Assembly (NCBI GenBank): GCA_017428495.1 | Contig: JAFRQS010000023.1 | Span: forward strand, 670 to 64,669 | Length of the DNA stretch: 64,000 nt | From: Bacilli bacterium | GTDB lineage: Bacteria; Bacillota_I; Bacilli_A; RF39; UBA660 | Reading direction: 5' to 3' | In this document: one piece after another, positions 1-64,000 of the stretch | How positions within the stretch are numbered: the stretch's first letter is position 1 | Layout of the letters: every line of letters starts with the position of its first letter | Translations under genes and position numbers: made by a program | The notes under the pieces: model-generated | What the model was told of the DNA's origin: nothing | What the model saw: only the letters and a program-made list of their open reading frames with translations | The model's database searches: none

Positions 1-2
1 CA

Positions 3-1757
3 AATGGAGGAGTATGTATTCCTTCATCAGTAGAAGTGTTACCACAAAAAACATATCAGATGAAAGCTGTACCAATACCAGCAGATGCAGATGATAAAGA
101 AGTAACATGGTCTAGTAGTGATACAAGTGTTGCTACTGTTGATTCAAATGGTAAAATAACTGCAAAAGCAGAGGGTGAAGCAACAATAACTGCTAAGATA
201 GGTGAAGTTAGTGCAACATGTACATTAAAAGTAAGTAAGCAAGTTATAACTTGTGCACCAGGTGAATATTTACCAAAATCAAAAGATAAATGTGAGAAAT
301 GTTTAGTTGGTAGTGAATGTTCTGGAGGATCATATCCAATAAGTGATGCAACAGATCAAGGAATAAAGATGTGCCCAGCAGGAACATATGCTGATAAAGA
401 GGGTATGGTAAGTTGTACACCATGTCCAGCTGGTACAACAAGCCCAGCAGGTTCTAAATCAGCTTCTGATTGTAAAGCATCAAATGAACCAACACCAGCA
501 CCTTCTCCATCAACAAGTTATAAATGCTATCAATGTGGTGGAAGTCAAGGAGTAAGATATTATTGGGCTTCACAATCTCCAGACACTTCTAATTGTGGTG
601 TTGCTACAGTTGTATTAGATCCAGCAACAGGAAGTCAAGTGGCAGCAAATTCTAATAACTGTAATGGAACATCAACATCTAAAATGAGAGAATATTGTGA
701 AAATAAAAACATGAAATATTTAACATGTCCATCAGGTCAAGAAGTAGATAAGAAAGATTCATATGGATGTGTAACATGTAAGAATGCTTCTACAGGATAC
801 AAGTGTTATGCTTGTGGTGGAAGTCAAGGCGTAAATTATTATTGGACTGATAAAGCTCCAAGTACTAATTGTGCTATAGCTACATCAGTACAAGATCCAT
901 CAACAGGAAATTCAGTTGGTGCAAATGCAGGAAATTGTAATGGTTCATCAACGTCTAAGTCAAGACAATATTGTGAAAGTAGAGGAATGTATTATTTGAC
1001 ATGTCCATCTGGTAGAACTCAAACTGGAACAGAAGGTCATGGTTGTGTAACATGTAAATTAAATTCAACACCAAAATGTCCACAAAGACAATATTATACT
1101 GGAGTTTCATGTCAGAATTGTCCAGCAAATATGTATTGCCCAGGTGATGATAAATCATATGCATGCCCAGCACATTCTCAGGCTAGAGGTTCTGCAGGTC
1201 AAAAAATAGATTGTTTATGTGATGATGGTTATAAAATGGTAGCAGGTAAATGTGAACCAAATGGGGCGTCAAATTTAATATGTGCAGCTGGCCAATATAA
1301 ATCAGGTGATAAATGTGTATCATGTCCATCAGGTTATACTTCAAATAAAGGAGCAACAAGTATAAGTTATTGTTATATAAATGTTGCTGCAGGTCATGCA
1401 GTTGTTAGAGCTGGTGGTGGCCAAGTATCATGTGGAGCTGGAACATATAAAGGAGCACACACAGTATATTATAATCAAACAAGTTCATGTAATAAGTGCC
1501 CAGCAGGAACATATTCAAGTTCAGGAGCTAGTGTATGCCCATCATGTAGAAAAGGAACATATTCAACAGGTGGCGCAGCAAGTTGTACAAGTTGCCCATC
1601 AGGATATACAACTTCAGGAACAGGTGCAACATCTAGTTCACAATGTGTTAGAGCAACAGTACCAAATTGTAAGGATGCTTGTGTTCAATCTTTCTCAGGC
1701 GCAACATATGATGGTACTTATGATCCAAAGACAAATACATGTTTGTGTTGGGGTTAG
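3..1757 (+). CDS. 5'-partial Cys-rich secreted/surface protein: Big_2-like Ig domain, ephrin-receptor-like/GCC2-GCC3-type CxxCPxG repeats and two 93-aa 8-Cys repeats
   Basis: Frame 3 is open from the window edge (NGGVCIPSSVEVLPQ...). VTWSSSDTSVATVDSNGKITAKAEGEATITA is a typical Big_2 signature. Many CxxCPAGTY motifs; 49 Cys counted in the 573-aa ORF. Confidence 0.8.
   Translation, partial: NGGVCIPSSVEVLPQKTYQMKAVPIPADADDKEVTWSSSDTSVATVDSNGKITAKAEGEATITAKIGEVSATCTLKVSKQVITCAPGEYLPKSKDKCEKCLVGSECSGGSYPISDATDQGIKMCPAGTYADKEGMVSCTPCPAGTTSPAGSKSASDCKASNEPTPAPSPSTSYKCYQCGGSQGVRYYWASQSPDTSNCGVATVVLDPATGSQVAANSNNCNGTSTSKMREYCENKNMKYLTCPSGQEVDKKDSYGCVTCKNASTGYKCYACGGSQGVNYYWTDKAPSTNCAIATSVQDPSTGNSVGANAGNCNGSSTSKSRQYCESRGMYYLTCPSGRTQTGTEGHGCVTCKLNSTPKCPQRQYYTGVSCQNCPANMYCPGDDKSYACPAHSQARGSAGQKIDCLCDDGYKMVAGKCEPNGASNLICAAGQYKSGDKCVSCPSGYTSNKGATSISYCYINVAAGHAVVRAGGGQVSCGAGTYKGAHTVYYNQTSSCNKCPAGTYSSSGASVCPSCRKGTYSTGGAASCTSCPSGYTTSGTGATSSSQCVRATVPNCKDACVQSFSGATYDGTYDPKTNTCLCWG
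516..1058 (+). repeat. Two tandem ~279-nt (93-aa) Cys-rich domain repeats
   Basis: YKCYxCGGSQGVxYYW...NC...DP.TG..V.AN..NCNG.STSK.R.YCE...M.YLTCPSG......GCVTCK occurs twice, starting near 516 and 795. Confidence 0.9.
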
Positions 1758-1808
1758 TAATATAGACTTATCTGTATGAGTTTATAATCATAAATGATAT
1801 TAAAATTT

Positions 1809-1843
1809 AGTAGAAAAATCTTATGAGGTTTTTCTACTTTTTT
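1809..1843 (+). terminator. Rho-independent terminator
   Basis: AGTAGAAAAATC-loop-GGTTTTTCTACT followed by a T tract. Confidence 0.8.
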
Positions 1844-1850
1844 ATTATTT

Positions 1851-1879
1851 GAATTATTAATTATTATAAGTGCATACTA
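1851..1879 (+). promoter_or_regulatory. Putative sigma-G-type promoter for the DUF421 gene
   Basis: GAATT-N17-CATACTA versus the sigma-G consensus GHATA-N17/18-CATAHTA; YetF-family genes are forespore-expressed in Bacillus. Confidence 0.45.
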
Positions 1880-1893
1880 ATAGTGGTGATTAT

Positions 1894-2613
1894 ATGAATA
1901 TAAATATTAATGAGTTACTTAATGTTGTTTTTAGAGCTTTGATTTCTTTGATTGTATTATTTCTTGTAACAAAATTGATTGGAAAAAAACAGGTGTCTCA
2001 GCTAAGTTTATTTGATTATGTTATAGGGATATCAATAGGTAACTTTGCTGCAGAAATGACTATTAATCTTGAATCAGAAGAAATATATGGGATACTTGCT
2101 GTAGTTATTTTCGGTGGAATTGCATATTTGGTATCTATTCTTTCAATAAAAAGTATTAAATTAAGGAGATTTTTTATGGGGACACCTACAATATTAATTG
2201 AACATGGAAAAATACTTCAGGATAGTTTTTATAAGGTTAGGTATGATATTAATGATATGCTTGAGCAATGTCGAATAAAAGGATATTATGATATATCAGA
2301 AATTGAGTATGCAATTGTAGAAGCTAATGGAGAATTAAGTATAATGCCTAATGGTAGTAATAGAAATGTTACTATTAAGGATATGAATTTAAAAGTGGAA
2401 AAACAAGGGTTATGTGCTAATGTAATTATTGATGGTAAAATTATGTATCATAATTTAAAAGTGATAAATAAAGATGTAGAATGGTTAAATAAGGAATTGA
2501 AGATAAAAGGTAAAAAAATAGATGATATAATTTTAAGTACTGTTGATATTAATGGTAAGATAAATTTTTATGAAAGAAATAAAAAAGGAAAAATTCTAAA
2601 TGTATTAGAATAA
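1894..2613 (+). CDS. DUF421/YetF-family membrane protein
   Basis: KLIGKKQVSQLSLFDYVIGISIG, PTILIEHGKI and AIVEANGELSI motifs; start moved to ATG 1894 after GTGGTGA. Confidence 0.9.
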   Translation: MNININELLNVVFRALISLIVLFLVTKLIGKKQVSQLSLFDYVIGISIGNFAAEMTINLESEEIYGILAVVIFGGIAYLVSILSIKSIKLRRFFMGTPTILIEHGKILQDSFYKVRYDINDMLEQCRIKGYYDISEIEYAIVEANGELSIMPNGSNRNVTIKDMNLKVEKQGLCANVIIDGKIMYHNLKVINKDVEWLNKELKIKGKKIDDIILSTVDINGKINFYERNKKGKILNVLE

Positions 2614-2630
2614 AATTTAATGGTGATAAA

Positions 2631-3080
2631 ATGAAAAATTTAATTATTAGTTTATTAATTAGTTTAGGAGTTGGTGGATTATCTGCACTAATTACAGGAG
2701 GCAGTATGGATACTTATATGCATCTTACTAAGCCCCCATTAGCTCCTCCTAGTATATTATTTCCAATTGTATGGACAATATTGTTTATACTTATGGGAAT
2801 AAGTTCTTATATGATATATGAATCAGGTGATGATAATAGTTCTTTAAAAACATATTTATTGCAATTAGTAATTAATTTTATATGGCCAATATTATTCTTT
2901 GTATTAGATTATAGGTTATTAGCACTTATATGGATAATATTATTAGATATTATTGTAATAATTATGATTGTAAAATTTTATAAAAATAATAAAATAGCAG
3001 CATACTTACAAATACCATATTTATTGTGGATATTATTTGCAACATATTTAAATTTAGGATTTTATATATTAAATAAATAA
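2631..3080 (+). CDS. TspO/MBR family tryptophan-rich sensory protein
   Basis: LTKPPLAPPSILFPIVWTILFILMG, NFIWPILFF and QIPYLLWILFATYLN motifs. Confidence 0.92.
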   Translation: MKNLIISLLISLGVGGLSALITGGSMDTYMHLTKPPLAPPSILFPIVWTILFILMGISSYMIYESGDDNSSLKTYLLQLVINFIWPILFFVLDYRLLALIWIILLDIIVIIMIVKFYKNNKIAAYLQIPYLLWILFATYLNLGFYILNK

Positions 3081-3102
3081 ATGTACAATATGTACATTTT
3101 TT
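3081..3102 (+). terminator. Short terminator hairpin after the TspO gene
   Basis: ATGTACA-ATA-TGTACAT followed by Ts. Confidence 0.55.
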
Positions 3103-3158
3103 TATTGTTTATATTTAATTATTATTTTTTGATGTATAATAAAATTAGGAGTAGTAGT

Positions 3159-4424
3159 ATGAATGGGTTGTATTTAGGAATATATGTAGTATTAATTTTA
3201 TTATTAGTTATACTTGGTGCTTTTATTTTTATGAATAGAAAGGCACACATTAAGAAAATCATATTTTTTTCAATACTTATTTTTACTATTCTTTTATTTG
3301 TTGGATATTATGGATATAGCATTTTAAATAAACCTATATTAAAAATAAATGGTAGTGAAATAGTAAACATATCTGTATTTGATAAATATAATGATGAAGG
3401 ATTTGAAATAAAGCATCCGAACTCTACTAAATTAAAAAAAGCAGTTAAAGTAGATAATAATGTGGATACTAATAAAGTGGGTACATATAACGTAAAGTAT
3501 TCATTAAAATATTTTGGAAAAGACATATATGCTACTAGGATAGTTAATGTAATAGATGAAATAAAACCTATAATTGAATTAAAGGGAAATACTGAATTGA
3601 CATTATCAAGAGGTATAGAATATGCTGAACAAGGTTATACTGCTACTGATAATTATGATGGTGATATAACTAATAAAGTAAAAGTAGAAAATAATATTTT
3701 AGATGAAGTTGGCAAGTATGAAATAATATATAGTGTTACAGATTCTAGTGGTAATAGTTATTCTATTAAAAGAATAGTAAATAGGTTAAATAACAATAAT
3801 GGTGTAATATATTTAACATTTGATGATGGGCCAAGTTCAAATACTTCTAAGATATTAGATATATTAAAAAGTGAAAATATTAAAGCAACATTTTTTGTGG
3901 TTAATTATGGTTCTGCATATGATTTGCTTGTGCAAAGAATAGTTAATGAAGGTCATACTATTGCCTTACATAGTTATACACATGATTATAAGATTATATA
4001 TGCATCTGAAGAGTCATATTTTAATGATTTAATTACTTTAAAAAATAAAGTTAAAAATACAACGGGAATAGATTCAATTATAATAAGATTTCCGGGTGGA
4101 AGTTCCAATACTATAAGTAGTTTTAATAAAGGTATAATGTCTAGATTAGTAAATGCAGTAAAAGAACAAGGATATCATTATTTTGATTGGAATGTAGATA
4201 GTAGAGATGCTGGTGTAGCAAAGAATAGTACTGAAGTGTATAATAACGTTATGAAAGGACTTATACCTAATAGATCAAATGTGGTTTTAATGCATGATTT
4301 AGGATATAATGTTAAGACTGTTGAAGCGTTGAAAAACATTATTGAAGATTCAAAGAACAAAGGATATTCATTTGCTAGAATAACTAATGATACACCTATG
4401 ATTACACACAAAGTAAATAATTAA
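3159..4424 (+). CDS. Membrane-anchored polysaccharide deacetylase (CE4/NodB) with two DUF5011-type Ig-like domains
   Basis: YLTFDDGP, ALHSYTH, IRFPGG, DWNVDSRD and VLMHD motifs; DNYDGDITNKV repeats; N-terminal TM segments; start at ATG 3159 after AGGAG. Confidence 0.9.
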   Translation: MNGLYLGIYVVLILLLVILGAFIFMNRKAHIKKIIFFSILIFTILLFVGYYGYSILNKPILKINGSEIVNISVFDKYNDEGFEIKHPNSTKLKKAVKVDNNVDTNKVGTYNVKYSLKYFGKDIYATRIVNVIDEIKPIIELKGNTELTLSRGIEYAEQGYTATDNYDGDITNKVKVENNILDEVGKYEIIYSVTDSSGNSYSIKRIVNRLNNNNGVIYLTFDDGPSSNTSKILDILKSENIKATFFVVNYGSAYDLLVQRIVNEGHTIALHSYTHDYKIIYASEESYFNDLITLKNKVKNTTGIDSIIIRFPGGSSNTISSFNKGIMSRLVNAVKEQGYHYFDWNVDSRDAGVAKNSTEVYNNVMKGLIPNRSNVVLMHDLGYNVKTVEALKNIIEDSKNKGYSFARITNDTPMITHKVNN

Positions 4425-4462
4425 AATTTACAAAAAAAGTATATTTTTGATTTAAATTTAAC

Positions 4463-4500
4463 AAAAGATAGATATTTCTATAAATATTTATCTTTTTTTT
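4463..4500 (+). terminator. Rho-independent terminator
   Basis: AAAGATAGATATTT-CTAT-AAATATTTATCTTT followed by a T run. Confidence 0.7.
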
Positions 4501-4585
4501 ATTGCTTATAAACTACAAAAAATGTATTTTTGTAATTTGAATTAAAGATTTAAAAATGATATCTTTGCACTAAAGGAGGAATAAA

Positions 4586-6100
4586 ATGAAAAAGTTTTTA
4601 ATAAGTGTAATGTTACTATTATTAGTTGTTACAGTACGTGCTGAAGAAAAAGTAAATTTAAAATTAGAGTGGATACCTAATATGTATTATAGTTATAAAA
4701 AGGATGGTATGACATATTGGGGTCAATTTGCATATGCCTATGTGGATGGTAAGATAGCATATTGTCTAGATATATACCATCCTATAACTAAGTATGAGTA
4801 TACATCGACAAGTGAAATTCAGGAAAATAATTTGGTTATATTAGCAGGATATTTTGGATATGGATATAATGGTGAATATTTACTAAAAGATTATGTCGCT
4901 ACACAAAAACTAATATGGGAATATTTGGGTATGAATGTAAAAATAACTGCTGAAAGTGAAGGAAAAGGTAGGGAAATAGATTTGTATGATAATACTTTAA
5001 AAATAATAGAAAGAATAAATAGATATGCACTATTTCCAAGATTTGATAGTGACTTTATATTTGATTTAAATACAACAAATCAGTTAAATGATTTAAATGA
5101 AATAAGTGATAATTTCGATATAATAAATGAGTCATATAATAATATATATTCTATAGATAATAATGTAATATTTGAAGCATATGAAGTTGGTACAAATGAT
5201 TTTTATTTAAAAACCAAATATGATATGAATCATTCTAATATTATATTTGTAGCACCAGATTCCCAAAAAATAATGATTATTGGTGAAGTAAATAACTTAA
5301 CACAAAGATATTCTTATGAGGTGGTTGATTCTGATGATGAAACTCCAATAATAGAAGAAAATCCAATAATAGAGGAAGACCCAGTAGTAGTGGAAGACCC
5401 AATAATAGAGGAAGACCCAGTAATAGAAGAAGACTCAGTAATAGAAGAAGACCCAATAATAGAGGAAGATCCAATAATAGAGGAAGACCCAGTAGTAGAA
5501 GAAGACCCAATAATAGAGGAAGATCCAATAATAGAGGAAGACCCAGTAGTAGAAGAAGACCCAATAATAGAAGAAGATCCAGTAATAGAAGAGGATCCAG
5601 TAATAGAAGAGGATCCAGTAATAGAAGAGGATCCAGTAATAGAAGAGGATCCAGTAGTAGAAGAATACCCGATAATAGAGGAAGATCCAATAATAGAGGA
5701 AGATCCAGTAATAGAGGAAGACCCAATAATAGAAGAAGATCCAATAATAGAAGAAGATCCAGTAATAGAAGAAGATCCAGTAATAGAAGAGGATCCAATA
5801 ATAGAAGAAGATCCAGTAATAGAAGAAGATCCAGTAATAGAAGAGGATCCAGTAATAGAAGAGGATCCAATAATAGAGGAAGATCCAGTAATAGAAGAAG
5901 ATCCAGTAATAGAAGAGGATCCAGTAATAGAGGAAGATCCAGTAATAAAGGAAGATCCAGTAATGGAAGAAGAGAGTGTAAATATTGAAAATAGTGTGAA
6001 AATTTCAGAAAAAATAGATAAGTTACCATTTTTAGGGGTATATTATGAAAAAAATCTTAATATTTGCATTTATTTTATTAAATTTAACTGGATGTACTAA
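4586..6100 (+). CDS. Cys-Gln thioester-domain (TED) surface adhesin with acidic repeat stalk and LPFLG sorting-like motif
   Basis: Signal peptide; AYCLD (Cys at 4763), ATQKLIW motif, candidate reactive Gln in DSQKIMIIG (5264); 35 EEDPVI-type repeats; C-terminal KLPFLG; adjacent sortase. Confidence 0.75.
   Translation: MKKFLISVMLLLLVVTVRAEEKVNLKLEWIPNMYYSYKKDGMTYWGQFAYAYVDGKIAYCLDIYHPITKYEYTSTSEIQENNLVILAGYFGYGYNGEYLLKDYVATQKLIWEYLGMNVKITAESEGKGREIDLYDNTLKIIERINRYALFPRFDSDFIFDLNTTNQLNDLNEISDNFDIINESYNNIYSIDNNVIFEAYEVGTNDFYLKTKYDMNHSNIIFVAPDSQKIMIIGEVNNLTQRYSYEVVDSDDETPIIEENPIIEEDPVVVEDPIIEEDPVIEEDSVIEEDPIIEEDPIIEEDPVVEEDPIIEEDPIIEEDPVVEEDPIIEEDPVIEEDPVIEEDPVIEEDPVIEEDPVVEEYPIIEEDPIIEEDPVIEEDPIIEEDPIIEEDPVIEEDPVIEEDPIIEEDPVIEEDPVIEEDPVIEEDPIIEEDPVIEEDPVIEEDPVIEEDPVIKEDPVMEEESVNIENSVKISEKIDKLPFLGVYYEKNLNICIYFIKFNWMY
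5336..5965 (+). repeat. Coding tandem repeat, 35 x 18 bp (EEDP[V/I][I/V])
   Basis: Units read directly, e.g. GAAGAGGATCCAGTAATA; 630 bp total from DETPII to KEDPVM. Confidence 0.97.
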
Positions 6101-6500
6101 TACTGATGTAAGAGATAATAGTCTTGTTATTGCTAAGATAGGTATTGATGAAAAATATAGTATAGTAAATTTGGATGATGATGTTAATGGTATAGTTATG
6201 TATAGTGAGTGTGGGAGACCAGATAAGGATGGATCTAATACAGTTATAGGTGCACATTCTGGAATAGGCAGTAATGCATTATTTAACAATATATCTAAAC
6301 TAGAAATAGGTGATTTAATAAGTTTAGTCTATAATAACTATGAATATACGTATGCGGTTATAGATGTTAAAGTAGTAAATGATAGTGATAGTTATATATT
6401 GGATGATACTGGTGAAAATTTGCTTACTTTAATTACGTGTAAGTTTGGCTATGTTGATAAAAGAATTGTTGTTATTTCTAAACTTACAATTGACTTATGA
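6045..6500 (+). CDS. Minimal sortase with lipoprotein signal peptide
   Basis: Catalytic GAHSG (His), LTLITC (Cys) and KRIVV (Arg); N-terminus MKKILIFAFILLNLTGC ends in a lipobox. Confidence 0.88.
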   Translation: MKKILIFAFILLNLTGCTNTDVRDNSLVIAKIGIDEKYSIVNLDDDVNGIVMYSECGRPDKDGSNTVIGAHSGIGSNALFNNISKLEIGDLISLVYNNYEYTYAVIDVKVVNDSDSYILDDTGENLLTLITCKFGYVDKRIVVISKLTIDL

Positions 6501-6518
6501 CACAATGTCAGTTATAAT
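6490..6518 (+). promoter_or_regulatory. Sigma-A promoter with embedded palindromic TetR operator
   Basis: TTGACT-N17-TATAAT, with TGACA-CAA-TGTCA (6498-6510) in the spacer, directly upstream of the TetR gene. Confidence 0.8.
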
Positions 6519-6535
6519 TTAATTGGAGGTATTAT

Positions 6536-7135
6536 ATGGCTAAACAAACTTTTATTAATTTACCTGAAGAAAAGAAAAATAAAATAATTAAATCTTTGAA
6601 GAAAGAATTTAGCAGAGCGTCATTAAAAGATGCTTTAGTGTCTAATATAGTAAAAGAAGCTGGTATTCCAAGAGGCAGTTTTTATCAATATTTTGAGGAT
6701 ATTGAAGATTCATACTACTATGTAATAGAAGAATATTCTAATAACATTAAAAAGTTTTTAATTGAAGACTTAAGAAATAATAATGGAGATATAATTTTGG
6801 CTTATAGACATCTATATATATACATATTAGATATGATAGATAATAAAAATAATAAAGAATATTTTGAAAAGATATTTTTAAATATGAGTTATGAAGTTCA
6901 AAGTATGTTTACGCCTAATTTTAATGATGGACTTAACTTAATAATAAATTATGTTGATTGTTCAAAATTAAATATAGCATCTAAGTTTGGTTTAGGATAC
7001 GTCCTTGATATAATTGAATCTACAATGATGAATAGTATAATAAAAAGTTATAAGAGAAATTTAAGTAGAGAAAAAAATATAGAAATATTTGAAAAAGAAT
7101 TAGCACTTATATGTGTTGGTGTATTAAAAAAGTAA
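6536..7135 (+). CDS. TetR/AcrR family transcriptional regulator
   Basis: N-terminal HTH VSNIVKEAGIPRGSFYQYFED. Confidence 0.92.
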   Translation: MAKQTFINLPEEKKNKIIKSLKKEFSRASLKDALVSNIVKEAGIPRGSFYQYFEDIEDSYYYVIEEYSNNIKKFLIEDLRNNNGDIILAYRHLYIYILDMIDNKNNKEYFEKIFLNMSYEVQSMFTPNFNDGLNLIINYVDCSKLNIASKFGLGYVLDIIESTMMNSIIKSYKRNLSREKNIEIFEKELALICVGVLKK

Positions 7136-7193
7136 TTATTTACTTTTTTTCTTTTTAATGGTAATATAAAACTTGTTTTTGGGAGGGGATTTT

Positions 7194-7703
7194 ATGTTTG
7201 GATTTTCAAGTTTAAGATGCTCAGATTGTTCATGGATTGATCCTAGGGATAGAAATAGATATGGAGAATATTATTGTACTAAAGAAAGAGAATATGTATC
7301 TGGTGATGATTATACTTGTAGAGATTTTGAACCTAATTTTTATGTTATGACGGCATATTGTAAAATAAAAAAATTGCCATATAATTGCGATGAAATGATT
7401 TCTTTAATTGCTCTTAGAGACAAATATATGGTAGAAGATTTAAAAGGTAGACCATTTTTAGAAGAGTATGAAATTATTGGACCTATTCTTGCGGTTAGAT
7501 TACAAGCTGATATGTATAGAAGTGATATAGTAAGAAGTATGGAAGAAGACTATATACATCCTGCTATGGAAATGATGCTTATGGGAGATTTTGATGGTGC
7601 TCAAGAATCTTATATACAAATGGTTGAAATGTTAAAAATTAGGTATGGATATGCTCCAGCCAGAAAAACTGATAAGAATAAGAAAAAAGACTTTAAATTT
7701 TAA
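7194..7703 (+). CDS. Small protein with N-terminal Cys cluster and CFI-box-CTERM-like domain
   Basis: CSDC...YC...TC at the N-terminus; FYVMTAYC...NCDEMISLIALRDKYM...GRPFLEEYEIIGPILA resembles the CFI-box pattern; start ATG 7194 after GGGAGGGG. Confidence 0.55.
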   Translation: MFGFSSLRCSDCSWIDPRDRNRYGEYYCTKEREYVSGDDYTCRDFEPNFYVMTAYCKIKKLPYNCDEMISLIALRDKYMVEDLKGRPFLEEYEIIGPILAVRLQADMYRSDIVRSMEEDYIHPAMEMMLMGDFDGAQESYIQMVEMLKIRYGYAPARKTDKNKKKDFKF

Positions 7704-8235
7704 AGTCTTTTATATTTTTATCATACATATCTTTTCCATCAAAGTATTTTTTTTCTTCTAATTTCATAATAAGGGCAACTAATTTTGATGGATAAGTTGT
7801 TACTAATTTGTTATATAGCGTTGTGCTTTCATTGTAGTATTTTTCACCAGCTTTTATCTTTGTATTTGTGCTAGTTATTTCATACCACAAATCATTTATA
7901 GCTGTATTTTTTTGAATTTGATTGTTTTCATTTTTAATAGTATATATTTCTTTTTCTATATCAACAAGTTTTCTTTCAAATTCAAATGATGATAATTCTT
8001 CATCTTTTAGTTTATCTAAATCTTTAAAACTTTTATTATCTTTATCAATTTTTTTAATTTCTGCTATTATCTTTGTTATTAAATCATATTTAATTCTCAA
8101 TGATTCATCAATTTCACTTTCTGCAGTATTAATTTTTAGTATTTGTACTTTGATTTTATTATAAATAAAGCAAAATGCAAAAATTAATATAACTGATAAT
8201 ATTAATATAATTAATAATAATTTAATTAAGTCCAT
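7693..8235 (-). CDS. LemA family protein
   Basis: N-terminal TM; AESEIDESLRIKYDLI, YYNESTTLYNKLVTTYPSKLVA and KKYFD. Confidence 0.85.
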   Translation of the reverse strand: MDLIKLLLIILILSVILIFAFCFIYNKIKVQILKINTAESEIDESLRIKYDLITKIIAEIKKIDKDNKSFKDLDKLKDEELSSFEFERKLVDIEKEIYTIKNENNQIQKNTAINDLWYEITSTNTKIKAGEKYYNESTTLYNKLVTTYPSKLVALIMKLEEKKYFDGKDMYDKNIKDFKI

Positions 8236-8339
8236 GTTTACACCTTCTATTCATATAAATTATATCAAAATAAGTCTATATGTACAATAAATTATATGAA
8301 AGAAATTGATATATATGATATAATTGTAGTGGTGATATT

Positions 8340-8909
8340 ATGAAGATTAGTATTGGTATATCTGCAAGGCATGTTCATTTGTGCCAAAGAGATTTTGAAG
8401 CATTATTTGGTAAAGATGGTCATTTAACAAAATATGTAGATTTAAATCAACCTACTATGTTTGCTGCAAATGAAAAAGTAAGTATTATAACTGATGGTGG
8501 TAGGATTGATAATGTAAGAATAGTTGGGCCAATAAGACCTTATACTCAAGTTGAAATAAGTAAGACTGACTCATATAAGTTAAAATTAAATCCACCTGTT
8601 AGAGGATCTGGTGATTTAGATAATTCTGAGTCTGTTTATATAGAATATAATGGCAATAGGATATTTGCAAAAAATTCTTGTATAATTGCTAATAGACATA
8701 TTCATATTAGAACTTGTGATTTGGATAAATATGGTTTTAAAGATAATCAAATAGTTAAATTAAAAGTAAATAGTATTAAAGGCGGTACATTAGATAATGT
8801 GTTTATAAAGGCTACAGATGAGGCTTATTTTGAGGCTCATTTAGATTTAGATGACGCGAATGCTAATTTTATTAATGATGGAGATATTGGGGAAATAATT
8901 AGTGAATGA
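8340..8909 (+). CDS. pduL: PduL-type phosphate propanoyl/acetyltransferase
   Basis: GISARHVHL, QVEISKTD, IIANRHIHI and AHLDLDDANA. Confidence 0.92.
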   Translation: MKISIGISARHVHLCQRDFEALFGKDGHLTKYVDLNQPTMFAANEKVSIITDGGRIDNVRIVGPIRPYTQVEISKTDSYKLKLNPPVRGSGDLDNSESVYIEYNGNRIFAKNSCIIANRHIHIRTCDLDKYGFKDNQIVKLKVNSIKGGTLDNVFIKATDEAYFEAHLDLDDANANFINDGDIGEIISE

Positions 8910-9117
8910 GTTTAAAGTATGTAATAAATGTAAAGGATTTAATTTTCATGAACTTATTGCTAAATTAAAGAATATTGATGAATCTGCTAAAATAATAATT
9001 GGATGTCAAAGTATGTGTGCTGTTGGTGCTAAAAAACCTTTCGTAATAGTTAATGGTATACCAATTGTAGGTGATAATATAGATTTGTTAATTGATAAAA
9101 TTAAAGAAGTTATATAA
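8902..9117 (+). CDS. DUF1450 (YuzB-like) small Cys protein
   Basis: FKVCNKC...IIGCQSMCAVGAKKPFVIVNG. Confidence 0.8.
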   Translation: MNEFKVCNKCKGFNFHELIAKLKNIDESAKIIIGCQSMCAVGAKKPFVIVNGIPIVGDNIDLLIDKIKEVI

Positions 9118-9144
9118 TTTCTTTTTTTATAGGAAGTGATAAAA

Positions 9145-10113
9145 ATGAAATGGAAAATAGGTAGTGTAGAAATAAAAAATCAAGTAGTACTTGCACCTAT
9201 GGCAGGTATTTGTAATAGTGCTTTTAGAAGAATAATAAAAGAGATGGGTGCTGGTCTTATATATGCTGAGATGGTTAGTGATAAGGCAATAGTATATGAA
9301 AATAAAAAGACTACTGATATGCTATATATGACTGATTATGAAAGACCTATAAGTCAACAAATATTTGGTAGTGATATTACATCATTTGTAGAATCTGCAA
9401 GAATAGTATATGAAAAGATGAAACCTGATATTATAGATATAAATATGGGATGCCCTGTACCTAAAGTGGCAGTAGGCGCTCAGGCTGGAGCAGCATTATT
9501 AAAAAATCCAGAAAAAATATATGAGATAGTAAGTGCAGTAGTGAAAACAGTTCCTGTTCCAGTAACTGTTAAAATTAGAAGTGGATGGGATAAAGATCAT
9601 ATTAATGCTGTAGAAGTTGCACGTGTTTGTGAAAAAGCTGGTGCAAGTGCAATATGTGTACACCCAAGGACTAGAAATCAAAGATATGAAGGGTTATCTG
9701 ATTGGAATATTATAAAAGAAGTTAAAAGTAATGTAAGTATTCCTGTAATAGGTAACGGAGATATAAAAAGTATTTATGATGCTAAAAGAATGCTAGATGA
9801 AACAGGTTGTGATGCTGTTATGATAGGTAGAGCAGCATTGGGAAATCCCTGGTTAATAAAAGACATAGTGGAATATTTAGAAAATGGTAATGAATGTAAT
9901 GCTATTACAAAAGATGAAAAAATAGATATGTGTATTAAACATATGAATTATTTATTAGAATTTAAACCTGAGAAAACAGCAATACTCGAAATGAGAAGTC
10001 ATATTGCTTGGTATTTGAAAGGTTTAAATGGTTCGAATGATGTAAAAAGAGAAATATTTAAATCTACTACTAAAAAAGAAGTATTAGAAATATTGGAAAA
10101 ATTTAGATATTAA
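9145..10113 (+). CDS. dusB: tRNA-dihydrouridine synthase DusB
   Basis: LAPMAG, IDINMGCPVPKV, IGNGDI and VMIGRAALGNPW. Confidence 0.96.
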   Translation: MKWKIGSVEIKNQVVLAPMAGICNSAFRRIIKEMGAGLIYAEMVSDKAIVYENKKTTDMLYMTDYERPISQQIFGSDITSFVESARIVYEKMKPDIIDINMGCPVPKVAVGAQAGAALLKNPEKIYEIVSAVVKTVPVPVTVKIRSGWDKDHINAVEVARVCEKAGASAICVHPRTRNQRYEGLSDWNIIKEVKSNVSIPVIGNGDIKSIYDAKRMLDETGCDAVMIGRAALGNPWLIKDIVEYLENGNECNAITKDEKIDMCIKHMNYLLEFKPEKTAILEMRSHIAWYLKGLNGSNDVKREIFKSTTKKEVLEILEKFRY

Positions 10114-10174
10114 GGCTTTAATTTATTTACAAGCCTTATAAATTGGTATAAAATGGAGATAAGGAGTGTTATTT

Positions 10175-11650
10175 ATGCGTGAGTATACAGAACAAGAGCT
10201 AGTAAGAAGAGAAAAAGCAAGAAAATTGTTAGAAAGAGGTATAGATCCATTTGGCTCTAAATTTGATGTAACATCAGATTCAAAAACTATAAAAGAATTG
10301 TATGGTGAATGTACTAATGAAGAATTAGAAGAAAAAGATATTGAAGTATCTGTAGCTGGAAGAATTATGACAAAAAGAGGTAAGGGTAAAGCTGGATTTA
10401 TGCATATTCAAGATAAATATGGTCAAATTCAGATTTATGTAAAGCTTGATAATGTAGGTGAAGAAGAATATCAATTATTTGATATGGCAGATATTGGAGA
10501 TATAGTAGGTATTAAAGGTAAAGTTTTTAGAACTCATATGGGCGAATTAAGCGTTAAGGCTTTAGAATATATTCATTTATCAAAAGCATTAAGACCACTA
10601 CCAGAAAAATATCATGGTCTTACTGATGTAGAAGAAAGATTTAGAAGAAGATATGTAGACTTGATAATGAATGAAGATGCAAGAAGAATAGCATTTATGC
10701 GTCCTAAAATTATTAGAAGTATACAGGAATATCTTGATAGTAATGGATATGTAGAGGTAGAAACTCCTATTTTAGGTACTATTTTAGGTGGTGCTGCAGC
10801 AAGGCCATTTATTACTCATCATAATACATTAGATTTAGATATGTATTTGAGAATAGCTACTGAATTAAATTTAAAAAGATTATTAGTAGGTGGTATGGAT
10901 GCTGTATATGAAATAGGTAGATTGTTTAGAAATGAAGGTATGGATAGAAAACATAATCCTGAATTTACAACTGTTGAATTGTATAAAGCATATAGCGATT
11001 TAGATGGTATGAAAAAAGCTTGTGAAGATATATTTAGAAAATGTGTTTATGATGCTACTGGAAGTTATATTTTAAATTGGAAGGGTCATGAAATAGATTT
11101 TTCTAAGCCATTTAAGAGTGCTAAAATGGTAGATTTAATTAAAGAAAAAACAGGTATAGATTTTTATGAAAAGATGACATTAGATGAGGCTAAAAAATTA
11201 GCGGTTGAGCATAATGTAGTAGTAGAAGATCATTTTGAAGTGGGTCATATAATTAATGCATTTTTTGAAACATTTGTTGAAGAAACATTAGTTGAGCCTA
11301 CATTTGTATGTGAGTATCCTATAGAAGTAAGTCCTCTTGCAAAAAAATGTAAAGATGAAAGATTTACTCAAAGATTTGAGATATTTATTTGTGGTTCTGA
11401 ATATGGTAATGCTTTTACAGAATTAAATGATCCAATTGATCAAAGAGAAAGATTTGAAAACCAATTAAAAGAGAAGAATCTTGGTAATGATGAAGCTAAT
11501 GATATGGATGAAGATTATGTAGAAGCATTAGAGTATGGTATGCCACCTGCAGGTGGACTTGGTATTGGTATTGACAGACTTGTTATGATGATATCAGGAT
11601 CTGAAAATATACGTGAGGTAATTTTATTCCCACACATGAAAAATAAATAG
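10175..11650 (+). CDS. lysS: Lysine--tRNA ligase (class II)
   Basis: RFRRRYVDL, YLRIATEL, FRNEG and EYGMPPAGGLGIGIDRL; follows dusB as in Bacillus. Confidence 0.98.
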   Translation: MREYTEQELVRREKARKLLERGIDPFGSKFDVTSDSKTIKELYGECTNEELEEKDIEVSVAGRIMTKRGKGKAGFMHIQDKYGQIQIYVKLDNVGEEEYQLFDMADIGDIVGIKGKVFRTHMGELSVKALEYIHLSKALRPLPEKYHGLTDVEERFRRRYVDLIMNEDARRIAFMRPKIIRSIQEYLDSNGYVEVETPILGTILGGAAARPFITHHNTLDLDMYLRIATELNLKRLLVGGMDAVYEIGRLFRNEGMDRKHNPEFTTVELYKAYSDLDGMKKACEDIFRKCVYDATGSYILNWKGHEIDFSKPFKSAKMVDLIKEKTGIDFYEKMTLDEAKKLAVEHNVVVEDHFEVGHIINAFFETFVEETLVEPTFVCEYPIEVSPLAKKCKDERFTQRFEIFICGSEYGNAFTELNDPIDQRERFENQLKEKNLGNDEANDMDEDYVEALEYGMPPAGGLGIGIDRLVMMISGSENIREVILFPHMKNK

Positions 11651-11661
11651 AGGAGGTTTTT

Positions 11662-13032
11662 ATGAAAAACAAAAGTGTATTAAAAGCGTTTGGTATAATG
11701 TTATTTATAACATTTATATTGACATGGGTTGTTCCATCTTCAATAATTGGTGATGGAGTAACTATTGGAAAGATTGCGCCAACAGGTTGGGCTGATATTT
11801 TTACATCACTTGAAGTTGTTGCACAATATTTCTTGAAACCAGCAATATTTGTATTATTTGTTGGTATGTTTTATGGGGTGGCTAATAAGTCTGGAGCATT
11901 AAAAGGTTTAGTTGATTATTTAGTAGCAAAGTTTAAGAAAAGAAAAGCATTGTTTGTAATAGTAACAGTTTTATTCTATTCACTTGTTACAGCATTAACT
12001 GGAATATATTTCCAAATGTTTATGTTTATACCATTGTCAATAGCAGTACTTATTGGACTTAAATACAATAAAGTTCAAAGTATACTCGCAACAGTAGGCG
12101 CTAGTACTATTGGGTTATTAGCAGAAATATCTAATAGTATGATAAAAGCTATGGCTAGTACAAATGATAATCCATATTTATGGATAAAAGTACCATTATT
12201 AGTAGTATTAGTGGCTTTAACAATATTGTATATTCTTAAAGTTTCTCAAAAGAAAGATGAGAAAAAAGAAGATAGCATAATGTTTGTTCCACAAGCAAGA
12301 GATGCTAAGAAGAAGGTAAATGTAAAAGGTTTATCTTTAGCAATTGTTTTGTGTCTTACATTTGTTGTGTTTGTACTTGGTTTAACACCTTGGAGTAATG
12401 CAGATGTATTTAGTAAAGCATATACAGCAATTAAAAATGTAAAATTAGTTAACTTTAATGTATTTGATGCAATATTAGGTAAATTTGAAGTTTTTGGAAG
12501 TTGGACATATAATTCAATATATCCAACTATAGGGTTAGGCATTTTAGTACTTTCATTGTCAACACATTTATCATTAGGAGAATTGTTTGAAAGTGCTATT
12601 GAAGGTGCAAAAAAGGTAATGAGTTTAGCAATTCTTACTGCTTTAATGAGTCTAATAGTAATATTCTCTTTAAATTCAGGATTTGTAGGTACTATACTAA
12701 ATTCAATAGCTAAAAATGGAAATGTAGCTCTTGCTGCGATTGGTTCTATTGTAGGTGCACCATTTATGACAGAAGAAACTTATGCATTACAATATTTAAT
12801 GTCAACATTGTTCTATTCAGTGAATAAACAAGAATTATTAAGTTTATATGGATTAATAATTCAGACAACATATAATACAGTAATGTTAATAGCTCCATCA
12901 AGTATATTACTAATGATTGGACTTGCTTATGTTGAAGAAGGCTATTGTAAGTGGGTTAAATATATATGGAAATTTGTATTAGCAGTATTTGTGGCAACAT
13001 TAATTTCTATTACTGTAGCAACATTAATATAA
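11662..13032 (+). CDS. YfcC/DcuC-like multi-TM transporter
   Basis: About 12 hydrophobic segments; FILTWVVPS, FVLFVGMFYGVANKSGAL and YxKWVKYIWK resemble the YfcC family. Confidence 0.7.
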   Translation: MKNKSVLKAFGIMLFITFILTWVVPSSIIGDGVTIGKIAPTGWADIFTSLEVVAQYFLKPAIFVLFVGMFYGVANKSGALKGLVDYLVAKFKKRKALFVIVTVLFYSLVTALTGIYFQMFMFIPLSIAVLIGLKYNKVQSILATVGASTIGLLAEISNSMIKAMASTNDNPYLWIKVPLLVVLVALTILYILKVSQKKDEKKEDSIMFVPQARDAKKKVNVKGLSLAIVLCLTFVVFVLGLTPWSNADVFSKAYTAIKNVKLVNFNVFDAILGKFEVFGSWTYNSIYPTIGLGILVLSLSTHLSLGELFESAIEGAKKVMSLAILTALMSLIVIFSLNSGFVGTILNSIAKNGNVALAAIGSIVGAPFMTEETYALQYLMSTLFYSVNKQELLSLYGLIIQTTYNTVMLIAPSSILLMIGLAYVEEGYCKWVKYIWKFVLAVFVATLISITVATLI

Positions 13033-13058
13033 CAAAGTAGATATCTACTTTGTTTTTT
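13031..13058 (+). terminator. Rho-independent terminator
   Basis: ACAAAGTAGA-TA-TCTACTTTGT followed by a T run. Confidence 0.75.
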
Positions 13059-13120
13059 TATTAATAATATGTATATTGTTTAAAATTGTAAAAAGTTATA
13101 TAATTATAATAGGTGATAGT

Positions 13121-14473
13121 ATGAATAAAAGAGGTTTTACTTTAGTAGAAGTTATAGTTAGCTTTGTTCTTATTACGGCAGTTTCATTAGCATTATTTAA
13201 AACTACATTGTCTATTCAAGAAAAACAAAAAGAGAATTTAGCAATAAATTCATTTAAAGCATTTAATCTAGCAATTAATAATGAGATACAATATGATTTT
13301 TTAACTGATAAAATATTATCTACAACTCCATGTGGAGATAGTTGTTATGATATTGTATTTGAGAATAGAGGAACCGTTAGGACAACTTTAAATAAAGAGG
13401 ATGGTATAATAACATATGGAAGTTTCAAGGAAAAATTGCCAAGTGAGTATAAGTTTTATGATGATATGCTAATTACCAGTTATTCATCAGATAATGAAGG
13501 TCTAAATTCATATGTAGTAATGACTATACCTGTAAAGAGTAATTATGAGCCAAATTTGAGTAATATAAAATATATGTATCAGTATGATAAGAATAATCCA
13601 AATGCATTGGTTGATTTAAATTTACCAAATGCAAGTGATATATTTGCATCTAAAGTAGGTGAATGTGGATTATATAGAGATGATCACGGTGATTTGAGAT
13701 ATCAAGGATCAAATCCATGTAATTATGTAACATTTAATGATGAAACATGGAGGATAGTAGGGATATTTACTGTTGATGGGGATAAAAGAATAAAGATTGT
13801 TAGAGAAGAGTCATTGGGCAGTTATTCATGGGATTCAAGTGATTCTACTATAAATGGTGGCGATGGAATAAATCAATGGGGACCATCTGGAACATATGTT
13901 GGTGCAGACTTAATGTTGGAATTGAATGGTGACTATTTGAATTCTTCATTATCCGCAAATACAAATTGGTATAATGGTGAAGATGGACAGCAGGATGCAG
14001 TATTTAATAAAGATTATGTTTTAAAGCAAGATTCAAAAAAATTAATAGCTGATACAACATGGCATTTAGGTGCGTTTACTGGGACCGCAATTAATTCATT
14101 AGCCTCAGTATATTTAGCAGAAAGAGGAGTGGATCATTTTGCAAATCCGACTGATGGTGTAGAAAGAACAAATACATGGAAAGGTAAAGTTGGATTGATC
14201 TATCCATCTGATTTTGGATATGCTTCAGCAAATTATTCATGCAAGGACAATATTAATTCGACTGGTATTTGTGATAATAATTGGATGTCTAATTATGGTT
14301 GGACTATTACTACTACCGCATCCACTGTGAAACATGGTTGGTATTCGGTTGCTCAGAATAATACTGGTTCCAAGATGGCGGTTGCACATCCAGTACATCC
14401 ATCAGTATACTTAAAATCAATTGTTAAAGTTGCTGGAGAAGGTACAACTGATAATCCATATATATTTAGTTAA
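13121..14473 (+). CDS. Prepilin-type N-terminal cleavage/methylation protein with large C-terminal extracellular (DUF6273-like) domain
   Basis: MNKRG/FTLVEVIVSFVLI class III signal; C-terminal NYVTFNDETWRIVG, KVGLIYPSDFGYA and GEGTTDNPY motifs. Confidence 0.8.
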   Translation: MNKRGFTLVEVIVSFVLITAVSLALFKTTLSIQEKQKENLAINSFKAFNLAINNEIQYDFLTDKILSTTPCGDSCYDIVFENRGTVRTTLNKEDGIITYGSFKEKLPSEYKFYDDMLITSYSSDNEGLNSYVVMTIPVKSNYEPNLSNIKYMYQYDKNNPNALVDLNLPNASDIFASKVGECGLYRDDHGDLRYQGSNPCNYVTFNDETWRIVGIFTVDGDKRIKIVREESLGSYSWDSSDSTINGGDGINQWGPSGTYVGADLMLELNGDYLNSSLSANTNWYNGEDGQQDAVFNKDYVLKQDSKKLIADTTWHLGAFTGTAINSLASVYLAERGVDHFANPTDGVERTNTWKGKVGLIYPSDFGYASANYSCKDNINSTGICDNNWMSNYGWTITTTASTVKHGWYSVAQNNTGSKMAVAHPVHPSVYLKSIVKVAGEGTTDNPYIFS

Positions 14474-14474
14474 A

Positions 14475-14500
14475 AATAGTGATTTAAATCACTATTTTTT
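14475..14500 (+). terminator. Rho-independent terminator
   Basis: AAAATAGTGAT-TTAA-ATCACTATTTT followed by Ts. Confidence 0.75.
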
Positions 14501-14501
14501 T

Positions 14502-14532
14502 GCATATAAAATACCTTTTAAACACATAATTA
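14502..14532 (+). promoter_or_regulatory. Putative sigma-G/F-type promoter for clpC
   Basis: GCATA-N18-CATAATT(A); no sigma-A -35 evident and no CtsR heptad repeat seen. Confidence 0.4.
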
Positions 14533-14549
14533 TATAGAAGGGAGATTAT

Positions 14550-16778
14550 ATGTTTCAAAAATTTGATGAGGAATCTAGAAAAGTATTGATATGTGCAAAA
14601 AGAGAAATGCAAAGTTTAAAACATGATTATATTGGAACAGAACATGTAATACTTGGTATTTTAAGTAATAATAATTGCATTACTGATATGCTTAAAAAGT
14701 ATGGTGTTAATTATGAGAATTTTAGAAATAAATTAATTGAGATAGTTGGAATTGGTAGTGTATCAAATGATTTGTATTTATATACTCCTTTATTAAAAAA
14801 AATAATAGAAAATGTAGTTGTTGAAGAAAGAGATAATGGTGGTGAAATATCATTGTCTAATATTTTTAATGGTATTATCTCTGAGGGTGATGGTGTTGGA
14901 ATAAGAATACTTTTAGAATTGAAAATAGATATAGATAAGTTATATGGTAATGTGATTAAAAATGTATCTAAGAAAAAACATAAAAAAAGTATTTTAGATG
15001 AATTAGGTGTTGATTTAAATTTAAAAGCTAAGAATGGATTGATTGATCCAGTCATAGGTAGAGAAAAAGAGATTAATAGAATGATTGAAATATTATGTAG
15101 AAGAACTAAAAATAATCCAATTTTAATAGGAGAAGCAGGAGTTGGTAAAACCGCTATTGTGGAATACTTATCAAAAAAAATTGTGGAGGGGAATGTTCCT
15201 GATATATTAAAAAATAAAAGAATTATTTCTTTAGATATGGCCTCTTCAGTTGCTGGTACTAAATATCGTGGTGAATTTGAAGAACGTATGAAAAAGGTTT
15301 TAGATGAGTTAGAAAATGATGAAGATATAATTATATTTATAGATGAAATACATACTATAATGGGTGCTGGTGGTGCAGAAGGAGCTATTGATGCTTCTAA
15401 TATATTTAAACCATCTTTAGCACGTGGTAAAATGAGATGCATTGGTGCAACTACTATTGATGAGTATAAAAAATATATAGAAAAGGACGGGGCGTTGGAT
15501 AGAAGATTTCAAAAATTAGAAATAAAAGAACCAAATGATTGTGAAATAAAGAATATACTTATGAATTTAAAAGATATATATAGCAAGCATCATAATGTTC
15601 TTGTAAATGATAAAATAATAAATAAAATAATTTTTTATTCTAAAAATTTTATAAAGTGTAGAAAAGAACCAGATAGGTCTATAGATATACTAGATGAAGT
15701 TTGTTCTAAAGTAGCATTAAAGAATAACAAAAAAGAAAAGAATATACTAAAATTAAAGAGTAAATTATCAACTGTAATAAAGAGTAAAGAAATATTAATC
15801 TCTAATAATAAATTTAAAGAGGCATATAAATTAAAAAAGTCTGAAGATAAAATGAATTCCATTTTAAATAAGTTGGAAATAGAAAATGCTAATATAATTA
15901 AATCTGTATCTGAAAATGATATTCTAGAAGTGATAAAATCTAAAGTTAATATTCCAATATTAAATATTGATGATAATTATTTAAATTATATTAAAAATTG
16001 TATAACAAAAAGAATAGTAGGGAATACTAATGCAATAAATGAAATATTAAAAATGTGCAAAGTTTTTAATAGAAATTATGATTGTTTATCATTGTTATTA
16101 TGTGGTAATAAAGGTCTTGGCAAATGTAGTGTAGCTAAATTATTTGCTGAGTTACTAGTGGGAAAAGATAATATAATTTATTTAGATACAAGTAGTATGT
16201 ATTCTGTTAATGCAATAAATAATAGTGGTATATTTAATGAAATAAAAAATAAATCTAGAGTTGTTATTATACTTGATGATATAGAGAAATGTAATAATGA
16301 TATATTAAATTTATTTATAGATGGATTAAAAAATGGAAGTTTTAAAGATTATAGTGGTAATGATATAAGTCTTAAAAATGTTATTATAATTATGATTGCT
16401 AATATAGATATAAGTAATAAATCATTTGGATTTTCTGATAAATCAAATGATAAATACTATTATTTAAATAGGAAATTTGGTAGGGATTTTATAGGTAGTA
16501 TAACTAAAATAATACAATTTGATAATTTAAATGAAAAGGAAAGAATTATGGTTGTTGATAAATACCTTAATAAATTAGAAGATAAATATAAAGTGAAGAT
16601 AATTTTATCTCTTGAAATAAAAAATAAAATTGTTGAGTCTATTAATTATGAAGGTGATACAACAAAAAATATATATAAAATTATTAGGGAAAGCATTGAA
16701 CCTATAATTATTGATAAATTATCGGCAGGTAATAGTGTTATTCATATTAATAGTTTAAATACTGTAAGGGTTGTTTAA
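14550..16778 (+). CDS. clpC: ClpC-family AAA+ chaperone with intact D1 and degenerate D2
   Basis: N-domain IGTEHVILG; D1 GEAGVGKT, GTKYRGEFE, IFIDEIH, ALDRRFQ; D2 GNKGLGKCS, ILDDIEK, no GYVG loop; lies between lysS and gltX. Confidence 0.9.
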   Translation: MFQKFDEESRKVLICAKREMQSLKHDYIGTEHVILGILSNNNCITDMLKKYGVNYENFRNKLIEIVGIGSVSNDLYLYTPLLKKIIENVVVEERDNGGEISLSNIFNGIISEGDGVGIRILLELKIDIDKLYGNVIKNVSKKKHKKSILDELGVDLNLKAKNGLIDPVIGREKEINRMIEILCRRTKNNPILIGEAGVGKTAIVEYLSKKIVEGNVPDILKNKRIISLDMASSVAGTKYRGEFEERMKKVLDELENDEDIIIFIDEIHTIMGAGGAEGAIDASNIFKPSLARGKMRCIGATTIDEYKKYIEKDGALDRRFQKLEIKEPNDCEIKNILMNLKDIYSKHHNVLVNDKIINKIIFYSKNFIKCRKEPDRSIDILDEVCSKVALKNNKKEKNILKLKSKLSTVIKSKEILISNNKFKEAYKLKKSEDKMNSILNKLEIENANIIKSVSENDILEVIKSKVNIPILNIDDNYLNYIKNCITKRIVGNTNAINEILKMCKVFNRNYDCLSLLLCGNKGLGKCSVAKLFAELLVGKDNIIYLDTSSMYSVNAINNSGIFNEIKNKSRVVIILDDIEKCNNDILNLFIDGLKNGSFKDYSGNDISLKNVIIIMIANIDISNKSFGFSDKSNDKYYYLNRKFGRDFIGSITKIIQFDNLNEKERIMVVDKYLNKLEDKYKVKIILSLEIKNKIVESINYEGDTTKNIYKIIRESIEPIIIDKLSAGNSVIHINSLNTVRVV

Positions 16779-16822
16779 ACTGTTTTTTTGTTTTATAATA
16801 ATTATGAATTTGGAGTGATTTT

Positions 16823-18472
16823 ATGAGTAATAAAGAATTAGCAGATTTAATATTTCCTAATATAACAAAAACTAGAGAAGATTATGAGAATATGTATCCA
16901 GTACGTGATTTGAAAGATGATGCTATAGTTACTAGATATGCACCTAGTCCAACAGGATTTATACATATTGGAGCATTACTTGCTTCATTTACTGAAAAAA
17001 CTTTTGCAAAACAATCTGGTGGTGTATTTTATTTAAGAATTGAAGATACAGATACTAAGAGAACTGTTGATAATGGTATTATGGAAATAATTAATGGTTT
17101 AAAAGAGTTTGAAGTTACTTTTGATGAAGGCCCTATTAATGAGAATGAGAGTATAGGTAATTATGGTCCATATATTCAAAGTGAAAGAAAAGAAATATAT
17201 CAAGCTTTTGTTAAGCATTTAATAAGTGAAGGAAAAGCTTATCCATGTTTTTGCACTCATGAAGAAATAGATGAAATAAGAAAAGAACAGGAAAGAGATA
17301 AATTACGTATTGGTTATTATGGTAATTATGCTAAATGTAGAAATTTAAGTAATGATGAGTGTGCAAGAAGAATAAAGAATGGTGATTCATTTATAATCAG
17401 ATTTAGATCTAATGGTGATTATAATAAGAAGATTATATGTCATGATGAAATAAAAGGAGATATATTATTCCCAGAAAATGATTTAGATATAGTTATAAAT
17501 AAAGCAGATGGCCTTCCTACTTATCATTTCGCACATTTAGTAGATGATCATTTGATGAGAACAACTCATGTAATAAGATCTGATGAATGGGTATCGAGTT
17601 TGCCGCTTCATTATCAATTGTTTGATGCCTTTGGTTTTAAAAGACCAAAATATGCTCATATTGCACCACTTGCTAAAGTGGATGAAGAAACTGGTGGAGT
17701 AAGAAAATTAAGTAAGAGAAAAGATCCAGAATGTGCAATGAGTTATTATCATAAGTTAGGTATACCATATGAGGCAGTAAGATTATATCTTGCTACTATA
17801 ACAAGCAGTGGTTTTGAAGAGTGGTATATACATAATCCAGATAGTAATATAGATGATTATAAATTTGAGTTTAAGAAAATTAGTAAGAGTCCATCATTAT
17901 TTGATTTGGATAAGTTAAATAATATATCTAGAAATTATATTAGTAGATTAAAAGCTACTGATTTGTATGATAAAGTTTCTAAATATTTAGAACAATATGA
18001 TAAAGAATTCTATGAAATATTTACTAAAGATAAGGAATATTCAACTAGTATATTGAATATTGAAAGAGAACAGAAGAAACCAAGAAAAGATATTGGATGT
18101 TATAGTGATGTTAGAAAAGAAATATGGTATATGTATGATTCATTATTTACTAATTTAAATTATGACTTTCAAAAAATAAATAATTTGGATGAAATAAGAA
18201 ATATTCTTGATATATACATTAATAAATATTATTCTTCATCTGATGATAAAGATACATGGTTTAATAAGATGAAAATGTTATGTGATGAACTTGGATATGC
18301 ATCTGATATGAAGGAGTATAAGGTTAATCCAGATAAATATAAGGGTAGTGTTGCAGATATCAGTATGGTTATAAGAGTATCGCTTACTACTAAGTCTATG
18401 ACACCTGATTTATATGAAATAATGAGAATTCTTGGTGAAGATAGAATAAGGGAAAGAATAAGCAAGATATAA
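16823..18472 (+). CDS. gltX: Glutamate--tRNA ligase
   Basis: TRYAPSPTGFIHIG, LRIEDTD, YPCFC and KLSKRK. Confidence 0.97.
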   Translation: MSNKELADLIFPNITKTREDYENMYPVRDLKDDAIVTRYAPSPTGFIHIGALLASFTEKTFAKQSGGVFYLRIEDTDTKRTVDNGIMEIINGLKEFEVTFDEGPINENESIGNYGPYIQSERKEIYQAFVKHLISEGKAYPCFCTHEEIDEIRKEQERDKLRIGYYGNYAKCRNLSNDECARRIKNGDSFIIRFRSNGDYNKKIICHDEIKGDILFPENDLDIVINKADGLPTYHFAHLVDDHLMRTTHVIRSDEWVSSLPLHYQLFDAFGFKRPKYAHIAPLAKVDEETGGVRKLSKRKDPECAMSYYHKLGIPYEAVRLYLATITSSGFEEWYIHNPDSNIDDYKFEFKKISKSPSLFDLDKLNNISRNYISRLKATDLYDKVSKYLEQYDKEFYEIFTKDKEYSTSILNIEREQKKPRKDIGCYSDVRKEIWYMYDSLFTNLNYDFQKINNLDEIRNILDIYINKYYSSSDDKDTWFNKMKMLCDELGYASDMKEYKVNPDKYKGSVADISMVIRVSLTTKSMTPDLYEIMRILGEDRIRERISKI

Positions 18473-18485
18473 TCTTGCTTTTATA
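18463..18485 (+). terminator. Rho-independent terminator
   Basis: AAGCAAGAT-ATA-ATCTTGCTT followed by Ts. Confidence 0.75.
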
Positions 18486-18524
18486 TTAAAAAAAAGATAC
18501 AATTATATTGTATTTGGAGGTATT

Positions 18525-18896
18525 ATGAAAAGAGATAATGAATTAGTTGAATTTATATTAGGAGTTGTTTTTTTAGCAGTAGGTTTATTTATGCTTAGTA
18601 AAAGAGTAATAGTATCTAGTGGATTTAGTATATTTTCAATTGGTAATTTTGATTTAACTACGGGTACTATAGTAATACCACTTATGATTGGAATAATTTT
18701 GCGTTTTGTATATCCAAAATCATTTATTCCTAAATTAATAGTAATACTAAGTTCTATATTTATAGTAGTTGCTATAATTATGAGTGTTAAATTGAGATTT
18801 GTACCTACGTCATTATTTGATTATTTATTAATAGTTGGACTTATAGCTGTTGGTACTGGACTATTATTAAAAACACTTACTAAAAAACAAAGCTAA
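18525..18896 (+). CDS. Hypothetical 4-TM membrane protein
   Basis: Good SD (GGAGGT); four hydrophobic segments. Confidence 0.8.
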   Translation: MKRDNELVEFILGVVFLAVGLFMLSKRVIVSSGFSIFSIGNFDLTTGTIVIPLMIGIILRFVYPKSFIPKLIVILSSIFIVVAIIMSVKLRFVPTSLFDYLLIVGLIAVGTGLLLKTLTKKQS

Positions 18897-18936
18897 CTTT
18901 GTTTTTTTTATGTTATAATGTTTTTAGGTGATTTAT

Positions 18937-19401
18937 ATGTATGAAATAGTAAATAAACTAATACAATTAAATAAAAGCATAAGTACTATGGAATCATGTA
19001 CTGGAGGATATATTGCTAATGCCATTACTAATGTACCTGGTGCTAGTGATATATTTATGTTTGGCGCTGTCACTTATTCAAATGAGTATAAGGTAAAGAT
19101 GGGAGTATCTTCATCTTTAATAGATAAATATAGTGTATATAGTATGGAAGTTGCTAATGATATGAGTAAGACCATATCTAATTATACTAATTCTGATTAT
19201 GGAATAGGTGTTACTGGTAAATTAAATAGAGTAGATAAAAATAATAATAGTGGAGAAAATAATGTTGTTTTTATAAGCATTTATGATAGGATTAATAATA
19301 AGTTTTATACTGATATTGTTACTGTTTTGTATGATGAGCGTTGTAAGAACAAGGAAATGGTTTTAGAAAGTATAAAAAAAATACTGGAGGAAATATTATG
19401 A
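18937..19401 (+). CDS. CinA C-terminal domain protein (PncC-like NMN deamidase)
   Basis: STMESCTGGYIA, GAVTYSNEYK and GIGVTG; no N-terminal MCF domain. Confidence 0.9.
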   Translation: MYEIVNKLIQLNKSISTMESCTGGYIANAITNVPGASDIFMFGAVTYSNEYKVKMGVSSSLIDKYSVYSMEVANDMSKTISNYTNSDYGIGVTGKLNRVDKNNNSGENNVVFISIYDRINNKFYTDIVTVLYDERCKNKEMVLESIKKILEEIL

Positions 19402-20795
19402 AAATATATAATACGTTGAGCAAAACTATAGAAGAATTTACACCTAATAATGGTAAAGAAGTAAATATGTATACTTGTGGGCCTACAGTTTATCATTTTG
19501 CTCATATTGGTAATTTGAGAACATATATATTTGAAGATGTATTAGAGAAAAGTTTAAACTTTCTTGGACATCACGTAAATAGAGTAATGAATATTACTGA
19601 TGTAGGTCATTTAAGTAGTGATGCAGATACTGGTGAAGATAAAATGCTTATGGGAGCAAAAAGGGAGCATAAGACAGTTTATGAAATAGCAGATTTTTAT
19701 ACTAAAGCATTTTTTAGTGATGCAAGTAAGTTAAATATTAAAAAACCAGATATTGTTTCTAAAGCATCTGATAATATTGATGAATATATCAAAATTATAA
19801 ATAAATTGTTAGAGACTGGATATGCATATAAGGCTGGTAATAATGTTTATTTTGATATCAGTAAAGCAAAAGATTATTATAAATTATCAGGTAAAAATGA
19901 AGAAGAATTAATAATTGGTGCTAGAGATGACGTAACAGAAGATACTGAAAAAAGAAACCCATATGATTTTGCACTTTGGTTCACTAAGTCAAAATTTGAT
20001 AATCAAGAAATGAAATGGGATAGTCCTTATGGAGTTGGATATCCTGGATGGCATATTGAGTGCTCTGGAATATCACTAAAATATTTAGGTGAATATTTAG
20101 ATATACATTGTGGAGGTGTTGATAATATATTTCCACATCATACTAATGAGATTGCACAATCTGAAGCTTATATTGGTCATAAGTGGTGTAATTATTGGAT
20201 ACATGGTGAACATTTGAATGATAAAAGTGGAAAGATGAGTAAGAGTAAAGGTGAATTTTTAACTGTTTCTTTATTACAAGAAAAAGGTTATAATCCTTTA
20301 AGTTATAGATTCATGTGTTTGCAATCTCACTATAGAAATCAGTTGGTATTTAGTTATGATTCATTAGATATAGCTGAAAGTGCCTATAATAAATTAAAAA
20401 ATAGGATTAAATCATTAGTTAAGAATAATGAAACATTAAATGATGAAAAAATAAAATATTATATAAATAGCTTTAAGGATGCTCTTAGTAATGATTTAAA
20501 TACATCTAATGCTTTAACAGTTTTATTTGAAGCTCTAAAAGATAATAATATTAATGATGATACTAAATTATATTTAGTAGAAGAGTTTGATAAAGTATTG
20601 TCATTGAGTTTAATAGAAAATAAAAAAGAAGCAGATAATGAATTAATTTATAAAATAAATAAACTAATTGAAGAAAGAAATAATGCTAAAAAAGATAAAA
20701 ATTATGAACTTGCTGATAAGATAAGAAATGATTTGTTAGAAATGAATGTAGTAATAAAAGATACTAGAGAAGGTACTATATTTGAAATAAGGTAG
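19398..20795 (+). CDS. cysS: Cysteine--tRNA ligase
   Basis: YTCGPTVY, HIGN, GYPGWHIEC, FPHHTNE and KMSKS. Confidence 0.98.
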   Translation: MKIYNTLSKTIEEFTPNNGKEVNMYTCGPTVYHFAHIGNLRTYIFEDVLEKSLNFLGHHVNRVMNITDVGHLSSDADTGEDKMLMGAKREHKTVYEIADFYTKAFFSDASKLNIKKPDIVSKASDNIDEYIKIINKLLETGYAYKAGNNVYFDISKAKDYYKLSGKNEEELIIGARDDVTEDTEKRNPYDFALWFTKSKFDNQEMKWDSPYGVGYPGWHIECSGISLKYLGEYLDIHCGGVDNIFPHHTNEIAQSEAYIGHKWCNYWIHGEHLNDKSGKMSKSKGEFLTVSLLQEKGYNPLSYRFMCLQSHYRNQLVFSYDSLDIAESAYNKLKNRIKSLVKNNETLNDEKIKYYINSFKDALSNDLNTSNALTVLFEALKDNNINDDTKLYLVEEFDKVLSLSLIENKKEADNELIYKINKLIEERNNAKKDKNYELADKIRNDLLEMNVVIKDTREGTIFEIR

Positions 20796-20803
20796 GTGAA
20801 AAT

Positions 20804-21472
20804 ATGGAATTGTTACTTATAATTATACCAATTATATTTATTATGTTATCTCAGTGGTACATTAATTCATCATATGCTAAGTATAATGAATATGAAGTTG
20901 CTAGTGGAAAAACGGGAGCTGAGGCCGCAAAGGAAATATTGGATGCTAATGGACTATCTAATGTGAAAATTGTTAAAATTGAAGGTACTTTAACTGATCA
21001 CTTTGATCCAAGAACTAATACAGTCAGTTTATCAAATGATATATATAGTGGATCTAGTGTTGCTGCTGTTGCTGTTGCTGCACATGAGTGTGGGCATGTA
21101 ATACAACATAAAGAAAAGTATGCACCAATTGTAATAAGGAGTGCATTAGTGCCAGTCGTAAATATAGCTTCTAAATTGGGTTATGCAATAATGGTTGCAG
21201 GAGTACTTGCATCAATATTTAATATGGCTCTTATTGGGTTGATATTGATGTGTGCAACTTTAATATTTCAACTAGTAACATTACCAACAGAATTTGATGC
21301 ATCAAATAGAGCAAAAAAACAATTGGTAAAATTAGGAATAATAACAAAAAAAGAATTATCAAATGTGTCAAGTATGTTATATGCTGCTGCTATGACGTAT
21401 CTTGCTTCTTTCTTTGCTAGTTTTGCTCAAATGTTAAGATTATTTTTACAAATAAATAGAAGAAATAATTAA
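20804..21472 (+). CDS. YugP-like membrane zinc metallopeptidase (Zn_peptidase_2)
   Basis: [20 protein letters not shown] and [12 protein letters not shown]. Confidence 0.93.
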
Positions 21473-22038
21473 AGAATTTTATCTATGATACCGTAAGATA
21501 ATGCTTCATCACTAGTCATGAAGTAATCTCTTTCGGTATCTTTTTCTATTTCTTCTATTTTTTTACTTGTATTTTTTGATAATATTTTATTCATTCTATT
21601 TCTAATTCTAAGTATTCTTTCTGCTGCAATTTTTATTTCAGTAGCTTGTCCTTCTGCACCTCCTAATGGTTGGTGGATCATCACTTCACTATTATTTAGT
21701 GCATATCGTTTACCTTTTTTTCCACTCGATAATAAGAATGCAGCCATAGAAGCAGCCATTCCTATACATATTGTACTTACATCACTTTTAATATAATTCA
21801 TTGTATCATATATAGCCATACCAGATGTTATAGATCCACCATTTGAATTTATATATATACATATATCATCATTATTTATTGAATCTAAATATAGCAATTC
21901 TGCAACAACTATATTTGCTAATTCATCATTTATTTCTCCTGATATAAATATAATCCTATCTTCTAATATTTTTGAATATAAATCATACACTCTTTCACTA
22001 TTATTTTTTTTCTCTATAACAGTAGGAATTAAATTCAT
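21469..22038 (-). CDS. clpP: ATP-dependent Clp protease proteolytic subunit
   Basis: YINSNGG, GMAASMA (Ser), MIHQPLGG (His) and ERDYFM. Confidence 0.97.
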
Positions 22039-22141
22039 AATATCACCTATAATTATAATAGGTATAAAGTTAAGTAAATATACACTATTATATGTGACAA
22101 AGTTTTTACTTATATGATATACTTATAGTAGGAGTGATAAT

Positions 22142-23770
22142 ATGGACAAAGTAAAAGTGTATTATAATAATAAGTTCTATGAGTATCCTAAAGGTATTAA
22201 ATTACTAGATGTTGCAAAAGATTTTCAAAAGGATTTTAAATATCCAATATTAGTAGGTATAGTTAATGAATACTCTGTAACTTTAGATTTTGAAATAAGA
22301 GAAGATTCAAAGGTAAAGTTTTATGATATATCATCATCTAAAGGTTTTAGAGCATATGAGAGAACAGCAATTCTTGTTTTAGTAAAAGCAGTGAGGGATA
22401 TATTGAATAAAGAAGTAAAAGTTGAACATTCTATAGATAGAGGCATATATTGCACAATAGATGGATTAAAAAAAGAAGATATTGATAATATTTCCAAAGA
22501 AATGCATGAACTAGTTGAAAGGGCTATTCCTATTGAAAAATTAAGCGTAAATAGATTAAAAGTAATTGAATATTTTAAAAAAATACATGATGATAATGCA
22601 AGTGTATTTAAGTACATGAGTAAGAATAATGTAACTTTATATAAAATAGATGGTATGTATGATTATATATTTGGTAAAGTATGTGTTAATACATCATATT
22701 TAAATAATTTTAAACTTGAATATATTGGTAATAATGGTTTTGTACTTATGCTACCATTTATATATGATAATATGAGAGTAAATGATTATACGCATCATGA
22801 AAAGTTTTTTAATTCAGTATTAGATTATATAAATTGGACTGATAAGATTGGTATTAAGTCATTTGTTGATTTAAATTTAAAAATATCTGAAGGCAAATGG
22901 AATGATATGGTATTTATGAGTGAAGCATCATATAATAAGTCATTACTTGATATAGTTGAAAAAATAGATGATAAAATTAAATTAATTTTAATAGCTGGTC
23001 CATCATCTTCTGGTAAAACTACAACTGCAAATAAATTGAAATTATTTTTAAGTGGAAGAGGATATAAACCGGTAATGCTATCGACTGATGACTATTTTAA
23101 GGAAAGAGATGAAACACCACTTGATGAGAATGGTAATAAAGATTATGAATCGGTAAATGCAATTGATATTGATTTATTTAATAAGCAATTGAAAGATTTA
23201 ATAGATGGTAAAGAGGTTACTATACCAACATTTAATTTTATAACTGGAAAAAAAGAATATAAGAAGAAATTACAATTGGATAAAGATGGAATATTAGTAA
23301 TAGAAGGTTTACATACATTAAATGATGTATTAACCGAATCTATTGAAAGAGATAAGAAATATAAAATTTATATTTCACCACTTACTGGTTTAAATGTGGA
23401 TGATCACAATAGATTAAATAGTACAGATAGTAGATTGCTTAGAAGGATGGTAAGAGATAATTTAACAAGAGGATATAATGCAAGTCATACGCTTTCAACA
23501 TGGGATAGTGTAAGAGCAGGGGAAACAAAGTATGTGTTCCCATATCAAGATGAAGCAGATATTGTTCTTAATACATCTTTGATATATGAATTGTGTGTAT
23601 TAAAAGTTTATGCAGAGCCATTACTATTCTCTGTTGATGAACTAGATCCATATTATAGTGAAGCAATTAGATTGATAGGTATATTGAAATTAATACTACC
23701 TATGCCAAGTGAAGGAATACCGCTTGATTCATTGCTAAGAGAGTTTATTGGTGGAAGTTGTTTTGAATAG
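22142..23770 (+). CDS. Nucleoside (uridine) kinase with N-terminal TGS/ThrRS-like domain
   Basis: [23 protein letters not shown] and LRRMVRD. Confidence 0.88.
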
Positions 23771-23778
23771 GAGGAAAT

Positions 23779-24780
23779 ATGATAAAAGTAGCAATTAATG
23801 GATTTGGAAGAATAGGAAGATTATGTTTTAGAGAAACATTTGGTACAAAAGAATTTGAAATAGTAGCAATAAATGATTTGACAGATGCTCATACATTGGC
23901 GCATTTGTTAAAATATGATTCTGCACAAAAAAGGTATGAAGGACATACAATAACTTATGATGATAATCATTTAATAGTTGATGGCAAAGCAATAAGAATA
24001 TATGCTGAGAAAGATCCTGTAAATTTACCTTGGAAGGAACTAGATGTTGACGTTGTATTTGAATGTACAGGATTCTTTACTAATAAAGATGATGCAATGT
24101 CACATATTAAAGCTGGCGCTAAGAAAGTTATTATTTCAGCACCTGCTAAGGGTGATGTTAAAACAATTGTATATGGGGTTAATGAAAATATATTAGATGG
24201 TAGTGAAGAAATTATTTCAGCTGCTTCTTGTACAACAAATTGTTTGGCACCACTTGCTAAGGTTATGAATGATAACTTTAAAATTAAATATGGTACTATG
24301 ACTACAATACATGCATATACAAATGATCAAAATACATTAGATGCACCTCATAGAAAGGGTGATTTAAGAAGGGCAAGAGCAGCAGCTGAGAATATTGTAC
24401 CTAATAGTACAGGCGCAGCTAAAGCTATTGGGCTTGTTATTCCAGAATTAGAAGGTAGATTAGATGGAAGTGCTCAAAGAGTACCAGTTGCGACGGGATC
24501 ATTAGTTGAGCTTACTTGTGTACTTGATAAAAAAGTTACAAAAGAAGAAATTAATGAAGTAATGAAGAATAATGCAAATGATACATTGGGGTATACAGAA
24601 GATGAAATAGTATCTAGTGATGTTATAGGTATTAGGTGGGGTTCATTATTTGATGCCACTCAAACAAAGGTAATATCTACTCCTGATGGTGATATGGTTA
24701 AAGTAGTTGCGTGGTATGATAATGAAATGAGTTATACTTGTCAGATGGTAAGAACTGCTAAATATTTAATGAATAGGTAA
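23779..24780 (+). CDS. gap: Type I glyceraldehyde-3-phosphate dehydrogenase
   Basis: [19 protein letters not shown] and WYDNE. Confidence 0.99.
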
Positions 24781-24804
24781 ATAAGTGCTAAGCACTTATT
24801 TTTC
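24781..24804 (+). terminator. Terminator separating gap from the pilin-pgk unit
   Basis: ATAAGTGC-TAA-GCACTTAT followed by Ts. Confidence 0.75.
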
Positions 24805-24854
24805 TTTGATTGTTTTATTCTACTATATGTGTTAAAATTATATTGGTGATGTAG

Positions 24855-25223
24855 ATGAAAAAAGGGTTTACTTTAATTGAAGTGACTGTTGTGATACTTT
24901 TGTTAGGAGTATTATCAATTTTTATAATTCCTAAGGTAACAACTACTATTGGTAATAATAAAGCTAAAGCTTGCGCAAGTATAGTGACAAGTGCGGAGGA
25001 AGCAGCAAAAGCGTATACTTATATGCATATAGAAACTATTGAAGAAGATATTGTATCTAATGGTTATTTTGATATTACAATAGGGGAATTACAAGATGAA
25101 GGTTTATTAAAAATGAATATAGAAAATCCATATGAAGAAGGTTATATTTCAACTTCTAATAATGTAAGAGTTACAAAAAATGGAAATAAATATATATACA
25201 CATATATGGGTGGTGAATGTTAA
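24855..25223 (+). CDS. Small type IV pilin/ComG-like prepilin
   Basis: MKKG/FTLIEVTVVILLLGVL class III signal; 122 aa; two Cys. Confidence 0.88.
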   Translation: MKKGFTLIEVTVVILLLGVLSIFIIPKVTTTIGNNKAKACASIVTSAEEAAKAYTYMHIETIEEDIVSNGYFDITIGELQDEGLLKMNIENPYEEGYISTSNNVRVTKNGNKYIYTYMGGEC

Positions 25224-26407
25224 TGAAAAAAAATATTACTGATTTTAAATTAAAAAATCAGAGAGTAATTGTTAGATGTGATTTGAATGTACCAATAAAG
25301 GATGGCGTTATTTTAGATGATACACGTATAAAAGCCTGTCTAGAAACTATAGAACATTTAGTTAGTGCTAAGGCTAAAGTAATTATTTTATCTCATTTGG
25401 GTCGAGTAAAAGAAGAAAAAGATAAGGAAACCAATTCATTAAGACCGGTAGCTGATAAATTAAGTGAATTAATTGGTAGGCCTGTAAAGTTTGTACCATA
25501 TACTAGAGGTATGGAGGTAGAAAATGCTATAAATTCTATGGAACCTAGAGATATAGTTATGCTTGAAAATACTAGATTTGAAGATTTAAATGGTAATAAA
25601 GAAAGCGGAAATGATAGTGAACTTGCACATTATTGGGCTTCATTAGGAGATATATTTATTAATGATGCATTTGGGACTATACATAGGGCACATGCTTCTA
25701 ATGTTGGAATTGCAAAATTATTACCAAGTGGTATTGGTTTTTTAGTAAAAAATGAAATAGAAAAAATATCAAGTGCGCTAAATAATCCAGAAAGACCACT
25801 AGTTATAATGCTTGGTGGTGCTAAGGTGAGTGATAAGATTGGCGTTATTAATAATGCTGTAAAAATAGCTGATTATGTATTAATAGGTGGGGGGATGCCA
25901 TATACTTTTTATAAGGCTTTAGGATATAATGTTGGGTTATCAATTGTAGATGATAGTAGTTTGGAATTTTGTAGAAATATTTATTCTCAATATAAAAATA
26001 AAATCCTTCTTCCAGAGGATATTGTAGTTGCGTCTTCAATATCAGAAGGCGCATCTACAAGAATTACAACATATGCTGATATTGGAAGCAATGAAGTTGG
26101 TATAGATATTGGTATGGCTACAATAAGTAGATATAAATCAATACTTATGAATGCCAATACAATAATATGGAATGGTCCTATCGGAATGTTTGAAATAGCA
26201 AAATTCTCTCAAGGAACTAGGAAAGTAGTAGAAATTTTATCAAGTTCTAAAGCAAAAATAGTAGTTGGTGGCGGAGATACAATATCTGCATTAAATAAAT
26301 TTGGATTTAATAATAAAAGGGCACATATATCAACAGGTGGTGGAGCTACTTTAGAAATGCTTGAAGGTAAGGAATTGCCTGGATTAAGTGCAATAAGTGA
26401 TAAATAA
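25223..26407 (+). CDS. pgk: Phosphoglycerate kinase
   Basis: RCDLNVP, LSHLGR, LENTRF, FINDAFG and STGGGATLE; ATG overlaps the pilin stop (TAATG). Confidence 0.98.
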   Translation: MKKNITDFKLKNQRVIVRCDLNVPIKDGVILDDTRIKACLETIEHLVSAKAKVIILSHLGRVKEEKDKETNSLRPVADKLSELIGRPVKFVPYTRGMEVENAINSMEPRDIVMLENTRFEDLNGNKESGNDSELAHYWASLGDIFINDAFGTIHRAHASNVGIAKLLPSGIGFLVKNEIEKISSALNNPERPLVIMLGGAKVSDKIGVINNAVKIADYVLIGGGMPYTFYKALGYNVGLSIVDDSSLEFCRNIYSQYKNKILLPEDIVVASSISEGASTRITTYADIGSNEVGIDIGMATISRYKSILMNANTIIWNGPIGMFEIAKFSQGTRKVVEILSSSKAKIVVGGGDTISALNKFGFNNKRAHISTGGGATLEMLEGKELPGLSAISDK

Positions 26408-27402
26408 TGAAATTTAAAAGAAATATATTATTAATAATTTTTGTTGGTATTATAGTATTATTTTTTGCACTAAAAGATGATTTTGATGAAATAATGAATT
26501 TGTTATTAAATTCTAATAAGTTATATATAATAATATCTTTAATTTTTGTATTTATATCAGATGTGTTTAAGAGCATATCATTAAAGAAAATAGTAGTAAA
26601 TTCGGGATATAGTTTCAGCTTTAAAAAAGCTCTTTCTTTGATGATAACTGCAAACTTTTTTAATGGTATCACACCATTTTCATTAGGAGGGCAACCATTC
26701 GAATTATTTGTATTAAAAAAAGAAGATAATATAGGATATGTAGATGGTACAAATATACTATTTAAAGATTTTTATACATATCAAATGGCTTTCATATTAT
26801 TAGGCGCAATATGCTATATCTGTAGTTCTTTGTTTAACATGGTAGTATATTCTCCAATAGTTATAAGGATTATAAGATTAGGTTTGATTATAAATTTGTG
26901 CGTCGCATTGTTCCTAATATATATACCACATTCTAGAAAAGGAAATTACAAAATAGTTTCTTTTATATTAAATATATTGAATAAGTTTAAAATTATTAAA
27001 GATAAAGAAAGTATTGAAGAGAAAATTAATAATTCAATTATAAAATTTAAAAAACAAACACGTGAAACAATTAATAGTCCGAAAGTAATTATAAAATGTA
27101 TAATTTTAAATTGCCTTAAAATTATATGTATAGGAATTGCTACATATTATTGTTTTAAAGCTATTGGATCAAATATTAGTATTATTGATACAATAGTTAT
27201 GACTATATTAGTAATGATTATGTCATCATTTGTACCTATACCAGGTGCAAGTGGTGGTATGGAGTTTTCTTTTGTAGCATTATTTTCATACTTTGTTATA
27301 GATGCTAAATTAAGCGCTATAATGTTGTTGTGGAGGTTTTTAACATATTATGTGCCAATGATATTTGGTGGTCTTACTTTCTTGACGTTAAAGGGGGAAT
27401 AA
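26407..27402 (+). CDS. UPF0104 / lysylphosphatidylglycerol synthase TM-domain (flippase-like) protein
   Basis: FFNGITPFSLGGQP, FVPIPGASGGME and LWRFLTYY. Confidence 0.9.
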   Translation: MKFKRNILLIIFVGIIVLFFALKDDFDEIMNLLLNSNKLYIIISLIFVFISDVFKSISLKKIVVNSGYSFSFKKALSLMITANFFNGITPFSLGGQPFELFVLKKEDNIGYVDGTNILFKDFYTYQMAFILLGAICYICSSLFNMVVYSPIVIRIIRLGLIINLCVALFLIYIPHSRKGNYKIVSFILNILNKFKIIKDKESIEEKINNSIIKFKKQTRETINSPKVIIKCIILNCLKIICIGIATYYCFKAIGSNISIIDTIVMTILVMIMSSFVPIPGASGGMEFSFVALFSYFVIDAKLSAIMLLWRFLTYYVPMIFGGLTFLTLKGE

Positions 27403-27404
27403 CA

Positions 27405-28616
27405 ATGCGTATAGGAATTTTTACTGAAGTGTATAAGCCATATGTAAGTGGGGTTGTAACAAGTATACTTATGCTAAAAAAATCATTAGAAGATCTAGGA
27501 CATACAGTATATGTTGTTACAATAAATATGGATAAGATGAAATATGAATATGATGATAAAGAAAAGGTTTTAAAGGTTCCTGGAATTGAATCTGGTATTT
27601 ATGATCATTTTAAAGTTAGCAGCATTTATCCAATTAAATCAACTCGAATTATAAAAAAATGGAAATTAGATATAATACATACTCATACTGAAGGAAGTAT
27701 GGGATTATATGGTAGATTATTAGCAAAGCAATTTAATATACCTATAGTACATACATATCATACTATGTATGAAGATTATATGTATTTGGTAACTAAAGGA
27801 CATTTTGATAAACCTGCAAAAAGATTATTAGAGTACTTTACAATGTTTTATTGTGATAAAACAGTATCTGAACTTATAGTACCTACTAAAAAGACATATG
27901 ATTTATTTAAGATAAAATATGAAATGCAAAGAGAAGTAAATATAATTCCCACGGGAATAGATACTGATAGATTTAAAAAGAGTAATTTTGACAAAAAGGA
28001 AATTATAGAACTTAGAAATAAGCTTGGAATATCTAAGGATGATTTTGTCTTGTTATTAGTTAGTAGAATATCTGAAGAACAAAAAAATATAAAATTTTTA
28101 ATAGATTGTCAAAATAATTTAAATAAGAAATATAAAAACATAAAATTTTTGATTGTTGGAGATGGCCCAGATTTAGAATATTTTAAAAAGTTAACTGCTA
28201 AAGATGACTCTATTATATATACTGGTATGGTACCATGGAATGAAGTTGCTAAGTATTATCAAATTGGTGATGTATTTGTAACTGCTTCAAAAACTGAAAC
28301 ACAAGGATTAACAGTTATTGAAGGAATGGCTGCATCATTGCCAGTAGTATGTATGAATGATGATAGTTTTAAGATAGCAGTTATAGAAGATTATAATGGA
28401 TTGTTTTTTAAAACAAAGAGGGAATATATTAAAGCAATATCAACGTTACATGATGATTATGATAAATATATAACTATGTCAAAACAGGCTCTTTCCTCTG
28501 CGTCTCAGTTTTCTGTTAAATTTTATGGTCAGAAAATACTAGAAGTATATAAAAAGGCTATTGATAGTAAAAAAGAATCATTGATTAGTAAATTAAAAAA
28601 AGTTGTGAGAAAATAA
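27405..28616 (+). CDS. GT4 glycosyltransferase (monoglucosyl-diacylglycerol synthase-like)
   Basis: MRIGIFTEVYKPYVSGVVTS, HTYHTMYEDY, VGDGP and ETQGLTVIEGMA. Confidence 0.92.
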   Translation: MRIGIFTEVYKPYVSGVVTSILMLKKSLEDLGHTVYVVTINMDKMKYEYDDKEKVLKVPGIESGIYDHFKVSSIYPIKSTRIIKKWKLDIIHTHTEGSMGLYGRLLAKQFNIPIVHTYHTMYEDYMYLVTKGHFDKPAKRLLEYFTMFYCDKTVSELIVPTKKTYDLFKIKYEMQREVNIIPTGIDTDRFKKSNFDKKEIIELRNKLGISKDDFVLLLVSRISEEQKNIKFLIDCQNNLNKKYKNIKFLIVGDGPDLEYFKKLTAKDDSIIYTGMVPWNEVAKYYQIGDVFVTASKTETQGLTVIEGMAASLPVVCMNDDSFKIAVIEDYNGLFFKTKREYIKAISTLHDDYDKYITMSKQALSSASQFSVKFYGQKILEVYKKAIDSKKESLISKLKKVVRK

Positions 28617-28617
28617 A

Positions 28618-28657
28618 TGCAAATAATGTGTAAATTTACACGTTGTTTGCGTTTTTT
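28618..28657 (+). terminator. Long hairpin terminator
   Basis: GCAAATAATGTGTAAA/TTTACACGTTGTTTGC inverted repeat followed by GTTTTTT. Confidence 0.7.
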
Positions 28658-28721
28658 CTATTTTATTCTACAAATATGTGTGATATATTAAGATTGTAAA
28701 AGGTAGAAAGGCTGTGATAAA

Positions 28722-29042
28722 ATGAATTCAACTAAAATTTTATTTCTAAAAATGCTTAGAAGTGATATTAAGAGATCCACATATGCCAAAATGGGGATTA
28801 GTTCTGATGCTTCAAGTAGTGAAGAATTGTTAGCTGGGCAAACAATTGGTAGGAATGAGATAGAAGGCTTTTCGTCTTTTAAATTGATGAATGCTGAAGA
28901 ACGGAGTGTTGTTAATTCAATATTAAATAGCTTTAGGAGAGACTCTTCTAGCAATGAAAAAGGAAGGGCTTTGCTAAAACATATTGATTCTTTAGTGCCA
29001 AAAGATGAATCTTATGAAGCTGAATATAAAGACGCGGCATAG
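28722..29042 (+). CDS. Hypothetical protein (106 aa)
   Basis: Isolated ORF bounded by terminators; weak SD; no recognisable motif. Confidence 0.6.
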   Translation: MNSTKILFLKMLRSDIKRSTYAKMGISSDASSSEELLAGQTIGRNEIEGFSSFKLMNAEERSVVNSILNSFRRDSSSNEKGRALLKHIDSLVPKDESYEAEYKDAA

Positions 29043-29059
29043 AAAATATATCTTTTAAA

Positions 29060-29088
29060 TGTAGTACAAAAATGTACTACATTTTTTT
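29060..29088 (+). terminator. Rho-independent terminator
   Basis: TGTAGTACA-AAAA-TGTACTACA followed by Ts. Confidence 0.75.
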
Positions 29089-29089
29089 A

Positions 29090-29096
29090 ATCGACA
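29090..29096. promoter_or_regulatory. Possible Spo0A box upstream of spo0A
   Basis: ATCGACA is a 6/7 match to TTCGACA (reverse complement of TGTCGAA), about 50 nt upstream of the start. Confidence 0.35.
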
Positions 29097-29145
29097 AAAT
29101 TAGATATCAATAATAATTATATTAATAATGTAAATAGGAGGAAAC

Positions 29146-29910
29146 ATGAAAACAAGAATATTAATGATTGATGATAATATAAATTTAGTTGAGATGATTG
29201 GAGAATATTTTAAGGATAATAAATATATAGAAATGAGTTTAAAGGCTAATTCTGGTGAAGAAGGAATAAAATTAATTGAGGAAAGAAAAGATGATTATGA
29301 TGTAATTATTTTAGATTTGATAATGCCCAATAAAGATGGTATTTATGTATTAGAAGAAATGAAGAAAAAGAGTATAGATAAACCAGTAATAATATCTACT
29401 TCATATAATAGTGATGATATGATTAGAAGAGTGTCTGAATATGGAGTACAGTATTTTTTGTTAAAACCATATGAATTATCAGATTTAGAAAATAGAATAT
29501 TGGAACTTTGTAATTCGGATTTTAAAGAAAGTAAAAATATAAATTTATATCATAATAATTTACAAATATCTATTACAAAAATATTACATGAATTAGGAGT
29601 TCCTTCCCATATCAAAGGATATCAATATATTAGAGAAGGAATAACGCTTTTGTATAGCAATCCAGATATGATTGGTGGTATAACTAAAGAATTGTATCCA
29701 GAAATAGCATTAAAGTTTAGTACTACTGTTTCAAGAGTAGAAAGAGCTATAAGACATGCTATAGAAGTTAGCTGGAATAGAGGTGATTGGGATTTGATGG
29801 ATGAAATATTTGGACATAGTGTAGATATAGATAAAGCAAAACCAACTAATTCAGAATTTATAGTAACAGTTGCAGATAAACTTAGACTAGATAGAGCAAA
29901 AACTAATTAA
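29146..29910 (+). CDS. spo0A: Sporulation master regulator Spo0A
   Basis: Receiver domain LDLIMP; C-terminal [26 protein letters not shown] and KPTNSEFI. Confidence 0.98.
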
Positions 29911-29952
29911 AAATTAGTTTTTTTGTGTTATTATAAATATAGGAGTGGTAAT

Positions 29953-30636
29953 ATGATAAAATTAGTTTTAGTAAGACATGGTGAATCAATATGGAATCTA
30001 GAAAATAGATTTACTGGATGGACAGATGTTGATTTATCAGAAAATGGTGTAAGTGAAGCTATAGAAGCTGGTAAAATATTAAAAGAGAAAGGGTATACTT
30101 TTGATATTGCTTTTACTAGCGTACTAAAAAGAGCAAATAGAACTTTAGATATAATTTTAGATGAGTTAGGATTGAAAATTCCTATTGAATATAGTTATAA
30201 ATTGAATGAAAGACATTACGGAGCTTTACAGGGATTAAATAAAGAAGAAACTAGAAAAAAATATGGTGAGGAGCAAGTACATCTTTGGAGGAGAAGTGTA
30301 AATGTTAGACCTCCTGCATTAACTATTGATGATCCAAGATATCCATTAAATGATCCTAAATATAAAGATGTAGATAGAAAAAACATACCATTAACTGAAA
30401 ATTTATTGGATACTATAGAAAGAGTAGTGCCTTATTATAAGAGTGCAATAGAACCAAAATTAAGAGATAATAATGTAATTGTAGTAGCGCATGGTAATAG
30501 TTTAAGAGCTTTAATCAAATATATAGATAATTTAACTGATGAAGAAGTTATGGCTTTAGAAATACAAACTGGTAATCCAATTGTATATGAATTTGATGAT
30601 AATCTAAAGCCAATAAATCATTATTACCTAAAATAA
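29953..30636 (+). CDS. gpmA: 2,3-BPG-dependent phosphoglycerate mutase
   Basis: [18 protein letters not shown] and AHGNSLR. Confidence 0.97.
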
Positions 30637-30637
30637 T

Positions 30638-31429
30638 ATGGATGAAGAAGTTAAATATTTGAAAACAGCTCTTAGAATTATAGATTGTAAACATGTAAGT
30701 AGTTATATAAATGATAATGAGATATTAATTAGATTTACATATAAAAATAGAAATTATATACTACATATAAATAATGATTATGGACTAGTCACAATAGAAC
30801 AAATTGAATCTGCTAATATTGGAAGTGTGGGATATGATGAAATCGCATTATTGAATGATATTAGAGAGATATTACCATATACTGAATTTGAAGGATATAA
30901 TGTGTATGCAATATCATATTTTAATTCTTTAGGTTACGTAGGAAATAAACCTGTTACAATAAAAAAGATGGAAATAAGTATAGATACTGGTAATGAAGAT
31001 ATTGCAGTATATAGAGCAATAATAAAACCTACTAAAGAAGTGGAAGGGGAATTTGTAGATTATTTTGGCGGATTATATGAATTTGATAGTAGGATATTTG
31101 AGGATGATTGGTTAGAAGATTTTAATGAAAAAGTAGATACATATTCTGAAGAGGATTTATTTATAATAATTTCTACAATTGCGTCATATCCATACAAATT
31201 ATTAACTAATTCATGGAAAGGCAAAAAAATAGATCCGTTTGTGCTTTCATATGTTAGTGAGCAAGCAATAAATGAAGCACAAAAGTATATTAATTTATAT
31301 CCTGTTAATGAAGGTGAAGATAAATTTGAAGGCTGGTATCATATGTGGGAATTATATTTTACTGATAAGACATTAGAAGATTATTTGAATAAAAGAGGCG
31401 GTAATCAGAAGAAAAAAGAGTTTAGTTAA
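30638..31429 (+). CDS. Hypothetical acidic protein (263 aa)
   Basis: ORF starts 1 nt after the gpmA stop and ends at a terminator; no family recognised. Confidence 0.7.
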   Translation: MDEEVKYLKTALRIIDCKHVSSYINDNEILIRFTYKNRNYILHINNDYGLVTIEQIESANIGSVGYDEIALLNDIREILPYTEFEGYNVYAISYFNSLGYVGNKPVTIKKMEISIDTGNEDIAVYRAIIKPTKEVEGEFVDYFGGLYEFDSRIFEDDWLEDFNEKVDTYSEEDLFIIISTIASYPYKLLTNSWKGKKIDPFVLSYVSEQAINEAQKYINLYPVNEGEDKFEGWYHMWELYFTDKTLEDYLNKRGGNQKKKEFS

Positions 31430-31490
31430 TATTGAATTAAACTCTTTTTTGTTATATACTATATTTGAGAATAGAATAGAGGTGTTTTTG

Positions 31491-31628
31491 ATGGATAGAG
31501 AAATTAAAACAGAATACGTTGATAAGCTTTTATCTCTAACAAAAGAAGAATTAGAGGGCATATTTAATGAATTGAGTTTATCTGAATTAGAAGACTTAAT
31601 ATCAAAAATAAACGAGGGGGTTGAATAG
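31491..31628 (+). CDS. Small hypothetical helical protein (45 aa), absent from the ORF track
   Basis: SD GAGGTG at ~31480; reads MDREIKTEYVDKLLSLTKEELEGIFNELSLSELEDLISKINEGVE*. Confidence 0.65.
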   Translation: MDREIKTEYVDKLLSLTKEELEGIFNELSLSELEDLISKINEGVE

Positions 31629-31629
31629 T

Positions 31630-33135
31630 GTGACAAAAAAGGAATTTAGTGAATATATAGAAAAAGCAATGGAAGAATGCAGAAGTATTTATAAAGAAAC
31701 GAAGAGTTATACTGAAAAGATGTATTCTAGTGCTATGAAAGAAAATATGAATAAATCAGCAATCGGTTTATATACATTAGAAAATGATCCTGAATATATG
31801 TATAACAAATATATGGAAAGATTAGCACTTTCTAAACTAGATAGATTATATTCTTTATTAAAAGAAGCTGCAAGAGAAAGAATGGAATCAATGTCCGATG
31901 AAGATATTGAAGAATATAGAGAAGAAAAACAAGCGGAGATTAGTGAAGAAATAAATAGAAAAATGCTTAAGTTTGAAGCACTAACAGATGAAATGGCTAG
32001 ATTAGTTATTAAAGATTCAATAGATGAACTTATAATTGAACAAAAAAGAGTTAGAACATGTGCTGTAGATGAAATTAAATCTTCTTTAATAGAAAAGTTA
32101 GGTATATCAAAGACTGTTTCAAATATAGCTCCGTTAGCAGATGATGAAGCTAAAGTATTGGCAAATATTTCTAGGGATAAAGAAACTCTAACAAGATTTT
32201 TTAAACTGCTAGAAGAATATAGAAATTTACAAAGTGATGTTAAGACAATTGGAATAGAAAGAGTTATAATTGCAAGAGATTTAATTCCATCAAATATGAA
32301 TTTCTCATTATCTGATATAAATGAAGAAGAATTATTTAGTGATGAAACTTTTGACAAAATTCAAAAACAAATATCTATCTATATTCAGAGTGCTGTTGAT
32401 GAAGAAACAGTTGAAAGCATGTATTTTTCAGATGGGGCAGAAGAAAGTTATTATGCATTAAAATCAACTAGTTATAAGTATTCAGATGAAATACCACATG
32501 ATGAAAAGGCATTAAAACACTTTAAATCAATAATAACAGATAGATTATATGAGCTTGCACAATTACAAAATCAAGAATGGGAAAGATTACATAACAAAAT
32601 GTTTAAAACCAATGAAACAACATCTAGAATAGCAAGTTTATCTTCTGAAATAGATGAAACAAAAGAGTTAATAAATCATTGTATAATAGAAAAATACAAG
32701 GAACATTATTCTAATAATGATATATATGGATCTATTTCTACAAGAATAAATGGCAAGTTGGAATATGCTTTAGGAAGAGAATCATTAGAAGATTTCTATA
32801 ATACAGGAATTTGGCCAACTAAAGAGCAGATAGATGCGCTTAAAAGAGCTAGAGAATTAAATAAGAAAGAAGCAGAAAAATGCGTTATAAGAGTTGAGGT
32901 TGCAAAGGAGAAATTCTCTGGATTACAAGAAAGAGCTTTAAATAATAAAAATGAAAAGATAGAACTAGTAAGAAAAGAAATGACAGATCTTGTTGGTAAT
33001 TGGGAAAATCCTACAATATTAAATATTATAAATAGTGGAATAAGAATTGATGAAAAACCAATAACCAAACCTGTTCAAGAAGAAAGTACAAATAAATTTA
33101 TCAATGAAACAGAAGAATTATTAATTGAAGATTAA
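31630..33135 (+). CDS. Hypothetical E/K-rich coiled-coil protein (~501 aa)
   Basis: Probable GTG start at 31630 after GAGGGGG; heptad-like helical composition; no signal peptide. Confidence 0.75.
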   Translation: MTKKEFSEYIEKAMEECRSIYKETKSYTEKMYSSAMKENMNKSAIGLYTLENDPEYMYNKYMERLALSKLDRLYSLLKEAARERMESMSDEDIEEYREEKQAEISEEINRKMLKFEALTDEMARLVIKDSIDELIIEQKRVRTCAVDEIKSSLIEKLGISKTVSNIAPLADDEAKVLANISRDKETLTRFFKLLEEYRNLQSDVKTIGIERVIIARDLIPSNMNFSLSDINEEELFSDETFDKIQKQISIYIQSAVDEETVESMYFSDGAEESYYALKSTSYKYSDEIPHDEKALKHFKSIITDRLYELAQLQNQEWERLHNKMFKTNETTSRIASLSSEIDETKELINHCIIEKYKEHYSNNDIYGSISTRINGKLEYALGRESLEDFYNTGIWPTKEQIDALKRARELNKKEAEKCVIRVEVAKEKFSGLQERALNNKNEKIELVRKEMTDLVGNWENPTILNIINSGIRIDEKPITKPVQEESTNKFINETEELLIED

Positions 33136-33183
33136 GCAATAAGTTAGCACTTATTGTTTTTTTTAAAAACTTGTAATTTTGTA

Positions 33184-33212
33184 TTGATTTTTTGCATAAA
33201 GTTTGATAAAAT
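33184..33212 (+). promoter_or_regulatory. Sigma-A promoter of the S10 operon
   Basis: TTGATT-N17-TAAAAT, preceded by the terminator CAATAAGT-TAGC-ACTTATTG at ~33139. Confidence 0.7.
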
Positions 33213-33229
33213 GTATAGGAATGTTGTGG

Positions 33230-33315
33230 CTTAGATGTGCAAGGTTGCTGATACGCTAGGTTAAGTTGTACAAATAAAATCTAGAATAAATCAGGTTATT
33301 TGCGCGGAGCAAGTT
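33230..33315 (+). ncRNA. Structured rpsJ (S10) 5' leader
   Basis: Nested pairings GTGCAA/TTGCGC, CTGAT/ATCAG and CTAGGTT/AATCTAG; AGGTTGC...GGAG ends resemble Firmicute S10 leaders. Confidence 0.65.
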
Positions 33316-33348
33316 TATACATGATATAAGCGAAGGGAGGATTTTTTT

Positions 33349-33654
33349 ATGTCAAAGATACGTATAAAGTTAAAAGCATATGATCATAGAATCCTTGATC
33401 AAGCAGCTGGAAGAGTTGTTGAGGCAATAAAAAGAACTGGTGGTGAAATAAGTGGACCAATTCCACTACCAACAGAAATTGAAAAATTCACAATTTTAAG
33501 AGCTGTTCATAAGTATAAGGACTCTCGTGAACAATTTGAAATGCGTACGCATAAGAGATTAATTGAAATCAATAATCCAAGTAAGGAGACTGTTGAGGCA
33601 TTAACAAGAATCGACTTACCAAGTGGTGTTGATATAAAAGTAGAAAACAAATAG
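33349..33654 (+). CDS. rpsJ: 30S ribosomal protein S10
   Basis: [12 protein letters not shown]...GPIPLPT. Confidence 0.99.
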
Positions 33655-33664
33655 GAGGAAAAGT

Positions 33665-34396
33665 ATGAAAGGAATCTTAGGTAAAAAGATTGGCATGACT
33701 CAAGTTTTTGCTAATGATGGTAAGTTAATTCCTGTCACAGTAGTTTCAGTAGAACCAAATGTAGTAATGCAAGTTAAAACTAAAGAAACAGATGGTTATG
33801 AGGCTATTCAATTAGGATTTGCTACTAAGAAAGAGAAACATAGCAACAAACCTGAAGTAGGACATGCAAAAAAAGCAAATACTGCACCTAAGCGCTTCTT
33901 AAAAGAAATTAAAGGTGTAGAAGGCAATTATGAACTAGGACAAGAAATCAAATGTGATATCTTTGAAGCTGGTGAAATAGTTGATGTTACAGGAACAAGT
34001 AAAGGTAAAGGGTTCCAAGGCGTTATTAAACGTTATAATCAATCACGTGGACCAATGGGACATGGATCTCAATATCATAGAGGTGTAGGTTCTATGGGTA
34101 CACTAAGACCAATGCGTGTATTTAAAGGAAAGAAATTACCTGGTCATATGGGTAATGAAACTGTTACAATTCAAAATCTTGAAATAGTTGCAGTTGACGT
34201 AGAAGAAAATGTTATTCTAATCAAAGGAAATATCCCAGGACCTAAAAACTCATTTGTAGTTATTAAGTCTTCAGTAAAGCATCCAAATGCTAAGAATGAA
34301 GCTGCTAATTTAATTACATATGAAGAAGCTAAGGAAGAACCTGTAGTTGAAGAGACTGTTGAAACAGTTGAAGAAACTACTGAAGTTTCTGAATAG
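33665..34396 (+). CDS. rplC: 50S ribosomal protein L3 (acidic C-terminal tail)
   Basis: [10 protein letters not shown] and KGKGFQG. Confidence 0.99.
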
Positions 34397-34407
34397 GAGG
34401 TTAAATT

Positions 34408-35034
34408 ATGCCTAAAATGAATGTTATAAATGTTAAAGGTGAAAAAGTAAAGGATATTAAATTAGATGACAAAGTTTGGAGTATTGAACCAAATGATGCT
34501 GTTATATATGATGCAATAGTATTACAAATGGCTTCATTAAGACAAGGTACTCATAAAGTTAAAACACGCGCAGAAGTTTCTGGTGGTGGAAGAAAACCAT
34601 GGAGACAAAAGGGCACTGGTAATGCTCGTCAAGGTTCAACAAGAAGTCCACAATGGAGACATGGTGGTATAGTATTTGGACCAACAACTGAAAGAAATTA
34701 CAATGTTAAGATGAATAAGAAAGAAAGAAGATTAGCTTTAAAGTCTGCTTTATCTTATAAAGTAATAGATAGTGAATTAAAAGTATTAGATAGTTTAGTA
34801 TTAGAAAATTCTAAGACTAAAGGAATGCTTGATGTTATGAAGGGATTAAAATTAGAAGATTCAGTTTTATTTGTAGTACATGAATTAACTGATGAATTGA
34901 TATTAGCTTCTCGTAATATCAAAGGTGTTAAGGTAATACTTCCTAATGAAGTTAATGTTCTTGATTTAGCTACATATAAGAATATGGTAGCTACTGAAGA
35001 TGCTGTTAAAGCAATTGAGGAGGTGCTTATCTAA
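34408..35034 (+). CDS. rplD: 50S ribosomal protein L4
   Basis: [15 protein letters not shown]. Confidence 0.99.
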
Positions 35035-35315
35035 TGTTATCAAATTATAGAGATATCATATTAGCACCAATTATAACTGAAAAAAGCACAGCTATTGCAT
35101 CTAAAGAAGGAACTTATGTTTTTAAAGTAGATGTTAAAGCAAATAAATCACAAATTAAAGATGCTATAGAAAAGATCTTTAACGTAAAAGTAGAAAGCGT
35201 TAATACTGTTAATGTTCATCCAAAGAAGAAAAGAGTTGGAAGACATAGTGGTATGACAAACAAATATAAGAAAGCAATCGTTACTTTAGTAAGCGGTAAC
35301 AAGATTGATTTATAG
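35034..35315 (+). CDS. rplW: 50S ribosomal protein L23
   Basis: [15 protein letters not shown] and KKAIVTL. Confidence 0.98.
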
Positions 35316-35325
35316 GAGGGATAGT

Positions 35326-36159
35326 ATGCCTGTAAGAAATTATAAACCAACAACTGCTTCAAGAAGAAAAATGAGTACTTTAGTTAATGATGAAATTACT
35401 AAAACTACTCCAGAAAAAAGTTTAGTTGTTACTGTTAAGAAAAATGCTGGACGTAACAATCAAGGTAAGATTACAGTTAGACATCAAGGTGGAGGCGTTA
35501 AAAGAAAATATAGAATTATAGATTTTAAACGTAATAAATTAGATGTAGAAGGTACTGTAAGTGCTATTGAATATGATCCAAATAGAACAGCAAATATTGC
35601 TTTAATTAGTTATAAAGATGGTGAAAAAAGATATATAATCGCTCCAAATGGATTAAAAGTTGGAGATGTAATAGTAAGTAGTGAGAATGCAGATATTAAA
35701 GTAGGTAATGCTTTACCTTTAGTAAACATACCTGTAGGTACTGTAATTCACAATATTGAAATGAGACCTTTAAAGGGTGGACAACTTTGTAGAAGTGCTG
35801 GTTCAAGTGCTCAAATTCTTGGTAGAGAAGGAAACTATGTTTTAATAAGATTAACTAGTGGAGAAACAAGAAAAATATTAGGTGTTTGTAAAGCAACAGT
35901 TGGTGAAGTTGGAAACTTAGATAAAGAATTAGTTAAATTAGGGAAAGCTGGACGTAAACGTCATATGGGAATTAGACCAACAGTTCGTGGTTCTGTTATG
36001 AACCCTAATGATCACCCACATGGTGGTGGTGAAGGTAGAGCTCCAATAGGTAGAAGTGGACCAATGACTCCATGGGGTAAACCTGCTCTTGGTATGAAAA
36101 CTCGTAAGAATAGAAAAACTTCAACTAAGTTTATTGTAAAACGTCGTAATGATAAATAG
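35326..36159 (+). CDS. rplB: 50S ribosomal protein L2
   Basis: [12 protein letters not shown] and [13 protein letters not shown]; start ATG 35326. Confidence 0.99.
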
Positions 36160-36170
36160 GAGGTAAAAAT

Positions 36171-36440
36171 ATGGCAAGAAGTTTAAAAAAAGGACCTTAT
36201 GTATTCGCAAGATTACTAAAAAAGGTTAAAACATTAAATGAAACTGGTAAAAAAGAAGTAATTAAAACATGGTCTCGCCGTTCAACAATTTATCCTGATT
36301 TTATCGGTCATACTTTTGCAGTACATAATGGTAAGGAATTTATTCCTGTATATGTTACTGAAGATATGGTTGGTCACAAACTAGGAGAGTTTTCATTAAC
36401 TCGTAAGTTTGGTGGACACGGCGAAAACAAGAAGAAGTAA
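36171..36440 (+). CDS. rpsS: 30S ribosomal protein S19
   Basis: KTWSRRSTI and GHKLGEF. Confidence 0.99.
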
Positions 36441-36453
36441 TTAGGAGGCTTAT

Positions 36454-36786
36454 ATGGAAGCAAAAGCAATCGCTAAAAATGTAAGAATGTCTGCGGATAA
36501 AGCTAGATTAGTTGCTGACTTAATTCGCGGTAAAAAAGTAAATGAAGCAATGTCTATTCTTAAAAATATGAACAGAAAAGCTGCTAGAGTTATTGAAAAA
36601 GTATTAACTTCAGCAGTAGCTAATGCAGTAAATAATAATAATTTAAATAAAGATAACCTATATGTTAAAGAAGCTTATGTTAATGAAGGACCTGTTATGA
36701 AAAGAATGATAATGGATTCAAGAGGACATGTAGGAAGAAACGACAGAAGAACTAGTCATGTTACTGTTGTTGTAAAAGAAATTTAA
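36454..36786 (+). CDS. rplV: 50S ribosomal protein L22
   Basis: KARLVADLIRGK and SAVANA. Confidence 0.98.
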   Translation: MEAKAIAKNVRMSADKARLVADLIRGKKVNEAMSILKNMNRKAARVIEKVLTSAVANAVNNNNLNKDNLYVKEAYVNEGPVMKRMIMDSRGHVGRNDRRTSHVTVVVKEI

Positions 36787-36798
36787 TAGGAGGTAGTC

Positions 36799-37479
36799 AT
36801 GGGACAAAAAGTAAATCCAATCGGACTTAGAACTGGTATTAATAAAGACTGGAGTTCTAAATGGTATGCATCTAATAAAGATTTTGCTACTTTCTTAAAT
36901 AGAGACGTATTAATACGTAAATGCTTAAGTAAGAAGTTAAAAGATGCTGCTGTATCAAATATTGTCATTGAAAGAAATGCAAAAAGAACTGAAGTTATAA
37001 TATATACTGCTAAGCCTGGTGTAATAATTGGCCATGGTGGAGAAGAAATTGAAAATTTAAAGAAGGAATTATCTAAATTAACTTCTGAAAATGTTCAAAT
37101 ATCTATCATGGAAATAAAAAATCCTGACTTAAGTGCTCAAATTGTTGCTGATAATATAGCTCATCAAATAGAAAATAGAGCATCATTCCGTGTAGCACAA
37201 AAAAGAGCAATTAGAAATACTATGAAAGCAGGAGCTAAAGGTATCAAAACTAAAGTTTCTGGTAGACTTGGCGGAGCTGATATAGCACGTAGTGAAGGAT
37301 ATGCTGAAGGTACTACACCTCTACATACAATAAGAGCAGATATAGATTATGCTACAAGTGAAGCTGATACTACTTTCGGTAAGATCGGTGTAAAAGTATG
37401 GATTTATAAAGGTGAAATACTAAAGCAAAAGAAATCTAAGGGAGGTAATGACAATGGCACTAATACCAAAAAGAACTAA
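36799..37479 (+). CDS. rpsC: 30S ribosomal protein S3
   Basis: [11 protein letters not shown] and [10 protein letters not shown]. Confidence 0.99.
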
Positions 37480-37876
37480 ATATAGAAGACCTCACAGACT
37501 TAGATATGATGGTGAAGCAAGAGGAAACACTGAATTACATTTCGGTGAATATGGATTAATGGCAATGGAAGGTGCTTGGATTACTCAACAACAAATCGAA
37601 GCTGCCAGAGTTGCTATGACAAGATATATGAAACGTGGTGGAAAGGTATATAGAAATATATTCCCACATCTATCACTTACTAAAAAACCACTAGAAACTC
37701 GTCAAGGTAAAGGTAAAGGTGCACCTGAAAATTGGGTTGCAGTAGTAAAGAAAGGTAAAATTATGTTTGAAATCACTGGTGTTACAGAGGATGTTGCAAG
37801 AGAAGCATTAAGACTTGCAATGCATAAATTACCTATTAAATGTAAATTTGTTATGAAAGAAAGTGGTGAAGAATAA
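37454..37876 (+). CDS. rplP: 50S ribosomal protein L16
   Basis: PKRTKYRR and [11 protein letters not shown]. Confidence 0.99.
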
Positions 37877-38070
37877 TGGATGCAAAGAAAATAAGAGATT
37901 TATCCACTGAAGAAATAATGAAGAAAATTGAAGAAAATAAAGAAGAATTGTTTAACTTAAGATTTTCTCAAGCAACTGGAAATCTTGAAAAACCTTCAAG
38001 AATACCAGAACTTAGAAAAGAAATTGCAAGAATGAAAACTGTAATTAGAGAAAGAGAATTACAAAAGTAA
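37876..38070 (+). CDS. rpmC: 50S ribosomal protein L29
   Basis: [15 protein letters not shown]. Confidence 0.98.
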
Positions 38071-38081
38071 TGGAGGTAAGT

Positions 38082-38339
38082 ATGGAAATTAGAAAACAAG
38101 AATTAGTTGGTAAAGTTGTAAGTGCAAAAAATGATAAGACTATAACTGTACTAGTAGAAACATATAGAAAACATCCATTATATGGAAAAAGAGTTAAACA
38201 TTCTAAGAAATATGCTGCACATGATGAAAATAATATAGCTAAAATTGGCGATAAAGTTCGTATAGTAGAAACTAGACCATTATCAAAAACTAAGAAATTT
38301 AAATTAGTTGAGATAGTTGAAGAAGCAGTAATTTTATAG
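38082..38339 (+). CDS. rpsQ: 30S ribosomal protein S17
   Basis: KHPLYGKRV and ETRPLSKTK. Confidence 0.98.
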
Positions 38340-38365
38340 TCCAATTAATAAAGGAGGAATAAAGT

Positions 38366-38734
38366 ATGGTTCAACAAGAAAGTCGCTTAAAAGTAGCTGA
38401 TAATTCAGGCGCAAGAGAACTTTTAGTAATTAGAGTACTAGGTGGTAGTAAAGTAAAAACTGGTAATATTGGAGATGTAGTTGTTGGTACAGTTAAAAAG
38501 GCAACTCCAAATGGAACAGTTAAAGAAGGAAAAGTAGTAAAAGCAGTAATAGTTAGAACAAAATTTGGTGTAAGAAGAGATGATGGTTCTTATATTAAAT
38601 TTGATGATAATGCATGTGTATTAATTAAAGATGATAAGAGTCCAGTAGGAACACGTGTATTAGGACCTGTTGCTAGAGAACTTCGTGATAAAGATTATAT
38701 GAAGATAGTTTCACTAGCACCAGAGGTGTTATAG
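38366..38734 (+). CDS. rplN: 50S ribosomal protein L14
   Basis: VADNSGA, FDDNACV and SLAPEVL. Confidence 0.99.
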
Positions 38735-38742
38735 GAGGTATT

Positions 38743-39048
38743 ATGAACTTTAAGAAAGGCGATAAAGTAAACGTAATTGCTGGTAAAGATAAAGGCAAAA
38801 ACGGAAAAATACTATATGTATTAAAAGATAAGGTAGTAGTTGAAGGTGTTAATATTGTTAAGAAACATCAAAAACCAACTGCACAAAATCAAACAGGTGG
38901 AATCGTTGAAAGAGAACATCCTATTCACATTTCTAATATAATGATGGCTGATCCTAAAACAGGAAAAAGTACAAGAATAGGTCATGAAATAGATAAGAAT
39001 GGCAAAAAAGTTAGAATTTCTAAGAAATCTAATGAAAAGATTGATTAA
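38743..39048 (+). CDS. rplX: 50S ribosomal protein L24
   Basis: KOW motif [15 protein letters not shown]. Confidence 0.98.
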
Positions 39049-39065
39049 TTGGAAGGAGGGTATTT

Positions 39066-39605
39066 ATGAACCGCCTAAAAGAGAAATATTTTAAGGAAGT
39101 TGTTCCTAGTTTAAAAGAGAAATACCATTATACAACATTGATGGCAGTACCTAAAATTGAAAAAATAGTAATTAACATGGGTGTAGGAGATGCTAAAGAA
39201 AATAGTAAGTATTTAGAAGGTGCCGAGAGAGATCTTGAACTTATTACTGGTTTAAAACCTGTAGTAACTAGAGCTAAGAAATCTATAGCAGGCTTCAAAA
39301 TAAGAGAAGGTGCTCCTATTGGATGTAAAGTTACATTACGTGGTGAAAATATGTATGTTTTCCTAGAAAAACTTATAAGAATTTCATTACCTCGTGTTAA
39401 AGATTTTAGAGGAGTATCAAATAGAGCATTTGATGGAAGAGGAAATTATACTTTAGGTATTAAAGAACAATTAATATTCCCTGAAATTGAATTTGATACT
39501 GTTGTTAAAGTACGTGGTATGGATATAGTATTTGTTACAACTGCAAAGAGTAATGAAGAAGCATATGATTTATTAAGTGGACTAGGAATCCCATTTAGAA
39601 AGTAG
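39066..39605 (+). CDS. rplE: 50S ribosomal protein L5
   Basis: KIVINMGVG and FDGRGNY. Confidence 0.99.
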
Positions 39606-39617
39606 TGGAGGATATAT

Positions 39618-39803
39618 ATGGCTAAAAAGAGTATGATTGTAAAATCAAAAAGACCACAAAAATTTAAGGTACGTGAATATACTCGTTGTGAAAGATGTGG
39701 TAGACCACACGCAGTTATGAGTAAGTTTGGTATATGCCGTATTTGTTTTAGAGAACTTGCTAACAACGGACAAATACCAGGCGTTAAAAAATCAAGTTGG
39801 TAA
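39618..39803 (+). CDS. rpsZ: 30S ribosomal protein S14 (Zn-binding type Z)
   Basis: RCERCGR...ICRICFR. Confidence 0.98.
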
Positions 39804-39824
39804 TATTTGGGAGGAGGAATATAG

Positions 39825-40223
39825 ATGGTAGTAACTGACCCAATTGCTGATATGCTTACTAGAATACGTAATGCTAATCAGTTAAAATATAATGAAGTTT
39901 TAGTACCTACATCAAAGTTAAAAGTTGGTATTGCTGACATTTTAAAGAATGAAGGTTATATAAATGGTTATAGCATTGAAGATTCTGAAAATGGAAGTAT
40001 GATCAAAATAGAACTTAAGTATGGTGCAAAGAAAGAAAGAGTAATTACTGGATTAAAAAGAATATCTAAACCAGGATTACGTGTATATGCTAAAAAAGAA
40101 GAAATTCCTACTGTATTAAATGGTTTAGGAATAGCAATAATTTCAACACCTAAGGGACTTATGGTAGATAGAGAAGCTCGTAAGGCAAACCTTGGTGGAG
40201 AAGTTTTAGCATATATTTGGTAA
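39825..40223 (+). CDS. rpsH: 30S ribosomal protein S8
   Basis: [12 protein letters not shown] and ISKPGLRVY. Confidence 0.99.
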
Positions 40224-40244
40224 CAATTACAAGGAGGAAAAAAT

Positions 40245-40784
40245 ATGAGTCGTATTGGAAATAGAGTATTAACAATTCCTGCAGGAGTTGAGGTAACTTC
40301 AAATGAAGATAAGATTACAGTAAAAGGTCCTAAAGGATCACTTGATTTCCCTCTATCTAAAAGTGTAATTGTTAAAATAGATGGAAATGGTTTATCTGTA
40401 GAAAGAAAAGATGAATCTGATAATTCAAATATAATGCAAGGAACTACTAATGCAATTATAAAAAATATGATTGATGGTGTTTCAAAAGGATTTGAAAAAG
40501 GATTAGAAATAATCGGTGTAGGATATCGTTTTCAAGTACAAGGTAATTCACTTACTGTAAATGCAGGTTATTCTCATCCTGTAAAAATAACTGTTCCAGC
40601 AGGATTATCTGTTGAACAAGTTAGTAATACAGAAATAGTTGTAAAAGGAATAAATAAAGAATTAGTTGGCGAATTTGCTGCAAATATTAGAAAAGTTAGA
40701 AAACCTGAACCATATAAAGGTAAAGGAATTCGTTATAAAGGTGAAGTTGTTCGTCGTAAAGAGGGCAAGAAAGCCGCTAAATAA
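40245..40784 (+). CDS. rplF: 50S ribosomal protein L6
   Basis: MSRIGN and PEPYKGKGI. Confidence 0.99.
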
Positions 40785-40804
40785 TAAGTAAAGGAGATTA
40801 TGTT

Positions 40805-41167
40805 ATGATAAAGAAAATATCTCGTAATGAAGTTCGTAAAGCTAGACATAGTCGTATTAGAACTAAGGTTAGTGGAGATGCAAATACTCCAAGATTAAGT
40901 GTGTTTAGATCTAATAAACAAATTAGTTGTCAAATTATTGATGATGTTAAAGGTGTTACATTAGTACAAGCATCTAGTTTAGATAAAGATTTAAAAATCA
41001 CTAATGGTGGAAATATTGAAGCTGCTAAATTAGTTGGTAAGAGTATTGCTGAAAAAGCAAAGAAAGCAAAAATTAAAACCGTAGTATTTGATAGAAGTGG
41101 TTACTTATATCATGGACGTGTAGAAGCACTTGCTGATGCTGCACGTGAAAACGGTTTGGAATTTTAG
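40805..41167 (+). CDS. rplR: 50S ribosomal protein L18
   Basis: [10 protein letters not shown] and [12 protein letters not shown]. Confidence 0.99.
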
Positions 41168-41176
41168 GAGGCGACT

Positions 41177-41689
41177 ATGGAAAAACGTAGATTTAATGAA
41201 CCTAAAGCGAAAGAATATGAAGAATTAGTTATTGCTGTTAATCGTGTTACTAAAGTTACAAAAGGAGGAAGACGTTTTAGATTTGCTGCAACAGTAGTTG
41301 TAGGAAATAGAAAAGGTACAGTTGGATTTGGTACTGGTAAAGCTAATGAAGTACAAGATGCTGTTAAAAAGGCAATCCAATCTGCTACTAAAAACGTTGT
41401 AAGAATACCTCTAGTTGAAGAAAGAACTATACCACATGAAGCTACTGGTGAAAGCGGTGCTGCAAGAGTACTTATTAAACCTGCTAAAGCTGGTACTGGT
41501 ATTATAGCTGGTGGATCAGTAAGAGCTGTTTTAGAACTTGCTGGTGTAAAAGATGTAGTATCTAAATCTCTTGGATCAAATAGTAAAATTAATGTAGTAA
41601 GAGCTACAATGAGCGCATTAACTTCTCAAAGAAGTGCTGAACATATAGCAGCTTTAAGAGGTAAAACAGTAGAGGAGATTTTAGGATAA
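41177..41689 (+). CDS. rpsE: 30S ribosomal protein S5
   Basis: [12 protein letters not shown] and GTGIIAGG. Confidence 0.99.
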
Positions 41690-42132
41690 TGAAACTAAAT
41701 GAATTAAAAGTAACAGAAGGATCTAAGAAAGTAAGAAACAGAGTAGGTAGAGGAACATCTTCAGGTAACGGTAAAACTAGTGGTAAAGGACATAAAGGTC
41801 AAAAAGCAAGAAGTGGATATAGTAGAAAGGCAGGATTCGAAGGTGGACAATTACCACTATATAGAAGACTACCTAAAAGAGGATTTAGTAACGCAAAATT
41901 TAAAGTAGAGTATGCAGTAGTTAATTTATCAGATTTAAATAAATTTGATGAAGGTACTGTAGTAACTCCAGAATTATTGAAAGAGACAGGAATGGTTAAA
42001 AATCAATTATCAGGTATCAAAGTTCTTGGAAGTGGTGCTTTAGAAAAGAAATTAACTGTAAAAGCTAATAAGTTTTCTATGACTGCTAAAGAAAAGATAG
42101 AAGCAGCAGGTGGAAAAGTTGAGGTGATCTAA
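41689..42132 (+). CDS. rplO: 50S ribosomal protein L15
   Basis: [15 protein letters not shown] and FEGGQLPL. Confidence 0.99.
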
Positions 42133-42133
42133 T

Positions 42134-43396
42134 ATGTTTGCAACAATAAAGCAAATATTTAGCCCTAGAAACAAAGATTTAAGAAAAAGAATTTTATTTA
42201 CATTATTTGTATTATTGATATTTAAAGTTGGTACTGCTATAACAGTTCCAGGCACATCATCAATAACAAAAGATTTAGGATTCTTAGAATTATGGAATGC
42301 AATGAGTGGTGGTGCATTAGAGTCATTCTCTATATTTGCATTAGGTGTAGGACCATACATCAATGCATCTATCATTACACAATTATTGCAAATGGATATA
42401 ATTCCATATTTCTCAGATTTAAAGAATCAAGGTGCAACTGGTAGAAGAAAAATAAATGAAATAACTAGATATCTAGGTATTGCAATAGCATTTGTTCAAG
42501 GATATGTATTCTCATTCACTATCTATGGTCAAACAGGTGGTGCAATGGAATATCTAAGAATAGCAATTATTCTTACAGCTGGTACTTCATTCTTACTATG
42601 GTTAGGTGACCAAGTAACTCAAAAGGGTGTAGGTAATGGTATATCCTTAATGATCATGGCAGGTATTGTTGCTAATATGCCTAATATGTTTATATCAGTA
42701 TTTAAAAACTTTGTACATTTTAGTACATGGCAAAGTACATTAGTAGGATTATTAATATACTTAGTATTTATCTTACTATATATATTTATAATAGTAGGGG
42801 TTATATTTATTGATAAAGCTGAGAGAAGATTACCACTTCAATATGCAAATAGAACTACTAGTGCATATGGTGGTGAACAGACATATATTCCTATAAGATT
42901 GAATTCAGCAGGAGTTATGCCAGTTATCTTTGCATCAGTATTAATATCAATACCAGCTACTGTAGCGAATTTTGTAAAAAATACAGGATTCACAAATTTT
43001 GTAAATAATTATTTAACATATACAAAACCAGTTGGATTTATACTTTATGTATTATTAATATTTGCATTCGCATATTTCTATACATTTATGCAAATAAATC
43101 CAAAAGAATTATCTACTAATTTGAAAAATAATGGTGGATATATTCCAGGTATTAAACCTGGTAAAAGTACTGAGAATTATATAAGTAAAGTACTTAATAG
43201 ATTAACAATAGTTGGTGCATTGTTCTTAGTTGTACTAGCAGCTATACCAATCTTATGTACATTAATACCTAATATGCCAAAAAATGTAACAATTGGTGGA
43301 ACAGGATTATTAATTGTAGTAGGAGTTGCACTTGAAACTTATAATCAAATAGAAAACATACTAGTAAGTAGAAACTATAGTAGGAGTTATAGATAA
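42134..43396 (+). CDS. secY: Preprotein translocase SecY
   Basis: FALGVGPYINASII, NSAGVMPVIFA and GGTGLLIVVGV. Confidence 0.99.
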   Translation: MFATIKQIFSPRNKDLRKRILFTLFVLLIFKVGTAITVPGTSSITKDLGFLELWNAMSGGALESFSIFALGVGPYINASIITQLLQMDIIPYFSDLKNQGATGRRKINEITRYLGIAIAFVQGYVFSFTIYGQTGGAMEYLRIAIILTAGTSFLLWLGDQVTQKGVGNGISLMIMAGIVANMPNMFISVFKNFVHFSTWQSTLVGLLIYLVFILLYIFIIVGVIFIDKAERRLPLQYANRTTSAYGGEQTYIPIRLNSAGVMPVIFASVLISIPATVANFVKNTGFTNFVNNYLTYTKPVGFILYVLLIFAFAYFYTFMQINPKELSTNLKNNGGYIPGIKPGKSTENYISKVLNRLTIVGALFLVVLAAIPILCTLIPNMPKNVTIGGTGLLIVVGVALETYNQIENILVSRNYSRSYR

Positions 43397-44037
43397 TGAA
43401 TGTAATATTTATTGCTCCCCCTGCTGCAGGCAAGGGAACTCAAGCAGAAATGTTAGAGAAAGAATATAATATGTATCATTTATCAACAGGTGATTTACTT
43501 CGTGAAATTGCATCAAGCAAGACAGAACTTGGAAAGAATGTAAAAGAATTAATAGATAATGGCAAATTAATTGATGATGAATTAATGCTAAAACTATTAA
43601 AAGAGAAGATATCTTCATTAAAAGTTAATGGAATAATATTTGATGGATTTCCAAGGACAATTCATCAAGCAGAAATGTTAGATGAATTATTAGAAAATAT
43701 GAATCAGAAAATTGATTCAGTAATCTACTTAGAAGTAGATAAAGAAGTAGCACTAAAAAGAGCTACTGGAAGAGTCACATGTTCAAATTGTGGAAGCATT
43801 TATAATATTTATTTTGATAATATTAAAGATAATAAATGTAATAATTGTGGAAATGAGCTTTCAAAAAGAATGGATGATACAGAAGAAAAATTTAATACTA
43901 GATTTGATACTTATTTAAATAATACAAAACCGGTAATTGATTATTATCAAAATAATGGATTATTAAATACAGTTTCAAGTATGGGTGATAAATTAGAAAT
44001 ATTCAATAATATAAAATCTATAATAGAAGGTAAGTAA
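43396..44037 (+). CDS. adk: Adenylate kinase (Zn-lid type)
   Basis: [17 protein letters not shown] and CSNC...CNNC lid. Confidence 0.98.
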
Positions 44038-44038
44038 T

Positions 44039-44794
44039 ATGATTAATATCAAAAGTGATAGAGAAATAGAATTACTTAAAGAAGCAGGTAGATTAACATA
44101 TCTAACTCATTTAGAAGTAAAAAAACATATTAAAGTTGGTGTTACTACTAATGAGTTAGATAAAGCTGCTGCAGACTTTATTAAAAGTCAAGGTTGTACA
44201 TCATCATTTTTAAATTATAATGGATATCCAAAATCTATATGTGTATCTGTTAATGATGAAGTAGTACATGGAATTCCTTCTAATAGGAAACTAAAAGAAG
44301 GGGACATTGTGTCAGTAGACATAGGTGTCTGTTACAAAGGTTATCATGGCGATTCCGCATGGACTTATCCAGTAGGAAAAGTTAGTGATGATAAATTATA
44401 TTTAATGGAACATACACAAAAAGCATTATATGCTGGTTTAGAACAAGCTAAACCAGGTAATAGGCTTGGAGATATATGTTCTGCAATTGGTACTTATGCA
44501 AAAGATCATAAACTAGGTATTGTAAGAGAACTAGTTGGTCATGGAGTAGGTACTAAATTACATGAAGATCCAGAAATACCTAATTATGGTGTTAAAGGGA
44601 CTGGTCCAGTATTAAAAAAAGGAATGGTCCTTGCAATTGAACCAATGCTTAATTTAGGTGGTGATGCTGTAGTAATGTTAGATGATGATTGGACAATAGT
44701 TACAGAAGATTATAGTCCTAGTGCTCATTTTGAACATACTGTAGTTATTACAGATGATGGATATGAAATATTAACATTGACGCGAGGTGATTAA
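44039..44794 (+). CDS. map: Type I methionyl aminopeptidase
   Basis: VVHGIP, VGHGVG and SAHFEHTV. Confidence 0.98.
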
Positions 44795-45013
44795 ATGGCA
44801 AATAAAGATGCTATTGAAGTTGAAGGAAAGGTAATAGATATATTACCTGGAGGTAAATTTAAAGTTGAACTAGAAAACGGATTTACTGTAGAAGCTCACG
44901 TTTCTGGTAAAATTCGAATGAATTACATTCGTATCTTACCAGGCGATACAGTAAAAGTAGAAGTATCACCTTATGATTTAACACGTGGGCGTATAACCTA
45001 TAGAAGAGGATAG
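44795..45013 (+). CDS. infA: Translation initiation factor IF-1
   Basis: [18 protein letters not shown]. Confidence 0.99.
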
Positions 45014-45024
45014 GAGGAAATAAG

Positions 45025-45138
45025 ATGAAAGTTAGACCATCAGTAAAACCAATATGTGACAAATGTAAAGTCATAAAAAGAAAAGGTAAAGTACTTGTAA
45101 TTTGTGAAAATCCAAAGCACAAGCAAAGACAAGGATAG
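45025..45138 (+). CDS. rpmJ: 50S ribosomal protein L36 (absent from the ORF track)
   Basis: Translates to [37 protein letters not shown]; SD AGGAGG. Confidence 0.99.
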
Positions 45139-45146
45139 GAGGAATT

Positions 45147-45512
45147 ATGGCACGTATTAAGGGTGTAGATATACCTAATGATAAGAGAGTTGAAATAGCT
45201 TTAACTTATATTTATGGTATAGGAAGAAATTTATCAAATACAATTTTAAAAGCTGCTAAAGTAAATCCTGATACAAAAGCAAAGGATTTAACTGAAGAAG
45301 AAGTAGTAAGAATTCGTGATGAAGTATCTAAATACTTAGTAGAAGGAGATCTAAGAAGAGAAGTAGGTCTAAATATTAAGAATAAGATGGAAATTGGTTC
45401 ATACCAAGGAATTCGTCATAGAAAAGGATTACCTGTTAGAGGTCAAAGAACAAATAGAAATGCTAGAACTCGTAAGGGAAAAGGTAAGACTATTGCTAAC
45501 AAGAAAAAATAG
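45147..45512 (+). CDS. rpsM: 30S ribosomal protein S13
   Basis: [10 protein letters not shown] and LPVRGQRT. Confidence 0.99.
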
Positions 45513-45528
45513 TAATTAAGGAGGAAAT

Positions 45529-45912
45529 ATGGCATATAAAGCTAGAAAACGTAAAGTTAAAAAGAATGTACCTGAAGGTCAAGCACATATTCATGTAACT
45601 TATAATAATACTATTATTACTATTACAGATATGGATGGTAATACAGTTAGCTGGGCATCAGCAGGTACAATTGGTTATAAAGGAAGTAAAAAGAAAACTC
45701 CATTTGCTGCAGGTATGGCTGCAGAAGCTGCTGCTAAAGCTGCATATGATGCAGGAATGAGAAAAGTAGAAGCATATGTTAATGGTGTAGGCCCAGCTAG
45801 AGATACTGCACTACGTTCATTACAAACTGGAGGATTAGAAGTAACAGCTATGAGTGATGTAACACCTATTCCACATAACGGATGTCGTCCACCAAAACGA
45901 CCACGTGGATAA
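45529..45912 (+). CDS. rpsK: 30S ribosomal protein S11
   Basis: [14 protein letters not shown]. Confidence 0.99.
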
Positions 45913-45933
45913 AATTGAAAGGAGTGAATTATA

Positions 45934-46953
45934 ATGGCAGAAAAAGTTACTGAAAAATTAAATGTATCAGTTGAATTAGGTTTTAGTGAAGATAAAAATG
46001 CATATTTAGTATTTGAAAAACCAGAATATAAGATGACTGAATACATAGAAGGAAACAATTATGGTAAATTTGTATTAGAACCATTAGAAAGAGGATTTGG
46101 ACTTACTATTGGTAATGCATTAAGAAGAATATTATTATCTTCTTTACCAGGAGATGCAATTACTAGCGTTAGAATTGATGGAGTAATGCATGAATTCCAA
46201 ACTATTGATGGAGTAATAGAAGATGTAACATCAATAGTATTAAATTTAAAGAAAATTGTTGTTAAGAAAAATACTGATGAACAAGTAACAGTTAAAATCA
46301 GTGCTAAAGGAGAAGGAACTCTTACAGCAGCAAGCTTAGTAACAGATTCTACAATAGAGATTATTAATCCAGATCAAGAAATATGTACACTTGCTGAAGG
46401 TGGAAAATTAGATATGGAACTAACTATTGGTAGAGGTAGAGGTTACATAGTTGCTGATGAAGTAAAGGAAACTTTAGGAGATGTTAAAGTAGGAACTATT
46501 GCAGTTGATGCATTATATTCTCCAATTGAAAGAGTTAATTATGAAGTAGAAAAAGCTCGTGTTGGACAAAATAATAACTATGATAAGCTAACACTTGAAG
46601 TATGGACAGATGGTTCATTAAAACCACAAGATGCTGTTAAAGAAGCTGCAAGTATATTAATGGCTCAATTAGATAAGATTGATAGTCCAGAATTTACAGA
46701 TGCAATAAGAGGATTAATGAAACAAAATGAAGAAGATCCAAAGCAAAAGATTCTTGAAACATCAATTGATGATTTAGAATTATCTGTAAGAGCTTATAAC
46801 TGCTTAAAGAGAGCAGCAATAAATAATGTACAAGATTTAGTTAATAAATCAGAAAATGAGATGATGAAGATTCGTAACCTTGGTAGAAAATCTCTAAAAG
46901 AAGTAATGGACAAAATCAAGGAAATGGGTTTATCATTTAGAAATGATGAATAG
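45934..46953 (+). CDS. rpoA: RNA polymerase alpha subunit (N-terminal extension)
   Basis: EPLERGFGLTIGNALRR and LSVRAYNCLKRA. Confidence 0.99.
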   Translation: MAEKVTEKLNVSVELGFSEDKNAYLVFEKPEYKMTEYIEGNNYGKFVLEPLERGFGLTIGNALRRILLSSLPGDAITSVRIDGVMHEFQTIDGVIEDVTSIVLNLKKIVVKKNTDEQVTVKISAKGEGTLTAASLVTDSTIEIINPDQEICTLAEGGKLDMELTIGRGRGYIVADEVKETLGDVKVGTIAVDALYSPIERVNYEVEKARVGQNNNYDKLTLEVWTDGSLKPQDAVKEAASILMAQLDKIDSPEFTDAIRGLMKQNEEDPKQKILETSIDDLELSVRAYNCLKRAAINNVQDLVNKSENEMMKIRNLGRKSLKEVMDKIKEMGLSFRNDE

Positions 46954-46968
46954 TGAAGGAGTGAAAAT

Positions 46969-47421
46969 ATGGCTTATAGAAAATTAGGTGTAGATAACAA
47001 ACATAGAAGAAGCATGTTAGCTAACTTAACAAAAGATTTAATAATGAAAGAGTCAATTAATACAACTGAAACAAGAGCAAAAGAAGTTAGAAAATCTTTT
47101 GATAAAATGGTTACATATGCAAAAGAAGGTAGTCTAGTTTCTAGACGTAAAATATTAGCGTTCCTTCAAAATGATAATGTTGCTACAAAGAAAGTATTTG
47201 ATTTAGCAGAACGTACTAAAAATAGAAATGGTGGTTATACAACTATGTTAAAATTAGGAGAAAGAAAGGGAGACGATGCCCTAATGGTTATCCTAAAATT
47301 AGTTGATGAAGCTCCAAAAAAAGAAGTAAAAGAAGAAAAGAAAGCTAAAGCAAAGAAAGAAGTAAAAGAAGAAAAGGTTGCAAAACCTAGAACAAGAAAA
47401 ACAAAGAAGACTGAAGAATAA
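46969..47421 (+). CDS. rplQ: 50S ribosomal protein L17 (K/E-rich tail)
   Basis: [14 protein letters not shown] and ERKGDDA. Confidence 0.98.
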
Positions 47422-47434
47422 TTCAGTCTTTTTA
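47407..47434 (+). terminator. Terminator of the ribosomal cluster
   Basis: AAGACTGAA-GAATAA-TTCAGTCTT followed by Ts. Confidence 0.75.
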
Positions 47435-47504
47435 ATTGTATTATATAAATTAATGCATTTAATGCTTTACTATGCTATAATTTAATTAGTTATGGTGATA
47501 ATAT

Positions 47505-49688
47505 ATGAGTATAAAAGAATTAATAAATAAATTGTTTAAACCAAAAACAAGGCAACAAGGACTAGCCTTACCCACTGATTTAGTATCAGTTCCTATGCGT
47601 GATAGTTTAGATAATAGTAAGATTAAAGAATTAGATGAATATAAAAATAGTTATTTAAAAATACTATTGCAAAAGAAACATTTTACTAGTCATGATATTA
47701 GTTCAAAAGATTTTAGCCAGGAAATGGCTATGAATTTTGAACTATTTGGGAGATTGGTAATAAATCATGATAGTAATTATAATCTTGACACAATGCCTAA
47801 TTATGAAAAAAATGAATTACTTATTAAACAAAGAGTTAATCCTATAAAAATTCAACTATATATTGATAGAATGGGAGAAATGTGGGATGAAACACATTTA
47901 CAATTAATTGCTTTAAGAGAAATATATAGTGAATTAGGCAAAAAATTAACTAAAGATAAGAAAGAAGCAATTTTAAATGAAATATATAATCTAACTACTA
48001 AATATATTATTTTTAAAAGTAATGTATATGCCGCTTTAGCAGAAGTTGAGACTTATAAAAAAGAGATAACAAATGATTCAGCATCAAATGAAATTGATAA
48101 TCTAGTTATGTATCATCATAATGTAAGTTATTATGCTTTATATTTTATACCAGATATAGCACTTGAAATAGCGAAAAATAGAGAATATACTATTTTAGAT
48201 AAAATTGCTATTTTAGAACGGGAATTAGAAATGTATGCGTATAATCATCTTAAAATTGATGACTTGAATAAAGAGTTAGAAGAAATTGATAAAATAGAAA
48301 AAACACCTAGCAATAAACAAAAGTTATTAGATAAAATTAATAAATTAGAAATAAAATTTCTTGTTTTAAATGATTATGGTGGACATGAACTAGATTTAAA
48401 GCCATTATATGAAGTAAAATTTGATATTTTAACTATCGATATAGTTAGACAAAATGATAGTCCGTTTAAAAATGTTGAAGGAAGAGAGTTAAAATATTAT
48501 GAAAATATTATTTTAGATAAAATAACTACAAATATTACTGGGGTAGATTCATTACTCAATCAAAGATTAGATGAAGATAATAAAAAAATAATTGAATACT
48601 TTGTTGCATTGTTAAAGAATGGGGATAGTTATAATTTTTATATCATACTACAAGATATTTTTAAATTATCTTTATTACTTAGTGCAAGTAGTGATGAAGA
48701 AATGAGTTATTTTTTTGATAATTTTAAAATCAACTTTAATAAGAATGCTAAATATGATTTTCAATATCATTTTACAAGAGAAATTCCTAGAATAGGTATC
48801 AGCGCAAATAATACAATCCCTCTAAGTGCAGTTTGCTGGCTAAATAATCTTGATATATTGATTGAAAAACAGGGACAAGGCTTTATTAATGAGGATACAA
48901 ATAGAATTGTTCAGATATATAATTATTTTGCAGATAAAGAAACTGAAAAAACTTCACAATATAAGATACCAGAAGGAATTACTAAAATTACATTATCTTT
49001 TTATACCAGAAATTATATTATTAAAGATGAAATATTAAAAAAATCTTTAGGAAAAACACTTGTAACTCCGAGTAGTCTTAAAACCTTTAGTTTAGTAGAT
49101 ACAATTTATGGTAAAAAAGATAGATTAACTTTATCTACTGATGTAGCAAGTGAATCAAATGAAATAATAAATTCTAACCCTTGGTTTTCACCTGTTTTGC
49201 ATGCTTCTAATGTAATTTTTAATGAAGGATTAGAATATATTTATGAGCCATCTTTTATAGGTTGTACTACACAATCTTTAACAATACCATCTACATTGCG
49301 TAATGCAGATGAATCAGCAATTGCATATGCTTTTAGCACTTCTAGTGGTATACAATCAAGTATATATGAATTAATATTTACTAATTATGAAAATTCCATT
49401 ACTTTGCATGATAATGAACAAATGGATAATATAATTAAAAGATTATTTGATATATCATTTTTATATGAATTATCTATGTTAAGTGACATTGTTCCGATTA
49501 TATCTCCAAGAATACAAAAAATTGTTTTAGTTTCAAAAGACGGAGAGAGAATACAAATATTAATAAATGAAATTATCGCTAGTAATCTCTCAAATAATGA
49601 ATCAGATCCTGATAAAATTATTAGTGAAATAAAAAAAGAAATCTATGAAATAGTTAATAATACAAAAGAAGAAAATAAATCTAAATAG
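47505..49688 (+). CDS. Large hypothetical protein: helical N-half, degenerate BspA/LRR_5-like repeats in the C-half
   Basis: KIPEGITKI, TPSSLKTF and FNEGLEYIYEPSFIGCTTQSLTIPSTL; no signal peptide. Confidence 0.6.
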   Translation: MSIKELINKLFKPKTRQQGLALPTDLVSVPMRDSLDNSKIKELDEYKNSYLKILLQKKHFTSHDISSKDFSQEMAMNFELFGRLVINHDSNYNLDTMPNYEKNELLIKQRVNPIKIQLYIDRMGEMWDETHLQLIALREIYSELGKKLTKDKKEAILNEIYNLTTKYIIFKSNVYAALAEVETYKKEITNDSASNEIDNLVMYHHNVSYYALYFIPDIALEIAKNREYTILDKIAILERELEMYAYNHLKIDDLNKELEEIDKIEKTPSNKQKLLDKINKLEIKFLVLNDYGGHELDLKPLYEVKFDILTIDIVRQNDSPFKNVEGRELKYYENIILDKITTNITGVDSLLNQRLDEDNKKIIEYFVALLKNGDSYNFYIILQDIFKLSLLLSASSDEEMSYFFDNFKINFNKNAKYDFQYHFTREIPRIGISANNTIPLSAVCWLNNLDILIEKQGQGFINEDTNRIVQIYNYFADKETEKTSQYKIPEGITKITLSFYTRNYIIKDEILKKSLGKTLVTPSSLKTFSLVDTIYGKKDRLTLSTDVASESNEIINSNPWFSPVLHASNVIFNEGLEYIYEPSFIGCTTQSLTIPSTLRNADESAIAYAFSTSSGIQSSIYELIFTNYENSITLHDNEQMDNIIKRLFDISFLYELSMLSDIVPIISPRIQKIVLVSKDGERIQILINEIIASNLSNNESDPDKIISEIKKEIYEIVNNTKEENKSK

Positions 49689-49725
49689 TTTTTTATATAA
49701 TACTGTTTATGAATTTGTTTTAAAT

Positions 49726-49753
49726 TTGACAAAACAGCTTTAATATGTATAAT
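49726..49753 (+). promoter_or_regulatory. Near-consensus sigma-A promoter with extended -10
   Basis: TTGACA-N16-TATAAT with TG immediately before the -10. Confidence 0.75.
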
Positions 49754-49777
49754 ATGCATTACTTAGGAGTGATATAT

Positions 49778-50290
49778 ATGACAGAAGAAGTTAGAAAATT
49801 ATTATTAGAAGCAAGTAAAGAATTAGAGAAAGAAGATAAACAAAGCGATAGTATAATTTATGAGCAAGCTGCAAATGGTTCAAATAAAATTAGTTATATT
49901 GTTTGGAAGTCATTATTAGAGGAATGGAGAGAAGCTGCTTTAGGAAGTGAGATTACTAAGAAATTAAAAGTATTACCACCAGAAAAGATAAATTTAACAT
50001 CTCGAGATTTAAATTTTGGTACACGTGATGAATGTACATATGCAAAAAAGCAAATAAGAATGGCGTCAAGATTTAATGTAAGGCATGATGATTCGATTGC
50101 TTTTGTTATAGAAGGGAAAAAAATAACGCCTATATTGACTAAATATATGATTGGAACAATGCAAGATGATGGGCTTAATGTATCAGTTGCTACTGATGGT
50201 ATGATATGTTCTACATCAACTGAAAAATTTGAAGAAATAATGCGACAAATAAGTAAAAAACCAAGTATATATAGTAAAGGAACTAAATAG
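49778..50290 (+). CDS. Hypothetical protein (~170 aa)
   Basis: SD AGGAG, own promoter and a terminator at ~50289; no family recognised. Confidence 0.75.
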   Translation: MTEEVRKLLLEASKELEKEDKQSDSIIYEQAANGSNKISYIVWKSLLEEWREAALGSEITKKLKVLPPEKINLTSRDLNFGTRDECTYAKKQIRMASRFNVRHDDSIAFVIEGKKITPILTKYMIGTMQDDGLNVSVATDGMICSTSTEKFEEIMRQISKKPSIYSKGTK

Positions 50291-50346
50291 TACTGAATTT
50301 TGATTTCAGTACTTTTTATGTGGTATACTAATAATGAGGTGATAAT

Positions 50347-51090
50347 ATGAAAGCATTAATTACAGGAGGATCTTCTGGAATAGGAAGAGATATGGCTACG
50401 TATTTAAAGAAACTTGGACATGAAGTAATAATTGTTGGTAGTAATAAAGAAAAATTAGATAAAGTAGCAGATAAATTAAATTGTAAATCTATAGTTATGG
50501 ATTTAAGTATTAAAGATAATTGTAAGAAATTATATGAAAAAGTTAAATCTGAAAATATTGATATCTTAATTAACAATGCTGGATTTGGTAAATTTGGAGA
50601 ATTTACTGATATTAATTTAGATGAGGAACTTAATATGATAGATGTTAATATAAATGCAGTACATATATTAACTAAATTGTTTTTAAAAGATTTTGTAAAA
50701 AGAGATAGTGGTTATATTCTTAATGTAGCATCATCTGCAGCTTTTGAACCAGGTCCATTAATGGCAACATATTACTCTACTAAAGCGTATGTTTTAAGAC
50801 TTACTACTTCTATTTATGAAGAACTTAGAAGAAATAAATCAAATGTTCATATTTCTGTTTTATGCCCTGGACCAGTAAATACTAATTTTAATAATGTTGC
50901 TAATGTTAAATTTGATATTAAGTCAATTAGTAGTGAATATTGTGCAGAATATGCAATTAAAAAGATGTTTAAAAATAAGTTAATAATAATACCATCATTC
51001 TATATGAAAACAGGAATCTTTTTTACTAGATTTATTCCTACTAAAATGATGGCAAGAATTGCATATAATATACAGAGTAAAAAGAGATAA
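50347..51090 (+). CDS. Short-chain dehydrogenase/reductase (SDR)
   Basis: TGGSSGIG, NNAG and YYSTK. Confidence 0.95.
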   Translation: MKALITGGSSGIGRDMATYLKKLGHEVIIVGSNKEKLDKVADKLNCKSIVMDLSIKDNCKKLYEKVKSENIDILINNAGFGKFGEFTDINLDEELNMIDVNINAVHILTKLFLKDFVKRDSGYILNVASSAAFEPGPLMATYYSTKAYVLRLTTSIYEELRRNKSNVHISVLCPGPVNTNFNNVANVKFDIKSISSEYCAEYAIKKMFKNKLIIIPSFYMKTGIFFTRFIPTKMMARIAYNIQSKKR

Positions 51091-51155
51091 TTTTTATCTC
51101 TTTTAAATTGAATAAAAAGAAAATTTATAGTATTATTATAATTGAGGGATGATAT

Positions 51156-52769
51156 ATGAAAAAAAGTAGAACTTCTCCAATATTAATAATTATAATTATA
51201 TATATATTTATTTCATTAGTAAATAATATGAGAGTAGGCAATCCTCATAATAATGAAAAAGTAAGAGTAAGAGATAAAAATACTTTTAGAATAATTGCGT
51301 CTACTTCTACTAGTGCATTAGATGATAAGATTATTGCATATGCAAAAAAAGATGGATTTAAAGTAGAAATAGAACATTATGGAGACTTAGAAATAGTAAG
51401 TAAATTGAATAATAATAGTAAAGACTATGATGCTGTATGGATATCTAATTCTATATGGCTTTATATGCTTGATAATAGTTATTTAACTACTGATAGTAAG
51501 TCTATAGTTATAGATCCAGTAGTAATTGGTATAGAAAAGAGTAAAGCTAAAGAATTAGGATTTATTGATAATGACGTATATAATAAAGATTTGTTAAATG
51601 TTATTAGAGATGGTAAATTAAAATATGTAATGGCTTCAGTTACTAAGACAAATACAGGTGCTACTAGTTATTTGAGTTTTTTAAATAGTCTTGCTGGAAG
51701 TCCTGAAGTATTAACAGAGGAAATGCTAGATAATGAAGAATTAACTAATGATTTAAAAGATTTCTTTAAAGGTGTTGAAAGAGTATCTGGGGATGAGTCA
51801 TATTTAAAAGATATGTATTTAAATGGAAATTATAATGCAATGATAAATTATGAGAGTTCTTTAATTGAGTTAAATAAAGAGTTAATAAAAAAAGGAAAAG
51901 AGCCTTTATATTTAATATATCCAATTGATGGAGTAGCGATTAATGATATGCCATTCGCATATATAAATAATGATTCAAATGATACAACTACTAAGGATAG
52001 ATTTAAAGTAATTCAATCATATTTAAGAAGTGATGAAGTGATTAAATTATTAGAAGGTTATGGATATAGATCTTGGTATGGTGGTACAAATACTAATGTA
52101 AATAAAAATGTATTTAATCCTGATTGGGGAATAGATACTACTAAATATCTAAAAGATATGAAATATCCAAGCAAATCAGTCATTACTAAAGCAATGAGAT
52201 TATATATATCAATAATCAGGAAACCAACACATGTAGTGTTCTGTTTAGATTTATCAGGAAGTATGTATGGAAGTGGAATAAAAGAATTAAAAGAGGCAAT
52301 GAATTATATACTTGATTATGATAAGGCAAGTATAGATAATTTACAATTTTCTGATAGTGATAAAATAACTATTATTACATTTAATGGTGATGTAAAAGAT
52401 ATATATGATACTAGATATGGTAGTGAAACAAAAGATATAATTGTGGATATTAATAAACTAGAAACTGGTGGAACAACTAATATTTATAGTCCAAGTATTG
52501 AAGGTTTAAAAATATTATCTAAAGATAATTCAAATGAGTATACAAAAACAATAATTCTCATGACTGATGGTCAATCAAATGAAGGTTCATATGAGCAATT
52601 GCGTAGATATTATATAGATAATAAGTTTGATGTTCCAATATACAGTATTACCTTCGGTAATTCAAGTGAAAGGGAATTAAAATCATTAGCAGATTTATCA
52701 AATGCTAAAGTATTTAATGGTAAAGATGGATTATTAAAAGCATTCAGTGAAGTAAGGAGTTATAACTAA
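51156..52769 (+). CDS. Membrane-anchored substrate-binding (PBP-II-like) plus vWA domain protein
   Basis: N-terminal TM; SBP-like region; MIDAS motifs DLSGS, GGT and MTDG. Confidence 0.88.
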   Translation: MKKSRTSPILIIIIIYIFISLVNNMRVGNPHNNEKVRVRDKNTFRIIASTSTSALDDKIIAYAKKDGFKVEIEHYGDLEIVSKLNNNSKDYDAVWISNSIWLYMLDNSYLTTDSKSIVIDPVVIGIEKSKAKELGFIDNDVYNKDLLNVIRDGKLKYVMASVTKTNTGATSYLSFLNSLAGSPEVLTEEMLDNEELTNDLKDFFKGVERVSGDESYLKDMYLNGNYNAMINYESSLIELNKELIKKGKEPLYLIYPIDGVAINDMPFAYINNDSNDTTTKDRFKVIQSYLRSDEVIKLLEGYGYRSWYGGTNTNVNKNVFNPDWGIDTTKYLKDMKYPSKSVITKAMRLYISIIRKPTHVVFCLDLSGSMYGSGIKELKEAMNYILDYDKASIDNLQFSDSDKITIITFNGDVKDIYDTRYGSETKDIIVDINKLETGGTTNIYSPSIEGLKILSKDNSNEYTKTIILMTDGQSNEGSYEQLRRYYIDNKFDVPIYSITFGNSSERELKSLADLSNAKVFNGKDGLLKAFSEVRSYN

Positions 52770-52770
52770 T

Positions 52771-53394
52771 ATGAAGAATAAAGAAGTAGTATCAGCAATA
52801 TTAGGAAGTGCATTTTTTGCTGTTCCTTATTTAGCTTTATCTACAGCACTTCTTCCAGCATTGGCAATTGGATGCGCTGCATTTGGAGCCAGTGAACTTG
52901 TTTTATCAGGTAATACAAAAGAAATACTTAAAGACTCAAATCGTCCTTTATATCTAAAATTACAAGATGCAAAAAAACAAAGTAAAGAGATATTGAATTT
53001 AATACCAAAAGTTGAAAGAGAAGAAACAAAATACAATTTGAAAGAAATACATAGTACTGTAGATAAAATTATAGAAGTAATTGAAAATAATCCTAAGAAA
53101 GCAAAAAGAATTGACAATTTCTTTGATTTCTATTTACCTGTATTAATAAAAATAGTAAATAGATATGATGAAGTAGAAAATAAAAATTTGACTTCTAAAG
53201 AAGGAAAAGACTTCATGAAAAAAGCTGATAAAATGATTGCAGATACAAATACTGCATTTAAAACTATTTTATCTTCTTTATATCAAAAGGATTTAATTGA
53301 TGCTGATGCTGATATGAAGGTATATGATATGATGTTGAAAGCAGATGGTATAGTTGATGATGAATTAATGAAAGGTAGTGATAAGGATGAATAA
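52771..53394 (+). CDS. XpaC-like (5-bromo-4-chloroindolyl phosphate hydrolysis family) protein
   Basis: Two N-terminal TMs; NPKKAKRIDNFFDFYLP and DADMKVYDMMLKADG; upstream of TelA. Confidence 0.85.
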   Translation: MKNKEVVSAILGSAFFAVPYLALSTALLPALAIGCAAFGASELVLSGNTKEILKDSNRPLYLKLQDAKKQSKEILNLIPKVEREETKYNLKEIHSTVDKIIEVIENNPKKAKRIDNFFDFYLPVLIKIVNRYDEVENKNLTSKEGKDFMKKADKMIADTNTAFKTILSSLYQKDLIDADADMKVYDMMLKADGIVDDELMKGSDKDE

Positions 53395-54586
53395 GAAAAC
53401 GTTTATAGGGATCACAATATTTGTAGTTTTAATACTTTTAATAATTTTTATAAAAGTATCCAAAGATAAAAATGGTAAGGATATTTTTAGCGGTAATTTA
53501 ACAACAATTTATGTTGCAGCAGGTGGTGGTAAAGAAGATTTTCTTGCTGATTCTGATGTAAAGAAAATTTTAAAAAATAAATATAAAATAGAAGTTGTTT
53601 ATGATACATGGAGTAATGGTAAAACAATTACTAAACCTCTTATTCGTGAAAGTGTAGGACTTGGTGATAGTGCTATTGCAAGAGAAATAAGTGAAGGTGA
53701 GACATATACAATTAATTCTAGTGGTGTATCAAAATATGATGCATTGTTTACATCAGATCAAAGATTCTATGATTACTATAAATTATTTCCAAATAAGGAA
53801 TTAGGTGAATCAGATAGATATACAGTATTAGACGGAGGACTTACATTAAATACACCTATAGTAATATATAGTTGGAGAGAAGTAGTAGATGCTTTAATAA
53901 ATGAAAAAATAGTGACATTGGATAATGGTGTTTACTATATAACTGATATGAATAAATTAATAAATTATATATTAACTGGTAAGAAATGGAAGGACATTGG
54001 GTTAAGTAATTTATATGGAACAATTAATATTGCATCTACAGACCCAGTTACATCAAGCCCAGGTGCAACTTATTATGGATTGTTACTTTCAATATTAAGT
54101 GAAAGTCAAGTAACAAGTGAAAATATAGAAAAGAATTTACCAAAATTAAAAGAATTTTATATTAAATCTGGATATATGAATAATACACCAGCTGATTTAT
54201 TTGAAAGGTATTTAAAGACAGGTATGGGTGGTGAACCAATGATAGTAGATTATGAGAAAAGCATGATTGATTTTGCTAACTCTAGTCCAGATGCATTTAA
54301 TCAAGTAAAGGATGAAATAAGGGTTTTATATCCAACACCTACAATATGGAATTCACATTGTTTTACAGTGTTTACTGAGAATGGTAAAAAGCTATATGAA
54401 GCATTAAATGATAAAGAAATTGGTCAAATTGCATGGTCTAAATATGGTTTTAGAACTGGTGTTACTGGTGGTACATATGATGTATCTGGAATAGGTATTG
54501 GAGTACCTCAAAGTATTACAAGTACAGTATCTAGTTTAAAAATGGATACTTACAATAAATTAATAGATTATTTGAAGGAGAATTAA
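53387..54586 (+). CDS. Second membrane-anchored SBP-like protein
   Basis: N-terminal TM; YVAAGGGKEDFL, NTPIVIYSW and STDPVTSSPG. Confidence 0.75.
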   Translation: MNKKTFIGITIFVVLILLIIFIKVSKDKNGKDIFSGNLTTIYVAAGGGKEDFLADSDVKKILKNKYKIEVVYDTWSNGKTITKPLIRESVGLGDSAIAREISEGETYTINSSGVSKYDALFTSDQRFYDYYKLFPNKELGESDRYTVLDGGLTLNTPIVIYSWREVVDALINEKIVTLDNGVYYITDMNKLINYILTGKKWKDIGLSNLYGTINIASTDPVTSSPGATYYGLLLSILSESQVTSENIEKNLPKLKEFYIKSGYMNNTPADLFERYLKTGMGGEPMIVDYEKSMIDFANSSPDAFNQVKDEIRVLYPTPTIWNSHCFTVFTENGKKLYEALNDKEIGQIAWSKYGFRTGVTGGTYDVSGIGIGVPQSITSTVSSLKMDTYNKLIDYLKEN

Positions 54587-54587
54587 T

Positions 54588-55739
54588 ATGAGTATGGAAC
54601 TAAAAGTAAAAGCTAAAATGGATGATAAGAAGGTAGAAGAATTAGCAAATAATAAAAAAGTATCTGAAGAAATGATTGAATCATCATTAAATTATGATTT
54701 GCTATCTAAAGAAGAAAAAGAAGCAATTGATGAATTTAATAGTATGATTGATATTAATGATTCAGCGCAAATTCTTCAATTTGGTGCTGCTGCACAAGAA
54801 AAAATATCTAAATTTTCTGATAGTATATTAGAAGATGTTAAAACAAAGAATACAGGAGAAGTGGGTGATTTACTAGCCAACTTAGTTAGTCAAATTAAAT
54901 CATTTGATTCTGATATAACAAAAAGTAACAAAAGAGGATTGATTGCTAAGATATTTAGTAATGCTAAAAAAGAATTGGATTTTATAATTGCTAAATATAG
55001 CAAAATTGAAAAGAATATTGATGGTATTGAAAATAAATTGGAAAAAGATAAGATTCAAATGTTAAAAGATATTACTGTATTTGATAGTATGTATGAAAAG
55101 AATCTTGAATATTTTAAAGAATTATCATTATATATAATTGCTGGAGAAAGAAAGTTAACAGAATTAAGAGAAGTAGAGTTACCTAAACTTGTAAAGCAAG
55201 CTAAAGAGAGTGGAGAACAGTTGGATACTCAAAAGGTTAATGATATGGAAAATCTAATTAATAGATTTGAAAAGAAAATATATGATTTAAAAACTACAAG
55301 AATTATATCTATTCAAATGGCTCCACAAATTAGATTATTACAAAATAATGAAGCTGAACTTGCTGAAAAGATTCAAAGTTCAATAACTAATACAATACCA
55401 TTATGGAAGAATCAAATGGTACTTGCGCTTGGAATTAATAATGCAAAGCAAGCATTAAAAACTCAACAGGCTGTGTCTAAATTGACTAATGATATGTTAG
55501 TTAAGAATAGTGAGACTTTAAAGCAAGGTTCTGTTGAAATAGCAGAAGAGAGTGAAAAAGCTATTGTTAATGTTGAAACATTACAAAAGACTAATCAAAA
55601 TTTAATTGAAACATTAGATAAAGTAATAGAAATACATAAGAATGGAAGAATAAAGAGACAAGAAGCTGAAAAGACATTAGAAGAAATAGAAAAAGAATTA
55701 AAAGCAAAAATGTTGGAAATACAAGTAGATAAGAAGTAG
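54588..55739 (+). CDS. telA: Toxic anion resistance protein TelA/YaaN family
   Basis: ILQFGAAAQ, LYIIAGE, QMAPQIRLLQ and TIPLWKNQMVLALG. Confidence 0.93.
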   Translation: MSMELKVKAKMDDKKVEELANNKKVSEEMIESSLNYDLLSKEEKEAIDEFNSMIDINDSAQILQFGAAAQEKISKFSDSILEDVKTKNTGEVGDLLANLVSQIKSFDSDITKSNKRGLIAKIFSNAKKELDFIIAKYSKIEKNIDGIENKLEKDKIQMLKDITVFDSMYEKNLEYFKELSLYIIAGERKLTELREVELPKLVKQAKESGEQLDTQKVNDMENLINRFEKKIYDLKTTRIISIQMAPQIRLLQNNEAELAEKIQSSITNTIPLWKNQMVLALGINNAKQALKTQQAVSKLTNDMLVKNSETLKQGSVEIAEESEKAIVNVETLQKTNQNLIETLDKVIEIHKNGRIKRQEAEKTLEEIEKELKAKMLEIQVDKK

Positions 55740-55745
55740 GTTTAT

Positions 55746-57314
55746 ATGAATACGCGTAATTACTTTGAAGGTATTTATGATGATTTTTTTGGAGTAGAAA
55801 AAGAAAAAAGTAATGAAGAAATAAAAAAGGGAAGTCAGGAAGAAATGACTTCTCTCTTTGAAAAGATTAATAATCTGTATGTTACGGATGATTCTAAAAA
55901 TCTACTTAAAAAAATTATTGAATACATGAGAAAATATGATGAAGGTATAGAAAAGAATTATATACCATTTAATATAATATTAGAAATTAATAATAGTGCT
56001 ATTAAAAATGAAATAGTGGAAATATTATCTACATCTGCATTATATTTTTCATACATTGATAAAGATAAAAAAGAAATATCAATGTATGAATTAGATAATG
56101 ATTTTAATTGTGGATTTATAATACTAAATTATTTAAATGGTATAAATTTAGAAGAAGATAAAAATATTAAAACATTCTTTCATAATTTAGAAGAACATTT
56201 AAAATTAAATTCTAAATCTATTATGCTAGTAAGTGGTACTAATGAAGAACTTACTAATTTCTTTTTGGGTAGAGAATCTATTAAGAATAAGTATTTTGAA
56301 TTTAAATTAGTAGGAATAAATCCAGATGTACAAGATATATATGAATATGTTAATAATAAATTAGAATTAGATGATAATTTAAGAATAGAATTATTAGATT
56401 ATATATCAAATACATATAATAAGGGATCTAATTATATTGAATATCAAAATGATTTGGTTAGATATATATCATTTAATAAAGAAATACCTAAGAAAGAAGA
56501 ACCTAAGTCTTTAGAAGAAATATTTAAAGAATTGAATGAATTAGTAGGTTTATCTAAAGTTAAAAAAGTATTATATGAATTAGTTGATATGATTAAATTA
56601 AAAGAAAAGGCAGGTTCTACTTTAAAGATTAATGATATTAATTTACATATGATATTTTTAGGTAATCCTGGTACTGGTAAAACTACTATTGCTAGGATAA
56701 TATCAAGTATTTTGTATAATCTTGGTTATGTGAAAGAAAATAAATTAATAGAAGTATCTAGTAAAGATTTAGTAGCAGAGTATGTTGGTCAAACTGCTCC
56801 TAAAACTATGTCAGTAATAGAGAAAAGTTTAAATGGAGTATTATTTATTGATGAAGCTTATACTTTAGCAGTAAAAGGTGATAATACATATAATAGTGAA
56901 GCAATAGCTACATTAATACAATGTATGGAAAATTATAGAGATAAATTAGTAGTTATATTTGCGGGTTATACAAAAGAAATGCAAGACTTTTTAAATTCAA
57001 ATTCTGGAATTGCATCAAGAATAGGTTATACTTTAGAATTTGATGATTATACTACAGATGAGTTAAAGCAAATATTCTTAGGATTTATGAATAAAGCAGG
57101 ATTTATAGTAAAAGATGATGCTTTGGAATATTTAGAAGAAATAATTAATAAATATAGAAATATGAAAAATTTTGGTAATGCAAGATTTATAAGAAATATA
57201 TATGAAAAAACTATAGTAAAACATGCTTCTAATGTAAAAGATAAGAAGAGAAAAGATATATTAAAGACTATTACTAAAGAGGATATAAATATAGAGAATT
57301 TAATATTAGAATAA
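55746..57314 (+). CDS. SpoVK/CbbX-type AAA+ ATPase with a degenerate N-terminal AAA-like module
   Basis: HMIFLGNPGTGKT, LVAEYVGQTAPK, LFIDEAY and FGNARFIRN; the N-half lacks a Walker A. Confidence 0.88.
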   Translation: MNTRNYFEGIYDDFFGVEKEKSNEEIKKGSQEEMTSLFEKINNLYVTDDSKNLLKKIIEYMRKYDEGIEKNYIPFNIILEINNSAIKNEIVEILSTSALYFSYIDKDKKEISMYELDNDFNCGFIILNYLNGINLEEDKNIKTFFHNLEEHLKLNSKSIMLVSGTNEELTNFFLGRESIKNKYFEFKLVGINPDVQDIYEYVNNKLELDDNLRIELLDYISNTYNKGSNYIEYQNDLVRYISFNKEIPKKEEPKSLEEIFKELNELVGLSKVKKVLYELVDMIKLKEKAGSTLKINDINLHMIFLGNPGTGKTTIARIISSILYNLGYVKENKLIEVSSKDLVAEYVGQTAPKTMSVIEKSLNGVLFIDEAYTLAVKGDNTYNSEAIATLIQCMENYRDKLVVIFAGYTKEMQDFLNSNSGIASRIGYTLEFDDYTTDELKQIFLGFMNKAGFIVKDDALEYLEEIINKYRNMKNFGNARFIRNIYEKTIVKHASNVKDKKRKDILKTITKEDINIENLILE

Positions 57315-57339
57315 AAAGGTAACAATGTTACCTTTTTTT
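57314..57339. terminator. Bidirectional terminator
   Basis: AAAAAGGTAAC-AAT-GTTACCTTTTT between convergent genes. Confidence 0.8.
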
Positions 57340-57480
57340 ATAACTTACACACATAGTGCTTTCTTTTGTATCTTTTTTACCACAATTACTTATTTTAATA
57401 CAGTTTAGTTTGCATTTTCCTAAACTGCAATCACAGTATTTACATGATTTAACTGTGCAATCTATATTGTCATTAACCAT
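57328..57480 (-). CDS. DUF1540 small Cys-rich protein
   Basis: MVNDNIDCTVKSCKYC...CKLNCIKIS...STMCVSY; SD GAAAGGAG. Confidence 0.82.
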   Translation of the reverse strand: MVNDNIDCTVKSCKYCDCSLGKCKLNCIKISNCGKKDTKESTMCVSYKKR

Positions 57481-57498
57481 AAATACTCCTTTCATTAT

Positions 57499-57527
57499 TA
57501 TTATGTCCATTTTAATTATTGATATTC
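57499..57527 (-). promoter_or_regulatory. Sigma-G consensus promoter for the DUF1540 gene
   Basis: Minus strand GAATA-N17-CATAATA is a full match to GHATA-N17/18-CATAHTA. Confidence 0.65.
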
Positions 57528-57565
57528 TATTTCTAAATGTTATAATAAATTGTAATGGAGGGTTT

Positions 57566-58369
57566 ATGGATATAGTTAAGATTGATAATTTAATATTTAG
57601 ATATAATGATAATTATGTGTTTGATAAATTCTCCTTAGATATAAAAGAAGGCGAATGGTTGTGCATTTCTGGCCCAAATGGGAGTGGGAAATCCACATTA
57701 ATAAAAATCATTACTGGTTTATTAAAAACTGAATCTGGGGTATTTGTATGTGGTTTTAGAGTGAATCATAGAACTTTATTAAATATAAGAAAAAACATTG
57801 GAATAATATTTGATAATTTAGATAATTTATTTGTATGTGAAACAGTAGAAGACGATCTTGCATTTACATTAGAGAATCTATGCTATAAACCAGATGAAAT
57901 AAGTAGAAAAATAAGAAAAATTGCTATAGAATTAAATATAACTAATTTATTAAATAAATCAATAGAAGAATTAAGTGGTGGAGAAAAAGCAAAAGTAGCT
58001 TTAGCAGTAGCATTGATACACAATCCAAAAATATTAATAATAGATGAGTCTTTATCTATGATAGATGAAGAGGAAAGAACAAATATATTACAAGTATTAA
58101 ATAAAAAACATAAAGATGGTTTGACAATAATAAGTGTTATACATGATTTAAGGGAATCTTTTCTAGCAGATAGACTCATTATTCTTAATAATGGAGAAAT
58201 AATGTTAGATGGTAAACCATTAAAAGTAATGGAATATGATAAGATTTTAAATAGATTAGGGATAGAGTTGCCTTTTGAAACTGAATTATCTATTAAATTA
58301 AAATTATATGGATTATTAGATGAAATAATACCTGACGTAGAAAAGATGGTGGATACATTATGGCAATAG
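57566..58369 (+). CDS. ecfA1: ECF transporter ATPase EcfA1
   Basis: GPNGSGKS, ETVEDDLAFTLEN and LSGGE; start ATG 57566 after GGAGG. Confidence 0.92.
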   Translation: MDIVKIDNLIFRYNDNYVFDKFSLDIKEGEWLCISGPNGSGKSTLIKIITGLLKTESGVFVCGFRVNHRTLLNIRKNIGIIFDNLDNLFVCETVEDDLAFTLENLCYKPDEISRKIRKIAIELNITNLLNKSIEELSGGEKAKVALAVALIHNPKILIIDESLSMIDEEERTNILQVLNKKHKDGLTIISVIHDLRESFLADRLIILNNGEIMLDGKPLKVMEYDKILNRLGIELPFETELSIKLKLYGLLDEIIPDVEKMVDTLWQ

Positions 58370-59169
58370 TTTTAAAAAATGTATCATATAAACATAGTCC
58401 ATATGATAAAGAATATTTTTTAAGTAATGTTAATTTAGAAATAGATGATAATAAAATATGTGGAATAATAGGTAAAAGTGGTTCTGGCAAAACAACATTA
58501 TTAGAAATATTAGGTGGTATAAATAAACCTACTGATGGTGAAGTATTAATAAACTATGTTGACATAAATAAAGAAGATTATAGAAAAAATATTGGTATAG
58601 TATTTCAATTTCCAGAAGAACAATTTTTTGAAATAGATGTAAAAAGAGAAATAGAGTTTGCTGCAAAAAACTATCATGTAAAGAGAAAAAAATTAAAAGA
58701 AGTATTAAAAGTTGTTGGCTTAGAAGATAATATTTTGACTAGAAAATTAGATAGTTTAAGTAATGGCGAGAAAAGACTAATAGCAATAGCATCAGTATTA
58801 ATATATAATCCTAAAGTAATATTATTTGATGAGCCTACTATAGGATTAGACTATAAAAACAAAAAAAAGATTATTAATCTAATTAAAGATTTGAAAAATA
58901 GATATGATAAAACAATAATAATAGTGAGTCATGATATAGACTTATTGTATTTAATGTGTGATGATTTAATAATACTTAGTAATGGTAAAATAATTTTATA
59001 TGGTGATGTAGATTCCGTATTTAATGAAATTGATATACTTAAAAAGTATAATATACAAATACCTAGAATATTAAAATTTACTAATTATTTAAAAGATAAA
59101 AAAAACATAAGATTATTACCATGTAAAACAATTAATGATTTAATTAAGGAGGTGTATAGAAATGTATAA
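58360..59169 (+). CDS. ecfA2: ECF transporter ATPase EcfA2
   Basis: GKSGSGKT, VFQFPEEQFF and DEPTIGLD. Confidence 0.92.
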   Translation: MAIVLKNVSYKHSPYDKEYFLSNVNLEIDDNKICGIIGKSGSGKTTLLEILGGINKPTDGEVLINYVDINKEDYRKNIGIVFQFPEEQFFEIDVKREIEFAAKNYHVKRKKLKEVLKVVGLEDNILTRKLDSLSNGEKRLIAIASVLIYNPKVILFDEPTIGLDYKNKKKIINLIKDLKNRYDKTIIIVSHDIDLLYLMCDDLIILSNGKIILYGDVDSVFNEIDILKKYNIQIPRILKFTNYLKDKKNIRLLPCKTINDLIKEVYRNV

Positions 59170-59902
59170 CCTCACAAGATATTATAATGGTAATTCTGTA
59201 ATACATAACATTAATCCATTATGTAAACTTATATGTATATTAATGTTTACTTTTCTAGTATTGATGACTAATAATATATTATTTTTATTGATACTAACAA
59301 TACTTGTAGTTATATATATAGTATTAAGTGAAGTTCCAATAAAATTATATATAGATAATTTTAAATACATTTTACCATTTATATTATTTATATTAATTAT
59401 TAATATATTAACAAGCAACGTACATTCATCTATTATATCAATAATGAAATTGGTATTATTTATACTTTATTCATCAGTAAATATATTTACTACTAAATCA
59501 AATGATTTAACATATGGATTAGAGAAATTATTATCACCACTACAAATAATTGGTATAAACACTTCTAGTCTAGCACTTACTATATCTTTAGCTGTTAGAT
59601 TTATACCTACCATATTTAAACATGGACATAAAGTATACAAGTCTCAAATGAGTAGAGGATTAAGCTTTGAAGGTAGTTTAAAAGAGAAAATAGATAAATT
59701 GATGTCTTTAATAATACCCATCTTTAATATTTCATTAAAGAAAAGTGATGATATATCTAATGTGTTAGATATGAGATTATATGATTCTAATAGGAAAAGA
59801 TCAAAATATAAGCTTGTTGGCTTTAAAAATATAGATCAAAATATTTTATTAATTCATATTTTTGTGTTAATATTGTTCTTAGTTGTAGAGGTGATTTTAT
59901 GA
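59162..59902 (+). CDS. ecfT: ECF transporter T component
   Basis: LTISLAVRFIPT and QMSRG. Confidence 0.92.
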   Translation: MYNLTRYYNGNSVIHNINPLCKLICILMFTFLVLMTNNILFLLILTILVVIYIVLSEVPIKLYIDNFKYILPFILFILIINILTSNVHSSIISIMKLVLFILYSSVNIFTTKSNDLTYGLEKLLSPLQIIGINTSSLALTISLAVRFIPTIFKHGHKVYKSQMSRGLSFEGSLKEKIDKLMSLIIPIFNISLKKSDDISNVLDMRLYDSNRKRSKYKLVGFKNIDQNILLIHIFVLILFLVVEVIL

Positions 59903-60621
59903 GGTATTTAATAAATTTTTCATATGATGGTACACTATTCTATGGATATCAAAAACAGCCTAAACTAAGAACTGTTGAAGGGGAATTAGAAAAGGCATTA
60001 AAATTTATTAGTGGTGGAGAAGATATAATTATTCATTCATCAGGTAGAACTGATAGAGGAGTGCATGCAATTAATCAATATGCTCATTTTGATTTGAATA
60101 AAGATATAACATTATATAAACTTAAATGTGCACTAAATACCTATACGCCTAATGATATATATGTAAAGAGAGTAGAAATAGTAGATAATGAGTTTCATGC
60201 TAGATACAATGCAAAAAAGAAGACATATATTTATAAATTAAATACTAATGAATACAATCCATTAGAAAGAAATTATGTATACCAATATAATAAGAAATTA
60301 GATATAGATAAAATGAATATAGAAATAAAATATTTAATTGGTAAACATGATTATAGTTCTTTTGTAAACATGGAAGATAAGAAAGAATCATACGTAAGAA
60401 CTATATATGATGCATATATAACTGAAAAAGATGGACTTGTTACTTTCACTTTTATTGGTGATGGATTTTTAAAATATCAAATAAGGAATATGGTTGGGGC
60501 ATTGATAGAAGTAACTACTAAAAATAAAAGTATAAAAAAGATATTAGATTCTAAAGATAGAACTACTTTTGGTAAAATTGCACCTTCTGAGGGATTATAT
60601 CTTTTAAATGTAGAGTATTAA
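59899..60621 (+). CDS. truA: tRNA pseudouridine(38-40) synthase
   Basis: YDGTLFYGYQ, SGRTDRGVHA and FHARY. Confidence 0.97.
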   Translation: MRYLINFSYDGTLFYGYQKQPKLRTVEGELEKALKFISGGEDIIIHSSGRTDRGVHAINQYAHFDLNKDITLYKLKCALNTYTPNDIYVKRVEIVDNEFHARYNAKKKTYIYKLNTNEYNPLERNYVYQYNKKLDIDKMNIEIKYLIGKHDYSSFVNMEDKKESYVRTIYDAYITEKDGLVTFTFIGDGFLKYQIRNMVGALIEVTTKNKSIKKILDSKDRTTFGKIAPSEGLYLLNVEY

Positions 60622-60648
60622 AAAAAATTCACATTTGTGAATTTTTTT
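60620..60648. terminator. Bidirectional terminator
   Basis: AAAAAAATTCACA-TT-TGTGAATTTTTTT between convergent truA and DUF378 genes. Confidence 0.8.
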
Positions 60649-60847
60649 AATCTCTATCAAATAAATCTACTAATAAACCAATATTAACTAATCCAGCAAT
60701 ACCAACTAAACCATATACTATCATTGTGACTAAACTGCCAGCACCAAATAATGTTGCAACTAAGTCAAAATTAAACAATGCAATTAATCCCCAGTTCAAT
60801 GCACCAATAATAGTAATAATTAATGCAATTATTTGTAATGTTTTCAT
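60647..60847 (-). CDS. DUF378 (YuzA-like) small membrane protein
   Basis: IIGALNWGLIALFNFDLVATLFG and VYGLVGIAG. Confidence 0.93.
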   Translation of the reverse strand: MKTLQIIALIITIIGALNWGLIALFNFDLVATLFGAGSLVTMIVYGLVGIAGLVNIGLLVDLFDRD

Positions 60848-60945
60848 ATATCCTCCTTATTCACTTATTATAATTTCCATATTTTTAATAGTTATACATG
60901 AATATTTATAAATGATACCAATATAATTTATTGAAGAGGTGGAAA

Positions 60946-61938
60946 ATGAAAAAAATAATAAGCATTTGTGCTATTTTGATGTTACTTACTGGATGTGGTA
61001 AAACCACAAAGAAGGATATATTGAAAGATATAAATAAAAAAATTAATTCTATGGATTCATATTATTTAGAAGGAGACATGGAAATAATTAATAATGAAGA
61101 TGTATATAAATATGATATTAAAGTATCATATAAAGCAAAAGACTTTTACAAGGTAAGCTTAGAAAATGAATCAAATGGTCATGAGCAAATAATATTAAAA
61201 AATAATGAAGGTGTATTTGTACTTACTCCATCATTAAATAAAAGTTTTAAATTTGAAAGTGAGTGGCCATATAGTAATTCTCAAGTTTATTTATTAGGTT
61301 CTATATTAAAAGATATGAAGAATGATAAATCATTAGAATTTAAAGAAGAAAATGGTAGTTATGTATTTACGTCTAAAGTAAATTATCCAAATAATAGAAT
61401 TTTAATTAAACAAAATATATATTTTGATAAAAGTTTAAACTTAGAAAAAGTAGATGTTTTAAATGAAAATGGAAATGCTGAAATAAAAATGATATTTAAG
61501 AAAATAGATACTAATCCTAAGTTTAATGATGAATATTTTTCATTAAATAAAAATATAGAGGTTTCTAAAATAGATGAAAGTATAAAATCTGTAACTAAAA
61601 TAGATGATGCTGTCTTTCCTATGTATTTACCAGATAATACAACTTTAAAATCTAAAGATACTATAGCAAAGAATGATGGTGAAAGAATAATACTTACATT
61701 TGCAGGGGATAAGCCATTTGTTTTGGTAGAAGAAACAATAAGTATACCTGATGAAGTAGAAATAATTCCTACAGTAGGTGAACCAACAATGTTAATGGAT
61801 ACAATAGGTTTTTTATCTGAGGATTCAGTGTCTTGGATAAGTAATGGTATGCAATATTATATTACATCTAAAAAATTATCAGAAGAAGAAATGCTATCTG
61901 TAGCTAAGTCAATAAGCACAATACCAGTTATGAAATAG
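60946..61938 (+). CDS. YdcC-like sporulation lipoprotein (LolA-like fold, DUF4367 C-terminus)
   Basis: Lipobox LTGC; EQIILKNNEGVFVLTPSLNKSFKFESEWP closely matches my recollection of B. subtilis YdcC. Confidence 0.85.
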   Translation: MKKIISICAILMLLTGCGKTTKKDILKDINKKINSMDSYYLEGDMEIINNEDVYKYDIKVSYKAKDFYKVSLENESNGHEQIILKNNEGVFVLTPSLNKSFKFESEWPYSNSQVYLLGSILKDMKNDKSLEFKEENGSYVFTSKVNYPNNRILIKQNIYFDKSLNLEKVDVLNENGNAEIKMIFKKIDTNPKFNDEYFSLNKNIEVSKIDESIKSVTKIDDAVFPMYLPDNTTLKSKDTIAKNDGERIILTFAGDKPFVLVEETISIPDEVEIIPTVGEPTMLMDTIGFLSEDSVSWISNGMQYYITSKKLSEEEMLSVAKSISTIPVMK

Positions 61939-61986
61939 ATATTGCTTCTATTTCTTTTTTGTTTTATAATTAGTTTGGTGATTGAA

Positions 61987-62505
61987 ATGGCAAATAGAGC
62001 GCAAAGAAGAAAAACAAAGAAAAATTATGATGATGATTTTACCCAAAGTACTAAAACAACAATTATTATTATAGGTGTGGTTTTAGTTGTAATTTTGCTA
62101 TTTTATTTATTAACAGTAGCAATAAATAATAAGAATAGGAAATTGAATACAACTGAAAAGGAAAAGACTGAAGCAACAATACAATATAAAGAAATACTAG
62201 CAGATAGTACTTTCGTTATGTTTCCTCATGAATATTATGTTTTATTCTATGATTTTGATGGACCTGAAGCAGTATATTTAGATTATTTATTTGATACATA
62301 TGCATCTTTAGAAAACAAATATATATATAAAGTTGATTTAGGTAATGGTTTCAATAAAAAATTTGTTAGTAATGAAACTAATAGCAAAGCTTCAAAAGCT
62401 TCAGAACTAAAAGTTAAGGACGCTACATTGATGAAAGTTCAAGAAGGAAAGAATGTATTATATGTAGAGGGGTCATCACAAGTAATTGCTAATTCGTTAA
62501 AATAA
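61987..62505 (+). CDS. Hypothetical membrane-anchored protein (possible thioredoxin-like fold without CxxC)
   Basis: Basic N-terminus, one TM, then YYVLFYD...YKVDL...TLMKVQEGK. Confidence 0.6.
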   Translation: MANRAQRRKTKKNYDDDFTQSTKTTIIIIGVVLVVILLFYLLTVAINNKNRKLNTTEKEKTEATIQYKEILADSTFVMFPHEYYVLFYDFDGPEAVYLDYLFDTYASLENKYIYKVDLGNGFNKKFVSNETNSKASKASELKVKDATLMKVQEGKNVLYVEGSSQVIANSLK

Positions 62506-62620
62506 TATTAATAGATTGTAAGTTATTTACAATCTTTTATATTTTATTTGAGTAATTATGTAAAAAAATTTAAAACTTTGAATAATTATGATATAATTTA
62601 TTATGATAGAGAGGTGTTGT

Positions 62621-63808
62621 ATGTTTAAGGGCAATGGAAGATTAATAGATATTATACTTGTAGTATTTATTTCTACGTTTATAGGTATGCTTAGTGGTGG
62701 AGTAGCTATGTATTCTATTGATCATAAAATAGATAAGGCATATGATTATAGGCAAGTATCAAAAATAAAAGAAATTGATAATATGTATAATACTATAGTT
62801 AATGAGTATTATGATGAAGTTGATAAAGATAAGTTGGTAGAAGGAGCTGTATCTGGGATGTTGTCTGTACTAGATGAACATACTTCTTATATGAATCAAA
62901 AGGCAGCAAATAATTTTAATAATAAGATAACAGGAGAATATTATGGTGTTGGTCTTGAAGTATTAACATTAAATGATACAGGCATTTTAGTTGTAAATGT
63001 AATTAAAGATTCACCTGCTTATAATGCAGGAATAAAAGCAAATGATATAATAACCAAAGTAAATGATGAAAGCTTGAAGGAAAATGATGCTTCATTCTTT
63101 ACTAGATTGGTATCTAAAAGTAAAGATGAAATTAAATTGTTAGTTTCTAGAGATGGAAGGGAATTAGATTTTAGTATTGTTCCAGAAAAAGTTGTTATTC
63201 CGTCTGTGTCAACAAATATATTTGATACATCAGGTAAAAAGATAGGTTATATAAAGATATCTATATTTGCAGCTAATACGGTTAAACAGTTTTCTGAGAA
63301 ATTGAATAAATTAGAAGAAAATGGTATTGATGCTCTTGTTATAGATGTTAGAGACAATGCAGGAGGATACTTATCTAGTGCTACAAGCATATTAGAATTG
63401 TTTATGAATAAAGGAGATGTTTTGTATAGTACTGAATCAAAAACTTCTACAATTGATAGAAAAGATGAAACAGATGAAAATAGAAATTATAAAGTTGCTG
63501 TGCTAATAAATAATGCTAGTGCATCTGCTTCTGAAATATTGGCTGCTTGTTTTAAAGAAAACAAGAATTCAGAAATTATAGGTGTTACTTCATATGGTAA
63601 GGGTACGGTTCAAGAAACAATAGATGTTTTAGATGGTAGTAAAGCTAAACTTACTACAAAGAAATGGTTGACGCCTAATGGAAATTGGATAAATGAAGTT
63701 GGTATAACTCCTACTATAGTAGCAAAACAATCAGAAGTATATTTAAAGAATCCGACATTTGATAATGATAATCAATTAGAAGTGGCTATTAAATCTTTAT
63801 TAAAATAG
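62621..63808 (+). CDS. S41 carboxy-terminal processing protease with PDZ domain (CtpA/CtpB-like)
   Basis: DVRDNAGGYL, SASASEI and GKGTVQ. Confidence 0.95.
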   Translation: MFKGNGRLIDIILVVFISTFIGMLSGGVAMYSIDHKIDKAYDYRQVSKIKEIDNMYNTIVNEYYDEVDKDKLVEGAVSGMLSVLDEHTSYMNQKAANNFNNKITGEYYGVGLEVLTLNDTGILVVNVIKDSPAYNAGIKANDIITKVNDESLKENDASFFTRLVSKSKDEIKLLVSRDGRELDFSIVPEKVVIPSVSTNIFDTSGKKIGYIKISIFAANTVKQFSEKLNKLEENGIDALVIDVRDNAGGYLSSATSILELFMNKGDVLYSTESKTSTIDRKDETDENRNYKVAVLINNASASASEILAACFKENKNSEIIGVTSYGKGTVQETIDVLDGSKAKLTTKKWLTPNGNWINEVGITPTIVAKQSEVYLKNPTFDNDNQLEVAIKSLLK

Positions 63809-63885
63809 AAAGCAGGTAACTGCTTTTTATTTTATAGGTTTATTTTTTTAAATAAAAAAGTTATAATGTTATTGAGGAGATATTT

Positions 63886-64000
63886 ATGGATAATATAAAA
63901 AAAGGAGATATATTAAAAATTCAATGTTATAAACATAATGGCCAAATATATAGAAACTGGGATGAGACATTAGTCATAGAAGTAAATGATAATTATATTG
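63886..64000 (+). CDS. 3'-partial DUF402 (YgaC/Ntdp-like) protein
   Basis: KIQCYKHNGQIYRNWDE; truncated by the window edge. Confidence 0.85.
   Translation, partial: MDNIKKGDILKIQCYKHNGQIYRNWDETLVIEVNDNYI

Follow-up and report, generated by a model that had tools for sequence, protein, structure and literature searches.

Why would a gene for a type IV prepilin lie between gap and pgk, two core genes of glycolysis, and overlap the second of them, as is the case in an uncultured gut/rumen bacterium with a tiny genome? The canonical Firmicute operon runs (cggR-)gap-pgk-tpiA-pgm-eno, and in Bacillus subtilis gap and the genes downstream of it are differentially expressed. Along the window, i.e. 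the whole stretch of 64,000 nucleotides that was analysed, the order is gap, a terminator, an extended -10 promoter, a Shine-Dalgarno sequence (SD), the prepilin gene, pgk, a UPF0104 gene, a GT4 gene and a further terminator (Table 1), gap being the final gene of an upstream udk-like-gap unit. Unlike the canonical operon, the locus carries two cell-envelope inserts, the pilin at the gap/pgk position and UPF0104-GT4 at the pgk/tpiA position. An earlier reading of the letters alone, the first-pass annotation, had described a pilin-pgk-UPF0104-GT4 unit headed by the pilin and its own promoter, and all of its elements are present; the start that it gave for GT4, 3 nt beyond UPF0104, is essentially right, with 2 nt between the two genes. 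The explanation that we consider probable is that the prepilin gene occupies the gap-pgk spacer with its own sigma-A-type promoter and SD, heads a four-gene unit, and uses the site upstream of pgk as an expression slot.

Table 1. Features of the gap-pgk region, in window coordinates
Feature	Position	Strand	Details
udk-like gene	22142-23770		upstream of gap; gap start 8 nt past its end
gap (glyceraldehyde-3-phosphate dehydrogenase)	23779-24780	+	Pfam Gp_dh_N E 3e-38, Gp_dh_C E 4e-60
intrinsic-terminator-like hairpin after gap	24779-24801	+	10-bp stem, U-run, -11.5 kcal/mol, z -3.8
promoter (putative) of pilin-pgk unit	24810-24838	+	-35 TTGTTT 24810-24815, N17, extended -10 TG-T-TAAAAT 24830-24838
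SD of pilin gene, GGTGAT	24845-24850	+	GGTGA invariant in 9 loci
type IV prepilin, 122 aa	24855-25223	+	leader MKKG, F+1, E+5, G14, P22, Cys40-Cys122 pair
own SD of pgk, GGTGA	25212-25216	+	inside last pilin codons (G-G-E-C), 6 nt before the pgk ATG
pgk (phosphoglycerate kinase)	25223-26407	+	Pfam PGK E 1e-138, 394 aa
UPF0104 / MprF-flippase-like (PplT) membrane protein	26407-27402	+	PF03706, TIGR00374
GT4 glycosyltransferase	27405-28616	+	Glyco_transf_4 + Glycos_transf_1
closing intrinsic terminator	28615-28654	+	18-bp stem, -20.7 kcal/mol, z -6.6

The hairpin behind gap contains the gap stop codon in its 5' arm, and the claim of a terminator at this site is strengthened by a compensatory C:G to U:A change in the stem of a close relative (L283). 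As in the canonical glycolytic operon, a stem-loop after gap separates it from the genes downstream, and most transcripts from the gap side would be expected to stop here. Promoter-like hexamer pairs occur at chance level in DNA of 26% GC (80 found vs 76.8 expected), so that support for a promoter between the hairpin and the pilin comes from conservation and not from the motif match. The promoter-like stretch singled out before the prepilin in the first-pass annotation bears this out, since its extended -10 (TGnTAnnAT) is unchanged in nine orthologous loci, and the DNA farther upstream is not alignable. Extended -10 and SD are kept despite a varying upstream neighbour, which may be gap, other ORFs or a 790-aa pilin, and the arrangement at the locus is more than chance. 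Across the same nine loci the element is the only promoter-like one with a conserved position, and none with a conserved position was found within the pilin ORF, so that no conserved internal promoter of pgk's own was seen, the feature that the annotation had named as contrary evidence. Counting against the explanation is the predicted 5' UTR of the pilin transcript, which is ~10 nt long and starts at the SD; the same layout recurs at other pilin genes of the genome and at pgk of one sister genus.

The last base of the pilin stop TAA (25221-25223) is also the first base of the pgk ATG (25223-25225), giving the overlap TAATG in G000 and L283, which is replaced by ATGA in G001, G002, G005-G008, L285 and G014 and by TTGA in G003. 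The earlier claim that pgk is translationally tied to the pilin holds as far as this overlap is conserved, but pgk also has a conserved SD of its own, a G[GA]TGA sequence (AGGAGG in G001) located 6-10 nt before its start in nine of nine loci, and its translation is consequently not necessarily dependent on that of the pilin. Coupling from pilin to pgk is possible, to judge from the junction, though not obligatory, and may be functionally irrelevant; pgk would be translated from this embedded SD, with re-initiation open to ribosomes that finish at the overlapping stop. The single pgk copy (one match in G000) would, unlike in the canonical operon, be transcribed mainly from the promoter before the pilin and on one mRNA with it, and the pilus subunit would as a result be produced constitutively alongside a core glycolytic enzyme.

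Among the nine species of the genus, eight have the pilin directly before pgk (G000, G001-G003, G005-G008), and the ninth, G004, is compatible with the pairing as far as its locus runs before the contig ends; the order recurs on three independent metagenome contigs (L283-L285). A prepilin, called in relatives by a motif and hydrophobicity rule and not by HMM, is found directly upstream of pgk in 28/128 other genera of the family, and its stop falls -17 to +4 nt from the pgk start in 31/35 carriers. The pgk-linked pilins of these relatives have their own conserved promoter, TTGAAT-N17-TATAAAAT. The pilin-pgk pairing is specific, widespread in the family and conserved across the genus; the possibility allowed for in the first-pass annotation, an insertion found in this genome alone, does not hold. 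Recurring as it does in dozens of related genera, the arrangement suggests an "expression slot" maintained for a pilus subunit and not a one-off accident. The C-terminal part of the slot pilin would be exchangeable: it is bare here, large pilins make up 14/35 of those linked to pgk, and in the large ones tested the C-terminal part is a lectin-like Laminin_G_3, a DUF6273 or another module.

The same conservation could reflect neutral inertia of synteny, a mobile pilin cassette having inserted by chance long ago and having been kept, with no benefit, since genes that overlap and depend on one promoter do not easily come apart. We regard this as a serious but rather doubtful reading. Of the ~34 prepilin genes in the genome, most come with a promoter cassette of their own and many are found immediately before housekeeping genes (among them clpC, murC, hrcA, priA, polC and rpsF), and the gap-pgk spacer of other genera holds unrelated inserts, among them ORFs encoding 128 to 776 aa and a GT4 gene on the opposite strand. 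Sister genera include some with gap-pgk and no intervening pilin, and the five nearest the genus have no pilin at pgk, so that the arrangement is dispensable, which weakens the first-pass idea that pgk enforces retention of the pilus. The pairing may have arisen once or several times: on the pgk tree its presence and absence need at least 14 changes, and the pilins of the genus group with non-pgk pilins of sister genera, but a single clade of all pgk-linked pilins, as a single origin would give, is not rejected by the AU test (p 0.5). What speaks against mere inertia is the specificity for pgk, a prepilin preceding pgk in 25/35 genomes of one 39-genus clade vs eno in 0/34. The pairing also outlasts the loss of gap as a neighbour in roughly every second case, with gap no more than 2.3 kb upstream in only 17/35 pairs, and promoter, SD and stop/start overlap are kept at pgk divergences down to ~50% identity. 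Furthermore, in G000 the pgk-linked pilin alone overlaps a housekeeping gene, whereas the other pilins lie 47-170 nt from theirs. A long-lived expression slot for one pilin directly upstream of pgk would account for these features.

In sequence the slot protein has every feature of a substrate of prepilin peptidase, and its dN/dS of 0.23 (vs 0.06-0.09 for pgk) points to purifying selection; orthologues are present in nine of nine species of the genus. The cleavage/methylation motif MKKG/FTLIE is present, and the protein scores 24.0 bits with N_methyl PF07963 (cut-off 21.2) and 26.8 with TIGR02532 (cut-off 16.3). F+1 and E+5 are invariant among 11 orthologues, G008 alone has A in place of G at position -1, the cysteine pair is conserved, and G14 and P22 match type IVa pilins in sequence. 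An AlphaFold2 model (pLDDT 89) predicts a small beta head following a long alpha1 helix, with helices at 7-57 and 59-69 followed by strands at 72-75, 103-109 and 112-117; the sequence profile matches alpha1 of PilE1, PilA, MshA and GspG in the PDB, and the head has neither a Foldseek structural match nor a detectable sequence match to solved pilins. PilD (A24_N_bact + Peptidase_A24), PilB (T2SSE, 424 bits) and PilC (two T2SSF domains) are encoded at scattered sites in the genome. After cleavage by PilD the pilin would be built into a type IV filament, or prime one, as either a major or a minor subunit.

Among Gram-positive bacteria, Streptococcus sanguinis offers a type IV pilin system for comparison, with modular PilB and PilC and the major pilins PilE1 and PilE2 (PMC8179133; PDB 8pfb). 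Shared with that system are the class III signal peptide, the hydrophobic tract of ~21 residues, the long alpha1 and small beta head, the grafting of lectin-like or other modules onto a pilin module in the slot relatives, and a PilB/PilC/PilD-type machinery. Unlike in S. sanguinis, the pilin gene lies outside a pil locus, in a central glycolytic operon where it overlaps pgk, the machinery genes are dispersed, and the head is without a detectable counterpart among solved pilins.

In its small size and N-terminal helix the protein also resembles the major pseudopilins ComGC and GspG, which are its best named NCBIfam matches. Both scores are far below the equivalog cut-offs, GspG (TIGR01710) at 33.1 bits vs a cut-off of 88.85 over residues 3-55 only, and ComGC (NF040999) at 38.7 vs 75, with comGA and comGB not adjacent and no comG or gsp operon context. 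A ComGC-like major subunit of a DNA-uptake (competence) pseudopilus in place of an adhesive or motility pilus, made constitutively with glycolysis for scavenging DNA, is nevertheless conceivable, if improbable: ComGC is the best named match of this small protein (E 8.6e-10), ComEC is encoded elsewhere in the genome, and there is a single PilB-type ATPase with no clear PilT. The match is, however, mostly to the generic alpha1 helix, PilB, PilC and PilD are not arranged in a comG-type operon, the model has a beta-sheet head, and the modules on the slot pilins of relatives are typical of adhesive modular pilins.

In other Gram-positive bacteria PGK is known to moonlight as a surface protein, and a functional link between PGK and the pilus may be imagined, either as PGK displayed on the surface or the pilus, or as local ATP for the assembly ATPase, in a ratio fixed by co-translation. 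Such a link appears scarcely credible. Beyond the moonlighting precedent it draws only on how specific and persistent the pilin-pgk pairing is, against which stand the ordinary make-up of the protein (a full-length Pfam match with no added domain and an N-terminus like that of ordinary cytoplasmic PGK), the free variation of the pilin head among modules and the absence of the pairing from sister genera.

Downstream, the pgk stop TAA (26405-26407) and the UPF0104 ATG again share one base. The UPF0104 protein (331 aa) matches PF03706 with 147.7 bits (cut-off 33.4) over residues 10-321 and TIGR00374 with 118.6 (cut-off 43.2), and no further (synthase) domain was found in it; assignment as a GlcN-PG flippase (NF053789) was rejected at 65.2 bits vs a cut-off of 320. 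For GT4 the top match among 33 families is NF049988, the Acholeplasma-type alpha-monoglucosyldiacylglycerol synthase of NCBIfam, aligned end to end (GT4 residues 1-396, model 1-398 of 398) with 302 bits and E 6.6e-90, below the equivalog cut-off of 400. Since this synthase is its closest family, glycosylation of lipid by GT4 is favoured, in line with the MGlcDAG-type lipid proposed in the first-pass annotation. Operons that pair a flippase with a lipid glycosyltransferase are represented by HexSDF of C. difficile (PMC10128005) and the GlcN-PG genes of P. aeruginosa (PMC12713373), and stand-alone PplT/YbhN proteins have been described (bioRxiv 10.1101/2022.03.11.483950). As in HexSDF and the GlcN-PG operon, a putative GT4 lipid glycosyltransferase adjoins a stand-alone MprF-flippase-like (PF03706) protein; unlike in the known glycolipid operons, there is no deacetylase, and the two genes lie inside a glycolytic operon. 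Most likely the two proteins act apart from the pilin, forming a lipid of the glucosyl-diacylglycerol type on the inner leaflet and flipping it to the outer one.

The other role suggested for the pair, glycosylation of the pilin by a four-gene pilin-modification module, is very unlikely and, as a claim about this locus, is not supported. The shared operon speaks for it, as does a raw association, GT4 (UPF0104-GT4) following pgk in 29/35 pilin-bearing loci (absent from 6/35) vs 47/100 pilin-less loci; once phylogeny is taken into account, however, only three supported independent contrasts are left, too few for significance. Many genomes that lack the pilin, some of them from other families of the order, have UPF0104-GT4 at the pgk/tpiA position, and G002 and G006 keep the pilin and lack UPF0104. 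GT4 is closest to a diacylglycerol glucosyltransferase, and the unit contains no oligosaccharyltransferase such as PilO, PglL or TfpW. The pair is an insertion of its own at the pgk/tpiA position, independent of the pilin. Of the pilin-pgk-UPF0104-GT4 order whose conservation the first-pass annotation wanted checked, the pilin-pgk half extends across the genus and widely in the family, and the other half varies on its own. Relatives retain the gap, pgk, tpiA order of the canonical operon, and in 145 loci of the family the arrangements include pgk-tpi (46, with the two genes adjacent), pgk-UPF0104-GT4-tpi (49) and pgk-GT4-tpi (13). The operon of relatives normally runs on into tpiA, a gene that is missing from this genome, a further departure from the canonical order; the closing terminator occupies the site that tpiA holds in the relatives.

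In the 1.235-Mb assembly of an uncultured Bacilli bacterium (26% GC, 93% complete; the focal genome, G000), whose relatives in public collections are metagenome-assembled genomes labelled uncultured Bacilli or Tenericutes from gut and rumen, a 122-aa type IV prepilin gene separates gap from pgk and heads the unit pilin-pgk-UPF0104-GT4. Sequence, domain and hairpin analysis recovered at the locus every element named in the first-pass annotation (Table). In the nearest relative a C:G pair of the hairpin behind gap is replaced by U:A, a compensatory change, and an Rfam scan of 22000-31000 gave no match above chance, hence no known leader or riboswitch there. The udk-like-gap synteny is kept across the family, and the N-terminal part of the udk-like protein shows weak similarity to the N-terminus of ThrRS.

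Table. Features in and around the pilin-pgk unit (window positions)
Feature	Position	Strand	Details
Further prepilin gene in the window (example)	13076-14473	+	
udk-like gene	22142-23770	+	542 aa; C-terminal uridine-kinase/PRK domain; ends 8 nt before gap
gap	23779-24780		
Hairpin after gap	24779-24801		10-bp stem and U-run; -11.5 kcal/mol, z -3.8
Pilin promoter	24810-24838		TTGTTT-N17-TG-T-TAAAAT; promoter element TGTTAAAAT
Pilin SD	24845-24850		GGTGAT
Prepilin gene	24855-25223		122 aa
pgk SD	25212-25216		GGTGA; 6 nt 5' of ATG
pgk	25223-26407		ATG and pilin TAA have one base in common
UPF0104 (LPG_synthase_TM) gene	26407-27402		ATG and pgk TAA have one base in common
GT4 gene	27405-28616		begins two bases after UPF0104
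Closing terminator	28615-28654		18-bp stem; -20.7 kcal/mol, z -6.6
GT4-orf106 spacer	28617-28721		in G000, GT4 then terminator, then orf106; no tpiA
orf106	28722-29042	+	106 aa; between operon terminator and spo0A
orf106 terminator	29057-29084		

Restriction of the insertion to this one genome, which the first-pass annotation had regarded as incompatible with its proposed coupling of pilin and pgk, is excluded by the gene order in related species. Each of the other eight species of the genus has a pilin orthologue (37-68% identity), which lies immediately 5' of pgk in seven; in the eighth (G004) the contig breaks off shortly behind gap, within a pilin of extended length, and another contig opens with pgk. 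The same pilin-pgk order is found in three independent metagenome contigs. The overlap of pilin stop and pgk start persists as TAATG, as ATGA or, in species G003, as TTGA. When nine loci are aligned, only TGnTAnnAT and GGTGA are invariant upstream of the pilin, the sequence farther 5' being unalignable because the upstream neighbour differs (gap, an extra ORF of 128 or 149 aa, a 790-aa modular pilin, or unrelated genes). At locus L161 of species G001 (G001:C63; 6997-9375 and 5417-6518) the 790-aa modular pilin is a second prepilin gene between gap and the small pilin, and the pgk frame there is broken into two pieces by a frameshift or an assembly error.

Support for the pilin promoter was drawn from this phylogenetic footprinting in place of a consensus scan, which is uninformative because the DNA is AT-rich (80 found vs 76.8 expected). 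A promoter belonging to pgk itself, likewise seen by the first-pass annotation as contrary to coupling, has no sequence-level evidence at the nine loci: a column-wise scan found no second promoter-like element that is positionally conserved, the best one within the pilin ORF occurring in three of the nine sequences, and a conserved internal pgk promoter is accordingly rejected. The pgk SD falls in the codons for Gly-Gly/Asp-Glu at the tail of the pilin; in G001 that tail is lost, and AGGAGG stands in place of GGTGA. Since pgk thus retains its own SD, translational coupling of pilin and pgk is possible, not compulsory.

The pairing extends well beyond the genus. The family was sampled with one genome per genus, 150 in all, for a search for pgk, and about 6 kb around the gene was taken from 120 of these, together with 18 obtained earlier. 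A same-strand prepilin gene stands directly 5' of pgk in 35 of the 135 loci with a readable upstream side, 7 of the 35 being from the focal genus and the rest from other genera (28 of 128). The pilin stop falls -17 to +4 nt from the pgk start in 31 of these pairs, usually with an SD in between. Only 17 of the 35 pairs have gap within the 2.3 kb upstream, so that the stable unit is pilin-pgk and not gap-pilin-pgk. The pgk tree shows the carriers concentrated in a clade of 39 genera (25 of 35 readable) and in the focal genus; the five nearest sister genera of the latter have gap-pgk without a pilin. Pilins of the 39-genus clade have their own conserved promoter, TTGAAT-N17-TATAAAAT, followed by AGGTGA; as a control, a prepilin precedes eno in none of 34 genomes of that clade.

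Evidence bearing on a single or multiple origin of the pairing comes from several sides. At least 14 changes are needed on the pgk tree. In the pilin-domain tree 19 pilins of the 39-genus clade form one group, and those of the focal genus are sister to non-pgk pilins of the sister genera G023 and G015; a single clade uniting every pgk-linked pilin was not rejected by an AU test (p 0.51 and 0.55), and the pgk-linked pilins of the 39-genus clade, searched by tblastn against the focal genome, matched several paralogues about equally. As a separate observation, the spacer between gap and pgk is a hot spot for insertions in this family: depending on the genus, it holds unrelated ORFs of 128, 149, 265, 291 and 776 aa, an HTH gene or a GT4 on the opposite strand (loci L146 of G012, L156 of G022, L158 of G024, L154 of G020, L014 of G003 and L162 of G007).

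The pilin begins MKKG/FTLIEVTVVILLLGVLSIFIIP (slash, cleavage site), carries G-1, F+1, E+5, G14 and P22, and scores above the prepilin models of Pfam and TIGRFAM. Its AlphaFold2 model (pLDDT 89) consists of a long alpha1 helix and a small beta head, and the orthologue profile aligns with the alpha1 helix of GspG and of solved type IV pilins, among them MshA, PilA of several species and PilE1 of S. sanguinis; a Foldseek search with the head gave no match. The best named families are ComGC and GspG, both with scores far under their cut-offs. A homologous-protein search returned only six close relatives of the pilin; the family is narrow and fast-evolving. Measured against two relatives, one close (86% identity) and one farther off (64% identity), dN/dS is 0.23 for the pilin, 0.06-0.09 for pgk and 0.03-0.08 for GT4; by these ratios the protein is constrained yet fast-evolving, as expected of an exposed one. 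A cysteine pair, C40 and the C-terminal C122, is kept in seven of nine species. A non-coding or decaying ORF is rejected on the strength of the frame, intact in all species, the dN/dS of 0.23, and the retained motif and cysteine pair, and as judged from sequence and predicted fold the pilin gene is genuine. Ala is allowed at -1 of class III signal peptides as a minority state, and it replaces Gly at the cleavage site (KKA/FTLVE) in several pgk-linked pilins (L019 of G008, L169, L170, L178, L187, L190 and L255).

The focal genome codes for PilD, PilB and a long PilC, dispersed over the genome, and also for a CpaF-like ATPase and ComEC. It has 33-34 prepilin-type genes in 1.2 Mb, many of them for proteins of 270-680 aa. 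Most have a TGnTATAAT promoter and then an SD of TAGGAG or TAGGTGAT, and many lie 47-170 nt 5' of a same-strand housekeeping gene (clpC in the window; murC, hrcA, nfo, priA, polC and rpsF elsewhere); overlap with the housekeeping neighbour occurs only in the pgk-linked one.

The two genes that follow pgk are best read as having a predicted role in glycolipid synthesis and flipping. GT4 has alpha-monoglucosyldiacylglycerol synthase as by far its best family (full-length, E 6.6e-90, 302 bits vs a cut-off of 400), and the UPF0104 protein matches an MprF-flippase-like domain. Lipid operons with a glycosyltransferase and a flippase are known, namely HexSDF (PMC10128005) and GlcN-PG (PMC12713373), and PplT proteins adjoin lipid synthases (bioRxiv 10.1101/2022.03.11.483950), precedents that favour this role. 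The first-pass annotation had also suggested that the pair glycosylates the pilin; this gains no specific support, since UPF0104-GT4 also occurs in many pilin-less genomes and in further families of the order, and GT4 is nearest a lipid synthase. Phylogenetic contrasts on pilin/GT4 co-occurrence gave only three supported ones, too few for power. TIM searches placed tpiA 3' of GT4 in relatives, and the gene orders at 145 loci (pgk-tpi, 46; pgk-UPF0104-GT4-tpi, 49; pgk-GT4-tpi, 13; pgk-UPF0104-GT4 either lacking tpiA or not covered to its end, 22) indicate that UPF0104-GT4 is a second insertion, between pgk and tpiA. UPF0104 is missing, with GT4 directly after pgk, at L036 (G002), L039 (G006) and 13 family loci, so that the flippase-like gene is dispensable at the site or encoded elsewhere.

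Type IV pilin genes normally stand alone or within pil loci and are tightly regulated. Here the pilin gene lies within the glycolytic operon and overlaps the only pgk. On the most likely account, the udk-like-gap transcript would be ended by the post-gap hairpin, and a single mRNA from the pilin promoter would carry pilin, pgk, UPF0104 and GT4 (with tpiA in relatives), so that the pilin would be made constitutively alongside a core enzyme; pgk, itself provided with an SD, could also be re-initiated by ribosomes ending the pilin. The site would act as an expression slot in which the C-terminal cargo of the pilin differs between lineages. The pgk-linked pilins fall into 21 of about 112-146 aa and 14 of 182-545 aa, and among six large ones scanned, three have Laminin_G_3 (a ConA-like lectin) and one DUF6273, and the C-terminal part of the remaining two is unrecognised; in the terminology of Raynaud et al. 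(PMC8179133) these are modular pilins. Such lectin-bearing versions in the same slot tell against regarding the 122-aa protein as a simple "major pilin", as do a distinct 141-aa pilin whose N-terminus is in common with 18 modular paralogues and the sister genera that lack the pilin-pgk pairing. A wider reading, advanced tentatively and as a possibility more than a probability, is that in a large family of genome-reduced, uncultured gut Bacilli the central glycolytic operon serves as a constitutive "surface-display operon" combining a dedicated pilin slot at pgk with glycolipid genes. Jointly this would mean that the site 5' of the single pgk has been long maintained or repeatedly re-used for one pilin, that pilin-pgk moves with its own promoter, that the overlap tethers the pilin to an indispensable gene, and that one kind of C-terminal cargo replaces another in situ (none, lectin-like, DUF6273, others).

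If this were so, silencing of the pilin promoter would be counter-selected through PGK. If the more likely account above holds, the locus would be a natural case in which an essential gene has a dispensable surface gene tethered to it, and two envelope modules, the pilin and the glycolipid synthase with its flippase, would have colonised both gap-pgk-tpiA junctions. On that account, in an uncultured gut and rumen lineage that is rich in genera (>160 sampled) and hugely expanded in pilins (~34 in 1.2 Mb), one constitutively made pilin would be the first candidate for the main or priming subunit of the filament, and a candidate for antibodies or metaproteomic markers. Taken singly, the type IV pilin, the PGK, the glycolipid GT4 and its MprF-like flippase are ordinary; what is new is the arrangement, a pilin gene within, and overlapping, a central glycolytic operon, conserved and specific in dozens of genera, with envelope genes at both junctions of gap-pgk-tpiA. 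Literature searches found no relevant description of pilin-pgk linkage.

Triose-phosphate isomerase has apparently been lost from the focal species, whose assembly yields neither a PF00121 match nor a tblastn match with congeneric TpiA. tpiA directly follows GT4 in seven other species of the genus and GT4 or pgk in most of the family; it is absent at the locus in the metagenome contigs L283, L284 and L285, and species G003 (66% complete) gave no match. The apparent loss is a separate lead on the metabolism of the focal species. The gene reached instead, orf106, matches nothing in Pfam or NCBIfam and holds an unchanged position throughout the genus (identity 42-51% to G001 and G007, 91% to L283; dN/dS 0.11-0.21); it may encode a small regulator tied to spo0A.
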